From: Promethearchaeota archaeon
GTDB taxonomy: Archaea > Asgardarchaeota > Lokiarchaeia > Sigyniarchaeales > SOKP01
Direction: 5' to 3'
NCBI GenBank assembly: GCA_019058365.1
Contig: JAHPZE010000023.1
Coordinates: 1 to 64,000, forward strand
DNA length: 64,000 nt
The notes under the pieces were generated by a model, which saw only the letters and a program-made list of their open reading frames with translations, was not told where the DNA came from and did no database searches. Shown here piece after piece: positions 1-64,000 of this stretch (positions within the stretch are counted from its first letter, which is position 1; each line of letters opens with the position of its first letter). Made by a program: the position numbers and the translations under genes.

Positions 1-153
1 AAATAATTAGAAAAAAATAAAAAAGATTAAGAGTAAAATTTACTCAATTACTTTTCTCAATTGTAAAAATTTATGAAGTCACCAAATATTAGATATTAAT
101 TAAAAGTAATAAGAATAGTAGCTAAACAAAGATGGATATAAGAGTGGTATTGA

Positions 154-954
154 ATGGGCGATCGTTTGAAGGATAAAGTTGCTATAGTTATTGGAGCAGG
201 ACAACAATCGGGAGATACAATAGGTAATGGAAGAGCGATTTCAATTCTTTTTGCCCGTGAGGGCGCCAAGGTAATGCTTGTTGACCAAAATATTGATTCT
301 GCTCAAGAAACAAAGTTGATGATTGATAAGGAAGGTAAAGAATCGATCACTTTTAAGGCCAATATTGTAAAAGAGGAGGATTGTCGTCAAATAGTGGAGA
401 AATGCGTTGATTTATATGGTCAAGTCGATATCCTTGTCAATAATGTTGGTATTGGAGAGGGAGATAAGAGTTTGGTAAATTTGAGTGAAGATATATGGGA
501 TAAAATTTTTAATGCAAACTTGAAAGGAATGTTTTTCACATGTAAATATATATTACCTGTAATGGAGAAACAGGGAAATGGTTCTATTATCAATATATCT
601 TCTATTGCGGCTGTTTGTGCTACGCCTTTAGTCGCTTACAAAATATCAAAATCAGGAGTCAATTCTTTAACTCATCAATTAGCCATGAAATATGCTAAGA
701 AAGGAATCCGCATCAATGCCATCATGCCTGGATATTTAAATACTCCCATGGCTATTGAAGGAATATCAAGAGCAAGGGGGATAAGTAAAGAAGATTTAAT
801 AAAAGAGAGGGATAGCTTGGTACCATTAAAAGGGGGAATGGGAAATGCTTGGGACACTGCTTATGCCGCACTTTTCTTGGCTTCAGATGAAGCAAAATTT
901 ATTACTTCAGTTATACTCCCAGTTGACGGAGGTCAAAGCGCAAGAATAGGATAA
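154..954 (+). CDS. SDR family NAD(P)-dependent oxidoreductase (FabG-like)
   Basis: N-terminal Gly-rich Rossmann motif (IGAG...GNG), NNVG, YxxxK (YKISK), C-terminal PVDGG. Confidence 0.93.
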   Translation: MGDRLKDKVAIVIGAGQQSGDTIGNGRAISILFAREGAKVMLVDQNIDSAQETKLMIDKEGKESITFKANIVKEEDCRQIVEKCVDLYGQVDILVNNVGIGEGDKSLVNLSEDIWDKIFNANLKGMFFTCKYILPVMEKQGNGSIINISSIAAVCATPLVAYKISKSGVNSLTHQLAMKYAKKGIRINAIMPGYLNTPMAIEGISRARGISKEDLIKERDSLVPLKGGMGNAWDTAYAALFLASDEAKFITSVILPVDGGQSARIG

Positions 955-1026
955 ACTAAAGGTAAATAATTTATAATGATGATTTTTTAAAGTTAATTAG
1001 AATAATGAGATGGAGGTGTAGAAACA

Positions 1027-1644
1027 ATTACAAAAAAAATAGAAGAATTCCAAAAACAAGGAATAAATATTGGTCGAGAAAGGGTAAGGCTTAAACAACC
1101 CAGAATTTATCCATTAAAAGAATCAGAGTGGAATGAAGAAGTTAAAACAATCTTAAAACCATTGGTTGATCAAAAAACTGGTCGCATTATCAATATTTTC
1201 AAAACCTTAGCTAAACATGAAAAACTCCTAAAGCGATGGCTTGTATTTGCTAACCATATTTTGGGTAAATCTTCTCTCCCTGCAAGGGAGCGAGAAATCC
1301 TTATACTTCGTATTGGTTGGCTCTGCCAATCGGAGTACGAATGGGGTCAACATGTCAAAATAGGAAAAGAAAATGGGCTTACCGATAGCGAAATTCAAGG
1401 GATCATAAAAGGTCCAGATTTAAATGGGTGGAATAGATTTGATGCGACTTTATTAAAAGCTGTGGATGAACTTTATTATGATTCTTTTATTAGTGATCTT
1501 ACTTGGAAGACACTTAATGAGCGGTATAGTACACACCAACTTTTAGATTTGATTTTTACAGTGGGTCAGTATAATCTTGTAAGTATGGCACTAAATACTT
1601 TAGGTGTTCAGTTGGAAGATGGCACTAAAGGTTTTCCTAAATAA
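1027..1644 (+). CDS. Carboxymuconolactone decarboxylase/AhpD-like family protein
   Basis: LPAREREILILR, SEYEWGQH and TVGQY motifs. The frame is open from 1009 and contains the N-terminal PRIxP motif upstream of the TTG at 1162. SD GGAGGT (1012-1017) favours an ATT start at 1027. Confidence 0.85.
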   Translation: MTKKIEEFQKQGINIGRERVRLKQPRIYPLKESEWNEEVKTILKPLVDQKTGRIINIFKTLAKHEKLLKRWLVFANHILGKSSLPAREREILILRIGWLCQSEYEWGQHVKIGKENGLTDSEIQGIIKGPDLNGWNRFDATLLKAVDELYYDSFISDLTWKTLNERYSTHQLLDLIFTVGQYNLVSMALNTLGVQLEDGTKGFPK

Positions 1645-1806
1645 AAAATATCTAGAATTTAAAAATGAAGGATATATTTTCAATAGCTTAAAGAAGCATA
1701 TTATTTTGGGGGATTATAAAATACTTTTGTATATTTTCTCCTCTTGAAGATGTTGTTAATATAATATTATGTTCCCGTTTAACGCTTCTAAATTATAAAA
1801 AAAGAT

Positions 1807-2553
1807 TTAATCTATGGCTAGTTCTAAACCATCGAAAGCTGCCATTACATCTGGAAATAGTGTTTTAGCTTTTTTTTCTGCTTTTTTTCTCTCCTGTATA
1901 GTTTTATAAGTACTTGCATCAAAATGAGTTAAGACCAATTTTTTTACGTGGGATTTAACAGCTACTTCAGCAGCTTCTTCTGGTTTAAGATGAGGCCATC
2001 CCCATTCTTCTTGACCAGGCTTATATGAGCATTCTGTAATAAATATGTCTGCATCTTTAGCAAGTTCAAATAAATTTAGGCATAAACCAGTATCAGTACA
2101 ATATGTAATGATTTTATTTTCTAGTTCTAATCTATATCCTACACATGGATCTGCATGAACAAGAAACCTACACGTAACTGGAAACCCAATGTTATGTTTC
2201 CCTTCATCTAGATCATGAACTTGGACATTTAGTGGTAATTCAGCAAATGGGGATGAATAGGGATGGTTTATGATCAAGTTTAACCCCATTATTGTTCCTC
2301 TATATCCATAAATCTTAATTTTCTGATTAAAATGGAATTTTGCAAACGCATGAAGTCCTATTATGTGATCCAAATGAACATGACTAAGTAGTAAAATGAT
2401 TGGTTTTTCTTCATCAATATATTGATCAATTTTATAAATTCCATCACCCGCATCTAATAAAATATAAAATTCATCAGAGCAAATTAATGTAGAAGTAGTA
2501 TTTCCTAAATCTGTTGCATACCAGCCATTAGTTCCTAAAAATATAATTTTCAT
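1807..2553 (-). CDS. MBL-fold metallo-hydrolase, RNase Z-like
   Basis: FLGTNG start, DAGDG, HVHLDH (HxHxDH), TDTG, LTHF. Confidence 0.88.
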   Translation of the reverse strand: MKIIFLGTNGWYATDLGNTTSTLICSDEFYILLDAGDGIYKIDQYIDEEKPIILLLSHVHLDHIIGLHAFAKFHFNQKIKIYGYRGTIMGLNLIINHPYSSPFAELPLNVQVHDLDEGKHNIGFPVTCRFLVHADPCVGYRLELENKIITYCTDTGLCLNLFELAKDADIFITECSYKPGQEEWGWPHLKPEEAAEVAVKSHVKKLVLTHFDASTYKTIQERKKAEKKAKTLFPDVMAAFDGLELAID

Positions 2554-2628
2554 ATTATTACCGAATCAGTGTTTGGAATAGTAATAATAAGACTATAACT
2601 TAAATTTAAGTTAAGATTATGTTAATTG

Positions 2629-3453
2629 TTAGTTTTTTCCGATTTGTATGCATCTCATTGAAACGGAGCCATGTTGAAATCCTTCATGGATGAATATTAC
2701 GGGTTCATCTTTTTCTTGTAAAGCAATTGTGTAGATCAGTGGAAGGTAATGATCCCATGTTGGAATTCCCAAATTGGCAACATTTCCCATTTCTTTAAAA
2801 TTTATTAAATTTTGATGATTATAATGCAATAGGTTTTTTTTTACAATCTCATCAAGTTGTTTTGCCCAATCCATTATAGGTGCATCAACGTTAAAGTCGA
2901 TAATCCCTAGATTATGTACGATATTTCCACTTCCGATTATTAAAACTCCCTGTTCACGGAGGAATGTTAGATTTTTTGCCAATTGATAATGATATTCCAT
3001 GGGTTTCACGTTCCATCTGTTAAAACCATAATCTAAACTAAGTTCTAAAACAGGGATATCTGCATTAGGGTAGATATGTTTAAGGATTGCCCAGGATGCA
3101 TGATCATAACCCCATTCATGATCACATGTAACATTGAAGGATTCAAGTTTCTTACTAATCAACGTGGCTAATTCCGGCAATCCAGGACTTGGATAGTCAA
3201 TTTCGTAGAGTTCCTTTGGAAATCCATAAAAATCATATATAAGACTAGGTTTCTTGGAACATAATACTCTTGTCCCAGAAGTCAACCAGTGAGCAGAGAT
3301 TACTAAAATTGCTTTTGGTTTTGGCAAATCCTTACCCAATTTCTTCAAATTTTGAGTAAATTTGTTTTCAGAGATAATATTCATTGGAGATCCATGCCCT
3401 ATAAAAAGCACAGGCATTTTTAATCCTTCATTTTTGTTTCCCTTTAGAGTCAT
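2629..3453 (-). CDS. ygiD: DODA-type extradiol ring-cleavage dioxygenase (YgiD/LigB family)
   Basis: MPVLFIGHGSPM, ISAHW, YDFYGFP, DHASW, GSGNIVHNL, HYLPL motifs. Confidence 0.88.
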   Translation of the reverse strand: MTLKGNKNEGLKMPVLFIGHGSPMNIISENKFTQNLKKLGKDLPKPKAILVISAHWLTSGTRVLCSKKPSLIYDFYGFPKELYEIDYPSPGLPELATLISKKLESFNVTCDHEWGYDHASWAILKHIYPNADIPVLELSLDYGFNRWNVKPMEYHYQLAKNLTFLREQGVLIIGSGNIVHNLGIIDFNVDAPIMDWAKQLDEIVKKNLLHYNHQNLINFKEMGNVANLGIPTWDHYLPLIYTIALQEKDEPVIFIHEGFQHGSVSMRCIQIGKN

Positions 3454-3473
3454 ATGAGAGTACTTAAAAAATT

Positions 3474-4010
3474 TTATTTATTTTGAAGGTTTTCAATAAC
3501 TTTTTCGTATTTTTCATGAATTAAAGTTTTGTCAAAATCCCAAAATTCTTGGAGCATTTTATCTTGTTCCTCTTTAGTAAAGTACTTCATTACCGGGATG
3601 AAAAAATGTTTATCTTCCTTTTCAATATGTTTTGGGTAAAATTCAGTCAATTCAGTTAGATATTTTACAATGTCATTTAGTACTTTTACATTGCCTTTTT
3701 CATATTGATTTTTAGCATCAACCAACTTCCCTACCGTTGTTCTTGCCCATATATGTTCTTTTATTAGTTCTTCCATTATCTTTGTGTGATTAGGAGAAAG
3801 CTCTTTCTTCGCAAGATCTCTAAAAAGAATTTCTTCTTCCTTGCCATGATGAGTTCTATCAGCATACATTCTAATAAAGTCAACAGTAATATCAATGAAT
3901 AGAGGATTTGCTTTAAGAAATTTCTTCATTTTCTCAATTTCTTTTTCCATAAGTTGAAGCATTTTTTCAATTAATCTATGCTCTTTCATTAAGGGTCCAA
4001 TAGGCATCAT
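3474..4010 (-). CDS. Hemerythrin/HHE cation-binding domain protein
   Basis: EHRLI, HHGKEEEILF, EH, HIEKED iron-ligand pattern. Confidence 0.9.
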   Translation of the reverse strand: MMPIGPLMKEHRLIEKMLQLMEKEIEKMKKFLKANPLFIDITVDFIRMYADRTHHGKEEEILFRDLAKKELSPNHTKIMEELIKEHIWARTTVGKLVDAKNQYEKGNVKVLNDIVKYLTELTEFYPKHIEKEDKHFFIPVMKYFTKEEQDKMLQEFWDFDKTLIHEKYEKVIENLQNK

Positions 4011-4413
4011 TTTAGTTTTACCTTTTTAGTGATTTATTTTAAATTTAATAAAATTAGGTATAAAATGTATATAAAGGTAATTTCGAACATGTTTCGTAGA
4101 TATAATGATTTTTAAATGACAATTTTGTGATTTATTATTCCTATATGATTTTAAACTTTTATTTAATACTTTTGAGATTAGAGAAGAATATTTTTATTTC
4201 ATTTAGGAATTAGCTGAAATTTTATCATTTGATGTCAATTCCTTTATGTCATGTGAAAAGAACGGCGAACTGAGAAATTTATAAGGGTATATTGCTTTAT
4301 TCTATATAGGGTTAAGTGGTTTAGAATAATAAATTAACTTTTTATAAAATAAAATGTAGATTCCGGGTGGAATTTAGGTTTTATAATCTTTCAAAAATGG
4401 GTTTTTAAATAAA

Positions 4414-5553
4414 ATGGCGGAATATGACTTTACGTTTAAAATAGTACTTGTTGGTGATGCATCAGAGGGAAAATCATATTTTGCGAGGAGTTTTTGCTAT
4501 AATCTATTTAATAATGATACAAGAATTACGATTGGAGTAGATTTTTTTATAAGAAGTCTAAATCTGCTTGGACAAAATATTAAATTTCAAATATGGGATT
4601 TAGAGGCCGAGGAAAGATTTAGATTTTTAGTTCCAACCTATTGTAAAGGTGCTAATGGTGGCATAATAGTATATGATGTTAAAAACGCTAATTCTTTAGC
4701 CCATATTCTTGAAAATGTTCTGATTATAAGGCGAGAAGCGGGAGACATTCCAATAATGATAATCGGAACTAAATGTGTAGATAATGATCGAAAGGATTTA
4801 AGAGATCAAGAAATGCTAGAAGATCAATCAGATACTATACAAGAAGCAAAAGAGATTTTTGAAAATTTAGCTGAAATTTTAGTTGAAGGTATTTCCCCTA
4901 ATATAATAGTAATACCTAAACCCGTTGAATTAAAAAGAAGGCCGTACAGTGAAAAATGGCCCGAATTAAGAGTCAATGATCATCTAGTTCTTAAGTTAGA
5001 AAACAATAGGACTAATATATATGTCGGAGGGAGATTGTTCAGTCATTGTAAATATTTATTATTAAATATTGAGTATAATGAATTTAAAAAGTATGATGAG
5101 CTTGAATCTATCGATGAAGCGGCAGAAAAGCTTGGTGATTCAATGCATGGAGTGGGATTTGGAAAGTATCATGTGTCTCCTGAAACAGAATTTTGGGGGC
5201 ATTGTTCAAATATCCAAGCTTGGTACGAAAACAAATATGACACTCGTCTACTACATAGAAATTTAGCATTTCCATTGTTGAAAGCTCTTATAAATTCCGG
5301 AGATCCTCTGGCAAAAAGAGTATTAAAAGAAGAGATTGCAGAGAGACTTGAGAGTGGTTATCCTTCAGTGGTTTTGTACCTAATAAATGAAAACTACTTG
5401 AACTATTTAAATCAAGAAGAATTGAATACAATCTTTGAAAATCCAAAATTTCAAAAAAATTTATCAAAATGGTTTAAAGATTCTAAACTTATTCCACGAT
5501 GGTTGTCTAGAAAAATCAAATCTAAACTAAAAGACCTGAATTTATTGAAATAA
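4414..5553 (+). CDS. Rab-like small GTPase (degenerate G3-G5) fused to a C-terminal EFWGHCSNxQAW domain
   Basis: FKIVLVGDASEGKS (G1), TIGVDF (G2), WDLEAEERF (altered G3), GTKC. C-terminal ~190 aa with SIDEAAE, EFWGHCSNIQAW, LLHRNLAFPLLK. Confidence 0.8.
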   Translation: MAEYDFTFKIVLVGDASEGKSYFARSFCYNLFNNDTRITIGVDFFIRSLNLLGQNIKFQIWDLEAEERFRFLVPTYCKGANGGIIVYDVKNANSLAHILENVLIIRREAGDIPIMIIGTKCVDNDRKDLRDQEMLEDQSDTIQEAKEIFENLAEILVEGISPNIIVIPKPVELKRRPYSEKWPELRVNDHLVLKLENNRTNIYVGGRLFSHCKYLLLNIEYNEFKKYDELESIDEAAEKLGDSMHGVGFGKYHVSPETEFWGHCSNIQAWYENKYDTRLLHRNLAFPLLKALINSGDPLAKRVLKEEIAERLESGYPSVVLYLINENYLNYLNQEELNTIFENPKFQKNLSKWFKDSKLIPRWLSRKIKSKLKDLNLLK

Positions 5554-5694
5554 TAAATTTAAAGTAGTAAAAAAAGGATCTATTCATTTTTTATGTAAGT
5601 AAATTTACTATTTCTGAATATGTGTCTCTGAATTCATACATATCTCCCTTAGCTTTAATATTGCAAGAAGGCTTAGAAGTGATAAGTAATTCTG

Positions 5695-6660
5695 TTAAGT
5701 AGAGGGATAAAGGTCAAATTCTTTTAGGCTATCTAATTCTCGGTCAGCAGCATAGCCTAAAAATCCATTAGTTATGCAATTACTATAAAAATCATATTTC
5801 AATGATGCTAATTGAGGATAGTCTATGATCAATACTAATTTATTATTGTCAATTGCTTTATTTAAATTATGTGTGCCTTGATTACGCCAACTATCATTTG
5901 TAGGGATATTATCAAAATAAAATAAATCTTCTCGTCCAATACCATCAATGTGTTCTAAATAGGTTGAATTTAATAATAATTCGTCAGCATTTTGAACGAA
6001 GACTGAAAAGTTATCACTAGCTTCATTTTTTACGTAGCTTGATATATTTCCTACAAAATCAATCATTTTCCAGTCGTTATTTGGAATTACACCTTGATAG
6101 AATTCATATGCATCAATAATGTCCATGTAAATACCATCAAATCCAGCTGTTATAATCCTATCTAAATAATCGAATATTATTTGTTGCCATTCAATCATCC
6201 AAAATTTTACTTTATAGTTACCTTCCCAATCAGGATTTTCAATGTCCAACCAATTTGGAGCACCTGGATCTGGTATTCCATCCCGATTTGCATCCCAAGA
6301 TTCTTCCCAATAAAACCTATAATTTTCCGCTTCACCGATACTTATATAAGAAATCAGAAATTTCTCTTTATCTCCTGTGGATTTCATATAATTCACGTCT
6401 GAAGAAGAAAATTCCCCTGTTTCATTTCCATCTGATGAGTAATCCATAATTATTAGATCATAGTTAGAATTTCTAATAGACTCCTTATTGATATTTTGAA
6501 GCAAATAAGCAAAATCATCAATTACTACACCATTCATATTAAATTCAACTCTAGGTAAATAGTCATCATTATTAAAGAGAGTGGAAATTAAGTAAATAGC
6601 GCCTATTGAGCCTCCTATGATAAGGACGATAACAAATATGATTATACCTTTTTTATGCAT
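5695..6660 (-). CDS. Membrane-anchored endo-alpha-1,4-polygalactosaminidase-like glycoside hydrolase (GH114, MJ1477/TM1410 type)
   Basis: N-terminal TM helix. SYISIGEAENYRFYW, ENPDWEGNYKVKFW, GFDGIYMDIIDAY, QNA, GIGRED motifs. Confidence 0.85.
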   Translation of the reverse strand: MHKKGIIIFVIVLIIGGSIGAIYLISTLFNNDDYLPRVEFNMNGVVIDDFAYLLQNINKESIRNSNYDLIIMDYSSDGNETGEFSSSDVNYMKSTGDKEKFLISYISIGEAENYRFYWEESWDANRDGIPDPGAPNWLDIENPDWEGNYKVKFWMIEWQQIIFDYLDRIITAGFDGIYMDIIDAYEFYQGVIPNNDWKMIDFVGNISSYVKNEASDNFSVFVQNADELLLNSTYLEHIDGIGREDLFYFDNIPTNDSWRNQGTHNLNKAIDNNKLVLIIDYPQLASLKYDFYSNCITNGFLGYAADRELDSLKEFDLYPST

Positions 6661-6973
6661 TTTAATTTAATTTATTTTATAATCAAGTTAGAAATTAAAA
6701 GAAAATTATTCTTTATAAAATTAAACCCAATTTGGAAATAGGGTTTATGCACATTGAAAAAAAAATGTAAAATGATAGTCTAATACATTTCAAGGATGAT
6801 TAAATAAGCAAATTGGTTCCATGAATGTTAATTAAAAATTCGTTCAGACCCAAATATTTAAATAATTAAAAAATAATTAAGATTTGACAAAAATTTCGTT
6901 TTTAACGAATAATCATATTTTTTTCAAAAATCCTATTTGTAAATCATAATTAAAGATTTGAGGAGGGAGGACA

Positions 6974-9900
6974 ATTAAAAGTCAAAAATTTCTAATATTT
7001 TTGTGTTTGTTTTGTTTAGGAGTTTATCTTTTTTCTTATCATTTTATAGTATTAGATTCAAAAAATCCTAAAAATTATAATATGGAGATGAAAAATGAGG
7101 ATTTTCAACAGCCAATTCAAAATCCAAAAGAAATTTTAGACCAAAACCCTAAAATATCATCATCTTTAACACCAAAAGAAGCCTATGCGATTATTGTAGG
7201 TATTTCAAATTATCCAGGAACTACAGCTGACTTAAATTATTGTGATGATGATGCTCAAGAGGTATATGCTATGTTGATAAACGAATATAATTTTAAGCCT
7301 GAAAATATCATATATCTTCAAGATTCTAGTGCTACAAAAAATGCGATCAGTAATGCTTTTGATCAAATTGCTTCACAAATCAATGAAGATGACGTCTTTT
7401 TCTTTTATTATTCTGGACATGGAGGTTTTGGAACTGAAGTTGGACCTATTACATGGATTGCAGAGACATCTCATCCATATTCAAACAATTATGATCATAT
7501 TTGGAGTATTTCGAGAACGGGAGCTGCTTATATGAGGGTACATTTTTATCGATTTGATTGTGAATATTATTATGATTATGCTTTATGTGGTGATTCGGAT
7601 GTTGCATCAGGATGGTATTATGAAGCATATAGCGGAAATTATGGATATAATTTTTGGTCCGCTTATATACCAGTATCTAGATATTATATTCGTTTTGTTT
7701 CAGATTATTCCATTACGGGATATGGGTTTAAAATAGATAAATATGAAGCTATTTTAGATGATGGGACACATTATCTGTGTTCATATGACTCAATTCCAAA
7801 TTCTCCAAGTAATTATTATATAGACTCATTGATTGACTCAAAATTGGACAGTATAAATTCTACTGAGAAATATGTAGTGGTTGATTCATGTTATAGTGGT
7901 GGTGTGATTCCCGAAGTACAGGAAATTGGCAGATACATAATGACTGCTTGTGAGGATGATGAATCTAGTTTAGAAACGTCAAGTTTACAGCATGGAGTTT
8001 TCAGTTATTATTTTCTTCGATCAAAAGAATACGCCACTGATACTAATGGAGATGGTGTTATTTCAATGGAGGAATGTTATTCATATGTGTATTCGAATAC
8101 AGTGTCTTATTCTGGATCCTTAGGATATACACATCATCCGCAACAATATGATGGGATAACAGGTCCGGCTGTTTTATATACAACATTTGGTTCAGTTTCA
8201 CTTACTCCTATTGGAAATTCTTTATCATATTCATTTATTCTATATGGAACGGGTTTGATTGAAGAATTATATATTATTGTTTGTAATGTTACTCTAGATG
8301 TGGTATATGAAATTGAAGATCTGACAATAAATTCATCTACAAGCACTGGTTTTGGTTCATATTCGGGTTTAATTCAATTAGATGGAGTTTCAGGATTTAC
8401 AGGTTATGGAATTTTTGCTACAATTCAGGGAAATAGGGAAATTATTCTAAATAATACTGTCTCAGAAGATACTGATAATGATTCGCTCGAAGATATTTTT
8501 GAGATTTTTGCAGGGTTAGATCCCCTAAATAACGATACTGATTCAGATGGATTAAGTGATTCTTTCGAATTTAACGGGGATACTGATCCCCTTTTGAATG
8601 ATACCGATAATGATGGTTTATTAGATGGATTAGAAGTTTTAACATATTTTACGAATGCTACAAATCCCGACACTGATGGAGATGGATTAATTGATGGAGA
8701 TGAAGTGTTCGTATATTTAACTAATGCAACAAATATAGATTCGGAATATGATGGAATGGATGATTATTATGAGGTATTTAATGATTTGGATCCATTGATA
8801 AATGATACAAGCTTAGACTATGATGGTGATGGATTAACCAATTTGATAGAATACCAACTAGGCTCCTTTGCAAACGATTCAGATTCTGATAATGATGGTT
8901 TATTAGATGGATTAGAAGTTTTAACATATTTTACGAATTGTACAAATCCCGACACTGATGGAGATGGATTAATTGATGGAGATGAAGTATTCATATATTT
9001 AACTAATGCAACAAATATAGATTCGGAATATGATGGAATGGATGATTATTATGAGGTATTTAATGATTTGGATCCATTGATAGATGATTCAAACTTGGAT
9101 TACGATGGTGATGGATTAATCAATTTGATAGAATACCAATCAGGCTCCTTTGCAAATGATTCGGATTCTGATAATGATAGTATGCCGGATTATTATGAAT
9201 ATAATAATGACTTAAACCTTTTACAAGATGATACTGAATTAGATTATGATGGAGATGGGTTGAGTAATTTATTGGAATATCAATTAGGTTCATTGGCAAA
9301 TAATTTGGACTCTGATAATGATAGTATGCCAGACTTTTATGAATATAATAATGATTTAAACCTTTTAGAAGATGATGCTGAGTTAGATTATGATGGTGAT
9401 GGGTTGACTAATCTTAACGAATTTACTCTAGACACGAATCCACAAGATCCAGATACTGATAATGACGGTTTAACTGATGGAATCGAAGTTTCTAAATATA
9501 ACACAGATCCAACGAATCGTGACACTGATGGAGATGGGTATTCAGACGGTATTGAAGTGGCATGGGGTACAGATCCCCTTAATCCCAAAATTACTTTAAT
9601 AACAGCTTTTCTAAACATCATTGGTATTGTAATACTCTCATGCGTGGGCTCTTATTCTGTATATACACAAATTGTCAAAAAGAAACGCAATAAATTACAA
9701 AAGCCAATAAAAGAGAAGTTTTCAATCAATAAGGACCAGGATCTCTATAATATTCTCAAAATAGAAAAAAAATACAAACCTAAACCTAAACCAAAACCGA
9801 CATCATATGGATATAAACCGGTATATTCTGCTTATGCTAAACCAAGTACAATTCCAAGACAAATCGATCTTAATAAAATTAGGGATTTAATTCTTTTTGG

Positions 9901-10216
9901 CATGCCGCCACCTAAACCAATTAATTCTGTTGACGGCCAAAGAGCACTAAAAATTGCCAATATGGCACTTGAAGCTATTACCTTAGGTGATATTAAAAAA
10001 TCATTTGATTACATGATAAATTCTTTAATGTTAGGCGTACCTGAACCAACGAATAGTCGTATAAAAAGTTTTATTCTTGATTCATTGAATCGAAGTAGTG
10101 GTTCTTCAAATAATAATTCACAAGGTAATTTAATTGGTTATAAAAAGTGCAAATGGTGTGGAACCCAAGTTAAAAGTACAAATAAATATTGCTATAATTG
10201 TGGGAGGTTATTATAA
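6974..10216 (+). CDS. Membrane-anchored caspase-family (C14/metacaspase) protease with CUB-like insertion, DxDxDG Ca-binding repeats, TM helix and C-terminal zinc ribbon
   Basis: YAIIVGISNY, YSGHG (catalytic His), DSCYSG (catalytic Cys), many DxDxDG repeats, TM helix followed by KKKRNK, CKWC...CYNC. An in-frame ATT at 6974 follows GGAGG, whereas the ORF track starts at TTG 7001. Confidence 0.85.
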   Translation: MKSQKFLIFLCLFCLGVYLFSYHFIVLDSKNPKNYNMEMKNEDFQQPIQNPKEILDQNPKISSSLTPKEAYAIIVGISNYPGTTADLNYCDDDAQEVYAMLINEYNFKPENIIYLQDSSATKNAISNAFDQIASQINEDDVFFFYYSGHGGFGTEVGPITWIAETSHPYSNNYDHIWSISRTGAAYMRVHFYRFDCEYYYDYALCGDSDVASGWYYEAYSGNYGYNFWSAYIPVSRYYIRFVSDYSITGYGFKIDKYEAILDDGTHYLCSYDSIPNSPSNYYIDSLIDSKLDSINSTEKYVVVDSCYSGGVIPEVQEIGRYIMTACEDDESSLETSSLQHGVFSYYFLRSKEYATDTNGDGVISMEECYSYVYSNTVSYSGSLGYTHHPQQYDGITGPAVLYTTFGSVSLTPIGNSLSYSFILYGTGLIEELYIIVCNVTLDVVYEIEDLTINSSTSTGFGSYSGLIQLDGVSGFTGYGIFATIQGNREIILNNTVSEDTDNDSLEDIFEIFAGLDPLNNDTDSDGLSDSFEFNGDTDPLLNDTDNDGLLDGLEVLTYFTNATNPDTDGDGLIDGDEVFVYLTNATNIDSEYDGMDDYYEVFNDLDPLINDTSLDYDGDGLTNLIEYQLGSFANDSDSDNDGLLDGLEVLTYFTNCTNPDTDGDGLIDGDEVFIYLTNATNIDSEYDGMDDYYEVFNDLDPLIDDSNLDYDGDGLINLIEYQSGSFANDSDSDNDSMPDYYEYNNDLNLLQDDTELDYDGDGLSNLLEYQLGSLANNLDSDNDSMPDFYEYNNDLNLLEDDAELDYDGDGLTNLNEFTLDTNPQDPDTDNDGLTDGIEVSKYNTDPTNRDTDGDGYSDGIEVAWGTDPLNPKITLITAFLNIIGIVILSCVGSYSVYTQIVKKKRNKLQKPIKEKFSINKDQDLYNILKIEKKYKPKPKPKPTSYGYKPVYSAYAKPSTIPRQIDLNKIRDLILFGMPPPKPINSVDGQRALKIANMALEAITLGDIKKSFDYMINSLMLGVPEPTNSRIKSFILDSLNRSSGSSNNNSQGNLIGYKKCKWCGTQVKSTNKYCYNCGRLL
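8606..9454 (+). repeat. Intragenic tandem duplications: 282-bp unit x2 (starts 8606, 8888) and 144-bp unit x2 (starts 9167, 9311)
   Basis: GATAATGATGGTTTATTAGATGGATTAGAAGTTTTAACATATTTTACGAAT at 8606 and 8888. TCTGATAATGATAGTATGCC at 9167 and 9311. Confidence 0.9.
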
Positions 10217-20100: not shown

Positions 20101-20375
20101 GTGTTCATTATAAATTCCTTATGATAAACATGATTTCGCAAAGAAATTACACTGTATTTAAGAACAAATTTATTTAAATTTGCTTTATTCTTCCAATTTG
20201 TTCCTTAAAACAAAAATTGAGCTCTTTTTAAAAATTTTTTAAATTCTTAAATTATAACACTTATTTCCATAAGAATTGATTAGTTACAACATCCCTACAG
20301 TAAAAAAGTAGCACTATTTCAATTTGTTATTGATATTTAATCATGTAAATAAAAAATCTGAATTTGTGCCCTTAC

Positions 20376-20960
20376 TTAATGTTTTCCAAGTATAAGCTTA
20401 ATGGATTTTACCCAAACATTTTGAACTTCCTTTTTTTCAGCTCCGAGGATCAAACTACCGATTAATCCTATCAAAAGGGCTATAATTGACATCGATTGAG
20501 AATGGATATCTATTTCATTTCCAAGAATTTCTTCTAATTTCATTTTTTCCATATAATTTGAAAGTGTCTCGATATTCTTATCATAATTTTCTTTAATTAT
20601 ATCTCTAATAAAAGCATCATGAGAAGATTCCGAGATAAATTCAAAACTTAATCTGAAATTATTCTTATGATCTGATAGAGCTCGATTAAAGAGACCCTCA
20701 AGACCATCTATTATTTTTTTATCTTTCAGTGAGGATACTATAATTTCATTTAGAGTTTCTTGCCATTTTTCGATTATTGCTTTGAAAAGTTCATATTTAC
20801 TCGGAAAATAAAGGTACAATGCACCCTTACTGATTCCTAGCTTCTTACCGATATCTTTCATGGTTGTTTTAGTATATCCTTTCTCTGAGAAAACCTGTAA
20901 AGCGGCTTCAATGATTTTCTTTTTTGCATGTTCTTTATATTCAGCAAAAACTTTGGGCAT
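20376..20960 (-). CDS. TetR/AcrR family transcriptional regulator
   Basis: MPKV...IIEAALQVFSEKGYTKTTMKDIGKKLGISKGALYLYFPSKYELF HTH. The true start is probably ATG 20960. Confidence 0.92.
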   Translation of the reverse strand: MPKVFAEYKEHAKKKIIEAALQVFSEKGYTKTTMKDIGKKLGISKGALYLYFPSKYELFKAIIEKWQETLNEIIVSSLKDKKIIDGLEGLFNRALSDHKNNFRLSFEFISESSHDAFIRDIIKENYDKNIETLSNYMEKMKLEEILGNEIDIHSQSMSIIALLIGLIGSLILGAEKKEVQNVWVKSIKLILGKH

Positions 20961-21025
20961 ATGTATCACATAGGATGAATCAAGATAATTTATAAAGTTA
21001 TTCACGAGGTTTTTAAAGTGAATGA

Positions 21026-21059
21026 AAAGTATAAATACTGACCAATGATTCATTTTTAT
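21026..21059 (+). promoter_or_regulatory. Promoter/operator element of the tauE-like gene (probably a leaderless transcript)
   Basis: AAAGTATAAATACTGACCAATGATTCATTTTTAT ends just before the ATG at 21061 and matches 20067-20100. Confidence 0.7.
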
Positions 21060-21060
21060 T

Positions 21061-21858
21061 ATGTCTGAAACATTAATTATTTACATCTTCTTACCAATTA
21101 TAGGTTTTTTTATAGGATTATTGGTAACTATGTGGGGAGCGGGAGGTGGTGGCTTATATGTCCCTATTCTAATACTCCTTTTTGGTATTGAACCACAGAT
21201 AGCTATAGCAACATCACTTATAACTATCATACCTGTTACCTTAATAGGTTCTGCAAGTCACTGGAAAGAGAGAAATGTAAATGTGAAAGTTGGATTAATT
21301 TTCGCAACGGGAGGTCTTGTAGGCGCTTTATTAGGTACATATTTATCTAATCTCATTCCGGGTCCTACTCTCGAGAAAATCATAGCTTTTTTTCTAATAG
21401 GAATTAGTATCCTGATGTTATTTGGAGGAAAGGGGAAAATTGATAAAGTTCAGAAAAAAGATTTATCAGAACCCATACCTAAAATTAATAGAAAAACAAT
21501 TTTCATTGGTATAACATTTGGTTTTGTTTCAGGATTAATGTCGGGTCTTGCGGGATTGAGTGGATCGCCACCAATCATAGGAGGGTTATATCTTTTGAAT
21601 TATCCATTAGAAACAGTTGTAGGAACATCAGTTTTTATAACATTGTTTAATGCTACTTTTGCTGCAATTGGTTATGGATGGTTTGGTCAATTTAATCTAA
21701 TTATTACTTTGTTGCTTGGTCTAGGAGCGTCAATGGGAGCATTCATAGGACCAAAAGTATTAAATAAAATCAAAGGAAGAAAGCTTGAGAAAATATATAT
21801 GCCCACATTTGTGGCTGTAATGATAATAATGGGAGTCATGTTGCTGTTAGATATTTAA
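21061..21858 (+). CDS. Sulfite exporter TauE/SafE (TSUP) family protein
   Basis: GAGGGGLYVP, AIATSL, second repeat GLAGLSG..P, VGTS, about 8 TM helices. Confidence 0.88.
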   Translation: MSETLIIYIFLPIIGFFIGLLVTMWGAGGGGLYVPILILLFGIEPQIAIATSLITIIPVTLIGSASHWKERNVNVKVGLIFATGGLVGALLGTYLSNLIPGPTLEKIIAFFLIGISILMLFGGKGKIDKVQKKDLSEPIPKINRKTIFIGITFGFVSGLMSGLAGLSGSPPIIGGLYLLNYPLETVVGTSVFITLFNATFAAIGYGWFGQFNLIITLLLGLGASMGAFIGPKVLNKIKGRKLEKIYMPTFVAVMIIMGVMLLLDI

Positions 21859-21962
21859 TAATGATATATAGATTATTGATCTATAGATTATTAATAATAG
21901 AAATGCTAACTGTAATATTATTGACCTTAATCTATCAAATATTAAAAACAATTCTTTTATAA

Positions 21963-22259
21963 GGTTAGCATAAATGACTTTATCGTCGATAAATTCTTTT
22001 TTCTCCTCATGATTTCCCTCAATCGTATCATAAACAATCATGAATTCTTCCCATAAAGCAACATCAAACCACAACCTTCATTATAGAGAGTTCTTACTAT
22101 TTTTGATTCGGGATTAGCTTTTATTACATAAAATGGTTTTACATCAGGGAGATACTTGCAGAATTTATAATAGTTCGCTTTTATCGAGTCATGAGCAATA
22201 AAAATCAAGGGAGTACCATTTGCATTCACTAGGTCTAATAGAGTTGATTTATCAATCAT
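21963..22259 (-). pseudogene. Truncated, frameshifted 5' fragment of the ornithine decarboxylase gene
   Basis: MIDKSTLLDLVNANGTPL...PFYVIKANP, then a 1-nt deletion (CAAATCCAC to CAAACCAC) and FDVALWEEF..KVIYAN in another frame, where homology ends. Confidence 0.9.
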
Positions 22260-22711
22260 TTTCTAACATGTTAATTTTTAATGAATTTAATGGTCCATGG
22301 TTAAAATCTTTTTTAATTGAGCAAACTATGATTTAAACGTGGTTTAAATAAGGTACGACTGAGCTAAACGATAGATATTTTTCCTAATGTTTTTACAAAA
22401 TAAAATGTTTCTTCATTTAATCTAAAAGAAAAGATTACAACAAACGGGTGTAAGAGTGGTTTTTATGAAGACTAAATTTTTGGAAAAACAGATGCGTAAA
22501 CGGGTATTCAGAGCTATGCAAGATTATAGAAAAAATACTCAAGAAACGATTAAAGCCTTACCAGAATCGCCAGAATTTGGATTCTTTACATGGTTTAGAA
22601 TTTTTCAGGAGAAGAATATTAAAGCTAAAATTAGAATATCGATTCGGGCTTTACCCTATGTCCTAAGAGCGATATTAGGTATCCGAAAATCCTTCAAAAG
22701 CCTTAAGAAAA
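21963..22711 (+). repeat. ~750-bp diverged direct repeat, copy 2 (partner 16937-17689)
   Basis: Same shared blocks as copy 1, offset about 5.02 kb. Confidence 0.92.
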
Positions 22712-23394
22712 ATCCAAAAAATGCCTTAACTTCAATTACTACAGAAGATTTGCATGAATTAGAAGAATATGCGAAGTCTCTCGATGTAGATAAAATAGGA
22801 TATACGAAGCTTACGCCCGAGCTTATACTTGAAAGCCAAGAACTTTTGTATGATAATATAATTGTATTGATAAAGGAGATGGATAAAAATCTCATAGCGC
22901 TTGCACCTCATAAAAAAACCATGGTAATGATTATGAAAACATATTATCAGATGGGTAAGCAAGCTAATAAGATTGCTAAATTTTTACGTAAAAAAGGGTA
23001 TAGTTGCCATGCAGGTCCTGCTCTTGGAGGGTTATCTTTATATCCTGTACTTGCTCAAAGAGCAGATTTAGGGGCGATCGGACGGCATGGGTTATTAATT
23101 ACCCCCGAATTTGGGCCTAGACAGCGTATCGCAGTGATATATACAAACATTACTAATCTTCCCATCGCCAAGTCTAATTCTTATGGGTGGATTCCTGAGT
23201 TTTGCAAAAAATGCGTGAGATGTATGGAAGCTTGCCCTACAAAAGCAATTTACGATACACCCATTCAAAAGGCTCATGGAAGGTTAACCCATATCGATGT
23301 GGAAAAATGTGCACAAGGGTTCCTTAATTATGGGTGTAGTATATGTATAAAAGAATGTACCTTTAATAAAAATCCTCCCGAAAAGATGAGGTAA
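22456..23394 (+). CDS. Reductive dehalogenase/epoxyqueuosine reductase (QueG)-like cobalamin, 2x[4Fe-4S] protein
   Basis: LGAIGRHGLLITPEFGPRQRIAVIYT, FCKKCVRCMEACPTKAI, C...GCSICIKEC. No Tat signal is visible. Confidence 0.82.
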   Translation: MVFMKTKFLEKQMRKRVFRAMQDYRKNTQETIKALPESPEFGFFTWFRIFQEKNIKAKIRISIRALPYVLRAILGIRKSFKSLKKNPKNALTSITTEDLHELEEYAKSLDVDKIGYTKLTPELILESQELLYDNIIVLIKEMDKNLIALAPHKKTMVMIMKTYYQMGKQANKIAKFLRKKGYSCHAGPALGGLSLYPVLAQRADLGAIGRHGLLITPEFGPRQRIAVIYTNITNLPIAKSNSYGWIPEFCKKCVRCMEACPTKAIYDTPIQKAHGRLTHIDVEKCAQGFLNYGCSICIKECTFNKNPPEKMR

Positions 23395-23657
23395 ATTTCT
23401 TTCTTTTCAAACGAAGATTTTTTCCTTTAATTCATAGGACAAAATAGAAAAAAGTTGAAATGCTTTATATTTATATTATTTTCCATTAATTTCCAAGAAA
23501 AAAATGAAAAACTAATTAATTCTTTACAATATATTTAAATATCCGACTTTTTATGGGTAGTATTACTTAATATTTTGTTAAAAAAGGTATATTAGGCGAT
23601 ATTATACTTTAAAGAGAAACATAATAAAAAGCTTAGAAGAGACTGGATAGGATTAAA

Positions 23658-24212
23658 ATGTATGAAGCAATTTTAAAAACCGTCATTTTGGGTGATGTAG
23701 GTACTGGTAAGACAACATTATTAAAAAGATTTATTAATAATGTATTTGATTCAAATTGTATGAGGACAATTGGAGTTGACTTCCAAACTAAGGACTTTAA
23801 TCTTAATGGAAAGGAATTAAAATTAATGATTTGGGATTTCGCCGGGCAACAAAGATTTAGTTATATGTTTCCTGAATACTTAAATGGTGCTTTGGGAGGC
23901 ATTTTGATGTATGATATCACAAATTACGCTTCCTTTTATCATATTGGCAAGTGGTTATCACTAATACAAGAAAATAATCAAAAATTTCCAATTATATTAC
24001 TTGGTACTAAGTTGGATTTAGATAGTTTTAGAGAAATTCCTCATGAAGTTGGAGTGAGGGTTGCTAAATCGTTGGGTTTAAACGGATTTATTGAATGTTC
24101 TAGTAAAACTGGTGAGAATATAGAGCTGCTATTCGAAACATTAATGCAATTAATGTTAAATAACGCTTTAATCAACGAAAGAGAAATAATAGAACTTGAA
24201 GAAATGTGTTGA
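23658..24212 (+). CDS. Rab-like small GTPase with intact G motifs
   Basis: GDVGTGKT, TIGVDF, WDFAGQ, GTKLD, ECSSKTG. Confidence 0.93.
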   Translation: MYEAILKTVILGDVGTGKTTLLKRFINNVFDSNCMRTIGVDFQTKDFNLNGKELKLMIWDFAGQQRFSYMFPEYLNGALGGILMYDITNYASFYHIGKWLSLIQENNQKFPIILLGTKLDLDSFREIPHEVGVRVAKSLGLNGFIECSSKTGENIELLFETLMQLMLNNALINEREIIELEEMC

Positions 24213-24546
24213 AATTTTAAATTTGAAAGCACTTAGATAAATTATAATTTAGAATTTGTCTGTTTTTGTTCTGGGTGTAATCTTGTTTATTTTAGCCTTG
24301 AGTTCAGCAATTTCTATATAAAAATGAACTTTGGTTTATTTTTTATGGAAATATTATATTGTCTGAATTAATATCATCTAGAAAAAACTAATGAGTTATA
24401 TGTCATCTTAATAAAATAGGAATTATCTATAAGTTCTTATAAAAGTATAATATTGAATTGAATGTGAAATATATATAGTTAGATTTTTTTGTCAATAATT
24501 GGGAAAGCTAAAATACCCAATGTAAATATTTCTTTATTGTGAAAAG

Positions 24547-25068
24547 ATGTCAAATTTTAAATTAAAAGTGTTACTCACAGGTGCGGAAACAGCAGGCAAA
24601 ACACATTTAATTCAGAAAATCACAAAAAATAAATTTCAAACGAATTATAAACTAACCGTAGGGGTTGATATCCTCACAAAAGATGTTGAATTTAAACAGG
24701 GAGAAACTGCAACGTTAAGTATTTGGGATATAGGAAACCAAGAACGTTTTAAATTTATCCGTCGTGCGTTTTATAAAGGATCAGCTGGCGCATTATTAAT
24801 TTTTGATTTAACACGCGAACAGACATTAATTGAAATAAGAAAATTGTTTACAGAAATTAAAAAATTGGTAGGTTCTATTCCTTTTGTTTTAATCGGAAAT
24901 AATATTCAATCAAATAATCTGAAAGATAAAGCAATAATCAGCAAAAATGCTCGAGAATTTGCTAAAAATGAGGGAGGGATCTATATTGAAACATCTCCGA
25001 CCAATATCGATGTTCTTGAAGGGGTAGTTCGTAATTTTACTCGTAAAATTATAGAATCAAGGGCATAG
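24547..25068 (+). CDS. Rab-like small GTPase with degenerate G3/G4
   Basis: GAETAGKT, TVGVDI, WDIGNQERF, GNNIQ in place of NKxD, ETS. Confidence 0.85.
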   Translation: MSNFKLKVLLTGAETAGKTHLIQKITKNKFQTNYKLTVGVDILTKDVEFKQGETATLSIWDIGNQERFKFIRRAFYKGSAGALLIFDLTREQTLIEIRKLFTEIKKLVGSIPFVLIGNNIQSNNLKDKAIISKNAREFAKNEGGIYIETSPTNIDVLEGVVRNFTRKIIESRA

Positions 25069-25378
25069 ATTAATTATAATTCTCAATCTCATCATGCTGT
25101 GTAATAGCTTAAACACTTGTTATATGAGTATTCTATCAGGTTCTGTAAAATGTGTACATAAAAAAAGTTAATAAGGCAGCGTCAAAAAGAACAAGGAAAA
25201 TTGAGAAGATTTACTATTTTTACCTTTAAAATATTTAGATTTGGAATAAGGCATGTTAGAAATATAAAAATAAAAGGATTTATATTTTTAAGATTAATTC
25301 ATAAATAAATATTTATTAAAACAACTTATAGTTATTAACGCTAATTAAATTAATTCTAATTAAATCAAGCGGAGCAAT

Positions 25379-26989
25379 GTGATGTTTGATAAGAGAAAAA
25401 TTATTGCTTTGATTGTAATCATCGCTGTTATAGGAACTTCGTTTTTAATTTACTTTCTAATTATTCCAGAAGAAAAAGAAGAACCTATATTCAAAGGGGG
25501 CACTTTAACTGAAGATGAAACCTGGTCTGGAGCTATTTTTGTAAGTGAGAGTGTTGTAGTACCCAGTAATATCACGTTAACAATAATGCCAGGAACGGAG
25601 ATTTTATGTAAACCAAGCCGAGATTATAGAAGTAGAGAAACTGTAGGCTTCCTAATAAGTGGAGGGACTATAATAGCAATTGGGACGTCAGAAAAACGAA
25701 TATGGTTTACGGTTGATGATGAAATGCCAATTAATGGTGATTGGGGAGGTATAGAATTGTATCAATCGAATAGTTCAATATTTAAATACGTTATTGTGGA
25801 ATATTCCATAATAGGAATAGCCCAATTTTATTCTCGAGTAAATATTAGCCATTCAATCGTGCGTTGGGTAAACTTAGAGGGAATTTACATGGAACACTCA
25901 ACCCCCTTAATTGAATATAATTTGTTATACCAAAATGGATATCACGAGATATCGATAGAGCAATATAATTATGATGTAATAATACGTAATAATATTTTTG
26001 CTGGAGGTCATGTACCCTTTATTACCATTGATTCAAATGTGACTCTTGAAGGGAATTATTTTTATAATTACAGTTCAATAGATACAATAGCAATACAAGT
26101 TGCTGGATTCTCAAACGCCACGATAATTAGAAACAAGTTCGATGGATTCACAAATGAGACCGCATTCAAAAAATTGGTAGAAACTGCTTTTTTAATAAGC
26201 ATCGACAATGATTTAGGCAATGGAACGGTTCTGATTCCAGAACTTGATTTTAATGATGTTAAACACCATGATTTGGGATATATTCCGGGAGATCCCGAAG
26301 ATCAGTACATGTATGTTTATCCTTCGGAAGATGAAACTCGTAGGGTAATCAGCAGAATAGGAGCAGGACTAGGATTTGGTTGGGCTGTGGAATACGCTGA
26401 TGGATATGTCTGGAAAATGGAGACTGGTAATTTAATTAAAATTGATCCTATTTTAGGCAATTACACACAATATCCTGTGAATGCCTCTGAAATTTTGGGA
26501 CCAAGAGGTCTTTGTTTTGATGGAGAATTTTTTTGGGTTCAAGATCAATCTCAATTTAAAATTATTAAGTTTAAATTCAATGGAACTGATGTTATTATCA
26601 ATAATTCGTTCACCATCCCAGAAAGTGAAAAGGGTGGTCGCAGCGGTTTAGCAACTGATGGATCATATCTTTATATTGCGAACATGGGAGGTACACTTTT
26701 ATATGAACTTTATAAAAATGGAACTACACGTCGAACAATCCCAATAGGGGCACTTGACCTTGTTGGTCCTTTTACGTGGAATGGTACACACTTCTGGTCT
26801 AGTAATGGCAATAAACTTATAGCCTGGACAAAAGAGGGAAATATCGTTGGGCAGATATATGATGTCGCAGCGGGGTGTTCTGGTTTAACTTGGGATGGAA
26901 CAAATCTATGGGGCCTTTATAAGACTTGTGAATTATGGAATGATGCAAAATTTTTTCAAATCGAGATATTGGACGATTCTTTTATTTAA
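25379..26989 (+). CDS. Membrane-anchored surface protein: right-handed beta-helix plus beta-propeller (glutaminyl-cyclase-like repeats)
   Basis: N-terminal TM helix, LTIMPGT and WGGI..., NN-rich beta-helix strands, repeats GLCFDGEFFW, GLATDGSYLY, FTWNGTHFW, GLTWDGTNLW. Confidence 0.7.
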   Translation: MMFDKRKIIALIVIIAVIGTSFLIYFLIIPEEKEEPIFKGGTLTEDETWSGAIFVSESVVVPSNITLTIMPGTEILCKPSRDYRSRETVGFLISGGTIIAIGTSEKRIWFTVDDEMPINGDWGGIELYQSNSSIFKYVIVEYSIIGIAQFYSRVNISHSIVRWVNLEGIYMEHSTPLIEYNLLYQNGYHEISIEQYNYDVIIRNNIFAGGHVPFITIDSNVTLEGNYFYNYSSIDTIAIQVAGFSNATIIRNKFDGFTNETAFKKLVETAFLISIDNDLGNGTVLIPELDFNDVKHHDLGYIPGDPEDQYMYVYPSEDETRRVISRIGAGLGFGWAVEYADGYVWKMETGNLIKIDPILGNYTQYPVNASEILGPRGLCFDGEFFWVQDQSQFKIIKFKFNGTDVIINNSFTIPESEKGGRSGLATDGSYLYIANMGGTLLYELYKNGTTRRTIPIGALDLVGPFTWNGTHFWSSNGNKLIAWTKEGNIVGQIYDVAAGCSGLTWDGTNLWGLYKTCELWNDAKFFQIEILDDSFI

Positions 26990-27190
26990 CTCTTTCAATA
27001 CTTTAAGATTCAATACTTGGATATTTCAACCCTTTGGATTTGTTGTTTTAGATAAATTATGAGATAAATCTACACTGGAAAGCATTTAGTTTCAAAAATC
27101 TTTCTTTTTGGTAGTTATTTTAAATGTTCTTTTATTTTTAAGTTAAATACGATAAAATAATTCACGAAAAACACATATATTTTATTATTT

Positions 27191-28039
27191 TTATTTTGAT
27201 TTCACTATTTCATTTAAATAGGTTTTGAAAAGAGATTTATCTTTTATAAAGCCTTCTGTTAATGAAATTTTTCTTGACTTATTTTTTAACCATAGAAATG
27301 TTTTTCTAAGCCATTGGATATTATTATAGCCTTCAAATACTAAACACTGCTGAAAGTCTATAATATTGTTCACTTCTGGTAAAAAAAGTACTCCTATATC
27401 GTTTGCAATAGCTATGTAAAAATTGCATTCATCAATTAAAAAAAGCTCAATATTTTCTAATTTTGAGAAGCTTAGGAAATATTCAAAGTTTTTATAATTA
27501 ATAAATTTAATAAAATTCTCATAATTTGTAATAATTTCAATCCTTTCGATTTCAAACTCCGATTCGCTAAATCGCATCATTTTTTCTTCTAAATCGAGGT
27601 TAAAAACTCCCGCAAGTTGGATTTTTGAGAATTTTTTTGCAAATTTATTTTTCATTAAAGAAAGTAGAGCTATCATGTCAGGGATGACCTTTAATTCCAA
27701 AAAAGAAAAATCGTTTAACAATTTGGCATTATTTATAGGTAGATCATGAGTTTTCAAAAAAGGAATTAGAGGTTCTAATTTTGAGAGATTGTGAAAAGCA
27801 CTCCATATCAGTTTAGTATATGCATTACTTTTGTATTGATAATTAATGTGTGATATTAATCCGAGATCAGCTAATTGTTTAATATGATATTCGAAGGTAG
27901 AGGGCATAATTTTCAATTGTTTTGCGATCTCATTAAAGTGGAATGATCCATTATTATTCATTAAAAAATTAAGAACTTTTATACGCTTTTTAGATTTAAA
28001 TAAACCAAACAATTTGTTATTTAGTTCAAACTCATTCAT
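27191..28039 (-). CDS. Winged-helix (ArsR-like N-terminus) transcriptional regulator
   Basis: RIKVLNFL...FNEIAKQLKIMPSTFEYHIKQLADLGLI plus a C-terminal effector-type domain. Confidence 0.8.
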   Translation of the reverse strand: MNEFELNNKLFGLFKSKKRIKVLNFLMNNNGSFHFNEIAKQLKIMPSTFEYHIKQLADLGLISHINYQYKSNAYTKLIWSAFHNLSKLEPLIPFLKTHDLPINNAKLLNDFSFLELKVIPDMIALLSLMKNKFAKKFSKIQLAGVFNLDLEEKMMRFSESEFEIERIEIITNYENFIKFINYKNFEYFLSFSKLENIELFLIDECNFYIAIANDIGVLFLPEVNNIIDFQQCLVFEGYNNIQWLRKTFLWLKNKSRKISLTEGFIKDKSLFKTYLNEIVKSK

Positions 28040-28137
28040 TATTTAAAATAATATTATTATAAAGAAAAATCTTCGTTAAACACCTTCATTTCTCTAAGTA
28101 TTCAATTTAGTTAAAAACTATGACATTTTTAAATTTA

Positions 28138-28153
28138 TACGAAATTTTTCGTA
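28138..28153. promoter_or_regulatory. Candidate operator TACGAAA-TT-TTTCGTA
   Basis: 7-2-7 inverted repeat in the divergent spacer between the wHTH regulator and the ICMT triad. Confidence 0.4.
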
Positions 28154-28261
28154 TTATTCGAAAATATTTTCAAGATACAGTTCCTCTGCTATACATTTTT
28201 AAATATAATGAACTTCTTATAGATGATAAATTAGTAAAAAATTTGACTTATAAATTTTTGA

Positions 28262-28873
28262 ATGAAAGGTGTAAATATGATTATTGCTATAATAAATTTT
28301 AGTTCCTTTATGGTCGCTTGTTTGATTATGAGTTATCTATATATCCCAAGTATCCAACCTATAAAGAGAACAGAGAAATATGGTGAAAAAGCATGGAGTG
28401 ATTGTAAAAAATTTCGAAGTATAGGGGGGCTTTTTGAATTAATTGCAGTAATTAATTTAATAATTTGGATCTGGTTTCCACTACCTTTAGTAGGCAAATG
28501 GATAATAAGTCCGAATATCTGGGTTGGAATTATTATCGCAATTTGTATTATCATTCCCTGTTGCACTATTTTATATTTAGGGGTAAAGGCTGCTGGCTCT
28601 GAGACTCTTAGTCCATCAAAAGATACTGAAATGTATGGGGGAATTTATAGATATATTCGACATCCTCAATCGTTAGGAGAATTTCCTCTCTTTGTCGCTT
28701 TAAGTTTTGCGATTAATTCATGGTTTTTCGTAATAATTTCATTATTATTTATTATAATTTATATTCCGATTATGATTCACTATGAGGAGAAAGATCTTAT
28801 TAAGCGATTCGGTGATAAATATCGTGAATATCAAAAAAATACGGGAGCATTGTTTCCAAAACTCAGAAAATGA
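28262..28873 (+). CDS. Isoprenylcysteine carboxyl methyltransferase (ICMT/PEMT) family membrane protein
   Basis: GGIYRYIRHPQ, EEKDLIKRFGDKYREYQKNTG..FP. Confidence 0.88.
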   Translation: MKGVNMIIAIINFSSFMVACLIMSYLYIPSIQPIKRTEKYGEKAWSDCKKFRSIGGLFELIAVINLIIWIWFPLPLVGKWIISPNIWVGIIIAICIIIPCCTILYLGVKAAGSETLSPSKDTEMYGGIYRYIRHPQSLGEFPLFVALSFAINSWFFVIISLLFIIIYIPIMIHYEEKDLIKRFGDKYREYQKNTGALFPKLRK

Positions 28874-28921
28874 CTTATTAATATCTAAGATTAAGAATTA
28901 AACATTTTTAATTAATAATTT

Positions 28922-29380
28922 ATGAAAACTACGAATACTAGTAAAGATTCAACATCAACGCGATTTATTAATAAAAATATCAAAGAAAATAGGTATTTAT
29001 TTTTTGCTGGAATTTGTTTTATGATCTATTCTCTCATTGAAATTTCTGATTGTATCTATTTAATCTTTATTCTTATGAATCTTGCGCCAAATCTTTATCT
29101 TAATATTGGAATAATTATCCCTGTAATTCGGCAAATTCTAACATATCAACCTATATTTTTTTTACCGTTCTTCCTAAGTTTTACTCTTCTACGAATTTTA
29201 TCAACAATAGGCATTTTTAAAAATTTTATATGGGGATTTTACATTGGTGTTGTTAGTTTAATTCTTACAATGATAATGACTTTGCTTTTTATGCCATTTG
29301 GATTTTTTGAGTTATTTTTCTGCAGTATTATCTTGGTTTTTCTTATTATTGGTTTTTTTGATAAACAACCGATTATTTGA
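28922..29380 (+). CDS. Hypothetical 4-TM protein (paralog of 31874-32308)
   Basis: IYSLIEISD, FTLLRILSTIG..KN..WGF and PFG.FE shared with the paralog. Confidence 0.75.
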   Translation: MKTTNTSKDSTSTRFINKNIKENRYLFFAGICFMIYSLIEISDCIYLIFILMNLAPNLYLNIGIIIPVIRQILTYQPIFFLPFFLSFTLLRILSTIGIFKNFIWGFYIGVVSLILTMIMTLLFMPFGFFELFFCSIILVFLIIGFFDKQPII

Positions 29381-29443
29381 TTTTCCTCGATTCTAATACG
29401 AAATAAAAATTATGTATTATTAAAATAAAAAATTATTACAATT

Positions 29444-29920
29444 ATGAAGGATTTGATTAAAGAAATAAGGAAGATTATAAAAAAGAATATATGGTTAGTA
29501 TTATCTACTGTTGATAAAGAAGAGCAACCCCATAGTTCTGTAGTAATGTATCAGAGTGATGGATATGATATATATTTTGAAACAGGTGAGTATACGTTAA
29601 AAGCGAGGAATATAAGAGTTAATAATAAGATTTCTGTAACTATACCATTTAGAAAGAGTTTCTTCCATAAAATTATCCCTGCGCCGCCAGCAGAACTTCA
29701 TTTTAAAGCAATAGCCGAATTTACTTCAAAAGATGATGAAAAAACCAGAAAGATTATGGAGAAAGTTTTAAAATACGAGGAAAAGGCTGGAATTGAAGAT
29801 GAAACCGTCTGGATAAAAATAGTACCTTCAGATATCATTTCAACATTTGGTGTTGGAGTTAAACTATTAGACATGAGAAATCCTGAGAAAGCAAGAAACT
29901 TAGTAAAATTAAACTTTTAG
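29444..29920 (+). CDS. Pyridoxamine 5'-phosphate oxidase-like split-barrel (FMN/F420) protein
   Basis: VLSTVDKEEQPHSSVV, KARNIRVNNKISV. Confidence 0.85.
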   Translation: MKDLIKEIRKIIKKNIWLVLSTVDKEEQPHSSVVMYQSDGYDIYFETGEYTLKARNIRVNNKISVTIPFRKSFFHKIIPAPPAELHFKAIAEFTSKDDEKTRKIMEKVLKYEEKAGIEDETVWIKIVPSDIISTFGVGVKLLDMRNPEKARNLVKLNF

Positions 29921-30091
29921 TATCAAAATCTTTTTAAATATGTAAGCGATGATTTAAATGTGGTTTAATCCCTTTATTTAATCTTTTTATATTCTAAAAC
30001 AAAATGAAAATTATATTGATGGTTGAATTACGTAAAGCATATTATTCATGATATTCTTTAATGATTTTTTTTAAGTTGAAACTAATCTGAA

Positions 30092-30775
30092 TTATTCCTT
30101 GTTTAATTCAATTTTTAGCCAAATCGGTAAATTTGCTAATGTAATCTTTTTAACAGAAAAACTATTTTCAAATAAAGAATTATTCAATAAACGTTTTAGT
30201 TCACTTATATCATATGTCATCTTAAGTTGCTTATTTAAGAAGTATGGGACTAATTTTCGATTAAATAATCCTTCCTTAGAAAGATTATTTTTTATTTGTT
30301 CTTTAAGAATTGATTCATCGTATTCTTTATGAGATTCAAATAATATAGCAGTTTTATTCGGCTTTAATATCCGATGGATCTCGTTTAGGCTTTCTACGGG
30401 ATCATTCCATAGATAAAAACTTCCAGTACAAGTTATGAGGTCAAAATAATTACTCTCATAATTAGTACTTACAATATTCCCTTGTTGTAAATTAGCTTTT
30501 ATGTTTTTAAGATTTGTTTTAGCAAGATTAATCATCTTTTCTGAAATATCAAGTCCATATAACTCAATCTTAGGATTCAACTTATTAATTTCTATTAGTA
30601 ACCTTCCATGTCCCGTTCCAATATCTAGAAACGTTCCTTCATTTATCAGAGGTAATAACAATTCTGCAATTTGACTTCTTTGAATCTTCATTGGTTCTAA
30701 TTGCATCATTTTATCATATAATTTTGCGGCAAATTTGGGCAATTTGATAAAACTTCTTTCTCCACGATTACTCAT
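30092..30775 (-). CDS. Class I SAM-dependent methyltransferase
   Basis: LDIGTGHG, GLDISEKM, FDLI, RILKP. Confidence 0.9.
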   Translation of the reverse strand: MSNRGERSFIKLPKFAAKLYDKMMQLEPMKIQRSQIAELLLPLINEGTFLDIGTGHGRLLIEINKLNPKIELYGLDISEKMINLAKTNLKNIKANLQQGNIVSTNYESNYFDLITCTGSFYLWNDPVESLNEIHRILKPNKTAILFESHKEYDESILKEQIKNNLSKEGLFNRKLVPYFLNKQLKMTYDISELKRLLNNSLFENSFSVKKITLANLPIWLKIELNKE

Positions 30776-30854
30776 AAATTAATAATAAATCAATCTTTTA
30801 ATTAAATTGTGATGAATTTTTTAAAAATTAAGAAAATAAAAACTAACTAAACCA

Positions 30855-31733
30855 GTGAAAAGATTGAAGCTAAAAGGAATAGATAAATTTCTAGAAAAAA
30901 TACCAACATTTTCAGGCAAAAAGATAATCATTCTACCGATATATTGTATTTTGGTTTTTATCCTTAGCTTAATAATTCAAATCTATTTTGATATATTCCC
31001 AACCATAATTCCTGTTGAGGGAGTATTGGGATATTTTATTATCGCTTTTCCAGTTTTGGGAGTGACTCTGATGGGGTCTATAGCTATATTTTTAGTATAT
31101 CAAATGTGGTATCATCGAGATCGTTTAAAAGCGAAGTATGGTCAACTATCATATCAAAAAATATTTCTTGCAGGATTCGGAGGTGTTGTCATTATCTTTA
31201 GTATTGTAATAAATAATTTAATTCCTTTTTATCAATGGGATCTTAATTTCTGGTCCCAGTTTCCCTTCTCAATATTTATAACTCCTTTAACATCATATCT
31301 TACTCCAATTTCTCTACTCCTTGGATATATACGTTTCTTTTTAGGAGGTTTTTTTTGCATATTGGGTGTAATAATGATGTTTCGATCCATAGAAACTTTT
31401 GGCATTGATTATATGACCGTTACTTACCTTTATTTCCCCGAAGAGAGTGAATTACAAGATCATAAAATTTACTCAGTGTTACGGCATCCAACATATAGTG
31501 GGATTATATTGCTTTGCCTTGGTGGAATGATTATTCAATTAACGCTCTATTCAATTACATTCTTTGTAATATTATATATTGGGATGTATATTCATATTCA
31601 TTTTGTGGAAGAAAAAGAATTAATTAATCGCTTTGGAGATTCATACAAGGAATATAGAAAAAAAGTCCCTGCATTTTTAGTACATATGAAAGACTGGGGT
31701 TTATTTCTTAAGTTCATTGTGGGAAGAGAATAA
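30855..31733 (+). CDS. ICMT/PEMT family membrane methyltransferase
   Basis: IYSVLRHPTY, EEKELINRFGDSYKEYRKKVP. Confidence 0.85.
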   Translation: MKRLKLKGIDKFLEKIPTFSGKKIIILPIYCILVFILSLIIQIYFDIFPTIIPVEGVLGYFIIAFPVLGVTLMGSIAIFLVYQMWYHRDRLKAKYGQLSYQKIFLAGFGGVVIIFSIVINNLIPFYQWDLNFWSQFPFSIFITPLTSYLTPISLLLGYIRFFLGGFFCILGVIMMFRSIETFGIDYMTVTYLYFPEESELQDHKIYSVLRHPTYSGIILLCLGGMIIQLTLYSITFFVILYIGMYIHIHFVEEKELINRFGDSYKEYRKKVPAFLVHMKDWGLFLKFIVGRE

Positions 31734-31873
31734 ATTGTTGAATTTCAGTATTTTCTATGAATTCTATTAAACATAAAAATTAAATTAGTACGTTATTTCC
31801 AAAATTAAAAATGAAATCATAAATATTAATAATTTAAATTAAAAAAGATCAGCATTGTAGTAAAAATCGATAT

Positions 31874-32308
31874 ATGAAAGCTTCTAAAGATCATCCTAAT
31901 ATTAAGAATAATAGGTTTTTATTTGCAGCATCAATTTCAATGCTAATCTATTCTATTCTTGAAATATTAGATAGCATTGTAATTTTTCTAATCGTATTAA
32001 ATCTGATTCCCAATATTGCATTAATCTTTCAATTTTATGTTCCTCTTATTCAACAGCTTTTAGAAGCTCAACCCTTATCTTTAGCACCCATTTTCTGGGC
32101 ATTCACTTTAATGCGAGTTATTTCTACAATAGGACTTTTAAAGAATTTATTATGGGGTTTTTGGATTAGTTTTGTAAGTTTAATCATTACAATGATACTT
32201 GCAATTGCGTTCTTACCTTTTGGTGCATTTGAACTTCTGGCGTGTAGTGTGATTCTCATTCTATTAATTATTGGATTTTGTGATAATAAACCAATAATAA
32301 CGAATTGA
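31874..32308 (+). CDS. Hypothetical 4-TM protein (paralog of 28922-29380)
   Basis: IYSILEILD, FTLMRVISTIGLLKNLLWGF, PFGAFE. Confidence 0.75.
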   Translation: MKASKDHPNIKNNRFLFAASISMLIYSILEILDSIVIFLIVLNLIPNIALIFQFYVPLIQQLLEAQPLSLAPIFWAFTLMRVISTIGLLKNLLWGFWISFVSLIITMILAIAFLPFGAFELLACSVILILLIIGFCDNKPIITN

Positions 32309-32841
32309 TAAAAATGAAAACTTCTACACCAAACTTTGAGTTTATAGAAAGCGAAATTAGAAAAAAAACATTCGGAGTATTGAGCACGATTGATCAAAAC
32401 GGGTACTCTCATTCAACAGGAATAATATATGGTGTATCATCACCTGAATCAAAATTTTCACTATATATATTAACTGAAAATAGTTATAAAAAGGTAAAAA
32501 ATATAAAAAACAATAATTCAATTTCTTTTGTAATTCCTTTCCCTCACCATCTGCTCAGATTTGTTCCTTCTTCTTGTGTCCAATTTCAAGGGACTGGGAA
32601 AATTATACCCTTTACAAACACAGAAGCTCAACATGCATTCCAAAATAGTTCCAAAATTCTAAAATTGAATCTACAACAAGCAAATCAATTAAATTCTAAA
32701 GAACAAAAATCAGTGTTCATTAAAATAACACCCAATAGCAAATTGTTCTGTTATGGATTAGGGTATAGCTTAATGAAACTTCGTAAAAATGTTGAGATTG
32801 GAAGCTATTCTGTAATTATTCCATCAGAGAGATTAAATTGA
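32305..32841 (+). CDS. Pyridoxamine 5'-phosphate oxidase-like split-barrel protein
   Basis: FGVLSTIDQNGYSHSTG, KVKNIKNNNSISF. Overlaps or abuts the upstream stop codon. Confidence 0.85.
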   Translation: MIKMKTSTPNFEFIESEIRKKTFGVLSTIDQNGYSHSTGIIYGVSSPESKFSLYILTENSYKKVKNIKNNNSISFVIPFPHHLLRFVPSSCVQFQGTGKIIPFTNTEAQHAFQNSSKILKLNLQQANQLNSKEQKSVFIKITPNSKLFCYGLGYSLMKLRKNVEIGSYSVIIPSERLN

Positions 32842-33099
32842 AAATTCAATCTTTGCAAGAAATAAACCATACATTTAAAAATCAAATTTTTTGATTAAGC
32901 AATAATAATTAAATTTATTTGTGATTAATTTAAGCATTCAAGATTCTAATCAGGTTAAACAAGAAAAAGATTATATCTGCTTAGGAAATTATTCAAAAAT
33001 ATTATTTTTGAATTCCTTATATTATAAAGATTAAATTATATACACTAAAATTGAAAATTAATTTTAATAAATAAAATTCTTGAGAGGAAGGGTTTATTC

Positions 33100-34305
33100 A
33101 TGATTGAAACAAACATTTTTTTATTTTTAAGTATTGTATTCTTACTTATTTTCGTTATTGGAAAATTAATAGAAAAGATTCATATCCCATGGATTTTTTC
33201 TTCATTGCTTTTAGGATTTTGTCTTGCTATTTATAATCCTTTTACTGATATAACTAGCTCCTCTACTTTTGATTTCCTCGCTCAGATGGGTATGTATCTT
33301 TTACTTTTCATTATTGGTTTTGAAATAGATCTAAAGGAAATGAAAAAGCAAGGCAAATTTATTATTAAAACAACGACATTGACTATCTTCTTAGCAACAT
33401 TTTTAGGAACTCTTATTATATGTTTTCTTTTTAGCTATAATATTTTTATCTCGATTATTGTAAGCTTATCCTTTGCGACAGTAGGAGAAGAGATTTTAAT
33501 TCCTATATTAGATGAATTTAAATTAACAAATGAGCCTTTAGGACAAACAATAATTGGTGTGGGCACCTTAGATGATATTTTTGAAATTTTCACTTTAATC
33601 TTAGTTATTTTATTTGTAGGGTCAAGTGCTCAAAATGTGGTTGATGTGGTAATAATCCTTGTTGCTCTTTCTGTGTTATTTATTTTAACTATAGGATTCC
33701 TTAAAATTGGGAAAAAAGGGAGTAAATTTAAACATACAGGGGTAGAATCGCTTTTTGTTTTTATAGTATTTGTCTTATTCTTATTTATCGGGGTAGGGCT
33801 TTATGCTGAGGCTGCGCCCCTTGCTGCATTGTTTGCGGGAATTGGTTTAAAAACATTTATTCCACCAGAAAGACTAAAATTTATAGAATCGGAAATTAAA
33901 ACAGTATGTTATGGTCTTTTTGCTCCTTTATTTTTCTTATGGGTTGGCGCATCGATGAATCTGAGTTATATCTTAATGTTTCCAATATTTATCGTTTTAA
34001 TTGTGATAGTCGGGTTCACAGCGAAATTATTGGGAAGTTATTTGGGAGGAAGAAAGACTCTTGGTAAAAAAGATTCTCTTCTATTAGGAATCGGAATATC
34101 CGTAAAATTCAGCACGGGAATTGTCGTTATGACTATTTTATTAAGCAGCGGACTAATCGATTCTGGACTTTATTCTGTTATAATAGCGTCTAGTATTATC
34201 TTTACTTTTGTTATCCCTATAGTATTCGCCAGATTATTAACAAAAAGAAAATCTTCCACTGGCACAGAAAGAACTGAAAACGATGACCCGAATTCTAAAT
34301 TATAA
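33100..34305 (+). CDS. Cation:proton antiporter (CPA2, NapA/KefB-like)
   Basis: LLFIIGFEIDL, GTLDDI, FAPLFFLWVG, AKLLG, about 12 TM helices. Confidence 0.9.
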   Translation: MIETNIFLFLSIVFLLIFVIGKLIEKIHIPWIFSSLLLGFCLAIYNPFTDITSSSTFDFLAQMGMYLLLFIIGFEIDLKEMKKQGKFIIKTTTLTIFLATFLGTLIICFLFSYNIFISIIVSLSFATVGEEILIPILDEFKLTNEPLGQTIIGVGTLDDIFEIFTLILVILFVGSSAQNVVDVVIILVALSVLFILTIGFLKIGKKGSKFKHTGVESLFVFIVFVLFLFIGVGLYAEAAPLAALFAGIGLKTFIPPERLKFIESEIKTVCYGLFAPLFFLWVGASMNLSYILMFPIFIVLIVIVGFTAKLLGSYLGGRKTLGKKDSLLLGIGISVKFSTGIVVMTILLSSGLIDSGLYSVIIASSIIFTFVIPIVFARLLTKRKSSTGTERTENDDPNSKL

Positions 34306-34335
34306 CTTTGTTTAAAAAATTGAAAATTATTTATA

Positions 34336-34869
34336 TTACGTTTTTTTTAAATGAATAATACATAAGAGATCTACTAATTTTGAAAAATCGATAACTTCTA
34401 GATTATCTTTTTTTGGGTCCCAACCAAACAGCATTTTTGCTGCCTTTCCATAATTCGTTATATACCATTTCATAATTGTAATTTTTTGATTAATATCAGA
34501 AACGAATTCGATTTGAGGTTTAAAACGGTGAAATCCATACATTACTGAAACATCGTTTACATTTGCCCGCAAATTTTTAACCCAAGTCGCATCTTCCCCT
34601 CTTCCGGCAAAAATAGTAATATTTCCTTCGTATCGTCTATATTCTAAAGGAGTTCTTCTCATTTTTCCCGTTTTCCATCCTTTAGTTTTTAAAATTAAAA
34701 AGATTTTTCCAAATCCTAATAAAGGTAGTATTTTTGCTCTGTACAATGGAACCATTAGATATTTGTTTAATTTTTTCCATTTTTTTAAGGTCTTTTTCTT
34801 AGATGCTTCATCTTGATAATTAAAGTTAAACATTACCGATCCAGGGCGTGGTAATTCTTCATTATTCAT
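34336..34869 (-). CDS. Deazaflavin-dependent nitroreductase (Ddn/F420H2-dependent) family protein
   Basis: LILKTKGWKTGKMRRTPL and WVKNLRAN motifs. Confidence 0.82.
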   Translation of the reverse strand: MNNEELPRPGSVMFNFNYQDEASKKKTLKKWKKLNKYLMVPLYRAKILPLLGFGKIFLILKTKGWKTGKMRRTPLEYRRYEGNITIFAGRGEDATWVKNLRANVNDVSVMYGFHRFKPQIEFVSDINQKITIMKWYITNYGKAAKMLFGWDPKKDNLEVIDFSKLVDLLCIIHLKKT

Positions 34870-34954
34870 TTTAATCTCACTTGATTTAGATATTACTATT
34901 TATGAATTTTAAACGATTTTTTTCTTTTAAATTTACTTTAACCTATAGATCATT

Positions 34955-36046
34955 TTAATTTATTTCAAGGCATTGAGCCAAACATCTTTTAACACAAGCA
35001 TTACAATTTATACATTTTTCAGGATTTCTTAAATCAACTTTTTTATCATTTTCATCAAATAAATATAAGTTTCTAGGACATACTTCAATACATACTTTGC
35101 ATCCAATACATTTATCTCTCTTGATAATAATTTGACCATACGGTTGTAATTTATATTCACCAAACAAAAATTTCATTTTCTTATCACCTTTCTTCCAAGT
35201 CTTTGCACCTAATTCACTTTTATAAATTGGAGTTAATCCGTGAAAATCTTCTGCCATAATCAATGTAATTAAAAGAGAAAAGATTATATTCCAAATTAGA
35301 TAAAGAAGATTAAATATGATAAATAGATTAAATAGAACTATTATAAGAAGAATTATCCCCTCATAAATCCATACTTTTGTTTTTCCTGTTTCCGTAGGAA
35401 TGCTTGGCAAAATCAGCATTGTACCGTAAATTATAATCACAAAAATTAAAATAGTATCTAAATATAGTAAAAGATTTAAAATTGGTAAAAAAAAAGCAGA
35501 AATCCAATAGATAGTTGAGACTAAAACACTTAAAATAAAGAAATATAATGTAGCCATTTCTATTCTGTGAGAGAAAGGAAATCTTACTATTCTCTGTGCC
35601 TCTGATTTACAGAATTTTTGTTCTATAAAAGAAGGGATATCTTTAGCATATACAGGCCCAAATATTATGTTCCATCCGGTCTTTTTTTTAATGATGATGG
35701 GATCTATTCCAGGAGCACTTAATTGAGGTAAAATTAAGGTTCTATGAGACACAAGATCATCAATTCCACTGGTTTTTAAAATTGACAAGACAGAATCTGT
35801 TCGAAAATCATCTCCACACGCTCCACACCATACATTTATTCCTTTAGAAGGAGCAATTAATAAATAACAATCGAGATTTTTTATTGCCTTTAAAACTCGT
35901 TTTACAGTTAAAATGAAATTACATGTAAGTAAAACGGGACTTTCACTTGTAGGATTTCCGATTTTTATAAGGGTTGGTTCTATTGGGAAACCAGTCCATC
36001 TAAAGAAATAACTTATACCTAATTTTATTGAATTTTTTACGCTCAT
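34955..36046 (-). CDS. HgcAB-like fusion: CdhD/AcsC-type corrinoid domain, TM region and 2x[4Fe-4S] ferredoxin
   Basis: GNPTSESPVLLTCNFILT, GINVWCGACG (HgcA cap-helix variant), HRTLILPQLSAPG, FGPVYAKDI, about 4 TM helices, DFHGLTP, CIGCKVCIEVCP and CINCNACVKRC. Confidence 0.88.
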   Translation of the reverse strand: MSVKNSIKLGISYFFRWTGFPIEPTLIKIGNPTSESPVLLTCNFILTVKRVLKAIKNLDCYLLIAPSKGINVWCGACGDDFRTDSVLSILKTSGIDDLVSHRTLILPQLSAPGIDPIIIKKKTGWNIIFGPVYAKDIPSFIEQKFCKSEAQRIVRFPFSHRIEMATLYFFILSVLVSTIYWISAFFLPILNLLLYLDTILIFVIIIYGTMLILPSIPTETGKTKVWIYEGIILLIIVLFNLFIIFNLLYLIWNIIFSLLITLIMAEDFHGLTPIYKSELGAKTWKKGDKKMKFLFGEYKLQPYGQIIIKRDKCIGCKVCIEVCPRNLYLFDENDKKVDLRNPEKCINCNACVKRCLAQCLEIN

Positions 36047-36075
36047 TTTTCTCTTACCGGATATTATTTGTATTT

Positions 36076-36735
36076 TTAGGTCATTTTTTTCAACCTAAAT
36101 AACTTTAAAGTATCTAATAAATAATACTTTTCTTCAATTAACGAAAAGTTATGATTTTCAAGTCTTTTTTCTATATTTTTTAAATATTTAGTAGTCAATT
36201 GTGACTTAAAATATGTAATAATTACTATAGGAATTCTAACAAAAAAATACACAATTTTCTTCCAAATTTTCTTAGGTTTAACCTCATCAACTAAAATAAA
36301 TTCTCCATCATCCTTTAATATTTTATTGATTTGTTTCAAGCAAAAATCTTGCTCCTCTTGATAAAATTCGCTAAATGATAAAATCGCTGTTATTTTATCA
36401 AAAGATTTATCAGAAAAGTGTTCATCTAATTCAATAACCGGCATTTTAATAATATGAATATTCTCGGTTAATTCTTCCTGTTTAATATTTTTTCTTGCTA
36501 CTTCAAGCATTTTTTCCGAATAGTCAATACCAGTAACAATTGCTCCTTTATTAGCACATAGAATGGCGAATGTTCCCGTACCCATGCCAATATCTAAAAC
36601 ATGCTCATTTTTATGCACTAAATTGTCTGATATATATATTTTAATTTTTGGAATGCGTCCCAATGTTAAATAATTTATTCCTTTATCGTATTTTTCTGCT
36701 TTCTTTTCCAATGCTTTCATATAAACATACGACAT
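36076..36735 (-). CDS. Class I SAM methyltransferase associated with a corrinoid protein (CpaM-like)
   Basis: MSYVYMK..E..KYDKGI..L..G N-terminus, LDIGMGTG, GIDYS, LSFSE, ends 29 nt upstream of the HgcAB-like gene. Confidence 0.8.
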   Translation of the reverse strand: MSYVYMKALEKKAEKYDKGINYLTLGRIPKIKIYISDNLVHKNEHVLDIGMGTGTFAILCANKGAIVTGIDYSEKMLEVARKNIKQEELTENIHIIKMPVIELDEHFSDKSFDKITAILSFSEFYQEEQDFCLKQINKILKDDGEFILVDEVKPKKIWKKIVYFFVRIPIVIITYFKSQLTTKYLKNIEKRLENHNFSLIEEKYYLLDTLKLFRLKKMT

Positions 36736-36806
36736 TTATTAAAATACCGCTTTTGGAACTAAGGATTTATTGATAATTCAATCTTTAACATAATCTTCTT
36801 TTAATT

Positions 36807-37655
36807 TTATTCATGTGGTAGCACGATAATTAACGTCATTATAAGGATGACACCACATAAAAATACCAATGTTTGAATAATTGATCTCTTTAAGTTTTTT
36901 TCTTTTAACAGTTCAGGCATGAGTTCTGTGCTTGCTAAGTATAAAAACCCACCACCAGAAAACGCTAAAAAGAAGAAATTAAATAAATTTACTTGAGCTG
37001 ACACGAAAAAAGCTAATAACCCTCCAAGTAATGCCACCAAGGCACTGGCAAAGTTAAATAAAAGAGCTCTCTTTTTTGTAAATCCTCCATATAAAAGGAT
37101 TCCGAAATCTCCAATTTCCTGTGGTAATTCATGGAATAAAACCGCAAGAGTGACAATAATACCATTCTCAATTCCACTTAAGAATGAGACCATTATAATA
37201 ATACCATCTAAAAAATTGTGTAAACCATCACCAATTAAATTTAAAAGTGCGAAATTTTTAATCTTTTTACCTTTATCTACAATATTATCTATACCTTCTG
37301 TAAGAGTATCGTAACAGACTAATTGGTCATCCTTTTCATGAGCATGACCATGGAACCAATAAATAAAACGTTCAAGTACAAAGAATATTACAAACCCTAG
37401 CATTACTATTGCGAATAGAAGACTTTCAACAATACCTGCCCCTCCTGCATTTAATTCTTCAAGATGGTGGAGGGATTCAGGAATTAGATCAAATAGTGCT
37501 GTAGCTAAAATTGTACCTGTCGCAAATGCCACAAGAATAAACAATAACTTATCTAAAGTCTTTTCTTTAAGGGAAATCATAAATACACCAATTAAACTCA
37601 AAAGACTGATGGCAAAAATCATAATAAAACCTAATAATGCTTCCACCTTAATCAA
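36807..37655 (-). CDS. ZIP family metal transporter
   Basis: AFATG, HGHAHE loop, GDGLHNFLDG, HELPQEIGDFG. Confidence 0.93.
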   Translation of the reverse strand: MIKVEALLGFIMIFAISLLSLIGVFMISLKEKTLDKLLFILVAFATGTILATALFDLIPESLHHLEELNAGGAGIVESLLFAIVMLGFVIFFVLERFIYWFHGHAHEKDDQLVCYDTLTEGIDNIVDKGKKIKNFALLNLIGDGLHNFLDGIIIMVSFLSGIENGIIVTLAVLFHELPQEIGDFGILLYGGFTKKRALLFNFASALVALLGGLLAFFVSAQVNLFNFFFLAFSGGGFLYLASTELMPELLKEKNLKRSIIQTLVFLCGVILIMTLIIVLPHE

Positions 37656-37793
37656 GACTCTTTACTTTTTATTTTTTTAATACAATATCATAGAAAAGGA
37701 AGAAATAAAAATATTACTAGTAAAAATAAAAATCATTTAACCAAATTTTATTAATATCTGTTTATGTTAAGAGGATAGAGTTTATTTGAATAT

Positions 37794-38099
37794 TTGAGTA
37801 GTAATTTTATCAAAATGTATTGTCAAAGTTGTGGTTCTGAAATCGGCCAGGATTATATAATATGTCCCTATTGTGGGCAAATAAATAGTAATTCTGATAC
37901 TATAAGTGAAAAGGAGGACATTGAGATCCAAGAATTGGAACAAAAAGTGGCTAATATAGAGCAAATTATTAAAGAAGAACCAAGATCAATTATTAAAAAG
38001 GCGAGATTAAGTCAATTTCAGCCATGGATTTTCATTTTTCCTATCATTTTTATGGTATTATTTTTCGTGCTTTTTATGATATTAGTAAGTATTAGATAG
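37794..38099 (+). CDS. Zinc-ribbon protein with a C-terminal TM helix
   Basis: YCQSCG...ICPYCG, coiled coil, hydrophobic C-terminus. Confidence 0.7.
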   Translation: MSSNFIKMYCQSCGSEIGQDYIICPYCGQINSNSDTISEKEDIEIQELEQKVANIEQIIKEEPRSIIKKARLSQFQPWIFIFPIIFMVLFFVLFMILVSIR

Positions 38100-38463
38100 A
38101 GATAATTGAATCTCAATCGTTATGTACGGTAGGTATTATTAGGGCTTATATTAACTAATAGATGCTGCGTTTTCAATATTCATAATTTTACTCAATCTGA
38201 GTTTATTCTAATAATCCAGCTTATTTATAATTAAATTTTCTTACATTTTTAATATTTAATTTAAAGAATTATAAGAATAGAATTTAAGCTTAAATTATTT
38301 AAGTAATTTATATTTCAAATAAGTTTTTTTTAATCCGTATTAGTTTTGAAATTCCTTTTTAAGATATTCAAATATTTTTTAATCTCTACATTTTAATTTT
38401 AAAAATTAGATATTAATGTGAAGTTGATATTAAATAATTACTTACTAAAAGGATTATAAAATT

Positions 38464-39717
38464 ATGAAATATATTATTATTGGGGGAGGACCTGCCGGAG
38501 CTACAGCTGCATTAGAAATAAGGAAACATGATGCAAAAGGAGATATTATCATTATATCTGATGAGAATTATCAATTCTATAAGAGAAGTAAAATAATTAA
38601 TCTAATTTCAGCCAGTTGTTCTGAGGATGATCTTTTTTTAAAGGGAAAAAAAGTATATGATGAAAATAAGATTAGATTTATAAATGATCGTATTGAAAGA
38701 GTTATTCCAGAAAAGCAACAAATATTATTAAAAAGTGGAGATGAATTTTATTATGATTATCTTTTAATAGCTTCTGGAGGAAGTCCAGTTTTATTACCAT
38801 GGAAAGGTGTCGAACTTGAAGGGATATATACTTTATATAATCTTGATAATGCAAAAAAAATTGCGAAGCACGTTTGTAGTGCTAAACGAGCGGTTATAAT
38901 AGGAGGAGGAGCTATTGCAATGAAGGTTATTCAAAACTTTAAAAAAATTGGACTAGATATTTCGATTATTGAAAAATCTTCTCATTTATGGCCGATTGGG
39001 TTTGATAGGAAAATTGCGCGGATTGTGGAAAAGAAGATTACAGAAAATGGAATTCGTATTTATTTGGACGAAGAAGTTATTGAATTTAAAGGAGAAAATG
39101 GAAAACTATCCTCTGTAATATTAAAAAGTGGCCGAGAAATTCATACTGATTTAGCTGTTATTACTATTGGTATGAAGCCTAACATCGACTTTCTTATTAA
39201 TAGTGGCGTTAATGTAGAAAAAGGAATAATAGTAGATTCATATATGCGGACAAATATCCCTAGTATTTATGCTGCTGGAGATGTTGCCCAGATCTATGAT
39301 CCTCTTTATAATATGCCAATTCTTCATCCTACATGGGGAAATGCTAAAAAACAGGGAAAAATAGCAGCAAGAAATATGATAGGAGATAGCATAAAATATG
39401 AAGGAACAGTTCCAATTCAAACAATTAAAATTTTCGGATTTACAGCCATTGCTGTAGGTATTACTCATTCAAAGAAAAATTTTGATGAAATATCTTGGAT
39501 TTCATTTGAAAAAGGTTTATGCCGGAAATTTATATTTGAAAATAATCAACTATTAGGGGCATTGATTTTAGGAAAACAGGTCAATAAAAAAATTGTAAAA
39601 CCTATCTTAAAAAAAGCTATCTTTGAAAAAGCGCATATAAATGATTACAAGCATCTCCTATTACTGGAAGATAATGAATTTAATAATATATTTAGGAGAA
39701 TAGAAATCAAAGCTTAA
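38464..39717 (+). CDS. FAD/NAD(P)-dependent oxidoreductase (NADH oxidase/rubredoxin reductase-like)
   Basis: IGGGPAG, YDYLLIASG, IIGGGAI, IYAAGDVA. Confidence 0.88.
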   Translation: MKYIIIGGGPAGATAALEIRKHDAKGDIIIISDENYQFYKRSKIINLISASCSEDDLFLKGKKVYDENKIRFINDRIERVIPEKQQILLKSGDEFYYDYLLIASGGSPVLLPWKGVELEGIYTLYNLDNAKKIAKHVCSAKRAVIIGGGAIAMKVIQNFKKIGLDISIIEKSSHLWPIGFDRKIARIVEKKITENGIRIYLDEEVIEFKGENGKLSSVILKSGREIHTDLAVITIGMKPNIDFLINSGVNVEKGIIVDSYMRTNIPSIYAAGDVAQIYDPLYNMPILHPTWGNAKKQGKIAARNMIGDSIKYEGTVPIQTIKIFGFTAIAVGITHSKKNFDEISWISFEKGLCRKFIFENNQLLGALILGKQVNKKIVKPILKKAIFEKAHINDYKHLLLLEDNEFNNIFRRIEIKA

Positions 39718-39771
39718 AATAGTAGGAGTTAATTCAATTTAATGATTGAGAGTAATGAGTAAGTTATATGA

Positions 39772-40980
39772 TTAAAAGGTATCAGTTGAATTTAATCCGA
39801 TCAATAAATGCTGCTTTTTTGATAATTCTCTAAACCTTCTGCTATAATGTCTCAAAAATTTTACTATTTTTCTGTAGATTAAAAAAAATGCTTGTACAGG
39901 ATAGTATTTTAAAGAAACATTTAACCTATTATACAATAACCATCGTTTTTTTAAAGTAGATTTAAATTCTGAATAGATATGCTTGCGTAGTAGGTCTTCA
40001 TACTGAGTAAAAGGTACAGAATTATCCTTAAAATGCTTAAAAATTGTGAGAGCCGCGAATTCTGCTGTTTTCTGTGCATAGTAGATGCCTTCCCCCCATA
40101 GAGGATCTACAATTCCAGCTGCGTCTCCAATGAGAATTACCTTATTCTTGTAAACAGGTTTAATTGAAAAGTTTCCATAAGGCACAGGATGTCCCATTAC
40201 TTGAGAGATTTTTTCAGGGTTTATGTTTAAACTTGATATAAATTTTTTAAGTGCTCTTAAGAAATTACCTTTATTTTTTCTGTTAAGGGCTCCAACTCCT
40301 AATATGATTTTTTCTTTATTAGGGAATAACCAATTATACCCATAATTAACAAATCCTAGTGTTAATAATAATGTTTTAAATTGATCAGTTTCTAAATCTT
40401 TTCGATTTACAAAACATTCTAAGCCTGTACCAAGATTAAACTGCCAGTCTTTACTCTTGATGATCTTTTTTCTAATAAATTCTCTTCTGACAATACTATT
40501 AACCCCATCTGCTCCGACTAAAAATTTTGATTGAATTGTATCTCCGTTTTGGAATTCTATTTTGCAGTGATTTATGTCAATTTTATCAATTTTTATACCC
40601 TCTATCACCTCAACTCCTATAGTTTTAGCTTTGATTAAAAGGTAATTATCGTATATAGTCCTATCAACGAGATAAAGGTCAAATTCTCCTTCATTTCTTA
40701 ATAATGTCCTTTTGTTTCTATATGAAATTTCATAAAAGGGTGTGGAATAGTCAATAATCTTATTTTTAATCAAATCTTCAGAACTTACATTATAAATTTC
40801 TTTAGTTAATTGCATTGTTTTCATCGATAGTAAGCCACCACATAGTTTGTATCGAGGAAAAAGTTCTTTATCAACTAATAAGACTTTAAAATTATTTTTT
40901 GCTAATAAATAAGCAGCAGTAGAACCGCCCGGACCTGCTCCAATTACAATAATATCATAGATCTGTGATTGCGTGGACAT
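39772..40980 (-). CDS. Geranylgeranyl reductase family flavoprotein
   Basis: GAGPGG, FPRYKLCGG, GADG, YNWLFP, LIGDAAG..DPLWGEGI. Confidence 0.88.
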   Translation of the reverse strand: MSTQSQIYDIIVIGAGPGGSTAAYLLAKNNFKVLLVDKELFPRYKLCGGLLSMKTMQLTKEIYNVSSEDLIKNKIIDYSTPFYEISYRNKRTLLRNEGEFDLYLVDRTIYDNYLLIKAKTIGVEVIEGIKIDKIDINHCKIEFQNGDTIQSKFLVGADGVNSIVRREFIRKKIIKSKDWQFNLGTGLECFVNRKDLETDQFKTLLLTLGFVNYGYNWLFPNKEKIILGVGALNRKNKGNFLRALKKFISSLNINPEKISQVMGHPVPYGNFSIKPVYKNKVILIGDAAGIVDPLWGEGIYYAQKTAEFAALTIFKHFKDNSVPFTQYEDLLRKHIYSEFKSTLKKRWLLYNRLNVSLKYYPVQAFFLIYRKIVKFLRHYSRRFRELSKKQHLLIGLNSTDTF

Positions 40981-41086
40981 TGGTTTAATTATCCCTATAT
41001 ATTATTTTCTATCATTATTAAATAAAAATTTAATAAATCTAAAATTTATTAGTATTTAAGTAAGTATACGAGTTCTTAAATAAAGA

Positions 41087-41809
41087 ATGATGAAAAGTTT
41101 TAATAATCCTGAGGAAAAAACTAGATTAAATCGTTCTGGAATCAAAGGAATGTTAATATGGTACTTAATGGTTATTCTTTCTTTAATAACCCTTTTATTA
41201 TCTTCAGGTAAGTTTAATTGGCTAAATTCTTGGATATATTTTATAATTTCAATATTTTACTTAACAATTCTAGATCTGATAGCCATTAAAGAAAAGCCTG
41301 AAATGCTAAATGAAAGAGGGAAAGGTTTAAGGAAAGACACAAAGTTATTTGACAAAATTTTTATTGTTCTTTGGATGCCTATGGTTCTTATCAGCATGGT
41401 AATTATTGCTTGGGATGTTGTTCGATTTCATTGGACATCTTTGCCATTTTGGACTCTATTTATAGGAATTATTTTAACAATACCTGGTTTTATTCTTGGT
41501 CTTACAACTATGCTTTCTAATCCATATTTTGAATTAACAGTTCGAATTCAAATAGACAGAAATCATAAGGTAATTTCTTCTGGACCATATAAAATCATCC
41601 GGCATCCTGGATATGCCGCAGAAATATTAAATTTATTAGCAGCTCCATTAATATTAAATTCTTTATGGGGATTTGTTCCAATTGGTGTAATTATATTTGT
41701 TTTTATCATCCGTACAGCACTAGAAGATCGTACTCTAAGGAACGAATTGCCAGGTTACAAAGACTATGCTAAAAGAACTCGTTACCGCTTGTTTCCTTAT
41801 ATTTGGTAA
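41087..41809 (+). CDS. ICMT (Ste14-like) family membrane methyltransferase
   Basis: VRIQIDRNHKVISSGPYKIIRHPGY, RTALEDRTL..ELPGYKDY..RYRLFPYIW. Confidence 0.9.
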   Translation: MMKSFNNPEEKTRLNRSGIKGMLIWYLMVILSLITLLLSSGKFNWLNSWIYFIISIFYLTILDLIAIKEKPEMLNERGKGLRKDTKLFDKIFIVLWMPMVLISMVIIAWDVVRFHWTSLPFWTLFIGIILTIPGFILGLTTMLSNPYFELTVRIQIDRNHKVISSGPYKIIRHPGYAAEILNLLAAPLILNSLWGFVPIGVIIFVFIIRTALEDRTLRNELPGYKDYAKRTRYRLFPYIW

Positions 41810-41899
41810 GTATATAATGACTTGAGTTTTCTTTTTAGAATCCTAAAATTAAAAATTAATTGAAATTTTTATGTTTAAACACACTTCTAAAACAGAATT

Positions 41900-42754
41900 A
41901 TGAAAATATTATTCGTAACAGATATACATGGGATCGAATGGAAACATAATGAAATCTTTGAGATAGCGAGTTCATTAAAAGTTGATGCTGTTATAAATGG
42001 AGGAGATATACTTCCGTTTAAAGGAAATTTATTAAATCAAGATAAATTTATTACAGGCTTTCTTAATGAATATTTTTCGAGATTTGAGTCAACCCAAACT
42101 TATTATTTGGGTTTGTTAGGGAATGATGATTTAGGGATATTTGATGACTTATTTCAAAAAACTTGTGATAAATATTCATATGTTGTTAATATAGCTCAAA
42201 AAAGGTTTCAAATTAAAGGAAGTAAATATGAATTTATAGGAATGAACTGGGTTACAGACTTACCTTTTGGCCTAAAAGATAGAGCACGAAAAGATGCAAA
42301 AGATTTTAAGCTTCCCAAACAAATTGGAAGGCAATATCTATCTTCTCCAAATGGATTCAAGAAAATTGAAGATTGGCCCTCTTATGTGGATACACTCCCC
42401 ACTATTGAGGATGAGCTTAAAACTCTTATAAAACCTTCTGAAATAAACAATTCAATTTACATTTTCCATAATCCCCCCGCTAATATCGATCTTGATATAA
42501 CTCATGACGGTCGAAAGGTAGGGTCAAAAGCAGAATATACATTTCTTAAAGAAAATCAACCAAAACTGTCACTTCATGGGCATATTCACGAATCTCCTGA
42601 TGTTTCGGGTAGATGGTGTTCTCAAATAGGCAAAACAATATGTATTCAACCAGGACAATCTCACCAACATCAAAATTTTTTGAACTGTGTTTTGATTGAC
42701 TTAGAAACTATGAATATTGAACGGAAAATAGTGAAAAAGACAAATAATATTTAA
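41900..42754 (+). CDS. Metallophosphoesterase (Icc-like)
   Basis: TDIHG, GGD, GNDD, HNPP, HGHIHE. Confidence 0.88.
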   Translation: MKILFVTDIHGIEWKHNEIFEIASSLKVDAVINGGDILPFKGNLLNQDKFITGFLNEYFSRFESTQTYYLGLLGNDDLGIFDDLFQKTCDKYSYVVNIAQKRFQIKGSKYEFIGMNWVTDLPFGLKDRARKDAKDFKLPKQIGRQYLSSPNGFKKIEDWPSYVDTLPTIEDELKTLIKPSEINNSIYIFHNPPANIDLDITHDGRKVGSKAEYTFLKENQPKLSLHGHIHESPDVSGRWCSQIGKTICIQPGQSHQHQNFLNCVLIDLETMNIERKIVKKTNNI

Positions 42755-42829
42755 TATAATATCGCAATAAATATTCAAGAGTTTTGAAAAGTAAGGTCTC
42801 TTTTGGAAAAAAAAAAAATTTTAAGATAT

Positions 42830-43987
42830 TTATTTTCGATATACGCCATAAGTTTTACAGGTATCTATCATAGTTTTGAGATTTTCAAGTTTCGCATTAT
42901 CTGGAATTTCAGCACCGACAAATAATCCACCCCCCTCCGCGCATTTATCAATAATCTCTTTAGTTTTCTTTTCAACCATCGCTGGAGTTCCTAATGTGAA
43001 TAGGGAAGGTTTCATATTTCCTTGGATACATATATGATCACCAAGTATCTCTTTTGCTTTGAATATATCGGTTCGTTCATCCATGTGCATGTAAATTTTT
43101 CCTTTAGGTAATTCTAATAAATAATGTAATCGATCTGTCCAATTGGTATCCATATGAAGTTGTACAATGAAACCATCATTTACATATTTACTAACGATTT
43201 TTTTAAAGTAGGGCCAAAACAAGTCTTCAAAATGTTTTATTGAGATAAAATCAGCACTAGCGCGAACAGCGCCTACTAAAAGTGTTTTACCTTTCATCTG
43301 AGAGATGCCGTATTCTCCCATTAATATCACATCATCGATTAGGAAATCACAAACTTCTTTTATTTTATCGGGGTATCGATAAATATCTTTCATAAAATTC
43401 GTTGATCCTCTAAATACGGATAAAAGGTCAAAAGGTACAACTACAGCTCCATCAGTAAAAGTAGGGACATTGTAATGAGTCCACCATTTTATCGTATTCT
43501 CTTCTACCTTTGCTCCGATCTTTGATAATTTAGTCATGTCACCTATACCAGCTCTATCAAAGTTTGCCAACCAAAGTAAACCCTCATTAATTATTCGATC
43601 ATAGTCGTTCTCAGTTAATATCGGATTATTAAGGCTCCTCTCTACTAATTGAGGAGGTTCGTTTACTCCAAGCATACGTCCTGGTAATCTCCAATCAACA
43701 TAGTATGCTGAAAAGAAGTCGGGAAATGGATTTATGTACATCATATACATTGCTCCTCCTGCCATTGCTATGTCATATCCTCCTAGTTTATGGTAAATCC
43801 ATTCATATGCGTATTGAGATTTATCGGGGTTTTCTAATATTTCTTGAGCGGTAACATCAATGTGGTTTGCTGGGAGAAAATCTATCAAAGGCCATACAGG
43901 AACCCTATCAGGTTCCTTTAATCTCATGGCTGTTAATACCCTCTCAACTGAGGTCATAGCTTCTTCCTTAATAGGTTCAAATTCCAT
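42830..43987 (-). CDS. UroD/MtaA-family (MT2-like) corrinoid methyltransferase
   Basis: TSVERV...EPDRVPV, PFD...RG, F..LFWPY, HMDTNW, GN, GGG. Likely ATG at 43987 after GGAGG. Confidence 0.85.
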   Translation of the reverse strand: MEFEPIKEEAMTSVERVLTAMRLKEPDRVPVWPLIDFLPANHIDVTAQEILENPDKSQYAYEWIYHKLGGYDIAMAGGAMYMMYINPFPDFFSAYYVDWRLPGRMLGVNEPPQLVERSLNNPILTENDYDRIINEGLLWLANFDRAGIGDMTKLSKIGAKVEENTIKWWTHYNVPTFTDGAVVVPFDLLSVFRGSTNFMKDIYRYPDKIKEVCDFLIDDVILMGEYGISQMKGKTLLVGAVRASADFISIKHFEDLFWPYFKKIVSKYVNDGFIVQLHMDTNWTDRLHYLLELPKGKIYMHMDERTDIFKAKEILGDHICIQGNMKPSLFTLGTPAMVEKKTKEIIDKCAEGGGLFVGAEIPDNAKLENLKTMIDTCKTYGVYRK

Positions 43988-43989
43988 AT

Positions 43990-44631
43990 TTATCCCTCCT
44001 CTAACCACTTTTTTATAATTTTTACACCTTCAAATGCACTATCCGTAAAGGCATCAGCACCAGCTTCTTTCATCCACATCTCATCAGTAGGTAATCCACC
44101 AATAATTATTTTCACTTTATCTCTTAATCCCTCAGTCTTAAGCTTTTCAGTAGTTTCTCTCATAGCTTCAAGCGCAACTGTTAAGAGCCCAGAATATCCA
44201 ATAACATCGGCATTTGTCTCTTTCACTTTTTCAATGAAGTTTTGAGGAGGGACGTCAATACCTAAATCATAAACATCAATTCCAGCAGATTGTAATAGAG
44301 TGACAAATATATTTTTTCCGATATCGTGAACATCACCTTTCACAGTTCCTACCACTACAACTCCTTTACTTTTTTCTTTAATAGCTTCTTTTTTAAGAGC
44401 TGGTTCAAGTATTTTCGCCGATTGTTGAAAAATTTCGCCAGCCATAACTAATTCTGTGAGGAAATATTCTTTTTTATTAAACTTTTCACCAATGACTTCT
44501 ACAGCTTTGCGTAATATATCGATAATTTCTTTTGGGTCAGTACTTTCCTCTAATAATTGTCTCACTAACCTGTACGCATTCTGTTCTTCTAATTCTACAA
44601 CACTTTCGAATAGTTCATCCTTAACACTCAC
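43990..44631 (-). CDS. Cobalamin-binding corrinoid protein
   Basis: GTVKGDVHDIGKN, DLGIDVP, SGLLT, IIGG, GADA. Confidence 0.93.
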   Translation of the reverse strand: MSVKDELFESVVELEEQNAYRLVRQLLEESTDPKEIIDILRKAVEVIGEKFNKKEYFLTELVMAGEIFQQSAKILEPALKKEAIKEKSKGVVVVGTVKGDVHDIGKNIFVTLLQSAGIDVYDLGIDVPPQNFIEKVKETNADVIGYSGLLTVALEAMRETTEKLKTEGLRDKVKIIIGGLPTDEMWMKEAGADAFTDSAFEGVKIIKKWLEEG

Positions 44632-44786
44632 TTTTTCTTCTTACCCCCAACTTTTTTTTTCATATAAGCAAATATAAGACGACGCATTGAGAATTTTTTA
44701 CCATTTTTTCCCCAGAGAACATGCCCTATAGCTTCATTCATTTCATCTTCATCAACATAGTTAGGTTTCTTAGAAAATTCTTCCAA
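44628..44786 (-). CDS. 52-aa basic small protein coupled to the corrinoid gene (not in the ORF track)
   Basis: AGGTG SD, TTG start, MEEFSKKPNYVDEDEMNEAIGHVLWGKNGKKFSMRRLIFAYMKKKVGGKKKK. Its TGA overlaps the GTG of the next gene (GTGA). Confidence 0.65.
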   Translation of the reverse strand: MEEFSKKPNYVDEDEMNEAIGHVLWGKNGKKFSMRRLIFAYMKKKVGGKKKK

Positions 44787-44979
44787 TTTTATACACCTTC
44801 AATAGTCTATTCAAATATTACTATAAGAATTAGATTTTATATAAATCTACAAATAGAGTATTAAATCTCAAAGTATTTAAAGGTTCAATAATCGAATAAA
44901 TCGATAATCCCCTTGAGTGAAATAAAAATCAAAAATGATAAAATCTTTTTTAAGAGATATTTTATAATTTTTAATAGCA

Positions 44980-46497
44980 TTAATCATATTTGCATTCTTT
45001 TACTAACTTTCCTTTCTCAGATAAATTCATGACAATGACTCTCGGTCTAGTCATTGCTTCAATTGAATATTTTATTCCTTGGGTTCCCAAACCTGATGAT
45101 TTAGTTCCAAGAAATGGAAAATGATCTGGACCTCGCTCGCTTTTTCCGTTTATTTGAACTGTCCCCACCTCTAACTCCTGCGCAATATTAAAAGCTAAAT
45201 CTATATTTTGAGTGAAAATCATACCTTGAAGTCCGTATTCCGATTTATTTGATATTTTGATGGCTTCTTCGGCGCTATGAACTCGTATAAAAGGTAATAC
45301 GGGACCAAAGGGTTCTTCCCAAGCAATTCGCATTTCAGTTGTAACATTATCTAATAATGTTGGCCACATGATATTTCCTTCTCTTTTATTTCCGCATAGT
45401 AAGGTACATCCTTTTTCTAAAGCATCGTCTATTAATCCTTGAACATAATCACATTGCTTTGAACTTATGAGAGGCCCTATAGTGGCATTTTTTTCAGGAT
45501 CTCCAATGGACAAATTCATAGTTTTCTTTTTTACTAATTCTATTAATTTATCAGCAATTTCAGGCATTGGAAGGACTCTTTTCACGGCTGTACATCTTTG
45601 TCCGCTATATGAAAAAGCTCCCGAAACAATTGCTTCTGCAGTAATTTCCAAATTTGCATCGTTTAGTATGATAGCAGCATCCTTTCCACCCAATTCTAGC
45701 AATAATGGTTTCATTTCGACAATCTTTGCAATATGTTTGCCCGTTTCAGAAGATCCGGTGAAACTCACCATATTAACCATGGGATGTTGTACTAAATAGT
45801 CTCCGATTTCAGATCCTTTGCCTGTGATTATATTAAAAACGCCGGGAGGAACTCCCGCTTTTTCTAAAATTAATCCGAAGAATAAAGGACTGATAGCTCC
45901 TTGGGAAGGTGGTTTAACGACAACAGTATTTCCCGCCATTAATGCAGGAGCGATTTTGGATCCCGTAAGATTAAACGGATAATTAAAGGGCCCAATGCAT
46001 AGGATCACTCCTAAAGGAACTCTGTATGTCATTGACATTTTATTTTTACCAAAACCTTTAAATGTATCTCCATAAATTGCTTCTCCTTCTTGTTGCAATC
46101 CCGCTTCAGCTGTGGCTTCAAACAGCTCAGCAGTTCGGGTTATTTCCGATATAGCACTTTTTAGTGGCTTACCGATTTCTTTCATCATTATATACCCTAT
46201 GGGATTAGCCCATTCCCTCATTAAAGCAGCTGCTTTTCTTAATATATCTGCTCGTTCTCTCTGAGTCTTTTCTTCCCAACATTCTAAATTTTCTTTTGCA
46301 ACATTTATGACTTGATTAACTTCCTCAGTGGTACATGCTTGCACAGTTCCTACTATCTCATTATTATAAGGATTTCTAATACCTATTGTTTTTCCAGAAG
46401 ACGACTTTTTCCAAGTACCAGATACATAATATTTAAAATCTAAATCATCTTTCATTATGAAAGAATTAGGAATTTTATTGATTTCTTCTATTATCAT
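44980..46497 (-). CDS. gapN: NADP-dependent non-phosphorylating glyceraldehyde-3-phosphate dehydrogenase
   Basis: PFNYPFNLTGSKIAPALMAGN, LELGGKDA, FSYSGQRCTA, WEEPFGP, RGPDHFPFLG. Confidence 0.88.
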   Translation of the reverse strand: MIIEEINKIPNSFIMKDDLDFKYYVSGTWKKSSSGKTIGIRNPYNNEIVGTVQACTTEEVNQVINVAKENLECWEEKTQRERADILRKAAALMREWANPIGYIMMKEIGKPLKSAISEITRTAELFEATAEAGLQQEGEAIYGDTFKGFGKNKMSMTYRVPLGVILCIGPFNYPFNLTGSKIAPALMAGNTVVVKPPSQGAISPLFFGLILEKAGVPPGVFNIITGKGSEIGDYLVQHPMVNMVSFTGSSETGKHIAKIVEMKPLLLELGGKDAAIILNDANLEITAEAIVSGAFSYSGQRCTAVKRVLPMPEIADKLIELVKKKTMNLSIGDPEKNATIGPLISSKQCDYVQGLIDDALEKGCTLLCGNKREGNIMWPTLLDNVTTEMRIAWEEPFGPVLPFIRVHSAEEAIKISNKSEYGLQGMIFTQNIDLAFNIAQELEVGTVQINGKSERGPDHFPFLGTKSSGLGTQGIKYSIEAMTRPRVIVMNLSEKGKLVKECKYD

Positions 46498-47092
46498 GAT
46501 TATTTCGTAATCCTAAAAATTTCTTTTCGATAAAAAATTGGTCTTAGATTTTTTATAACATTATCACTATTAAATTTATTATTAATAATTCAAAGGTCTT
46601 GCTCTATTTATTTTCGAAGCTTTTCAGAAGTAAAACATCGAAAAAGATTAAGAAAAGATGAAAAACTTCATAATCCGTAGCTTTGAATTAAAAGCTATAA
46701 TTTTATATGAAGTTATCATGCATACCATTAGGTTAAAGAAAGAGAGGCAGTTAAAGTGGTTCATAATTAAATTAGCTATGTGCATAAAGCGAGTTTTGAT
46801 AAGAGCGTACTTTATCTTGGACTTTTTCTAACAATATAAGAACCGAATTTTATACTCCTATCCACATCTTTTCATATTTCTGACTGAATCATTATACTAA
46901 ACTAAAAATTTTCAATTAAAGTGAGAAAATTTCTTTGAGTTTTTAGACTTATCTATAAAAGGCTTCTAACATTATCATTCATAAACTCTTTCTAGTTGAG
47001 ATCAACATTTTATGTTTCTATGGAATAATAAAACGTTGCACTGGATAAGAGAGAGGAATTTAAGTTGGTTAAATAAAAAGAGAATGACGTTA

Positions 47093-47239
47093 ATGCCTGA
47101 TTGCGAATTCTGTGGTAAGCATATCGTAGGTACTAAGTGGAATAAACAATATCACCATATTAATATATGTCAAAAACCAATAAAACGATTTTTTTGTTCC
47201 CGTCAATGTAAATTGAAATGGATTTTTGAAAATGTTTGA
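47093..47239 (+). CDS. Small TRASH/MYM-like zinc-finger protein
   Basis: CEFCGK...FFCSRQCK. The start is probably ATG 47093 rather than 47012. Confidence 0.6.
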   Translation: MPDCEFCGKHIVGTKWNKQYHHINICQKPIKRFFCSRQCKLKWIFENV

Positions 47240-47366
47240 TTTATTTTGTTGATAATTTCTTGCTGTTTAGGGGTATGTTTAGTACTTGTACCAATCTATA
47301 GATAAATAAAAATATCTAAAAAATGAAATCAAAAGTTATTTATGACCCCAAACATTTGAATAATTA

Positions 47367-48074
47367 ATGAACACAAAAAAAGACAAAAACAACAATGAGT
47401 TGTGCCAATCCACTAATAATCCCAGCGAGTGGAATGGAAGAACAATAGAAATTGATGATGCTGGGACTGGAGATCTCGTCGGAGATGCTTTTATTGGCTT
47501 TCGAGACACAGAAAACGGAAAGATTATCTTTAAATCAGTTCCTGTAGAACTCTACAATAAAGTAAATAAGGACAATGATCGCCCGAAAAAGCATATAGTA
47601 AAGATTGTGATCAAAGCGCTCAGAGATCTTAACCATCGTAAAGGAGATAGAATTCTTCTATGTAGGGGTAGCTGTTTCGATCTTGTTAGAGAATATTTTA
47701 AGAAGAATAATATATACTACGAGCCTGCAGTTATAGAGGGAGTGCTTCAAGATGCTGTAGAAGGTAGATTTATTCAACATCTTAGAAAATTCGGGATATC
47801 TTCTAGCAAGCTTACGAAAGAATCTGGTATACAAAGATATTTTATTTTATTTAATTGGGTATGTCGGGACTTTCCAAATCGTGAACGTTTCGTCAAGAGA
47901 GGATTCCCTTCTTGGAAGAAGAAATGGAGAAAAATTGCTTTAGAGAGATATAAAAACTATAAAAGTAATAAGACTCGTACAAGAGAAAAAATTATGCAAA
48001 GGGCAAAGATGATATACGAAAATGCATTCGAGAAACCTATTTCTGTAAGAGAAACTATCTCGAAGAATCAATAA
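47367..48074 (+). CDS. RNase H-fold (RNase HII-like) hypothetical protein
   Basis: IEIDDAGTGDLVG resembles the RNase HII GxDEAGRG motif. Also CRG and IEG.LQD.VE. Confidence 0.55.
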   Translation: MNTKKDKNNNELCQSTNNPSEWNGRTIEIDDAGTGDLVGDAFIGFRDTENGKIIFKSVPVELYNKVNKDNDRPKKHIVKIVIKALRDLNHRKGDRILLCRGSCFDLVREYFKKNNIYYEPAVIEGVLQDAVEGRFIQHLRKFGISSSKLTKESGIQRYFILFNWVCRDFPNRERFVKRGFPSWKKKWRKIALERYKNYKSNKTRTREKIMQRAKMIYENAFEKPISVRETISKNQ

Positions 48075-48198
48075 AATGAATTATATTTATTGATTTTTTT
48101 ACGAAAATATAGTAATCGTTAAGATTATTATTATAAAGAACTTTTTTTTAATATTATATAATTAATTTTCCTTTTATAGGGGTAAAAGGAGTATTGAA

Positions 48199-48696
48199 TT
48201 GGTCCGAATTATAGTTTTCTTAGATAATAGTAATATTTTCAATGGATTTAGGAAATACAACGTCAAAGTAGACTATGAAAAGCTGAAAAACATAATAACC
48301 AGTGGCCGAGAATTACAGGCTATATTTTTATACGAGGGTGCTGTATATCCTATAAGTCTAGGAAAGAGGAAATGGTATAAAGAATTAACCATTCGAAGTG
48401 GATATACAATTAAAACGAGCTTTGATAAGATTGTGTCAAATGGCGCCATTGAAAAGAAGATTGACATCAATATCGCGATTGATATCATTTCTCTTGCATA
48501 TGAGAATGCGTATGATAAGGCAGTTTTAATATCTGGAGACGGAGATTTTGTTCCAGTTGTAAAGAAATTAAAAGAACTAGAAAAAGATGTGGAAGTATGG
48601 GCATTTAGATACTCTCTAGCTAATGCGTTAAGGGAAGAACTCGAGCAAGAAAATATCCATTATCTCGATGATATCTTAAGTAAAATAAAAATGTAA
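48199..48696 (+). CDS. NYN domain (LabA/DUF88, PIN-like) protein
   Basis: VFLDNSN, EKKIDINIAID, LISGDGDFVP. Confidence 0.9.
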   Translation: MVRIIVFLDNSNIFNGFRKYNVKVDYEKLKNIITSGRELQAIFLYEGAVYPISLGKRKWYKELTIRSGYTIKTSFDKIVSNGAIEKKIDINIAIDIISLAYENAYDKAVLISGDGDFVPVVKKLKELEKDVEVWAFRYSLANALREELEQENIHYLDDILSKIKM

Positions 48697-48785
48697 AACT
48701 ATAATTGATCAATTTAGTTAATACATTAATTATTTTTTAGATTCTTTAGTACTTTAAGTCATTTTTTTAGGTAAAAGTATTAAGA

Positions 48786-49076
48786 TTATTTAGTTGGTCC
48801 AATCAATTCATACAAATCTCGAGCTAATTTTTTCATAATCGGAACGTGACCTTCAAATAAAATACGTTCTTCAATGATAATTGCTGGAGGAACTATCGTC
48901 CCATATTTTTTTATAGTATCTGCAGAGTCACTATCTTCAAAACTTACTTCAATTTTTTGTTTAAATTCTGGTATATCTGTAAAAATTCGCTCAATGATGC
49001 TTCTCGTTTTACAACACTTAGCACAATAATTATCTTCCTCAGTTTTTAATAAAACATGAACAATTGGCTTCTTTAT
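48786..49076 (-). CDS. Thioredoxin-fold redox-active disulfide protein (absent from the ORF track)
   Basis: Open frame IKKPIVHVLLKTEEDNYCAKCCKTR...KYGTIVPPAIIIEERILFEGHVP. There is no ATG/GTG/TTG before the CxxC, so an ATA start at 49076 is inferred. Confidence 0.8.
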   Translation of the reverse strand: MKKPIVHVLLKTEEDNYCAKCCKTRSIIERIFTDIPEFKQKIEVSFEDSDSADTIKKYGTIVPPAIIIEERILFEGHVPIMKKLARDLYELIGPTK

Positions 49077-49310
49077 TAGAGACCACTAATTTTATTTTAT
49101 AATATTTTTCCTTAAATTGGAAAATATTTTCATTAATAAATGATTTTTGCTTTAAAATACAGGAAATATCTAATCTAGAATCAATTATCTCATGGATTTA
49201 TATTCTCCCTTTAAGTTTGATATTCACAATGCTATTAAGCATTAAAGTACATCGTTTAAGAAAAGAAATCTCTAAACCAAAGTTTTAAATTCTTGAATCT
49301 AAGAAAAAAG

Positions 49311-49736
49311 CTATTCTTCCTTTTTTATCATTTCGAGTTCAGATTCAATGCCAAGTAAATTCGCAACTTCGACTAATGCTTTCCATTCGGAATGAACGTT
49401 TTCAGCTTCTCTTAATTTACCTTGTGATACTAAAAGATTATGTAAATTGGCTTTTGAATCCACAAGTCTGACAAACATTGCCAAAATATCGCCCTTATCC
49501 TCGATATTTACATAATTCCTCAGGACATCAATCATTTGTGTATCTTGCTGAGAGATAGGAGATAAATTCTTTAAAGTATCTCGGATTTCAGATAATATTC
49601 TTTGATTATCTTCTAGTAAATTTAGTTGCATAAGGCTAACATTAATTGCATCAGAATATGTTTCAGTTCCGCATTTTTCTTTGAATTCATCTAATTTCTT
49701 TTTAACTATATCATTTATTTCTATTGTTGGACTCAT
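49311..49736 (-). CDS. Hypothetical protein with an RHH/antitoxin-like N-terminus
   Basis: TIEINDIVKKKLDEFK....ETYSDAI pattern. Confidence 0.55.
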   Translation of the reverse strand: MSPTIEINDIVKKKLDEFKEKCGTETYSDAINVSLMQLNLLEDNQRILSEIRDTLKNLSPISQQDTQMIDVLRNYVNIEDKGDILAMFVRLVDSKANLHNLLVSQGKLREAENVHSEWKALVEVANLLGIESELEMIKKEE

Positions 49737-49853
49737 TTTACTGTATAATTAAGAGGATAATCTATTATTTAAGTTTTAATATGTGTTGAATGTATAAAAA
49801 TAATTTAAACTTTTTTTGAGAAAGAACATATATATAAAAAAAAGTAAAGAAAA

Positions 49854-50204
49854 TTATTTTGTTGTATTTAAGAAAGCCATAAATATTTGTTTGGACACAT
49901 CAGGTAAATCTTCAACGTATTTATTTACTTTTTCCATGAAATCTTCTTTTGAAATTGCCTCCTTTAATATATAATTGTCAATATCTCTAAATTTATTAGT
50001 AATTTTTTCGTAGGCATGCGTAAGAGAATCAAGATCCTTACTTATAGATAATTTCCATTCTTGGTCTACACTTATTTTATCCTTATCTTTGTCCTTTTCT
50101 TTTTTATCTTTTTCTTTTTTGTCTTTATCTTTTTTGTCCTTATCTTTCTCTTTTTCTTTATCTTTATCCTTTTTGTGTTTATCCTTTTCCTTTTCTTTTC
50201 CCAT
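49854..50204 (-). CDS. Hypothetical protein with a Lys/Asp/Glu low-complexity N-terminus
   Basis: About 43 aa of KDK/KEK repeats followed by a helical domain. Confidence 0.7.
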   Translation of the reverse strand: MGKEKEKDKHKKDKDKEKEKDKDKKDKDKKEKDKKEKDKDKDKISVDQEWKLSISKDLDSLTHAYEKITNKFRDIDNYILKEAISKEDFMEKVNKYVEDLPDVSKQIFMAFLNTTK

Positions 50205-50454
50205 AAAATCTCAACTGTTTAATAATTAGATTTAATCAAAAAATAAAACTTAGGATATTTAAAATTTTGGAGTTTATTCTCTTAACCTTTAAATAAGGGT
50301 GTGAAGTGATCCTTAATATTCTTGTTTCCAGCGGGTTGAATTTAGTAATGTTATTATCAGTCTAAGATTAAAAGATATTTTAAATCGAATAAAAATTTAA
50401 GAATTAATTAAGTGAAAAATTATTTTGCTAAGAGAAATAAGTTGAATTAAACAA

Positions 50455-51450
50455 ATGAAAAATATTGTAGTTCTTTTTTATGACAAGATAAACGATGTTA
50501 AAATTTATGATTTTAAATTACCTATAGATGGCTATACAGATTTTAAAGATTTTCAAAAAGAGTTAGATTTATTAAAGAATAGATACAAAATTTTAATGTT
50601 AGATGCTCACAATAAAAGCATCGATTATTTTTTTCAGAATAAGGACCAAATCGACTTAGTTGTTAATTTAGCAGATAATGGATATGAAAATGATTTTTCT
50701 AAAAATGCGTTTTTTATTGAATTATTCAATTTTTTAGAGATAAAATATACAGGTCGACAAGCTAATAATGTTGAATTTTTCGAACGAAAAGATCTCATGT
50801 TATATGTATTCGATTATTTGGGAATCAATTATCCAAATACAGCAATGTATTATCAGGGGATTGATCTGCCATTTTTAGAAGAAAAAATTAATACGCTAAG
50901 ATTCCCGGTTATTGTAAAAATGGGCATTTCGGGAGATTCTTTACTCCTTGATGAAAATAGTATTTGTAATTCGTATAAAGAAATTATTGATAGAATTGAA
51001 TACATTGAAAAGGTTTTAGGACAAAAAGAGGTTATCCTTATTCAAGAGTTTGTGAAAGATGCACGGGAATACACAACATTAATTATCGGTAATGATACGT
51101 GTAATGATGTTCAAGCGTTTACAATACAAGTAACTCCAAAAAAATTTTATGACTTCGAGCAAAAAAATTATAGCTCACTTCCTGTTGATGATTTCTATAA
51201 GAAACCAGATATTAAAAATTCAAATTTATTAAAGAATATCGAGAATAAGCTATGTGATTTAAAAACAATTACCAAATGCATGGATTATGTAAGATTTGAT
51301 TGGTTGCTAGACGAGCATTCTAATTTTTTTATACTTGATTTAAATGCCAATCCCTCTTTTGATTCTGAGCTTTTTAAACTTTATAATGAATTTTTTTCGA
51401 TAAAAGGAAGAATTTTAGGCTATATTATCAATTCTGCTTTGAAGAGATAA
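50455..51450 (+). CDS. ATP-grasp protein, D-Ala-D-Ala ligase-like
   Basis: IKYTG, FPVIVK..GDS, IQEFV...REYT, YVRFDW, LDLNANP. Confidence 0.78.
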   Translation: MKNIVVLFYDKINDVKIYDFKLPIDGYTDFKDFQKELDLLKNRYKILMLDAHNKSIDYFFQNKDQIDLVVNLADNGYENDFSKNAFFIELFNFLEIKYTGRQANNVEFFERKDLMLYVFDYLGINYPNTAMYYQGIDLPFLEEKINTLRFPVIVKMGISGDSLLLDENSICNSYKEIIDRIEYIEKVLGQKEVILIQEFVKDAREYTTLIIGNDTCNDVQAFTIQVTPKKFYDFEQKNYSSLPVDDFYKKPDIKNSNLLKNIENKLCDLKTITKCMDYVRFDWLLDEHSNFFILDLNANPSFDSELFKLYNEFFSIKGRILGYIINSALKR

Positions 51451-51949
51451 CCATATAATAATAAATATTAATACTGATTTTATAAAAAAGGATAAAATCA
51501 TGAGTGAATTGAATAATATAGAAAGAGGGCTATATATTAAGCAATTGGAGGAATGTTTAACTTGGTGTTTCTAATCTCATTTTGCGCTATCCGTGTACCG
51601 GATATGGATAAGATAGAAAATTCTGGATTAGCTTGGGTATAGGTTTTTTAATAAGTTTAATGATTACCGGGACTATACTTGTTCATGATTTATTATTTCA
51701 TATAGAAACATTTGGAGATACATTACCAACATAAATAGCTGCTGTTCTAAGTTTAGCAGTTATTATTAGTTTTATACTAATTTATAATCAGATTTTTCCG
51801 ATTAATATGGTTCCAGAACCTTAGATTAATCTCGATGATATCTTAAAAAAAATACTGATATAAAATTTTAAAATCTATAATCAAATACTAATCAATTTTT
51901 AGGATAATGTTTTTTAATTTGAAAAATAAGAGTATAGTGATTATGAGTA

Positions 51950-52645
51950 GTGATGGGTATGTCAAAGACAAGTAAAAAGAAAAAGCAACTTCCGCGATTA
52001 CAAGTAGCTTTAGATTTTGAAAGCTTAGATGATGCATTGGCGATTGCAAAAAAAGTGGCTCAATTTATAGATATTTTAGAGGTTGGAACACCTTTAATAA
52101 AATCCGAAGGAATGCGCGCTATTCACGTGTTAAAGGAGGCACACCCTAACAAGCTGATCTGTGCAGATTTAAAAACGGCAGATGCGGGATACCTTGAAGT
52201 ACAGATGGCAGCTAAAGCAAAAGCTGATATTGTCACAATACTTGCAGATGCTTATGATGCTACAATCAAGGAAGCTTTACGCGCTGCATATGATTATCAC
52301 GTAGAAATAATGGCAGATCTTATCGTGTCTCGATCACCTGCTATCACATTAGCGGGTCTCATAGATCTTAAATACAAAAACACAAAATTGCATTATGCAC
52401 TAGTGCATAGCGGCTTGGATCGCCAAGCTTCACGACGAGCTCCATTGTTTGAGTTAGAATCAATAGCACGGTTAAGAGATCATCCGCGATTAGCAATAGC
52501 AGGTGGTATAAGAGTCTCTGATATTCCTAATATCTTAGCTTTTCCTTTGGATATTATTATTGTAGGAGGCGGAATTACTCATGCCAAAGATCCATGCAAC
52601 GCTGCAGAGAAGATTCGAAACGCCATTAACAAGTATTCTAAATGA
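51950..52645 (+). CDS. hxlA: 3-hexulose-6-phosphate synthase (HPS/KGPDC family)
   Basis: LQVALD, ILEVGTPLIKSEG, ADLKTADAG, H.GLD.Q, AGGI, IVGGGIT. Confidence 0.8.
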   Translation: MMGMSKTSKKKKQLPRLQVALDFESLDDALAIAKKVAQFIDILEVGTPLIKSEGMRAIHVLKEAHPNKLICADLKTADAGYLEVQMAAKAKADIVTILADAYDATIKEALRAAYDYHVEIMADLIVSRSPAITLAGLIDLKYKNTKLHYALVHSGLDRQASRRAPLFELESIARLRDHPRLAIAGGIRVSDIPNILAFPLDIIIVGGGITHAKDPCNAAEKIRNAINKYSK

Positions 52646-53221
52646 AAACGACGCCTTAAACTTGAGAGAAAGTTTGTTCTGGAGGAGATTATTATTTTCA
52701 TCAGAAGTATGATTTTTTCTTCGATTCTTTATCGTGTATATTATTAATCGTATTATATAGACAATTAGAGCTGCTAAGAAACACCAAACACAGATCATTG
52801 TTTCTAATGATCCAGCTGAACTAGTACTCCTGTAGAAAGGATTAAAATCAAAAGGAAAAAATGGTCTAATATCCGTGTACATAGGAGAATCGAGTAAAAT
52901 ATGAATATAAATTCCAAGGAGAGAGGCGAACAAAATTTTTTTAAAAGAGATTTCTTGTTCAATTTTGAAAAATTTCATAAGTGGAGTGAAATATTCTCTG
53001 ATTTTAGTCATTATCACTGTAAGAACAAGGGCAATTATTGTACCCCCTAAAAAGCTATGGAAAAAACCATGGAGAGGATAATTTAAATTAAAAAATAAAA
53101 CACAAAAAGGTTCAATGTCAATGATTACACTTGCTATAAGAAAAGTGGGGAAATCAATAAAGTTAAGAAATAATAGCCCTATAAATAAGCCAGGTCCAAA
53201 GTGATATGGTGTAAATGGCAT
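52535..53221 (-). CDS. Membrane-bound metal-dependent hydrolase (YdjM/DUF457-like)
   Basis: MPFTPYH.GP, DIEP, HGFFHS, HILLD, PFFP. Confidence 0.8.
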   Translation of the reverse strand: MPFTPYHFGPGLFIGLLFLNFIDFPTFLIASVIIDIEPFCVLFFNLNYPLHGFFHSFLGGTIIALVLTVIMTKIREYFTPLMKFFKIEQEISFKKILFASLLGIYIHILLDSPMYTDIRPFFPFDFNPFYRSTSSAGSLETMICVWCFLAALIVYIIRLIIYTIKNRRKNHTSDENNNLLQNKLSLKFKASFSFRILVNGVSNLLCSVAWIFGMSNSASYNNNIQRKS

Positions 53222-53290
53222 ATAAATAAATACATATTAGAAAGTGTTATATTTTTTATTACAATTCAATATTGTTACTAATTAAAAAAT

Positions 53291-53812
53291 TTATAAAAAT
53301 CGATCATCCAATTCCATACCACAGCTAGGACAATGCTTTTTCATGTGAAAATTTTTATCAGCTTTAATAATATTGACTAATTCGTTTTCTAGATTAGAGT
53401 AAATATCCTTGAGCATTATATCTTCAATTGAAATTAGCTTCAACTTTCCTTTTTGATATAATTTAAGCTTTTCTTCTTTTCTCTTCATGTATTTTTTTCC
53501 ATAATAACCCCAATATTCTATATAAACTTCATATTCTGGCAGATACCAATCATACTTGATTAAATTACCTCGGATTCTTATTGCATTTTCATATTCATGC
53601 TCAAGACCAAGGCGATGGAGATGATTGTCAATTATTAATTCTCCTTTTGATTTTACGATGTGTCCATCAAGGCATTTAAAACTCGTTGCTCTTTGAGGGC
53701 GAAATTTTCTTCTATAAAAATTCAGAATTTTGAGAATAATCCAATAAATGATTCCAAAACATATAACAAAAATAATACCTCCTAAAATGAAAAAAACAAT
53801 AAGTTGCCTCAG
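53291..53812 (-). CDS. TM-anchored PD-(D/E)XK-like nuclease-fold protein with a C-terminal CxxC
   Basis: The frame is open 108 codons upstream of the ORF-track start: TM helix, DGHIVKSKGELIIDN, HEYE, DWYLP, YIEYWG, YMKRKEEK. CTG at 53812 lies 6 nt after AGGTGA. Confidence 0.78.
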   Translation of the reverse strand: MRQLIVFFILGGIIFVICFGIIYWIILKILNFYRRKFRPQRATSFKCLDGHIVKSKGELIIDNHLHRLGLEHEYENAIRIRGNLIKYDWYLPEYEVYIEYWGYYGKKYMKRKEEKLKLYQKGKLKLISIEDIMLKDIYSNLENELVNIIKADKNFHMKKHCPSCGMELDDRFL

Positions 53813-54026
53813 ATTTGATCACCTTTTATAGATTTCGATTATAGCAATCTATTTTCTACATTCAAAGGATCAACTTACCTTTTATTTAAACATTAGCACT
53901 TAGGAGTTAACAGTAATTTATCATACAGATATTTTGAATAAAAAAAAGAGAGTTCTTTATTTATTCAAAAATTCTATTAACAATTCAAGAATTTAACTTT
54001 TCTTTTTAAACGAAAATTCTAATAAT

Positions 54027-54860
54027 TTAAATATGATTATTTAACCAATTACTAAGATCATTTAATACTATTCGTCTATCTTTTTCAAGCTCATTATATA
54101 CTTCATGATATAATCCATCATAGATTTTAATGGTTTTATCATCCATGGTAAACCAATTATTAAGTTCTTCAGCTCCCTTAATTAGTTTATCATCTGAGCC
54201 ACACTGAACTAATAAATTAATTTTAAAATCACTAATAACTCGTTTGAGATTATTGAAATTCTTTACCATCTCATAAGCTAACCTTGCGGAAATATTTTCA
54301 GCATTAACGAATGGATCGTTCTTATAATTTTGCACTACTTCTGAATCGTGGCTTAAAAATTTCGCATCAATTCTAGGGTTAAATTTCATTTTAGGTGCAA
54401 TTTTTGAGAAAATTTTAGCTAAGAATTTTAAAAATCCGATAGTTTCTTTACCGGGGTTTGTGCCCACTCCCGAAAGAATAAGACCATTTAAAAGTTGCTC
54501 GTATTTTTCAGTAAAATAGATAGCAATAAATGAACCTAATGAATGACCTAACATGAATATAGGTAAATTAAGATGTTGTTCTTTTATTATATCGTAAAAT
54601 TTCTTTTCATCTTCAATAAACTGGTCAAATAAATCCACGTAATTCCTTAATCCTTCAGATTTTCCATGTCCACGATGATCGTTGGCATAAATTGCATAGC
54701 CTTTTGGAACTAATTCATTTACTATATGTAGATACCTACCAGAATGCTCAAATCCTCCATGTACAAGCTGAATAACCGCTTTAGAAGATTCTGGAATCCA
54801 ACCTTGATAATAAATTTGTAAATCTTTTACTCCTTTAAATGCTCCTTCTATATGTTTCAT
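54027..54860 (-). CDS. Lysophospholipase/monoacylglycerol lipase (alpha/beta hydrolase)
   Basis: VHG..EHSGRY, DHRGHGKS, GHSLG, YHEVYNE. Confidence 0.9.
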   Translation of the reverse strand: MKHIEGAFKGVKDLQIYYQGWIPESSKAVIQLVHGGFEHSGRYLHIVNELVPKGYAIYANDHRGHGKSEGLRNYVDLFDQFIEDEKKFYDIIKEQHLNLPIFMLGHSLGSFIAIYFTEKYEQLLNGLILSGVGTNPGKETIGFLKFLAKIFSKIAPKMKFNPRIDAKFLSHDSEVVQNYKNDPFVNAENISARLAYEMVKNFNNLKRVISDFKINLLVQCGSDDKLIKGAEELNNWFTMDDKTIKIYDGLYHEVYNELEKDRRIVLNDLSNWLNNHI

Positions 54861-55059
54861 ACGTTACACACAAATTTTATATTATAAATAATGAAATATT
54901 TTTTTTTTAAATATATAATGAAATGACTCGTATCAATTCTCCTTAATTACGAAGGTTATATATAATTAATCCTCGAAAATTCATTAATTAGTAATTCTTA
55001 AAATATTATGATTAACTGAAAAGCTAAATAGATTTATAGTTAATTTTCTAAATATTATT

Positions 55060-56001
55060 ATGGAGAAAAAAGCTTATCGAATTGATATTCATCATCATAT
55101 TTTACCTCCAGAATATCTTAAATCTTTAGCGAAAATTGAAGTAATTACCGCTGGGAATGTAGCTTTTCCCACATGGGCTCCAGAAGAAAGTTTGGCGGTA
55201 ATGGATAAATTAGGTATAGGGACTGCGATAACTTCAATTTCTTCACCTGGAGTATATTTTGGAGATAGTAAATTCACAATAGAGTTGGCACGACTGTGCA
55301 ATGATTTTTCAGCTTATTTAATAAACAAGTATCCTCAACGATTTGGGGGATTTGCAACATTACCCTTACCAGATATTGAAGCATCATTGATCGAATTAGA
55401 GTATGCATTAGATACATTGGAATTAGATGGTGTTGTTCTACTTTCTAATATAAATGGAAAATATTTGGGTGATCCCGATTTCGAAGAACTCTTTTCAGAG
55501 CTAAGTCGGAGAAAAACAGTAGTATTTATTCATCCCGATGCACCTCCTGTTGAGAAACTCCCCAAACTCAGTTTTCCTACATCTGTGTTAGAATTTGTTT
55601 TTGATACAACCCGAACAGTTGCAAATCTGTTGCATCATGGAATCCTCAAACGATATTCTGAAATTAAATTTATTCTGGGGCATGCTGGAGGCGCTGCTCC
55701 TTATTTAGCTTGGAGGATTACTTTTGGGAATAAGAGGCTAATTAAATATCTAAAAAAGTTCTATTATGATATGGCAATATCAGCAACACCTTATGTATTT
55801 AATACCCTTATGGAATTAACAGATCCATCAAAAATGCTTTTAGGTAGTGATTATCCTTTTGTTCATGAAATTGTGGCAAAAGAAATGATTCAAGGAATTG
55901 GAACATATGAAGGATTTAATGAGGAAGATTGTACTGCTATTGAACAAGAGAATGCACGCTCTCTTTTTCCTCGTTTTAAATATGATCAATATACTATTTA
56001 G
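55060..56001 (+). CDS. Amidohydrolase-2 family protein (LigW/ACMSD-like decarboxylase)
   Basis: IDIHHH, FIHP, FDTTR, HAGG, GSDYP. Confidence 0.88.
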   Translation: MEKKAYRIDIHHHILPPEYLKSLAKIEVITAGNVAFPTWAPEESLAVMDKLGIGTAITSISSPGVYFGDSKFTIELARLCNDFSAYLINKYPQRFGGFATLPLPDIEASLIELEYALDTLELDGVVLLSNINGKYLGDPDFEELFSELSRRKTVVFIHPDAPPVEKLPKLSFPTSVLEFVFDTTRTVANLLHHGILKRYSEIKFILGHAGGAAPYLAWRITFGNKRLIKYLKKFYYDMAISATPYVFNTLMELTDPSKMLLGSDYPFVHEIVAKEMIQGIGTYEGFNEEDCTAIEQENARSLFPRFKYDQYTI

Positions 56002-56133
56002 AAAGATCCTTGTATTTAAATCAATGAATATTTTTTCATTAGTATGAGATTCTTTCAAATGTTATCGAAACATATAATGTGAAATTTATATGTTGGGATT
56101 TTCTTATAACATCTTAGAAAAGAAGAATATTCG

Positions 56134-56940
56134 GTGTGGATGGGAATGATCGTTATATTATCATATTTTCATACTAAAATCGGACCATTAATCTTTTATT
56201 CTTTTCCAAAAACTCAGTTGGATAGAGAAGTATTAGATAGAATATATGATATAATGGATCAACCGAGCAAGGAAGAATTTTTGAGTCAATCTTTCGAAAA
56301 TTTAAAATTATTGAACTATTATTTTCAAATACACTCAGATTGGGCTCGTGGTAAGAACGAAATGGTAATGGTCTCAATAATTATTAATCAGCAAATTTCA
56401 CCTGAAATTGAAGAGACTATTTCTATATTATGTAAAAAATTTTCAAAAAAGATGCAATCGAATGAAGAGATTTTTACTGGGTTCCATATATATGATTTAG
56501 ACAATTACGATGAAGTTGATAAACAAAGTATAATAAAGAACGATTCCTTGATCAAAGATTGGGTACAAGATTTATATTGGGAAGTAATGGGAGATACCAG
56601 AAGAAAATCAGAAGAAGAGAAAATAACTTTGTTATTAAATGACCGATATATATTTGAATCCTTAGAAGAGATGTCAAAAGAGTTGAAGACCATCAGTAGG
56701 GAGATCAGTTTAAGTAGGGATTCGCATAAAAAGAACTCTAATATCCAAAAATCAATTTCAACTTTGAATAAAATTATTGATGATTTATATGAAGGATATA
56801 TAGAAAAGATGACTGTGCTTGATATCGAGGATGAAAAAGGCTTATTGGTTACTGAAGATGAATTAAATGCTGATATTCAAAAAAATAAAAAAGAATTAAT
56901 TCGTGTTTTAGAAGAAGAAGTTACCCGAAATAAAAAATAA
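56134..56940 (+). CDS. Longin/uDENN-like domain protein with a coiled-coil C-terminus
   Basis: ILSYFHTKIGPLIFYSFP (F...GP...P pattern), NYYFQIHSDWARG..EM.MVSI. Confidence 0.55.
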   Translation: MWMGMIVILSYFHTKIGPLIFYSFPKTQLDREVLDRIYDIMDQPSKEEFLSQSFENLKLLNYYFQIHSDWARGKNEMVMVSIIINQQISPEIEETISILCKKFSKKMQSNEEIFTGFHIYDLDNYDEVDKQSIIKNDSLIKDWVQDLYWEVMGDTRRKSEEEKITLLLNDRYIFESLEEMSKELKTISREISLSRDSHKKNSNIQKSISTLNKIIDDLYEGYIEKMTVLDIEDEKGLLVTEDELNADIQKNKKELIRVLEEEVTRNKK

Positions 56941-56950
56941 CTTTTTAATC

Positions 56951-57667
56951 TTATTCATTTTTCCTAAATTCTTTAAGGTTATCTGGTGGCCACGCTCGAG
57001 GGGTAATACCATCTTTAATATAACGAAAATCACATATTGGTGCACCATTTCCGATTGTTTGGGTACGTTTCAAACCATATCCATATGCTTGAGCTTGTGC
57101 ATAATCTGAGATACATACAAATGGCATAAAATGCTCTGCTCCTTGACTTTTATAAAATTTGTATACACCACATTCAATATAATCTACTCCAAAAGTAAAC
57201 GTTTTCCCGTCACTCTCAACAAAATCTAATACCCAATCACCTGGATATTTACGTGCTTTCGAATTCTTAGCGTGTTCTTTTTCTTTAATGAAAAATTCCT
57301 CTGTGAAAATGTCATCGGTAGGTGGTATCACTTTGTAGAACGCCTCGTAAAGTTGATAAGTTAAGTTGCCAATCTCCATAAATTCAAGTCCTTCTTTCTC
57401 AAAAAATCGAAGAAACGGTAATAAAAGAGCGGCATTGATAAGAGAATCCGTTAGATGGTTATCATTACCTCCCACATAAGGAAGTTGGGGGATAAGTGTT
57501 TCGAATTCATCACGAGTATATGTAGAAATCTTATTGAATTTTAATTCTCCGAATTTATCTATTAATATTTGTTTTACTATATTTATTGCCACATTAAATG
57601 TTCTCATCAAAATTCTTTTTTTCTTTATATAATAGTTTGTTTCTTTTACATTAGACATTTTTTTCAA
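56951..57667 (-). CDS. L-2-amino-thiazoline-4-carboxylic acid hydrolase-like (ATC hydrolase) family protein
   Basis: LPYVGG, ECGVYKF, C..DY, RTQTIGNG...CDFR. Confidence 0.8.
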   Translation of the reverse strand: MKKMSNVKETNYYIKKKRILMRTFNVAINIVKQILIDKFGELKFNKISTYTRDEFETLIPQLPYVGGNDNHLTDSLINAALLLPFLRFFEKEGLEFMEIGNLTYQLYEAFYKVIPPTDDIFTEEFFIKEKEHAKNSKARKYPGDWVLDFVESDGKTFTFGVDYIECGVYKFYKSQGAEHFMPFVCISDYAQAQAYGYGLKRTQTIGNGAPICDFRYIKDGITPRAWPPDNLKEFRKNE

Positions 57668-57878
57668 TCTTGAGTTTCAATTCCTTTTAATAATATAGTT
57701 TTAAATTAAAAGTTTTTAATTAATTTTAATCTTATAAGAAAAGCATAATTCTTGCAATATTCTTTTAGAAAAAGCTGTGTTAATAATTTAAAGTCTTTAA
57801 TTATTAAAGCTTAACCTTTAAATCTAATTATTAAAATTAAAGGGATATGCCTCGGTATTTAGGCGAAAAAAGGAAGGA

Positions 57879-58110
57879 TTAATTTTTAGGAAATTTAATT
57901 TGATTCAGGTATTTTAACCATTCCTCGAAAGGTTTTCTTGCTTCCCACCATAAATATTTAGCATCATCATGAGGAATTTGAGTATCCATATAATATTGCT
58001 CATCTTCATGAATCATTTCTTTACATTTACGGAAACCAGCAATTAATATGTCAATATCTTCTGGAGGAAGAGATGGAATTTTCTGTTTCCAAATTGATTT
58101 AGGATATTTT
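57879..58110 (-). pseudogene. Probable 3' gene remnant without a start codon
   Basis: About 76 stop-free codons (KYPKSIWKQKIP...WWEARKPFEEWLKY) directly preceded by in-frame stops. Confidence 0.4.
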
Positions 58111-58199
58111 TATATCTATCAGAATGTTAAAAGTATCGTTGTACAATTTGAATAACTGCTTTGAGAAAATCTGGTACCATCATTAAAAATAAAAAAAAA

Positions 58200-58760
58200 T
58201 TAATAATGTGTGGAAGCAAAACCGAAGGCGATAAATATGATTAAACCCATTGTAAGGCACATAAATCCATAGATGTAATAAGCCCTGAGGTATTTATCAC
58301 TTAAAAACATAAGATCTGTCATATACCAACTCACACATCCACCAATACCCCAGATGGTTATGTCAGTTATAATATTTGTCGCACTGTCGAATATTACTTT
58401 TATTCCTACGAAATAAAGGAGTGTATTTTCTATAAGTTCCCAAAGTCCAGAGATAATAACGATAATTAACCAGTAAAGTACAAAACTTTTAAATTCTGGG
58501 TCGTTAATTGGATCTTTTGGAGTACCAGTTCTATTTTTGATAATCCACCCGATTGTAAATGCTATAACAAACAGTGAAACACCCCAAAGGAAATGTGCTA
58601 TTGACCAATAATCAAATGAGGCGATTGAGATTTCTGGTTCATTCAATGCTATTACAGGAACATTAAAAAATGCTCCTATTATAGCGGTTAGGATCAAAAC
58701 TACAAATAAACCCAGTATTATTAAAAGAGGTATGTTTCTTTTTTCCATAATTAAAACCAC
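58200..58760 (-). CDS. Hypothetical membrane protein (DxWSxxH / WExxEN type)
   Basis: FDYWSIAHFLWG, WELIEN, DS..N...D, about 5 TM helices. Confidence 0.7.
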   Translation of the reverse strand: MVLIMEKRNIPLLIILGLFVVLILTAIIGAFFNVPVIALNEPEISIASFDYWSIAHFLWGVSLFVIAFTIGWIIKNRTGTPKDPINDPEFKSFVLYWLIIVIISGLWELIENTLLYFVGIKVIFDSATNIITDITIWGIGGCVSWYMTDLMFLSDKYLRAYYIYGFMCLTMGLIIFIAFGFASTHY

Positions 58761-58877
58761 TTAATTATTTCAATTTAATTAGAATTTCATTTTTAGTAAC
58801 ATCGAATAAGATATCTTATAATAAATAACTTAACATTTTTACTGAAATCATTTAATAATACGTATAACAATCTCTTT

Positions 58878-59357
58878 TTAGATAAAAGGAGTATAATGTT
58901 TATTTCTCTTTTCTACATATTGCTGGTGGTACTCCTCTGCTTGCCAAAAATCTGAAGCGGGAACTATTTGAGTTACTATTTGCCTTTTAAAACGATGAGA
59001 TGCTTCCATCTTAGCCTTAGAATTCTCGGCTTTTTCCTTTTGCTTCAAATCTAAATAAAAAATTGCTGAACGATATTGTGTACCAACATCGGGACCTTGG
59101 CGATTTAAAGTTGTAGGATCATGAATAGACCAGAATACATCTAATAACTCGTCATATGATACTTTAGATGGATCAAATAAGATTTCTACAGCCTCTGCAT
59201 GACCAGTTTTATGGGAACACACGTCTTTATAAGTAGGATTGGAAAATTGGCCACCGATATATCCCACACGAGTAGATACAATACCTTCTAATTTTCTAAA
59301 ATTCGCTTCTATACCCCAAAAACAACCAGCCGCAAAAATAGCTTTTTCAATCTTCAT
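58878..59357 (-). CDS. msrA: Peptide-methionine (S)-S-oxide reductase
   Basis: AAGCFWG, GHAEAV, HDPTTLNRQGPDVGTQYRSAIF, AEEYHQQY. Likely ATG at 59357. Confidence 0.96.
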   Translation of the reverse strand: MKIEKAIFAAGCFWGIEANFRKLEGIVSTRVGYIGGQFSNPTYKDVCSHKTGHAEAVEILFDPSKVSYDELLDVFWSIHDPTTLNRQGPDVGTQYRSAIFYLDLKQKEKAENSKAKMEASHRFKRQIVTQIVPASDFWQAEEYHQQYVEKRNKHYTPFI

Positions 59358-59509
59358 ACTTTTATTCAATTGAATCATAAAGTTAAAGCTAAGTCTAATT
59401 TTATATAAATTTCTAAAGAATATTGGATTTTTATTATAAGAAAGTAGAAATAATACTTTTATTGTATATAAGGCAAGGATTCTAATAACTGTAATATCAT
59501 TTAAAAAGT

Positions 59510-59908
59510 ATGGAGTCTGAAAATACAAAAGATAATTGGAAAAAGAAGTTAACAAAAGAACAATATCGGGTCCTCCGCGAGAAAGGAACTGAACCCGCCT
59601 TTACAGGAAAATATTGGAACAATCATAAAGAAGGTATTTATAAGTGTGCGGGTTGCGGTGCACCATTATTCTCTTCTGAGAAAAAGTTTGATTCAGGAAC
59701 AGGATGGCCTAGCTTTGATAATCCTATTGATAAAGCTAATGTTGATGAAAAATTAGATACAAGTTATGGAATGAAACGCACTGAAGTGCTCTGTAGTAAA
59801 TGTGGAGGACATTTGGGGCATGTATTTAATGATGGACCAAAGACTACTGGATGTAGATATTGTATAAATTCAATATCCTTAGATTTTGAACCTGATAATC
59901 AGAAATAA
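59510..59908 (+). CDS. msrB: Peptide-methionine (R)-S-oxide reductase
   Basis: [39 protein letters not shown]. Confidence 0.96.
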
Positions 59909-59932
59909 TTTTATAGGATAATATAATTTCCC

Positions 59933-60214
59933 TTAGTTTGTATTCCATTCTGAAAATCCAAGAATACTTCCACAGAAGGGACAATACCACATCTTTTTTC
60001 GCTTAGTATACTCACCTTTAAATCCTCGAAATTTTTTTCGTCCTTTTTTATCTACCTCAGTAGCATAAAAATCATAAATGTGAAGTTCTTTTTTACAAAA
60101 AGGGCATTTTGGGTTTACATGAGAAGATGATTTGAAATCATATCCACAACTGGGGCAAATTTGTTTATTAATATCAAGATCTAGTCCACATTTCCAGCAA
60201 CCTTTATTAAACAT
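59933..60214 (-). CDS. Double zinc-ribbon protein
   Basis: CWKC, CPSC, CPFC, CPFC. Confidence 0.75.
   Translation of the reverse strand: MFNKGCWKCGLDLDINKQICPSCGYDFKSSSHVNPKCPFCKKELHIYDFYATEVDKKGRKKFRGFKGEYTKRKKMWYCPFCGSILGFSEWNTN

Positions 60215-64000: not shown

What the first reader, a model, noticed from the sequence alone, without database searches (positions are those of the whole stretch)
34336..37655. ZIP transporter - SAM methyltransferase - variant HgcAB fusion - Ddn-like reductase: candidate corrinoid metal(loid)-methylation module
Seen: four co-oriented genes with 71, 29 and 85 nt gaps. The 363-aa protein has a corrinoid domain, about 4 TM helices and two CxxCxxCxxxC clusters. 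Its cap helix reads GINVWCGACG rather than N(V/I)WCA(A/G)GK, so it carries a second Cys three residues after the presumed Co-ligating Cys. The second ferredoxin motif is CINCNAC rather than C(M/I)ECGA, and there is no terminal Cys-Cys pair. Known: HgcA/HgcB methylate Hg, whereas fused HgcAB-like proteins have not been shown to and their function is open. Inference: the adjacent SAM methyltransferase loads methyl groups onto the corrinoid, the extra Cys may substitute for the HgcB tail as a metal or thiol site, and the His-loop ZIP transporter supplies the substrate metal or cobalt. This could be an undescribed methylation/detoxification system related to the origin of Hg methylation.
Basis: partly seen in the sequence, partly recalled or inferred. 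Interest (0 to 1): 0.85.

Follow-up and report, generated by a model that had tools for sequence, protein, structure and literature searches.

The report
Known CpaM plus HgcAB-like pair
This Asgard archaeon carries an ordinary copy of an already catalogued but biochemically unsolved gene pair: a SAM methyltransferase (CpaM) and a membrane-anchored B12/iron-sulfur relative of the mercury-methylating enzyme. The zinc-type transporter next to it is a chance neighbour, and the F420-type reductase is at most a lineage-specific accessory.

Summary
The four co-oriented genes, their 71/29/85-nt gaps and all quoted motifs are real. The core is a two-gene cassette that NCBIfam already models. The 363-aa protein is an 'HgcAB-like fusion protein' (NF043039, 376 bits vs cut-off 285) and fails the true-HgcA model (164 vs 275). 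The 219-aa protein is 'corrinoid protein-associated methyltransferase CpaM' (NF043040, 255 vs 180).

Across 71 fusion-type loci from archaea and bacteria, cpaM lies directly upstream in 56 and is fused to the corrinoid protein in 9. None of 9 canonical hgcA|hgcB loci has it.

The WCGAC cap motif is not a one-off: about 113 of 120 homologues have the second Cys, but it is confined to one clade.

It is adjacent in only 2 of 14 close relatives and in none of 71 distant loci. The Ddn-like gene is nearby in 6 of 14 relatives and in one distant Chloroflexi locus, and many genomes have one gene without the other.

Recurrent context is TetR regulators and ABC-2 exporters, not metal-resistance genes.

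The scan has met this pair before in other Asgard genomes, and two earlier follow-ups gave the same verdict. Function remains open. The best guess is SAM to Co(I)-corrinoid to an unknown, non-mercury acceptor.

The parts
36076..36735 (-). cpaM: class-I SAM methyltransferase, 'corrinoid protein-associated methyltransferase' (219 aa). Core part.
   Evidence: NF043040 scores 255 bits against a cut-off of 180. Conserved across 79 homologues: motif I LDxGxGTG, D71, S122-E123, G144 and E151; no conserved Cys or His. It lies directly upstream of the fusion gene in 56 of 71 loci and is fused to it in 9.
34955..36046 (-). HgcAB-like fusion protein (363 aa): corrinoid domain, 4 TM helices and a 2x[4Fe-4S] ferredoxin domain. 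Core part.
   Evidence: NF043039 scores 376 bits against 285. HgcA NF040863 scores 164, below 275. HgcB NF040864 scores 45, below 99. AF2 model pLDDT 88. Foldseek best match is the HgcAB model 9a0b_A, then CFeSP.
35597..35995 (-). Corrinoid-binding domain (about aa 18-150)
   Evidence: PF03599 covers residues 23-139. PDB CFeSP large subunit 2h9a matches residues 20-145 at E 4e-11. Foldseek gives rmsd about 3 A over about 132 residues.
35813..35836 (-). Cap motif N71-V-W-C74-G-A-C77-G. C74 is the presumed Co-thiolate ligand and C77 is the extra Cys.
   Evidence: C74 is invariant in every group. C77 is Cys in 18 of 18 Asgard-clade rows, 5 of 7 triple fusions and 0 of 8 canonical HgcA. About 113 of 120 homologues have the second Cys.
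35237..35575 (-). Four transmembrane helices (aa 158-270)
   Evidence: Hydropathy, with K+R counts of 3/0/2/0/8 in successive loops. AF2 helices at 158-186, 192-215, 221-244 and 247-270.
34958..35137 (-). HgcB-like ferredoxin domain (aa 304-363) with two CxxCxxCxxxC motifs plus the extra conserved C359; no C-terminal Cys-Cys.
   Evidence: Fer4 family hits cover residues 306-358. C313, C316, C319, C323, C345, C348, C351 and C355 are invariant, and C359 is at least 90% conserved in 79 sequences.
34336..34869 (-). Ddn-like (FDOR-A, split-barrel, probably F420H2-dependent) protein. Possible lineage-specific accessory, not core.
   Evidence: PF04075 scores 36 against a cut-off of 22. It is the only PF04075 gene in the genome. 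F420 genes CofD and CofH are present. It lies near the cassette in 6 of 14 relatives, in 3 arrangements. Among 61 relatives the gene and the fusion occur together in 11 genomes, the fusion alone in 5 and Ddn alone in 11.
36807..37655 (-). ZIP-family metal transporter with a His-rich loop (HGHAH). A neighbour only, not part of the system.
   Evidence: PF02535 at 1e-49; ZupT equivalog 79, below 252. Adjacent in only 2 of 14 relatives and never adjacent in the 71 distant loci, where it appears only in L015, 4.6 kb away. There is a second ZIP gene in the genome.

Best explanation
The real unit is a two-gene cassette, cpaM plus an HgcAB-like fusion gene. It is a standard member of a widespread archaeal and bacterial family that is paralogous to the mercury methylase HgcAB.

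Shown here:
- Family membership of both proteins.
- The architecture: a cytoplasmic corrinoid domain with an invariant Cys, four TM helices and a cytoplasmic 2x[4Fe-4S] domain.
- A tight, often translationally coupled or covalent link to CpaM.

Inferred mechanism:
1. The ferredoxin domain reduces Co(II) to Co(I).
2. CpaM binds SAM and loads its methyl group onto Co(I), with Cys74 as the axial thiolate.
3. The methyl-Co(III) then methylates an unidentified acceptor at the membrane face. This acceptor is probably not Hg(II). It is more likely a small organic or lipophilic compound than a metal.

In the Asgard clade the extra Cys77 (CxxC) and Cys359 may form part of the acceptor or redox site. 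ZIP is unrelated. The Ddn-like gene is at most an optional, lineage-specific helper.
For: - Both proteins pass the curated NCBIfam cut-offs, and a canonical HgcA control separates cleanly (L080 scores 469 on HgcA).
- cpaM is directly upstream on the same strand in 56 of 71 fusion-type loci. In 53 the gap is 100 nt or less, and the most common arrangement is a 4-nt overlap.
- A CpaM domain is fused into one polypeptide in 6 triple fusions plus L102, and in CpaM-HgcA fusions (L071, L083, L084). Both halves score over the cut-offs in L037 and L102.
- cpaM is adjacent or fused in 14 of 14 close relatives.
- None of 9 canonical hgcA|hgcB loci has a cpaM.
- SAM methylates Co(I) in canonical HgcAB (Zheng 2024, PMC11588087), so SAM-to-corrinoid chemistry has a precedent in this superfamily.
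- Both soluble domains are cytoplasmic.
- Fused HgcAB hosts P. furiosus and M. methylutens made no methylmercury (PMC4646819; PMC5893877).
- Recurrent context is TetR upstream in 12 loci and ABC-2 exporters in 5-9 loci.
Against: - No biochemistry exists for any family member, so the direction of methyl flow and the acceptor are inferred.
- Canonical HgcAB uses SAM without any CpaM, so CpaM may not be needed for Co methylation and could do something else.
- CpaM's nearest named relatives are UbiE/MenG, PmtA and similar enzymes acting on lipophilic substrates, which would fit direct substrate methylation.
- Two loci with adequate flanks (L040, L054) lack cpaM.
- No model of the CpaM-corrinoid interface could be inspected with these tools.
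Confidence: 0.6

Rival explanations
1. One reading: a four-gene metal(loid) methylation/detoxification module. ZIP imports the substrate metal or cobalt, CpaM loads the corrinoid, the CxxC Cys binds the metal, and Ddn supplies reducing power.
For: - The four genes are co-oriented and close together.
- This exact order recurs in the two nearest relatives, L091 and L098.
- A CxxC next to the Co ligand is a plausible soft-metal site and is conserved in the clade.
- The T6 run that could act as a terminator comes only after the Ddn gene.
Against: - ZIP is not near the cassette in 10 of 14 relatives and 70 of 71 distant loci, and it is relocated to the other side in 2.
- ZIP is one of two copies in the genome.
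- Ddn and the fusion gene occur without each other in 16 of 27 genomes that have either one.
- No ArsR/MerR, Acr3 or CPC-type ATPase recurs nearby. TetR and ABC-2 recur instead.
- CpaM lacks the conserved Cys of ArsM-type enzymes.
- Most family members lack the second Cys.
Confidence: 0.07
2. It is a genuine mercury methylase, a fused form of HgcAB.
For: - It shares the architecture and the invariant Co-ligating Cys.
- Its best structural match is the HgcAB model.
- Podar 2015 notes that a negative result in P. furiosus cells does not prove the enzyme is inactive.
Against: - HgcA model scores 164, below 275. HgcB model scores 45, below 99.
- The cap motif lacks the canonical AAGK.
- There is no C-terminal Cys pair.
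- It sits in a separate clade from canonical HgcA.
- Two cultured carriers of fused HgcAB make no MeHg.
Confidence: 0.05
3. The corrinoid protein does reductive Co(I) chemistry, for example dehalogenation or another reduction of a hydrophobic xenobiotic. CpaM either only repairs oxidised cofactor by reductive methylation, as the MetH activation domain does, or methylates the product directly. TetR senses the compound and ABC-2 exports it. Ddn-type reductases assist where present.
For: - TetR directly upstream and ABC-2 exporters recur. L083 reads TetR, CpaM-HgcA, HgcB, Ddn (8-nt overlap), then ABC-2.
- CpaM's nearest named relatives act on lipophilic substrates, and it has a moderately hydrophobic segment at about residues 157-177.
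- A 2026 preprint reports CCl4 dechlorination by heterologous HgcAB (10.64898/2026.04.26.720869).
- Canonical HgcAB needs no CpaM to react with SAM.
Against: - The preprint concerns canonical HgcAB only and is not peer reviewed.
- TetR and ABC-2 occur in a minority of loci, mostly bacterial.
- A permanent covalent fusion of a SAM enzyme seems excessive for occasional repair.
- No dehalogenase-type partners were seen.
Confidence: 0.2

Closest known systems
HgcAB-like fusion protein (NCBIfam NF043039), the 'fused HgcAB' of Podar 2015, Gilmour 2018 and Lin 2023
   Same: Full-length match above the cut-off. One polypeptide carries the corrinoid domain, TM helices and a 2x[4Fe-4S] domain. It falls in the Asgard clade already described. 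Near-identical proteins carry this name in NCBI.
   Different: Nothing essential differs. The Asgard/Hadarchaeota subclade adds Cys77 (CxxC) and Cys359, which most bacterial members lack.
CpaM, corrinoid protein-associated methyltransferase (NCBIfam NF043040, 'hypothetical equivalog')
   Same: Scores 255 bits against 180, has the class-I SAM fold and sits directly upstream of the corrinoid protein.
   Different: None. The family itself has no demonstrated activity, and I found no paper in the held library that mentions it.
HgcA/HgcB mercury methylase
   Same: Homologous corrinoid and TM domains with an invariant Co-ligating Cys. A ferredoxin partner is present. SAM-to-Co(I) chemistry is demonstrated for HgcAB.
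   Different: - It fails both equivalog cut-offs.
- The cap motif is WCGACG, not WCA(A/G)GK.
- It has 4 TM helices, with the ferredoxin fused.
- There is no C-terminal Cys pair.
- It has a dedicated CpaM partner, which canonical loci lack (0 of 9).
- It belongs to a separate clade.
CFeSP large subunit (AcsC/CdhE) of the Wood-Ljungdahl pathway
   Same: The same corrinoid-binding fold (27-31% identity, rmsd about 3 A over about 132 residues).
   Different: CFeSP is soluble and heterodimeric, is methylated from methyl-H4folate by MeTr, and has no Cys ligand or TM domain. PRK04165 scores 85, below 306.
SAM-to-cobalamin methyl loading in the MetH activation domain, TsrM and class B radical SAM enzymes
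   Same: Analogy for the inferred step in which SAM methylates Co(I) (from established knowledge, and discussed in PMC11588087).
   Different: Those SAM-binding modules have unrelated folds. CpaM is a Rossmann-type class-I methyltransferase.
Ddn / FDOR-A F420H2-dependent reductases (PF04075)
   Same: The Pfam match is above the gathering score, there is an N-terminal hydrophobic stretch, and the genome makes F420.
   Different: The match is partial (residues 57-109) and falls below the TIGR00026 cut-off. Substrate and cofactor use are untested.

Membership tests
HgcAB-like fusion protein (NF043039) | Full-length score above the curated cut-off (285 bits) | tested here: met
   376.2 bits over residues 11-360; 375.7 bits on the genome search.
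HgcAB-like fusion protein (NF043039) | Single polypeptide with a corrinoid domain, TM helices and a 2x[4Fe-4S] ferredoxin | tested here: met
   Pfam CdhD plus Fer4; four TM helices; eight invariant cluster Cys.
HgcAB-like fusion protein (NF043039) | Binds a cobamide and Fe-S clusters | not testable with these tools
   Needs purified protein. CobS was not found in the genome, so the cofactor would have to be salvaged.
CpaM (NF043040) | Score above the curated cut-off (180 bits), with an intact SAM motif I | tested here: met
   255 bits. LDIGMGTG, D71 and E123 are conserved across 79 homologues.
CpaM (NF043040) | Genomic association with an HgcA-type corrinoid protein | tested here: met
   29-nt gap here. 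Adjacent in 56 and fused in 9 of 71 loci. Adjacent or fused in 14 of 14 relatives.
HgcA (NF040863), mercury methylation corrinoid protein | Score above the curated cut-off (275 bits) | tested here: not met
   164.3 bits. The canonical control L080 scores 468.6.
HgcA (NF040863) | Cap-helix motif N(V/I)WCA(A/G)GK | tested here: not met
   It reads NVWCGACGD. All 9 canonical loci read WCAAGKG.
HgcA/HgcB | Separate HgcB ferredoxin with a C-terminal vicinal Cys pair | tested here: not met
   The ferredoxin is fused and ends ...RCLAQCLEIN. HgcB model scores 45, below 99.
HgcA/HgcB | Methylates Hg(II) | not testable with these tools
   Fused homologues in P. furiosus and M. methylutens gave no MeHg above controls.
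CFeSP large subunit (PRK04165) | Score above the cut-off (306 bits) | tested here: not met
   85.2 bits, covering the corrinoid domain only.
Ddn / deazaflavin-dependent nitroreductase family | PF04075 above gathering score; TIGR00026 above cut-off | tested here: inconclusive
   PF04075 scores 36.2, above 22, but the match is partial. TIGR00026 scores 41.2, below 46.35. F420 biosynthesis genes are present.
ZIP transporters (PF02535) / ZupT | Pfam score above cut-off; ZupT equivalog above cut-off | tested here: met
   PF02535 scores 170, above 35.1, so ZIP superfamily membership is met. ZupT equivalog scores 79, below 252, so it is not a ZupT orthologue.

The most novel reading that the evidence does not exclude
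A dedicated CpaM-type SAM methyltransferase may be the ancestral partner of the whole HgcA superfamily. Every non-canonical lineage has CpaM adjacent or fused: the fused HgcAB-like proteins, the triple fusions, the Chloroflexi CpaM-HgcA fusions, and an Asgard CpaM-HgcA | HgcB(CC-tail) clade that is sister to true HgcA. Only the canonical mercury methylase lacks it. Mercury methylation would then be a derived side branch that internalised SAM use. The Asgard CxxC/Cys359 subclade would mark a still-unknown thiol- or soft-metal-directed methyl acceptor.
Probability: 0.15. Interest if true: 0.75.

Novelty: already known. Interest (0 to 1): 0.33.

Why it matters
The native function and origin of the HgcAB superfamily are long-standing open questions in mercury biogeochemistry. 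This locus adds no new kind of system. The comparison does make one point testable. Every relative of HgcA except the canonical methylase keeps a dedicated SAM methyltransferase, often fused to it. This fits the 2024 discovery that SAM is the methyl donor of HgcAB. Reconstituting a CpaM/HgcAB-like pair, or a natural triple fusion, could reveal what these enzymes methylated before or besides mercury. In practice, metagenomic surveys should not count these Asgard genes as mercury methylators.

Tried and rejected
I obtained synteny in near relatives through the genome search and the fetch from genomes instead.
- A literature search for 'CpaM', 'corrinoid protein-associated methyltransferase' and 'HgcAB-like' found nothing relevant.
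- Haft & Gwadz 2023 (PMC9879109), which may discuss these models, is not held.
- P-type ATPases near four loci were considered as a metal clue. I rejected this because they lack the CPC/CPH motif of heavy-metal pumps.
- The in-frame TGA in the G027 orthologue was considered as selenocysteine. I rejected this because it replaces the conserved Gly of CIGC, not a Cys, so it is probably a nonsense change or an assembly error.
- Intergenic regions were read for promoter or terminator signals. At 28% GC, TATA-like strings are uninformative. Only a T6 run after the Ddn gene stands out. The bacterial promoter scanner was not used because it does not cover archaeal promoters.
- The AF2 model gives no coordinates here. 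The proximity of C74, C77 and C359 and the docking of CpaM could not be examined, and no multimer modelling is available.
- Two paper-reading runs failed on term syntax.
Full report
**Observation**

The window holds four minus-strand ORFs exactly as described: ZIP at 36807-37655, a methyltransferase at 36076-36735, a 363-aa protein at 34955-36046 and a 177-aa protein at 34336-34869. The gaps are 71, 29 and 85 nt.

- Pfam gives ZIP (1e-49), class-I SAM methyltransferase domains, CdhD corrinoid plus 4Fe-4S dicluster domains, and a partial Ddn-type match of 36 bits against a cut-off of 22.
- The quoted motifs (GINVWCGACG, CIGCKVCIEVC, CINCNACVKRC, no terminal CC) are all in the translation.
- Hydropathy with a clean positive-inside pattern indicates four TM helices. 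An AlphaFold2 model (pLDDT 88, pTM 0.82) agrees, so both soluble domains face the cytoplasm.
- Foldseek's best hits are the published HgcAB integrative model 9a0b_A, then CFeSP corrinoid domains, and ferredoxins/HgcB for the C-terminus.
- In the cofactor-free model the WCGACG stretch is a lower-confidence loop, so 'cap helix' holds by homology only.

**What it is**

NCBIfam already has curated models for both central genes.

| Protein | Model | Score | Cut-off |
|---|---|---|---|
| 363 aa | NF043039 HgcAB-like fusion protein | 376 | 285 |
| 363 aa | NF040863 true HgcA | 164 | 275 |
| 363 aa | NF040864 HgcB | 45 | 99 |
| 219 aa | NF043040 CpaM | 255 | 180 |

- A canonical HgcA used as a control scores 469 on the HgcA model, so the models discriminate.
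- The database holds over 1000 relatives. The nearest are Promethearchaeota, Odin-, Thor- and Heimdall-archaeal proteins that NCBI already names 'HgcAB-like fusion protein'.
- The fused family has been known since Podar 2015. The Asgard fused clade is in Lin 2023.
- Two cultured carriers of fused genes, P. furiosus and M. methylutens, made no methylmercury.
- The scan itself has met this pair in several other Asgard genomes. Two earlier follow-ups reached the same verdict.

**Which neighbours belong**

I fetched 80 loci from species-representative genomes and scored their flanks. Nine are canonical hgcA|hgcB loci with the WCAAGKG cap, and none of them has a cpaM. The other 71 are fusion-type loci:

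- 56 have cpaM directly upstream on the same strand. In 53 the gap is 100 nt or less, and the most common arrangement is a 4-nt overlap.
- 6 encode CpaM-HgcA-HgcB as one polypeptide.
- 3 encode a CpaM-HgcA fusion followed by a separate HgcB.
- 4 are cut by contig ends.
- Only 2 (L040, L054) lack cpaM despite adequate flanks.

Both halves of the triple fusions pass the NCBIfam cut-offs.

In 14 orthologous loci from close relatives:

| Neighbour | Result in 14 relatives |
|---|---|
| cpaM | adjacent in 13, fused in 1 |
| ZIP | adjacent in the 2 nearest relatives, moved to the other side in 2, not seen in 10 |
| Ddn-like | nearby in 6, in three different arrangements |

- In the 71 distant loci ZIP occurs once (L015), 4.6 kb away behind an ABC-2 exporter. 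The genome has a second ZIP gene.
- The Ddn-like gene is the only PF04075 member in the genome, and F420 biosynthesis genes are present.
- Among 61 relatives, 11 genomes have both the fusion and a Ddn gene (within about 5 kb in 8 of them), 5 have only the fusion and 11 have only Ddn.
- A Ddn-family gene also overlaps hgcB by 8 nt in a distant Anaerolineales locus (L083).
- I read Ddn as an optional accessory, possibly functional, and not part of the core.

**Other context**

Unbiased clustering of neighbours found:

- a TetR regulator directly upstream of cpaM in 12 loci;
- ABC-2 exporter genes in 5-9 loci, including the 88%-identical Asgard orthologue L015;
- PEMT/ICMT-like membrane methyltransferases in 4 loci.

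Nearby P-type ATPases lack the CPC motif. No ArsR/MerR, Acr3 or mer genes recur. CpaM has no conserved Cys or His. This context speaks against a metal(loid) substrate and mildly for a small organic or lipophilic one.

**The second cysteine**

About 113 of 120 close homologues have Cys three residues after the Co-ligating Cys. On a tree of the corrinoid+TM part:

- The window protein sits in an all-Asgard WCGAC clade (SH-aLRT 98-99).
- The second Cys occurs only in one larger clade: Asgard, a class-level triple fusion (L102), Hadarchaeota and the bacterial triple fusions.
- The other fusion-type clades and canonical HgcA have G, A or T at that position.

It is therefore a conserved clade trait. 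It is neither a one-off nor a family-wide requirement.

**Evolutionary side result**

This genome, and about 40 of 61 relatives, also encode a second system outside the window. It consists of a CpaM-like-HgcA fusion of 548-587 aa with a WC[AG]AR cap, followed by a small ferredoxin that ends in a vicinal Cys pair like HgcB.

- These copies form a clade (SH-aLRT 99) that is sister to canonical HgcA with moderate support (83).
- Every lineage except canonical HgcA is therefore CpaM-linked.
- With the single, long CFeSP outgroup this looks like loss of CpaM on the stem of the true methylase. The root is not secure.
- The trees are quick searches with SH-aLRT support only.

**Mechanism**

Shown: family membership, topology, and the CpaM link by adjacency and by fusion.

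Inferred:
1. The ferredoxin domain reduces cobalt.
2. CpaM delivers the SAM methyl to Co(I). Zheng 2024 showed SAM methylating Co(I) in canonical HgcAB with Co-thiolate ligation.
3. Methyl-Co(III) methylates an unknown acceptor.

The main caveat is that canonical HgcAB needs no CpaM. CpaM could instead methylate a substrate directly or only repair the cofactor. A 2026 preprint reports reductive dechlorination by HgcAB, which keeps a reductive function in play.

**Verdict**

The methyltransferase link and the conserved CxxC hold. ZIP does not hold, Ddn is optional, and the system is not new.
- This is an ordinary member of a catalogued but biochemically unsolved family.

Noticed in passing
Own genome contig C26 (L002:745-2430 and 2479-2784); relatives L103-L112: A second, unlinked system. 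It is a 548-587-aa CpaM-like-HgcA fusion (cap WC[AG]AR) followed by a roughly 100-aa ferredoxin ending in a vicinal Cys pair like HgcB. It is present in about 40 of 61 relatives and forms a clade sister to canonical HgcA (SH-aLRT 83). It scores below the cut-offs of HgcA, HgcAB-like, HgcB and CpaM.
   Followed up: partly
window 28262-32841 and 41087-41809; L090, L091, L093, L095, L096, L098: A set of ICMT/PEMT-like membrane methyltransferases, 4-TM proteins, PNPOx-like split-barrel proteins and a class-I methyltransferase travels with the cpaM/fusion cassette in this genus, but in shuffled order. PEMT-like genes also flank the cassette in Hadarchaeota, Desulfurococcales and Atribacterota loci (L014, L031, L047).
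   Followed up: partly
L083:5585-11886 (Anaerolineales) and 11 other bacterial or archaeal loci: TetR lies directly upstream of cpaM or the CpaM-HgcA fusion. L083 reads TetR, CpaM-HgcA, HgcB, Ddn (8-nt overlap), then an ABC-2 ATPase and permease. This looks like a regulated detoxification/export operon.
   Followed up: partly
L102:2115-4058 (G058, same class as the window's genome): An Asgard 647-aa triple fusion CpaM-HgcA-HgcB (CpaM 249 bits, HgcAB-like 359 bits) with cap WCAAC. It is independent of the bacterial triple-fusion clade.
   Followed up: partly
L098:3072-4163 (G027 orthologue): An in-frame TGA replaces the conserved Gly of the first cluster motif (CIGC becomes CI*C). This is most likely a nonsense mutation or an assembly error, not selenocysteine.
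   Followed up: yes
whole genome G000: Cobalamin synthase CobS (TIGR00317) was not detected in a genome rated 100% complete, although it encodes several corrinoid proteins (CFeSP on C34, two HgcA-type proteins, and a corrinoid operon in this window). The organism probably depends on cobamide salvage.
   Followed up: no
window 33100-34305 (+): A Na+/H+ exchanger family gene (PF00999) lies convergent to the Ddn-like gene. In relative L096 its orthologue sits between the fusion gene and Ddn, which shows local rearrangement.
   Followed up: no
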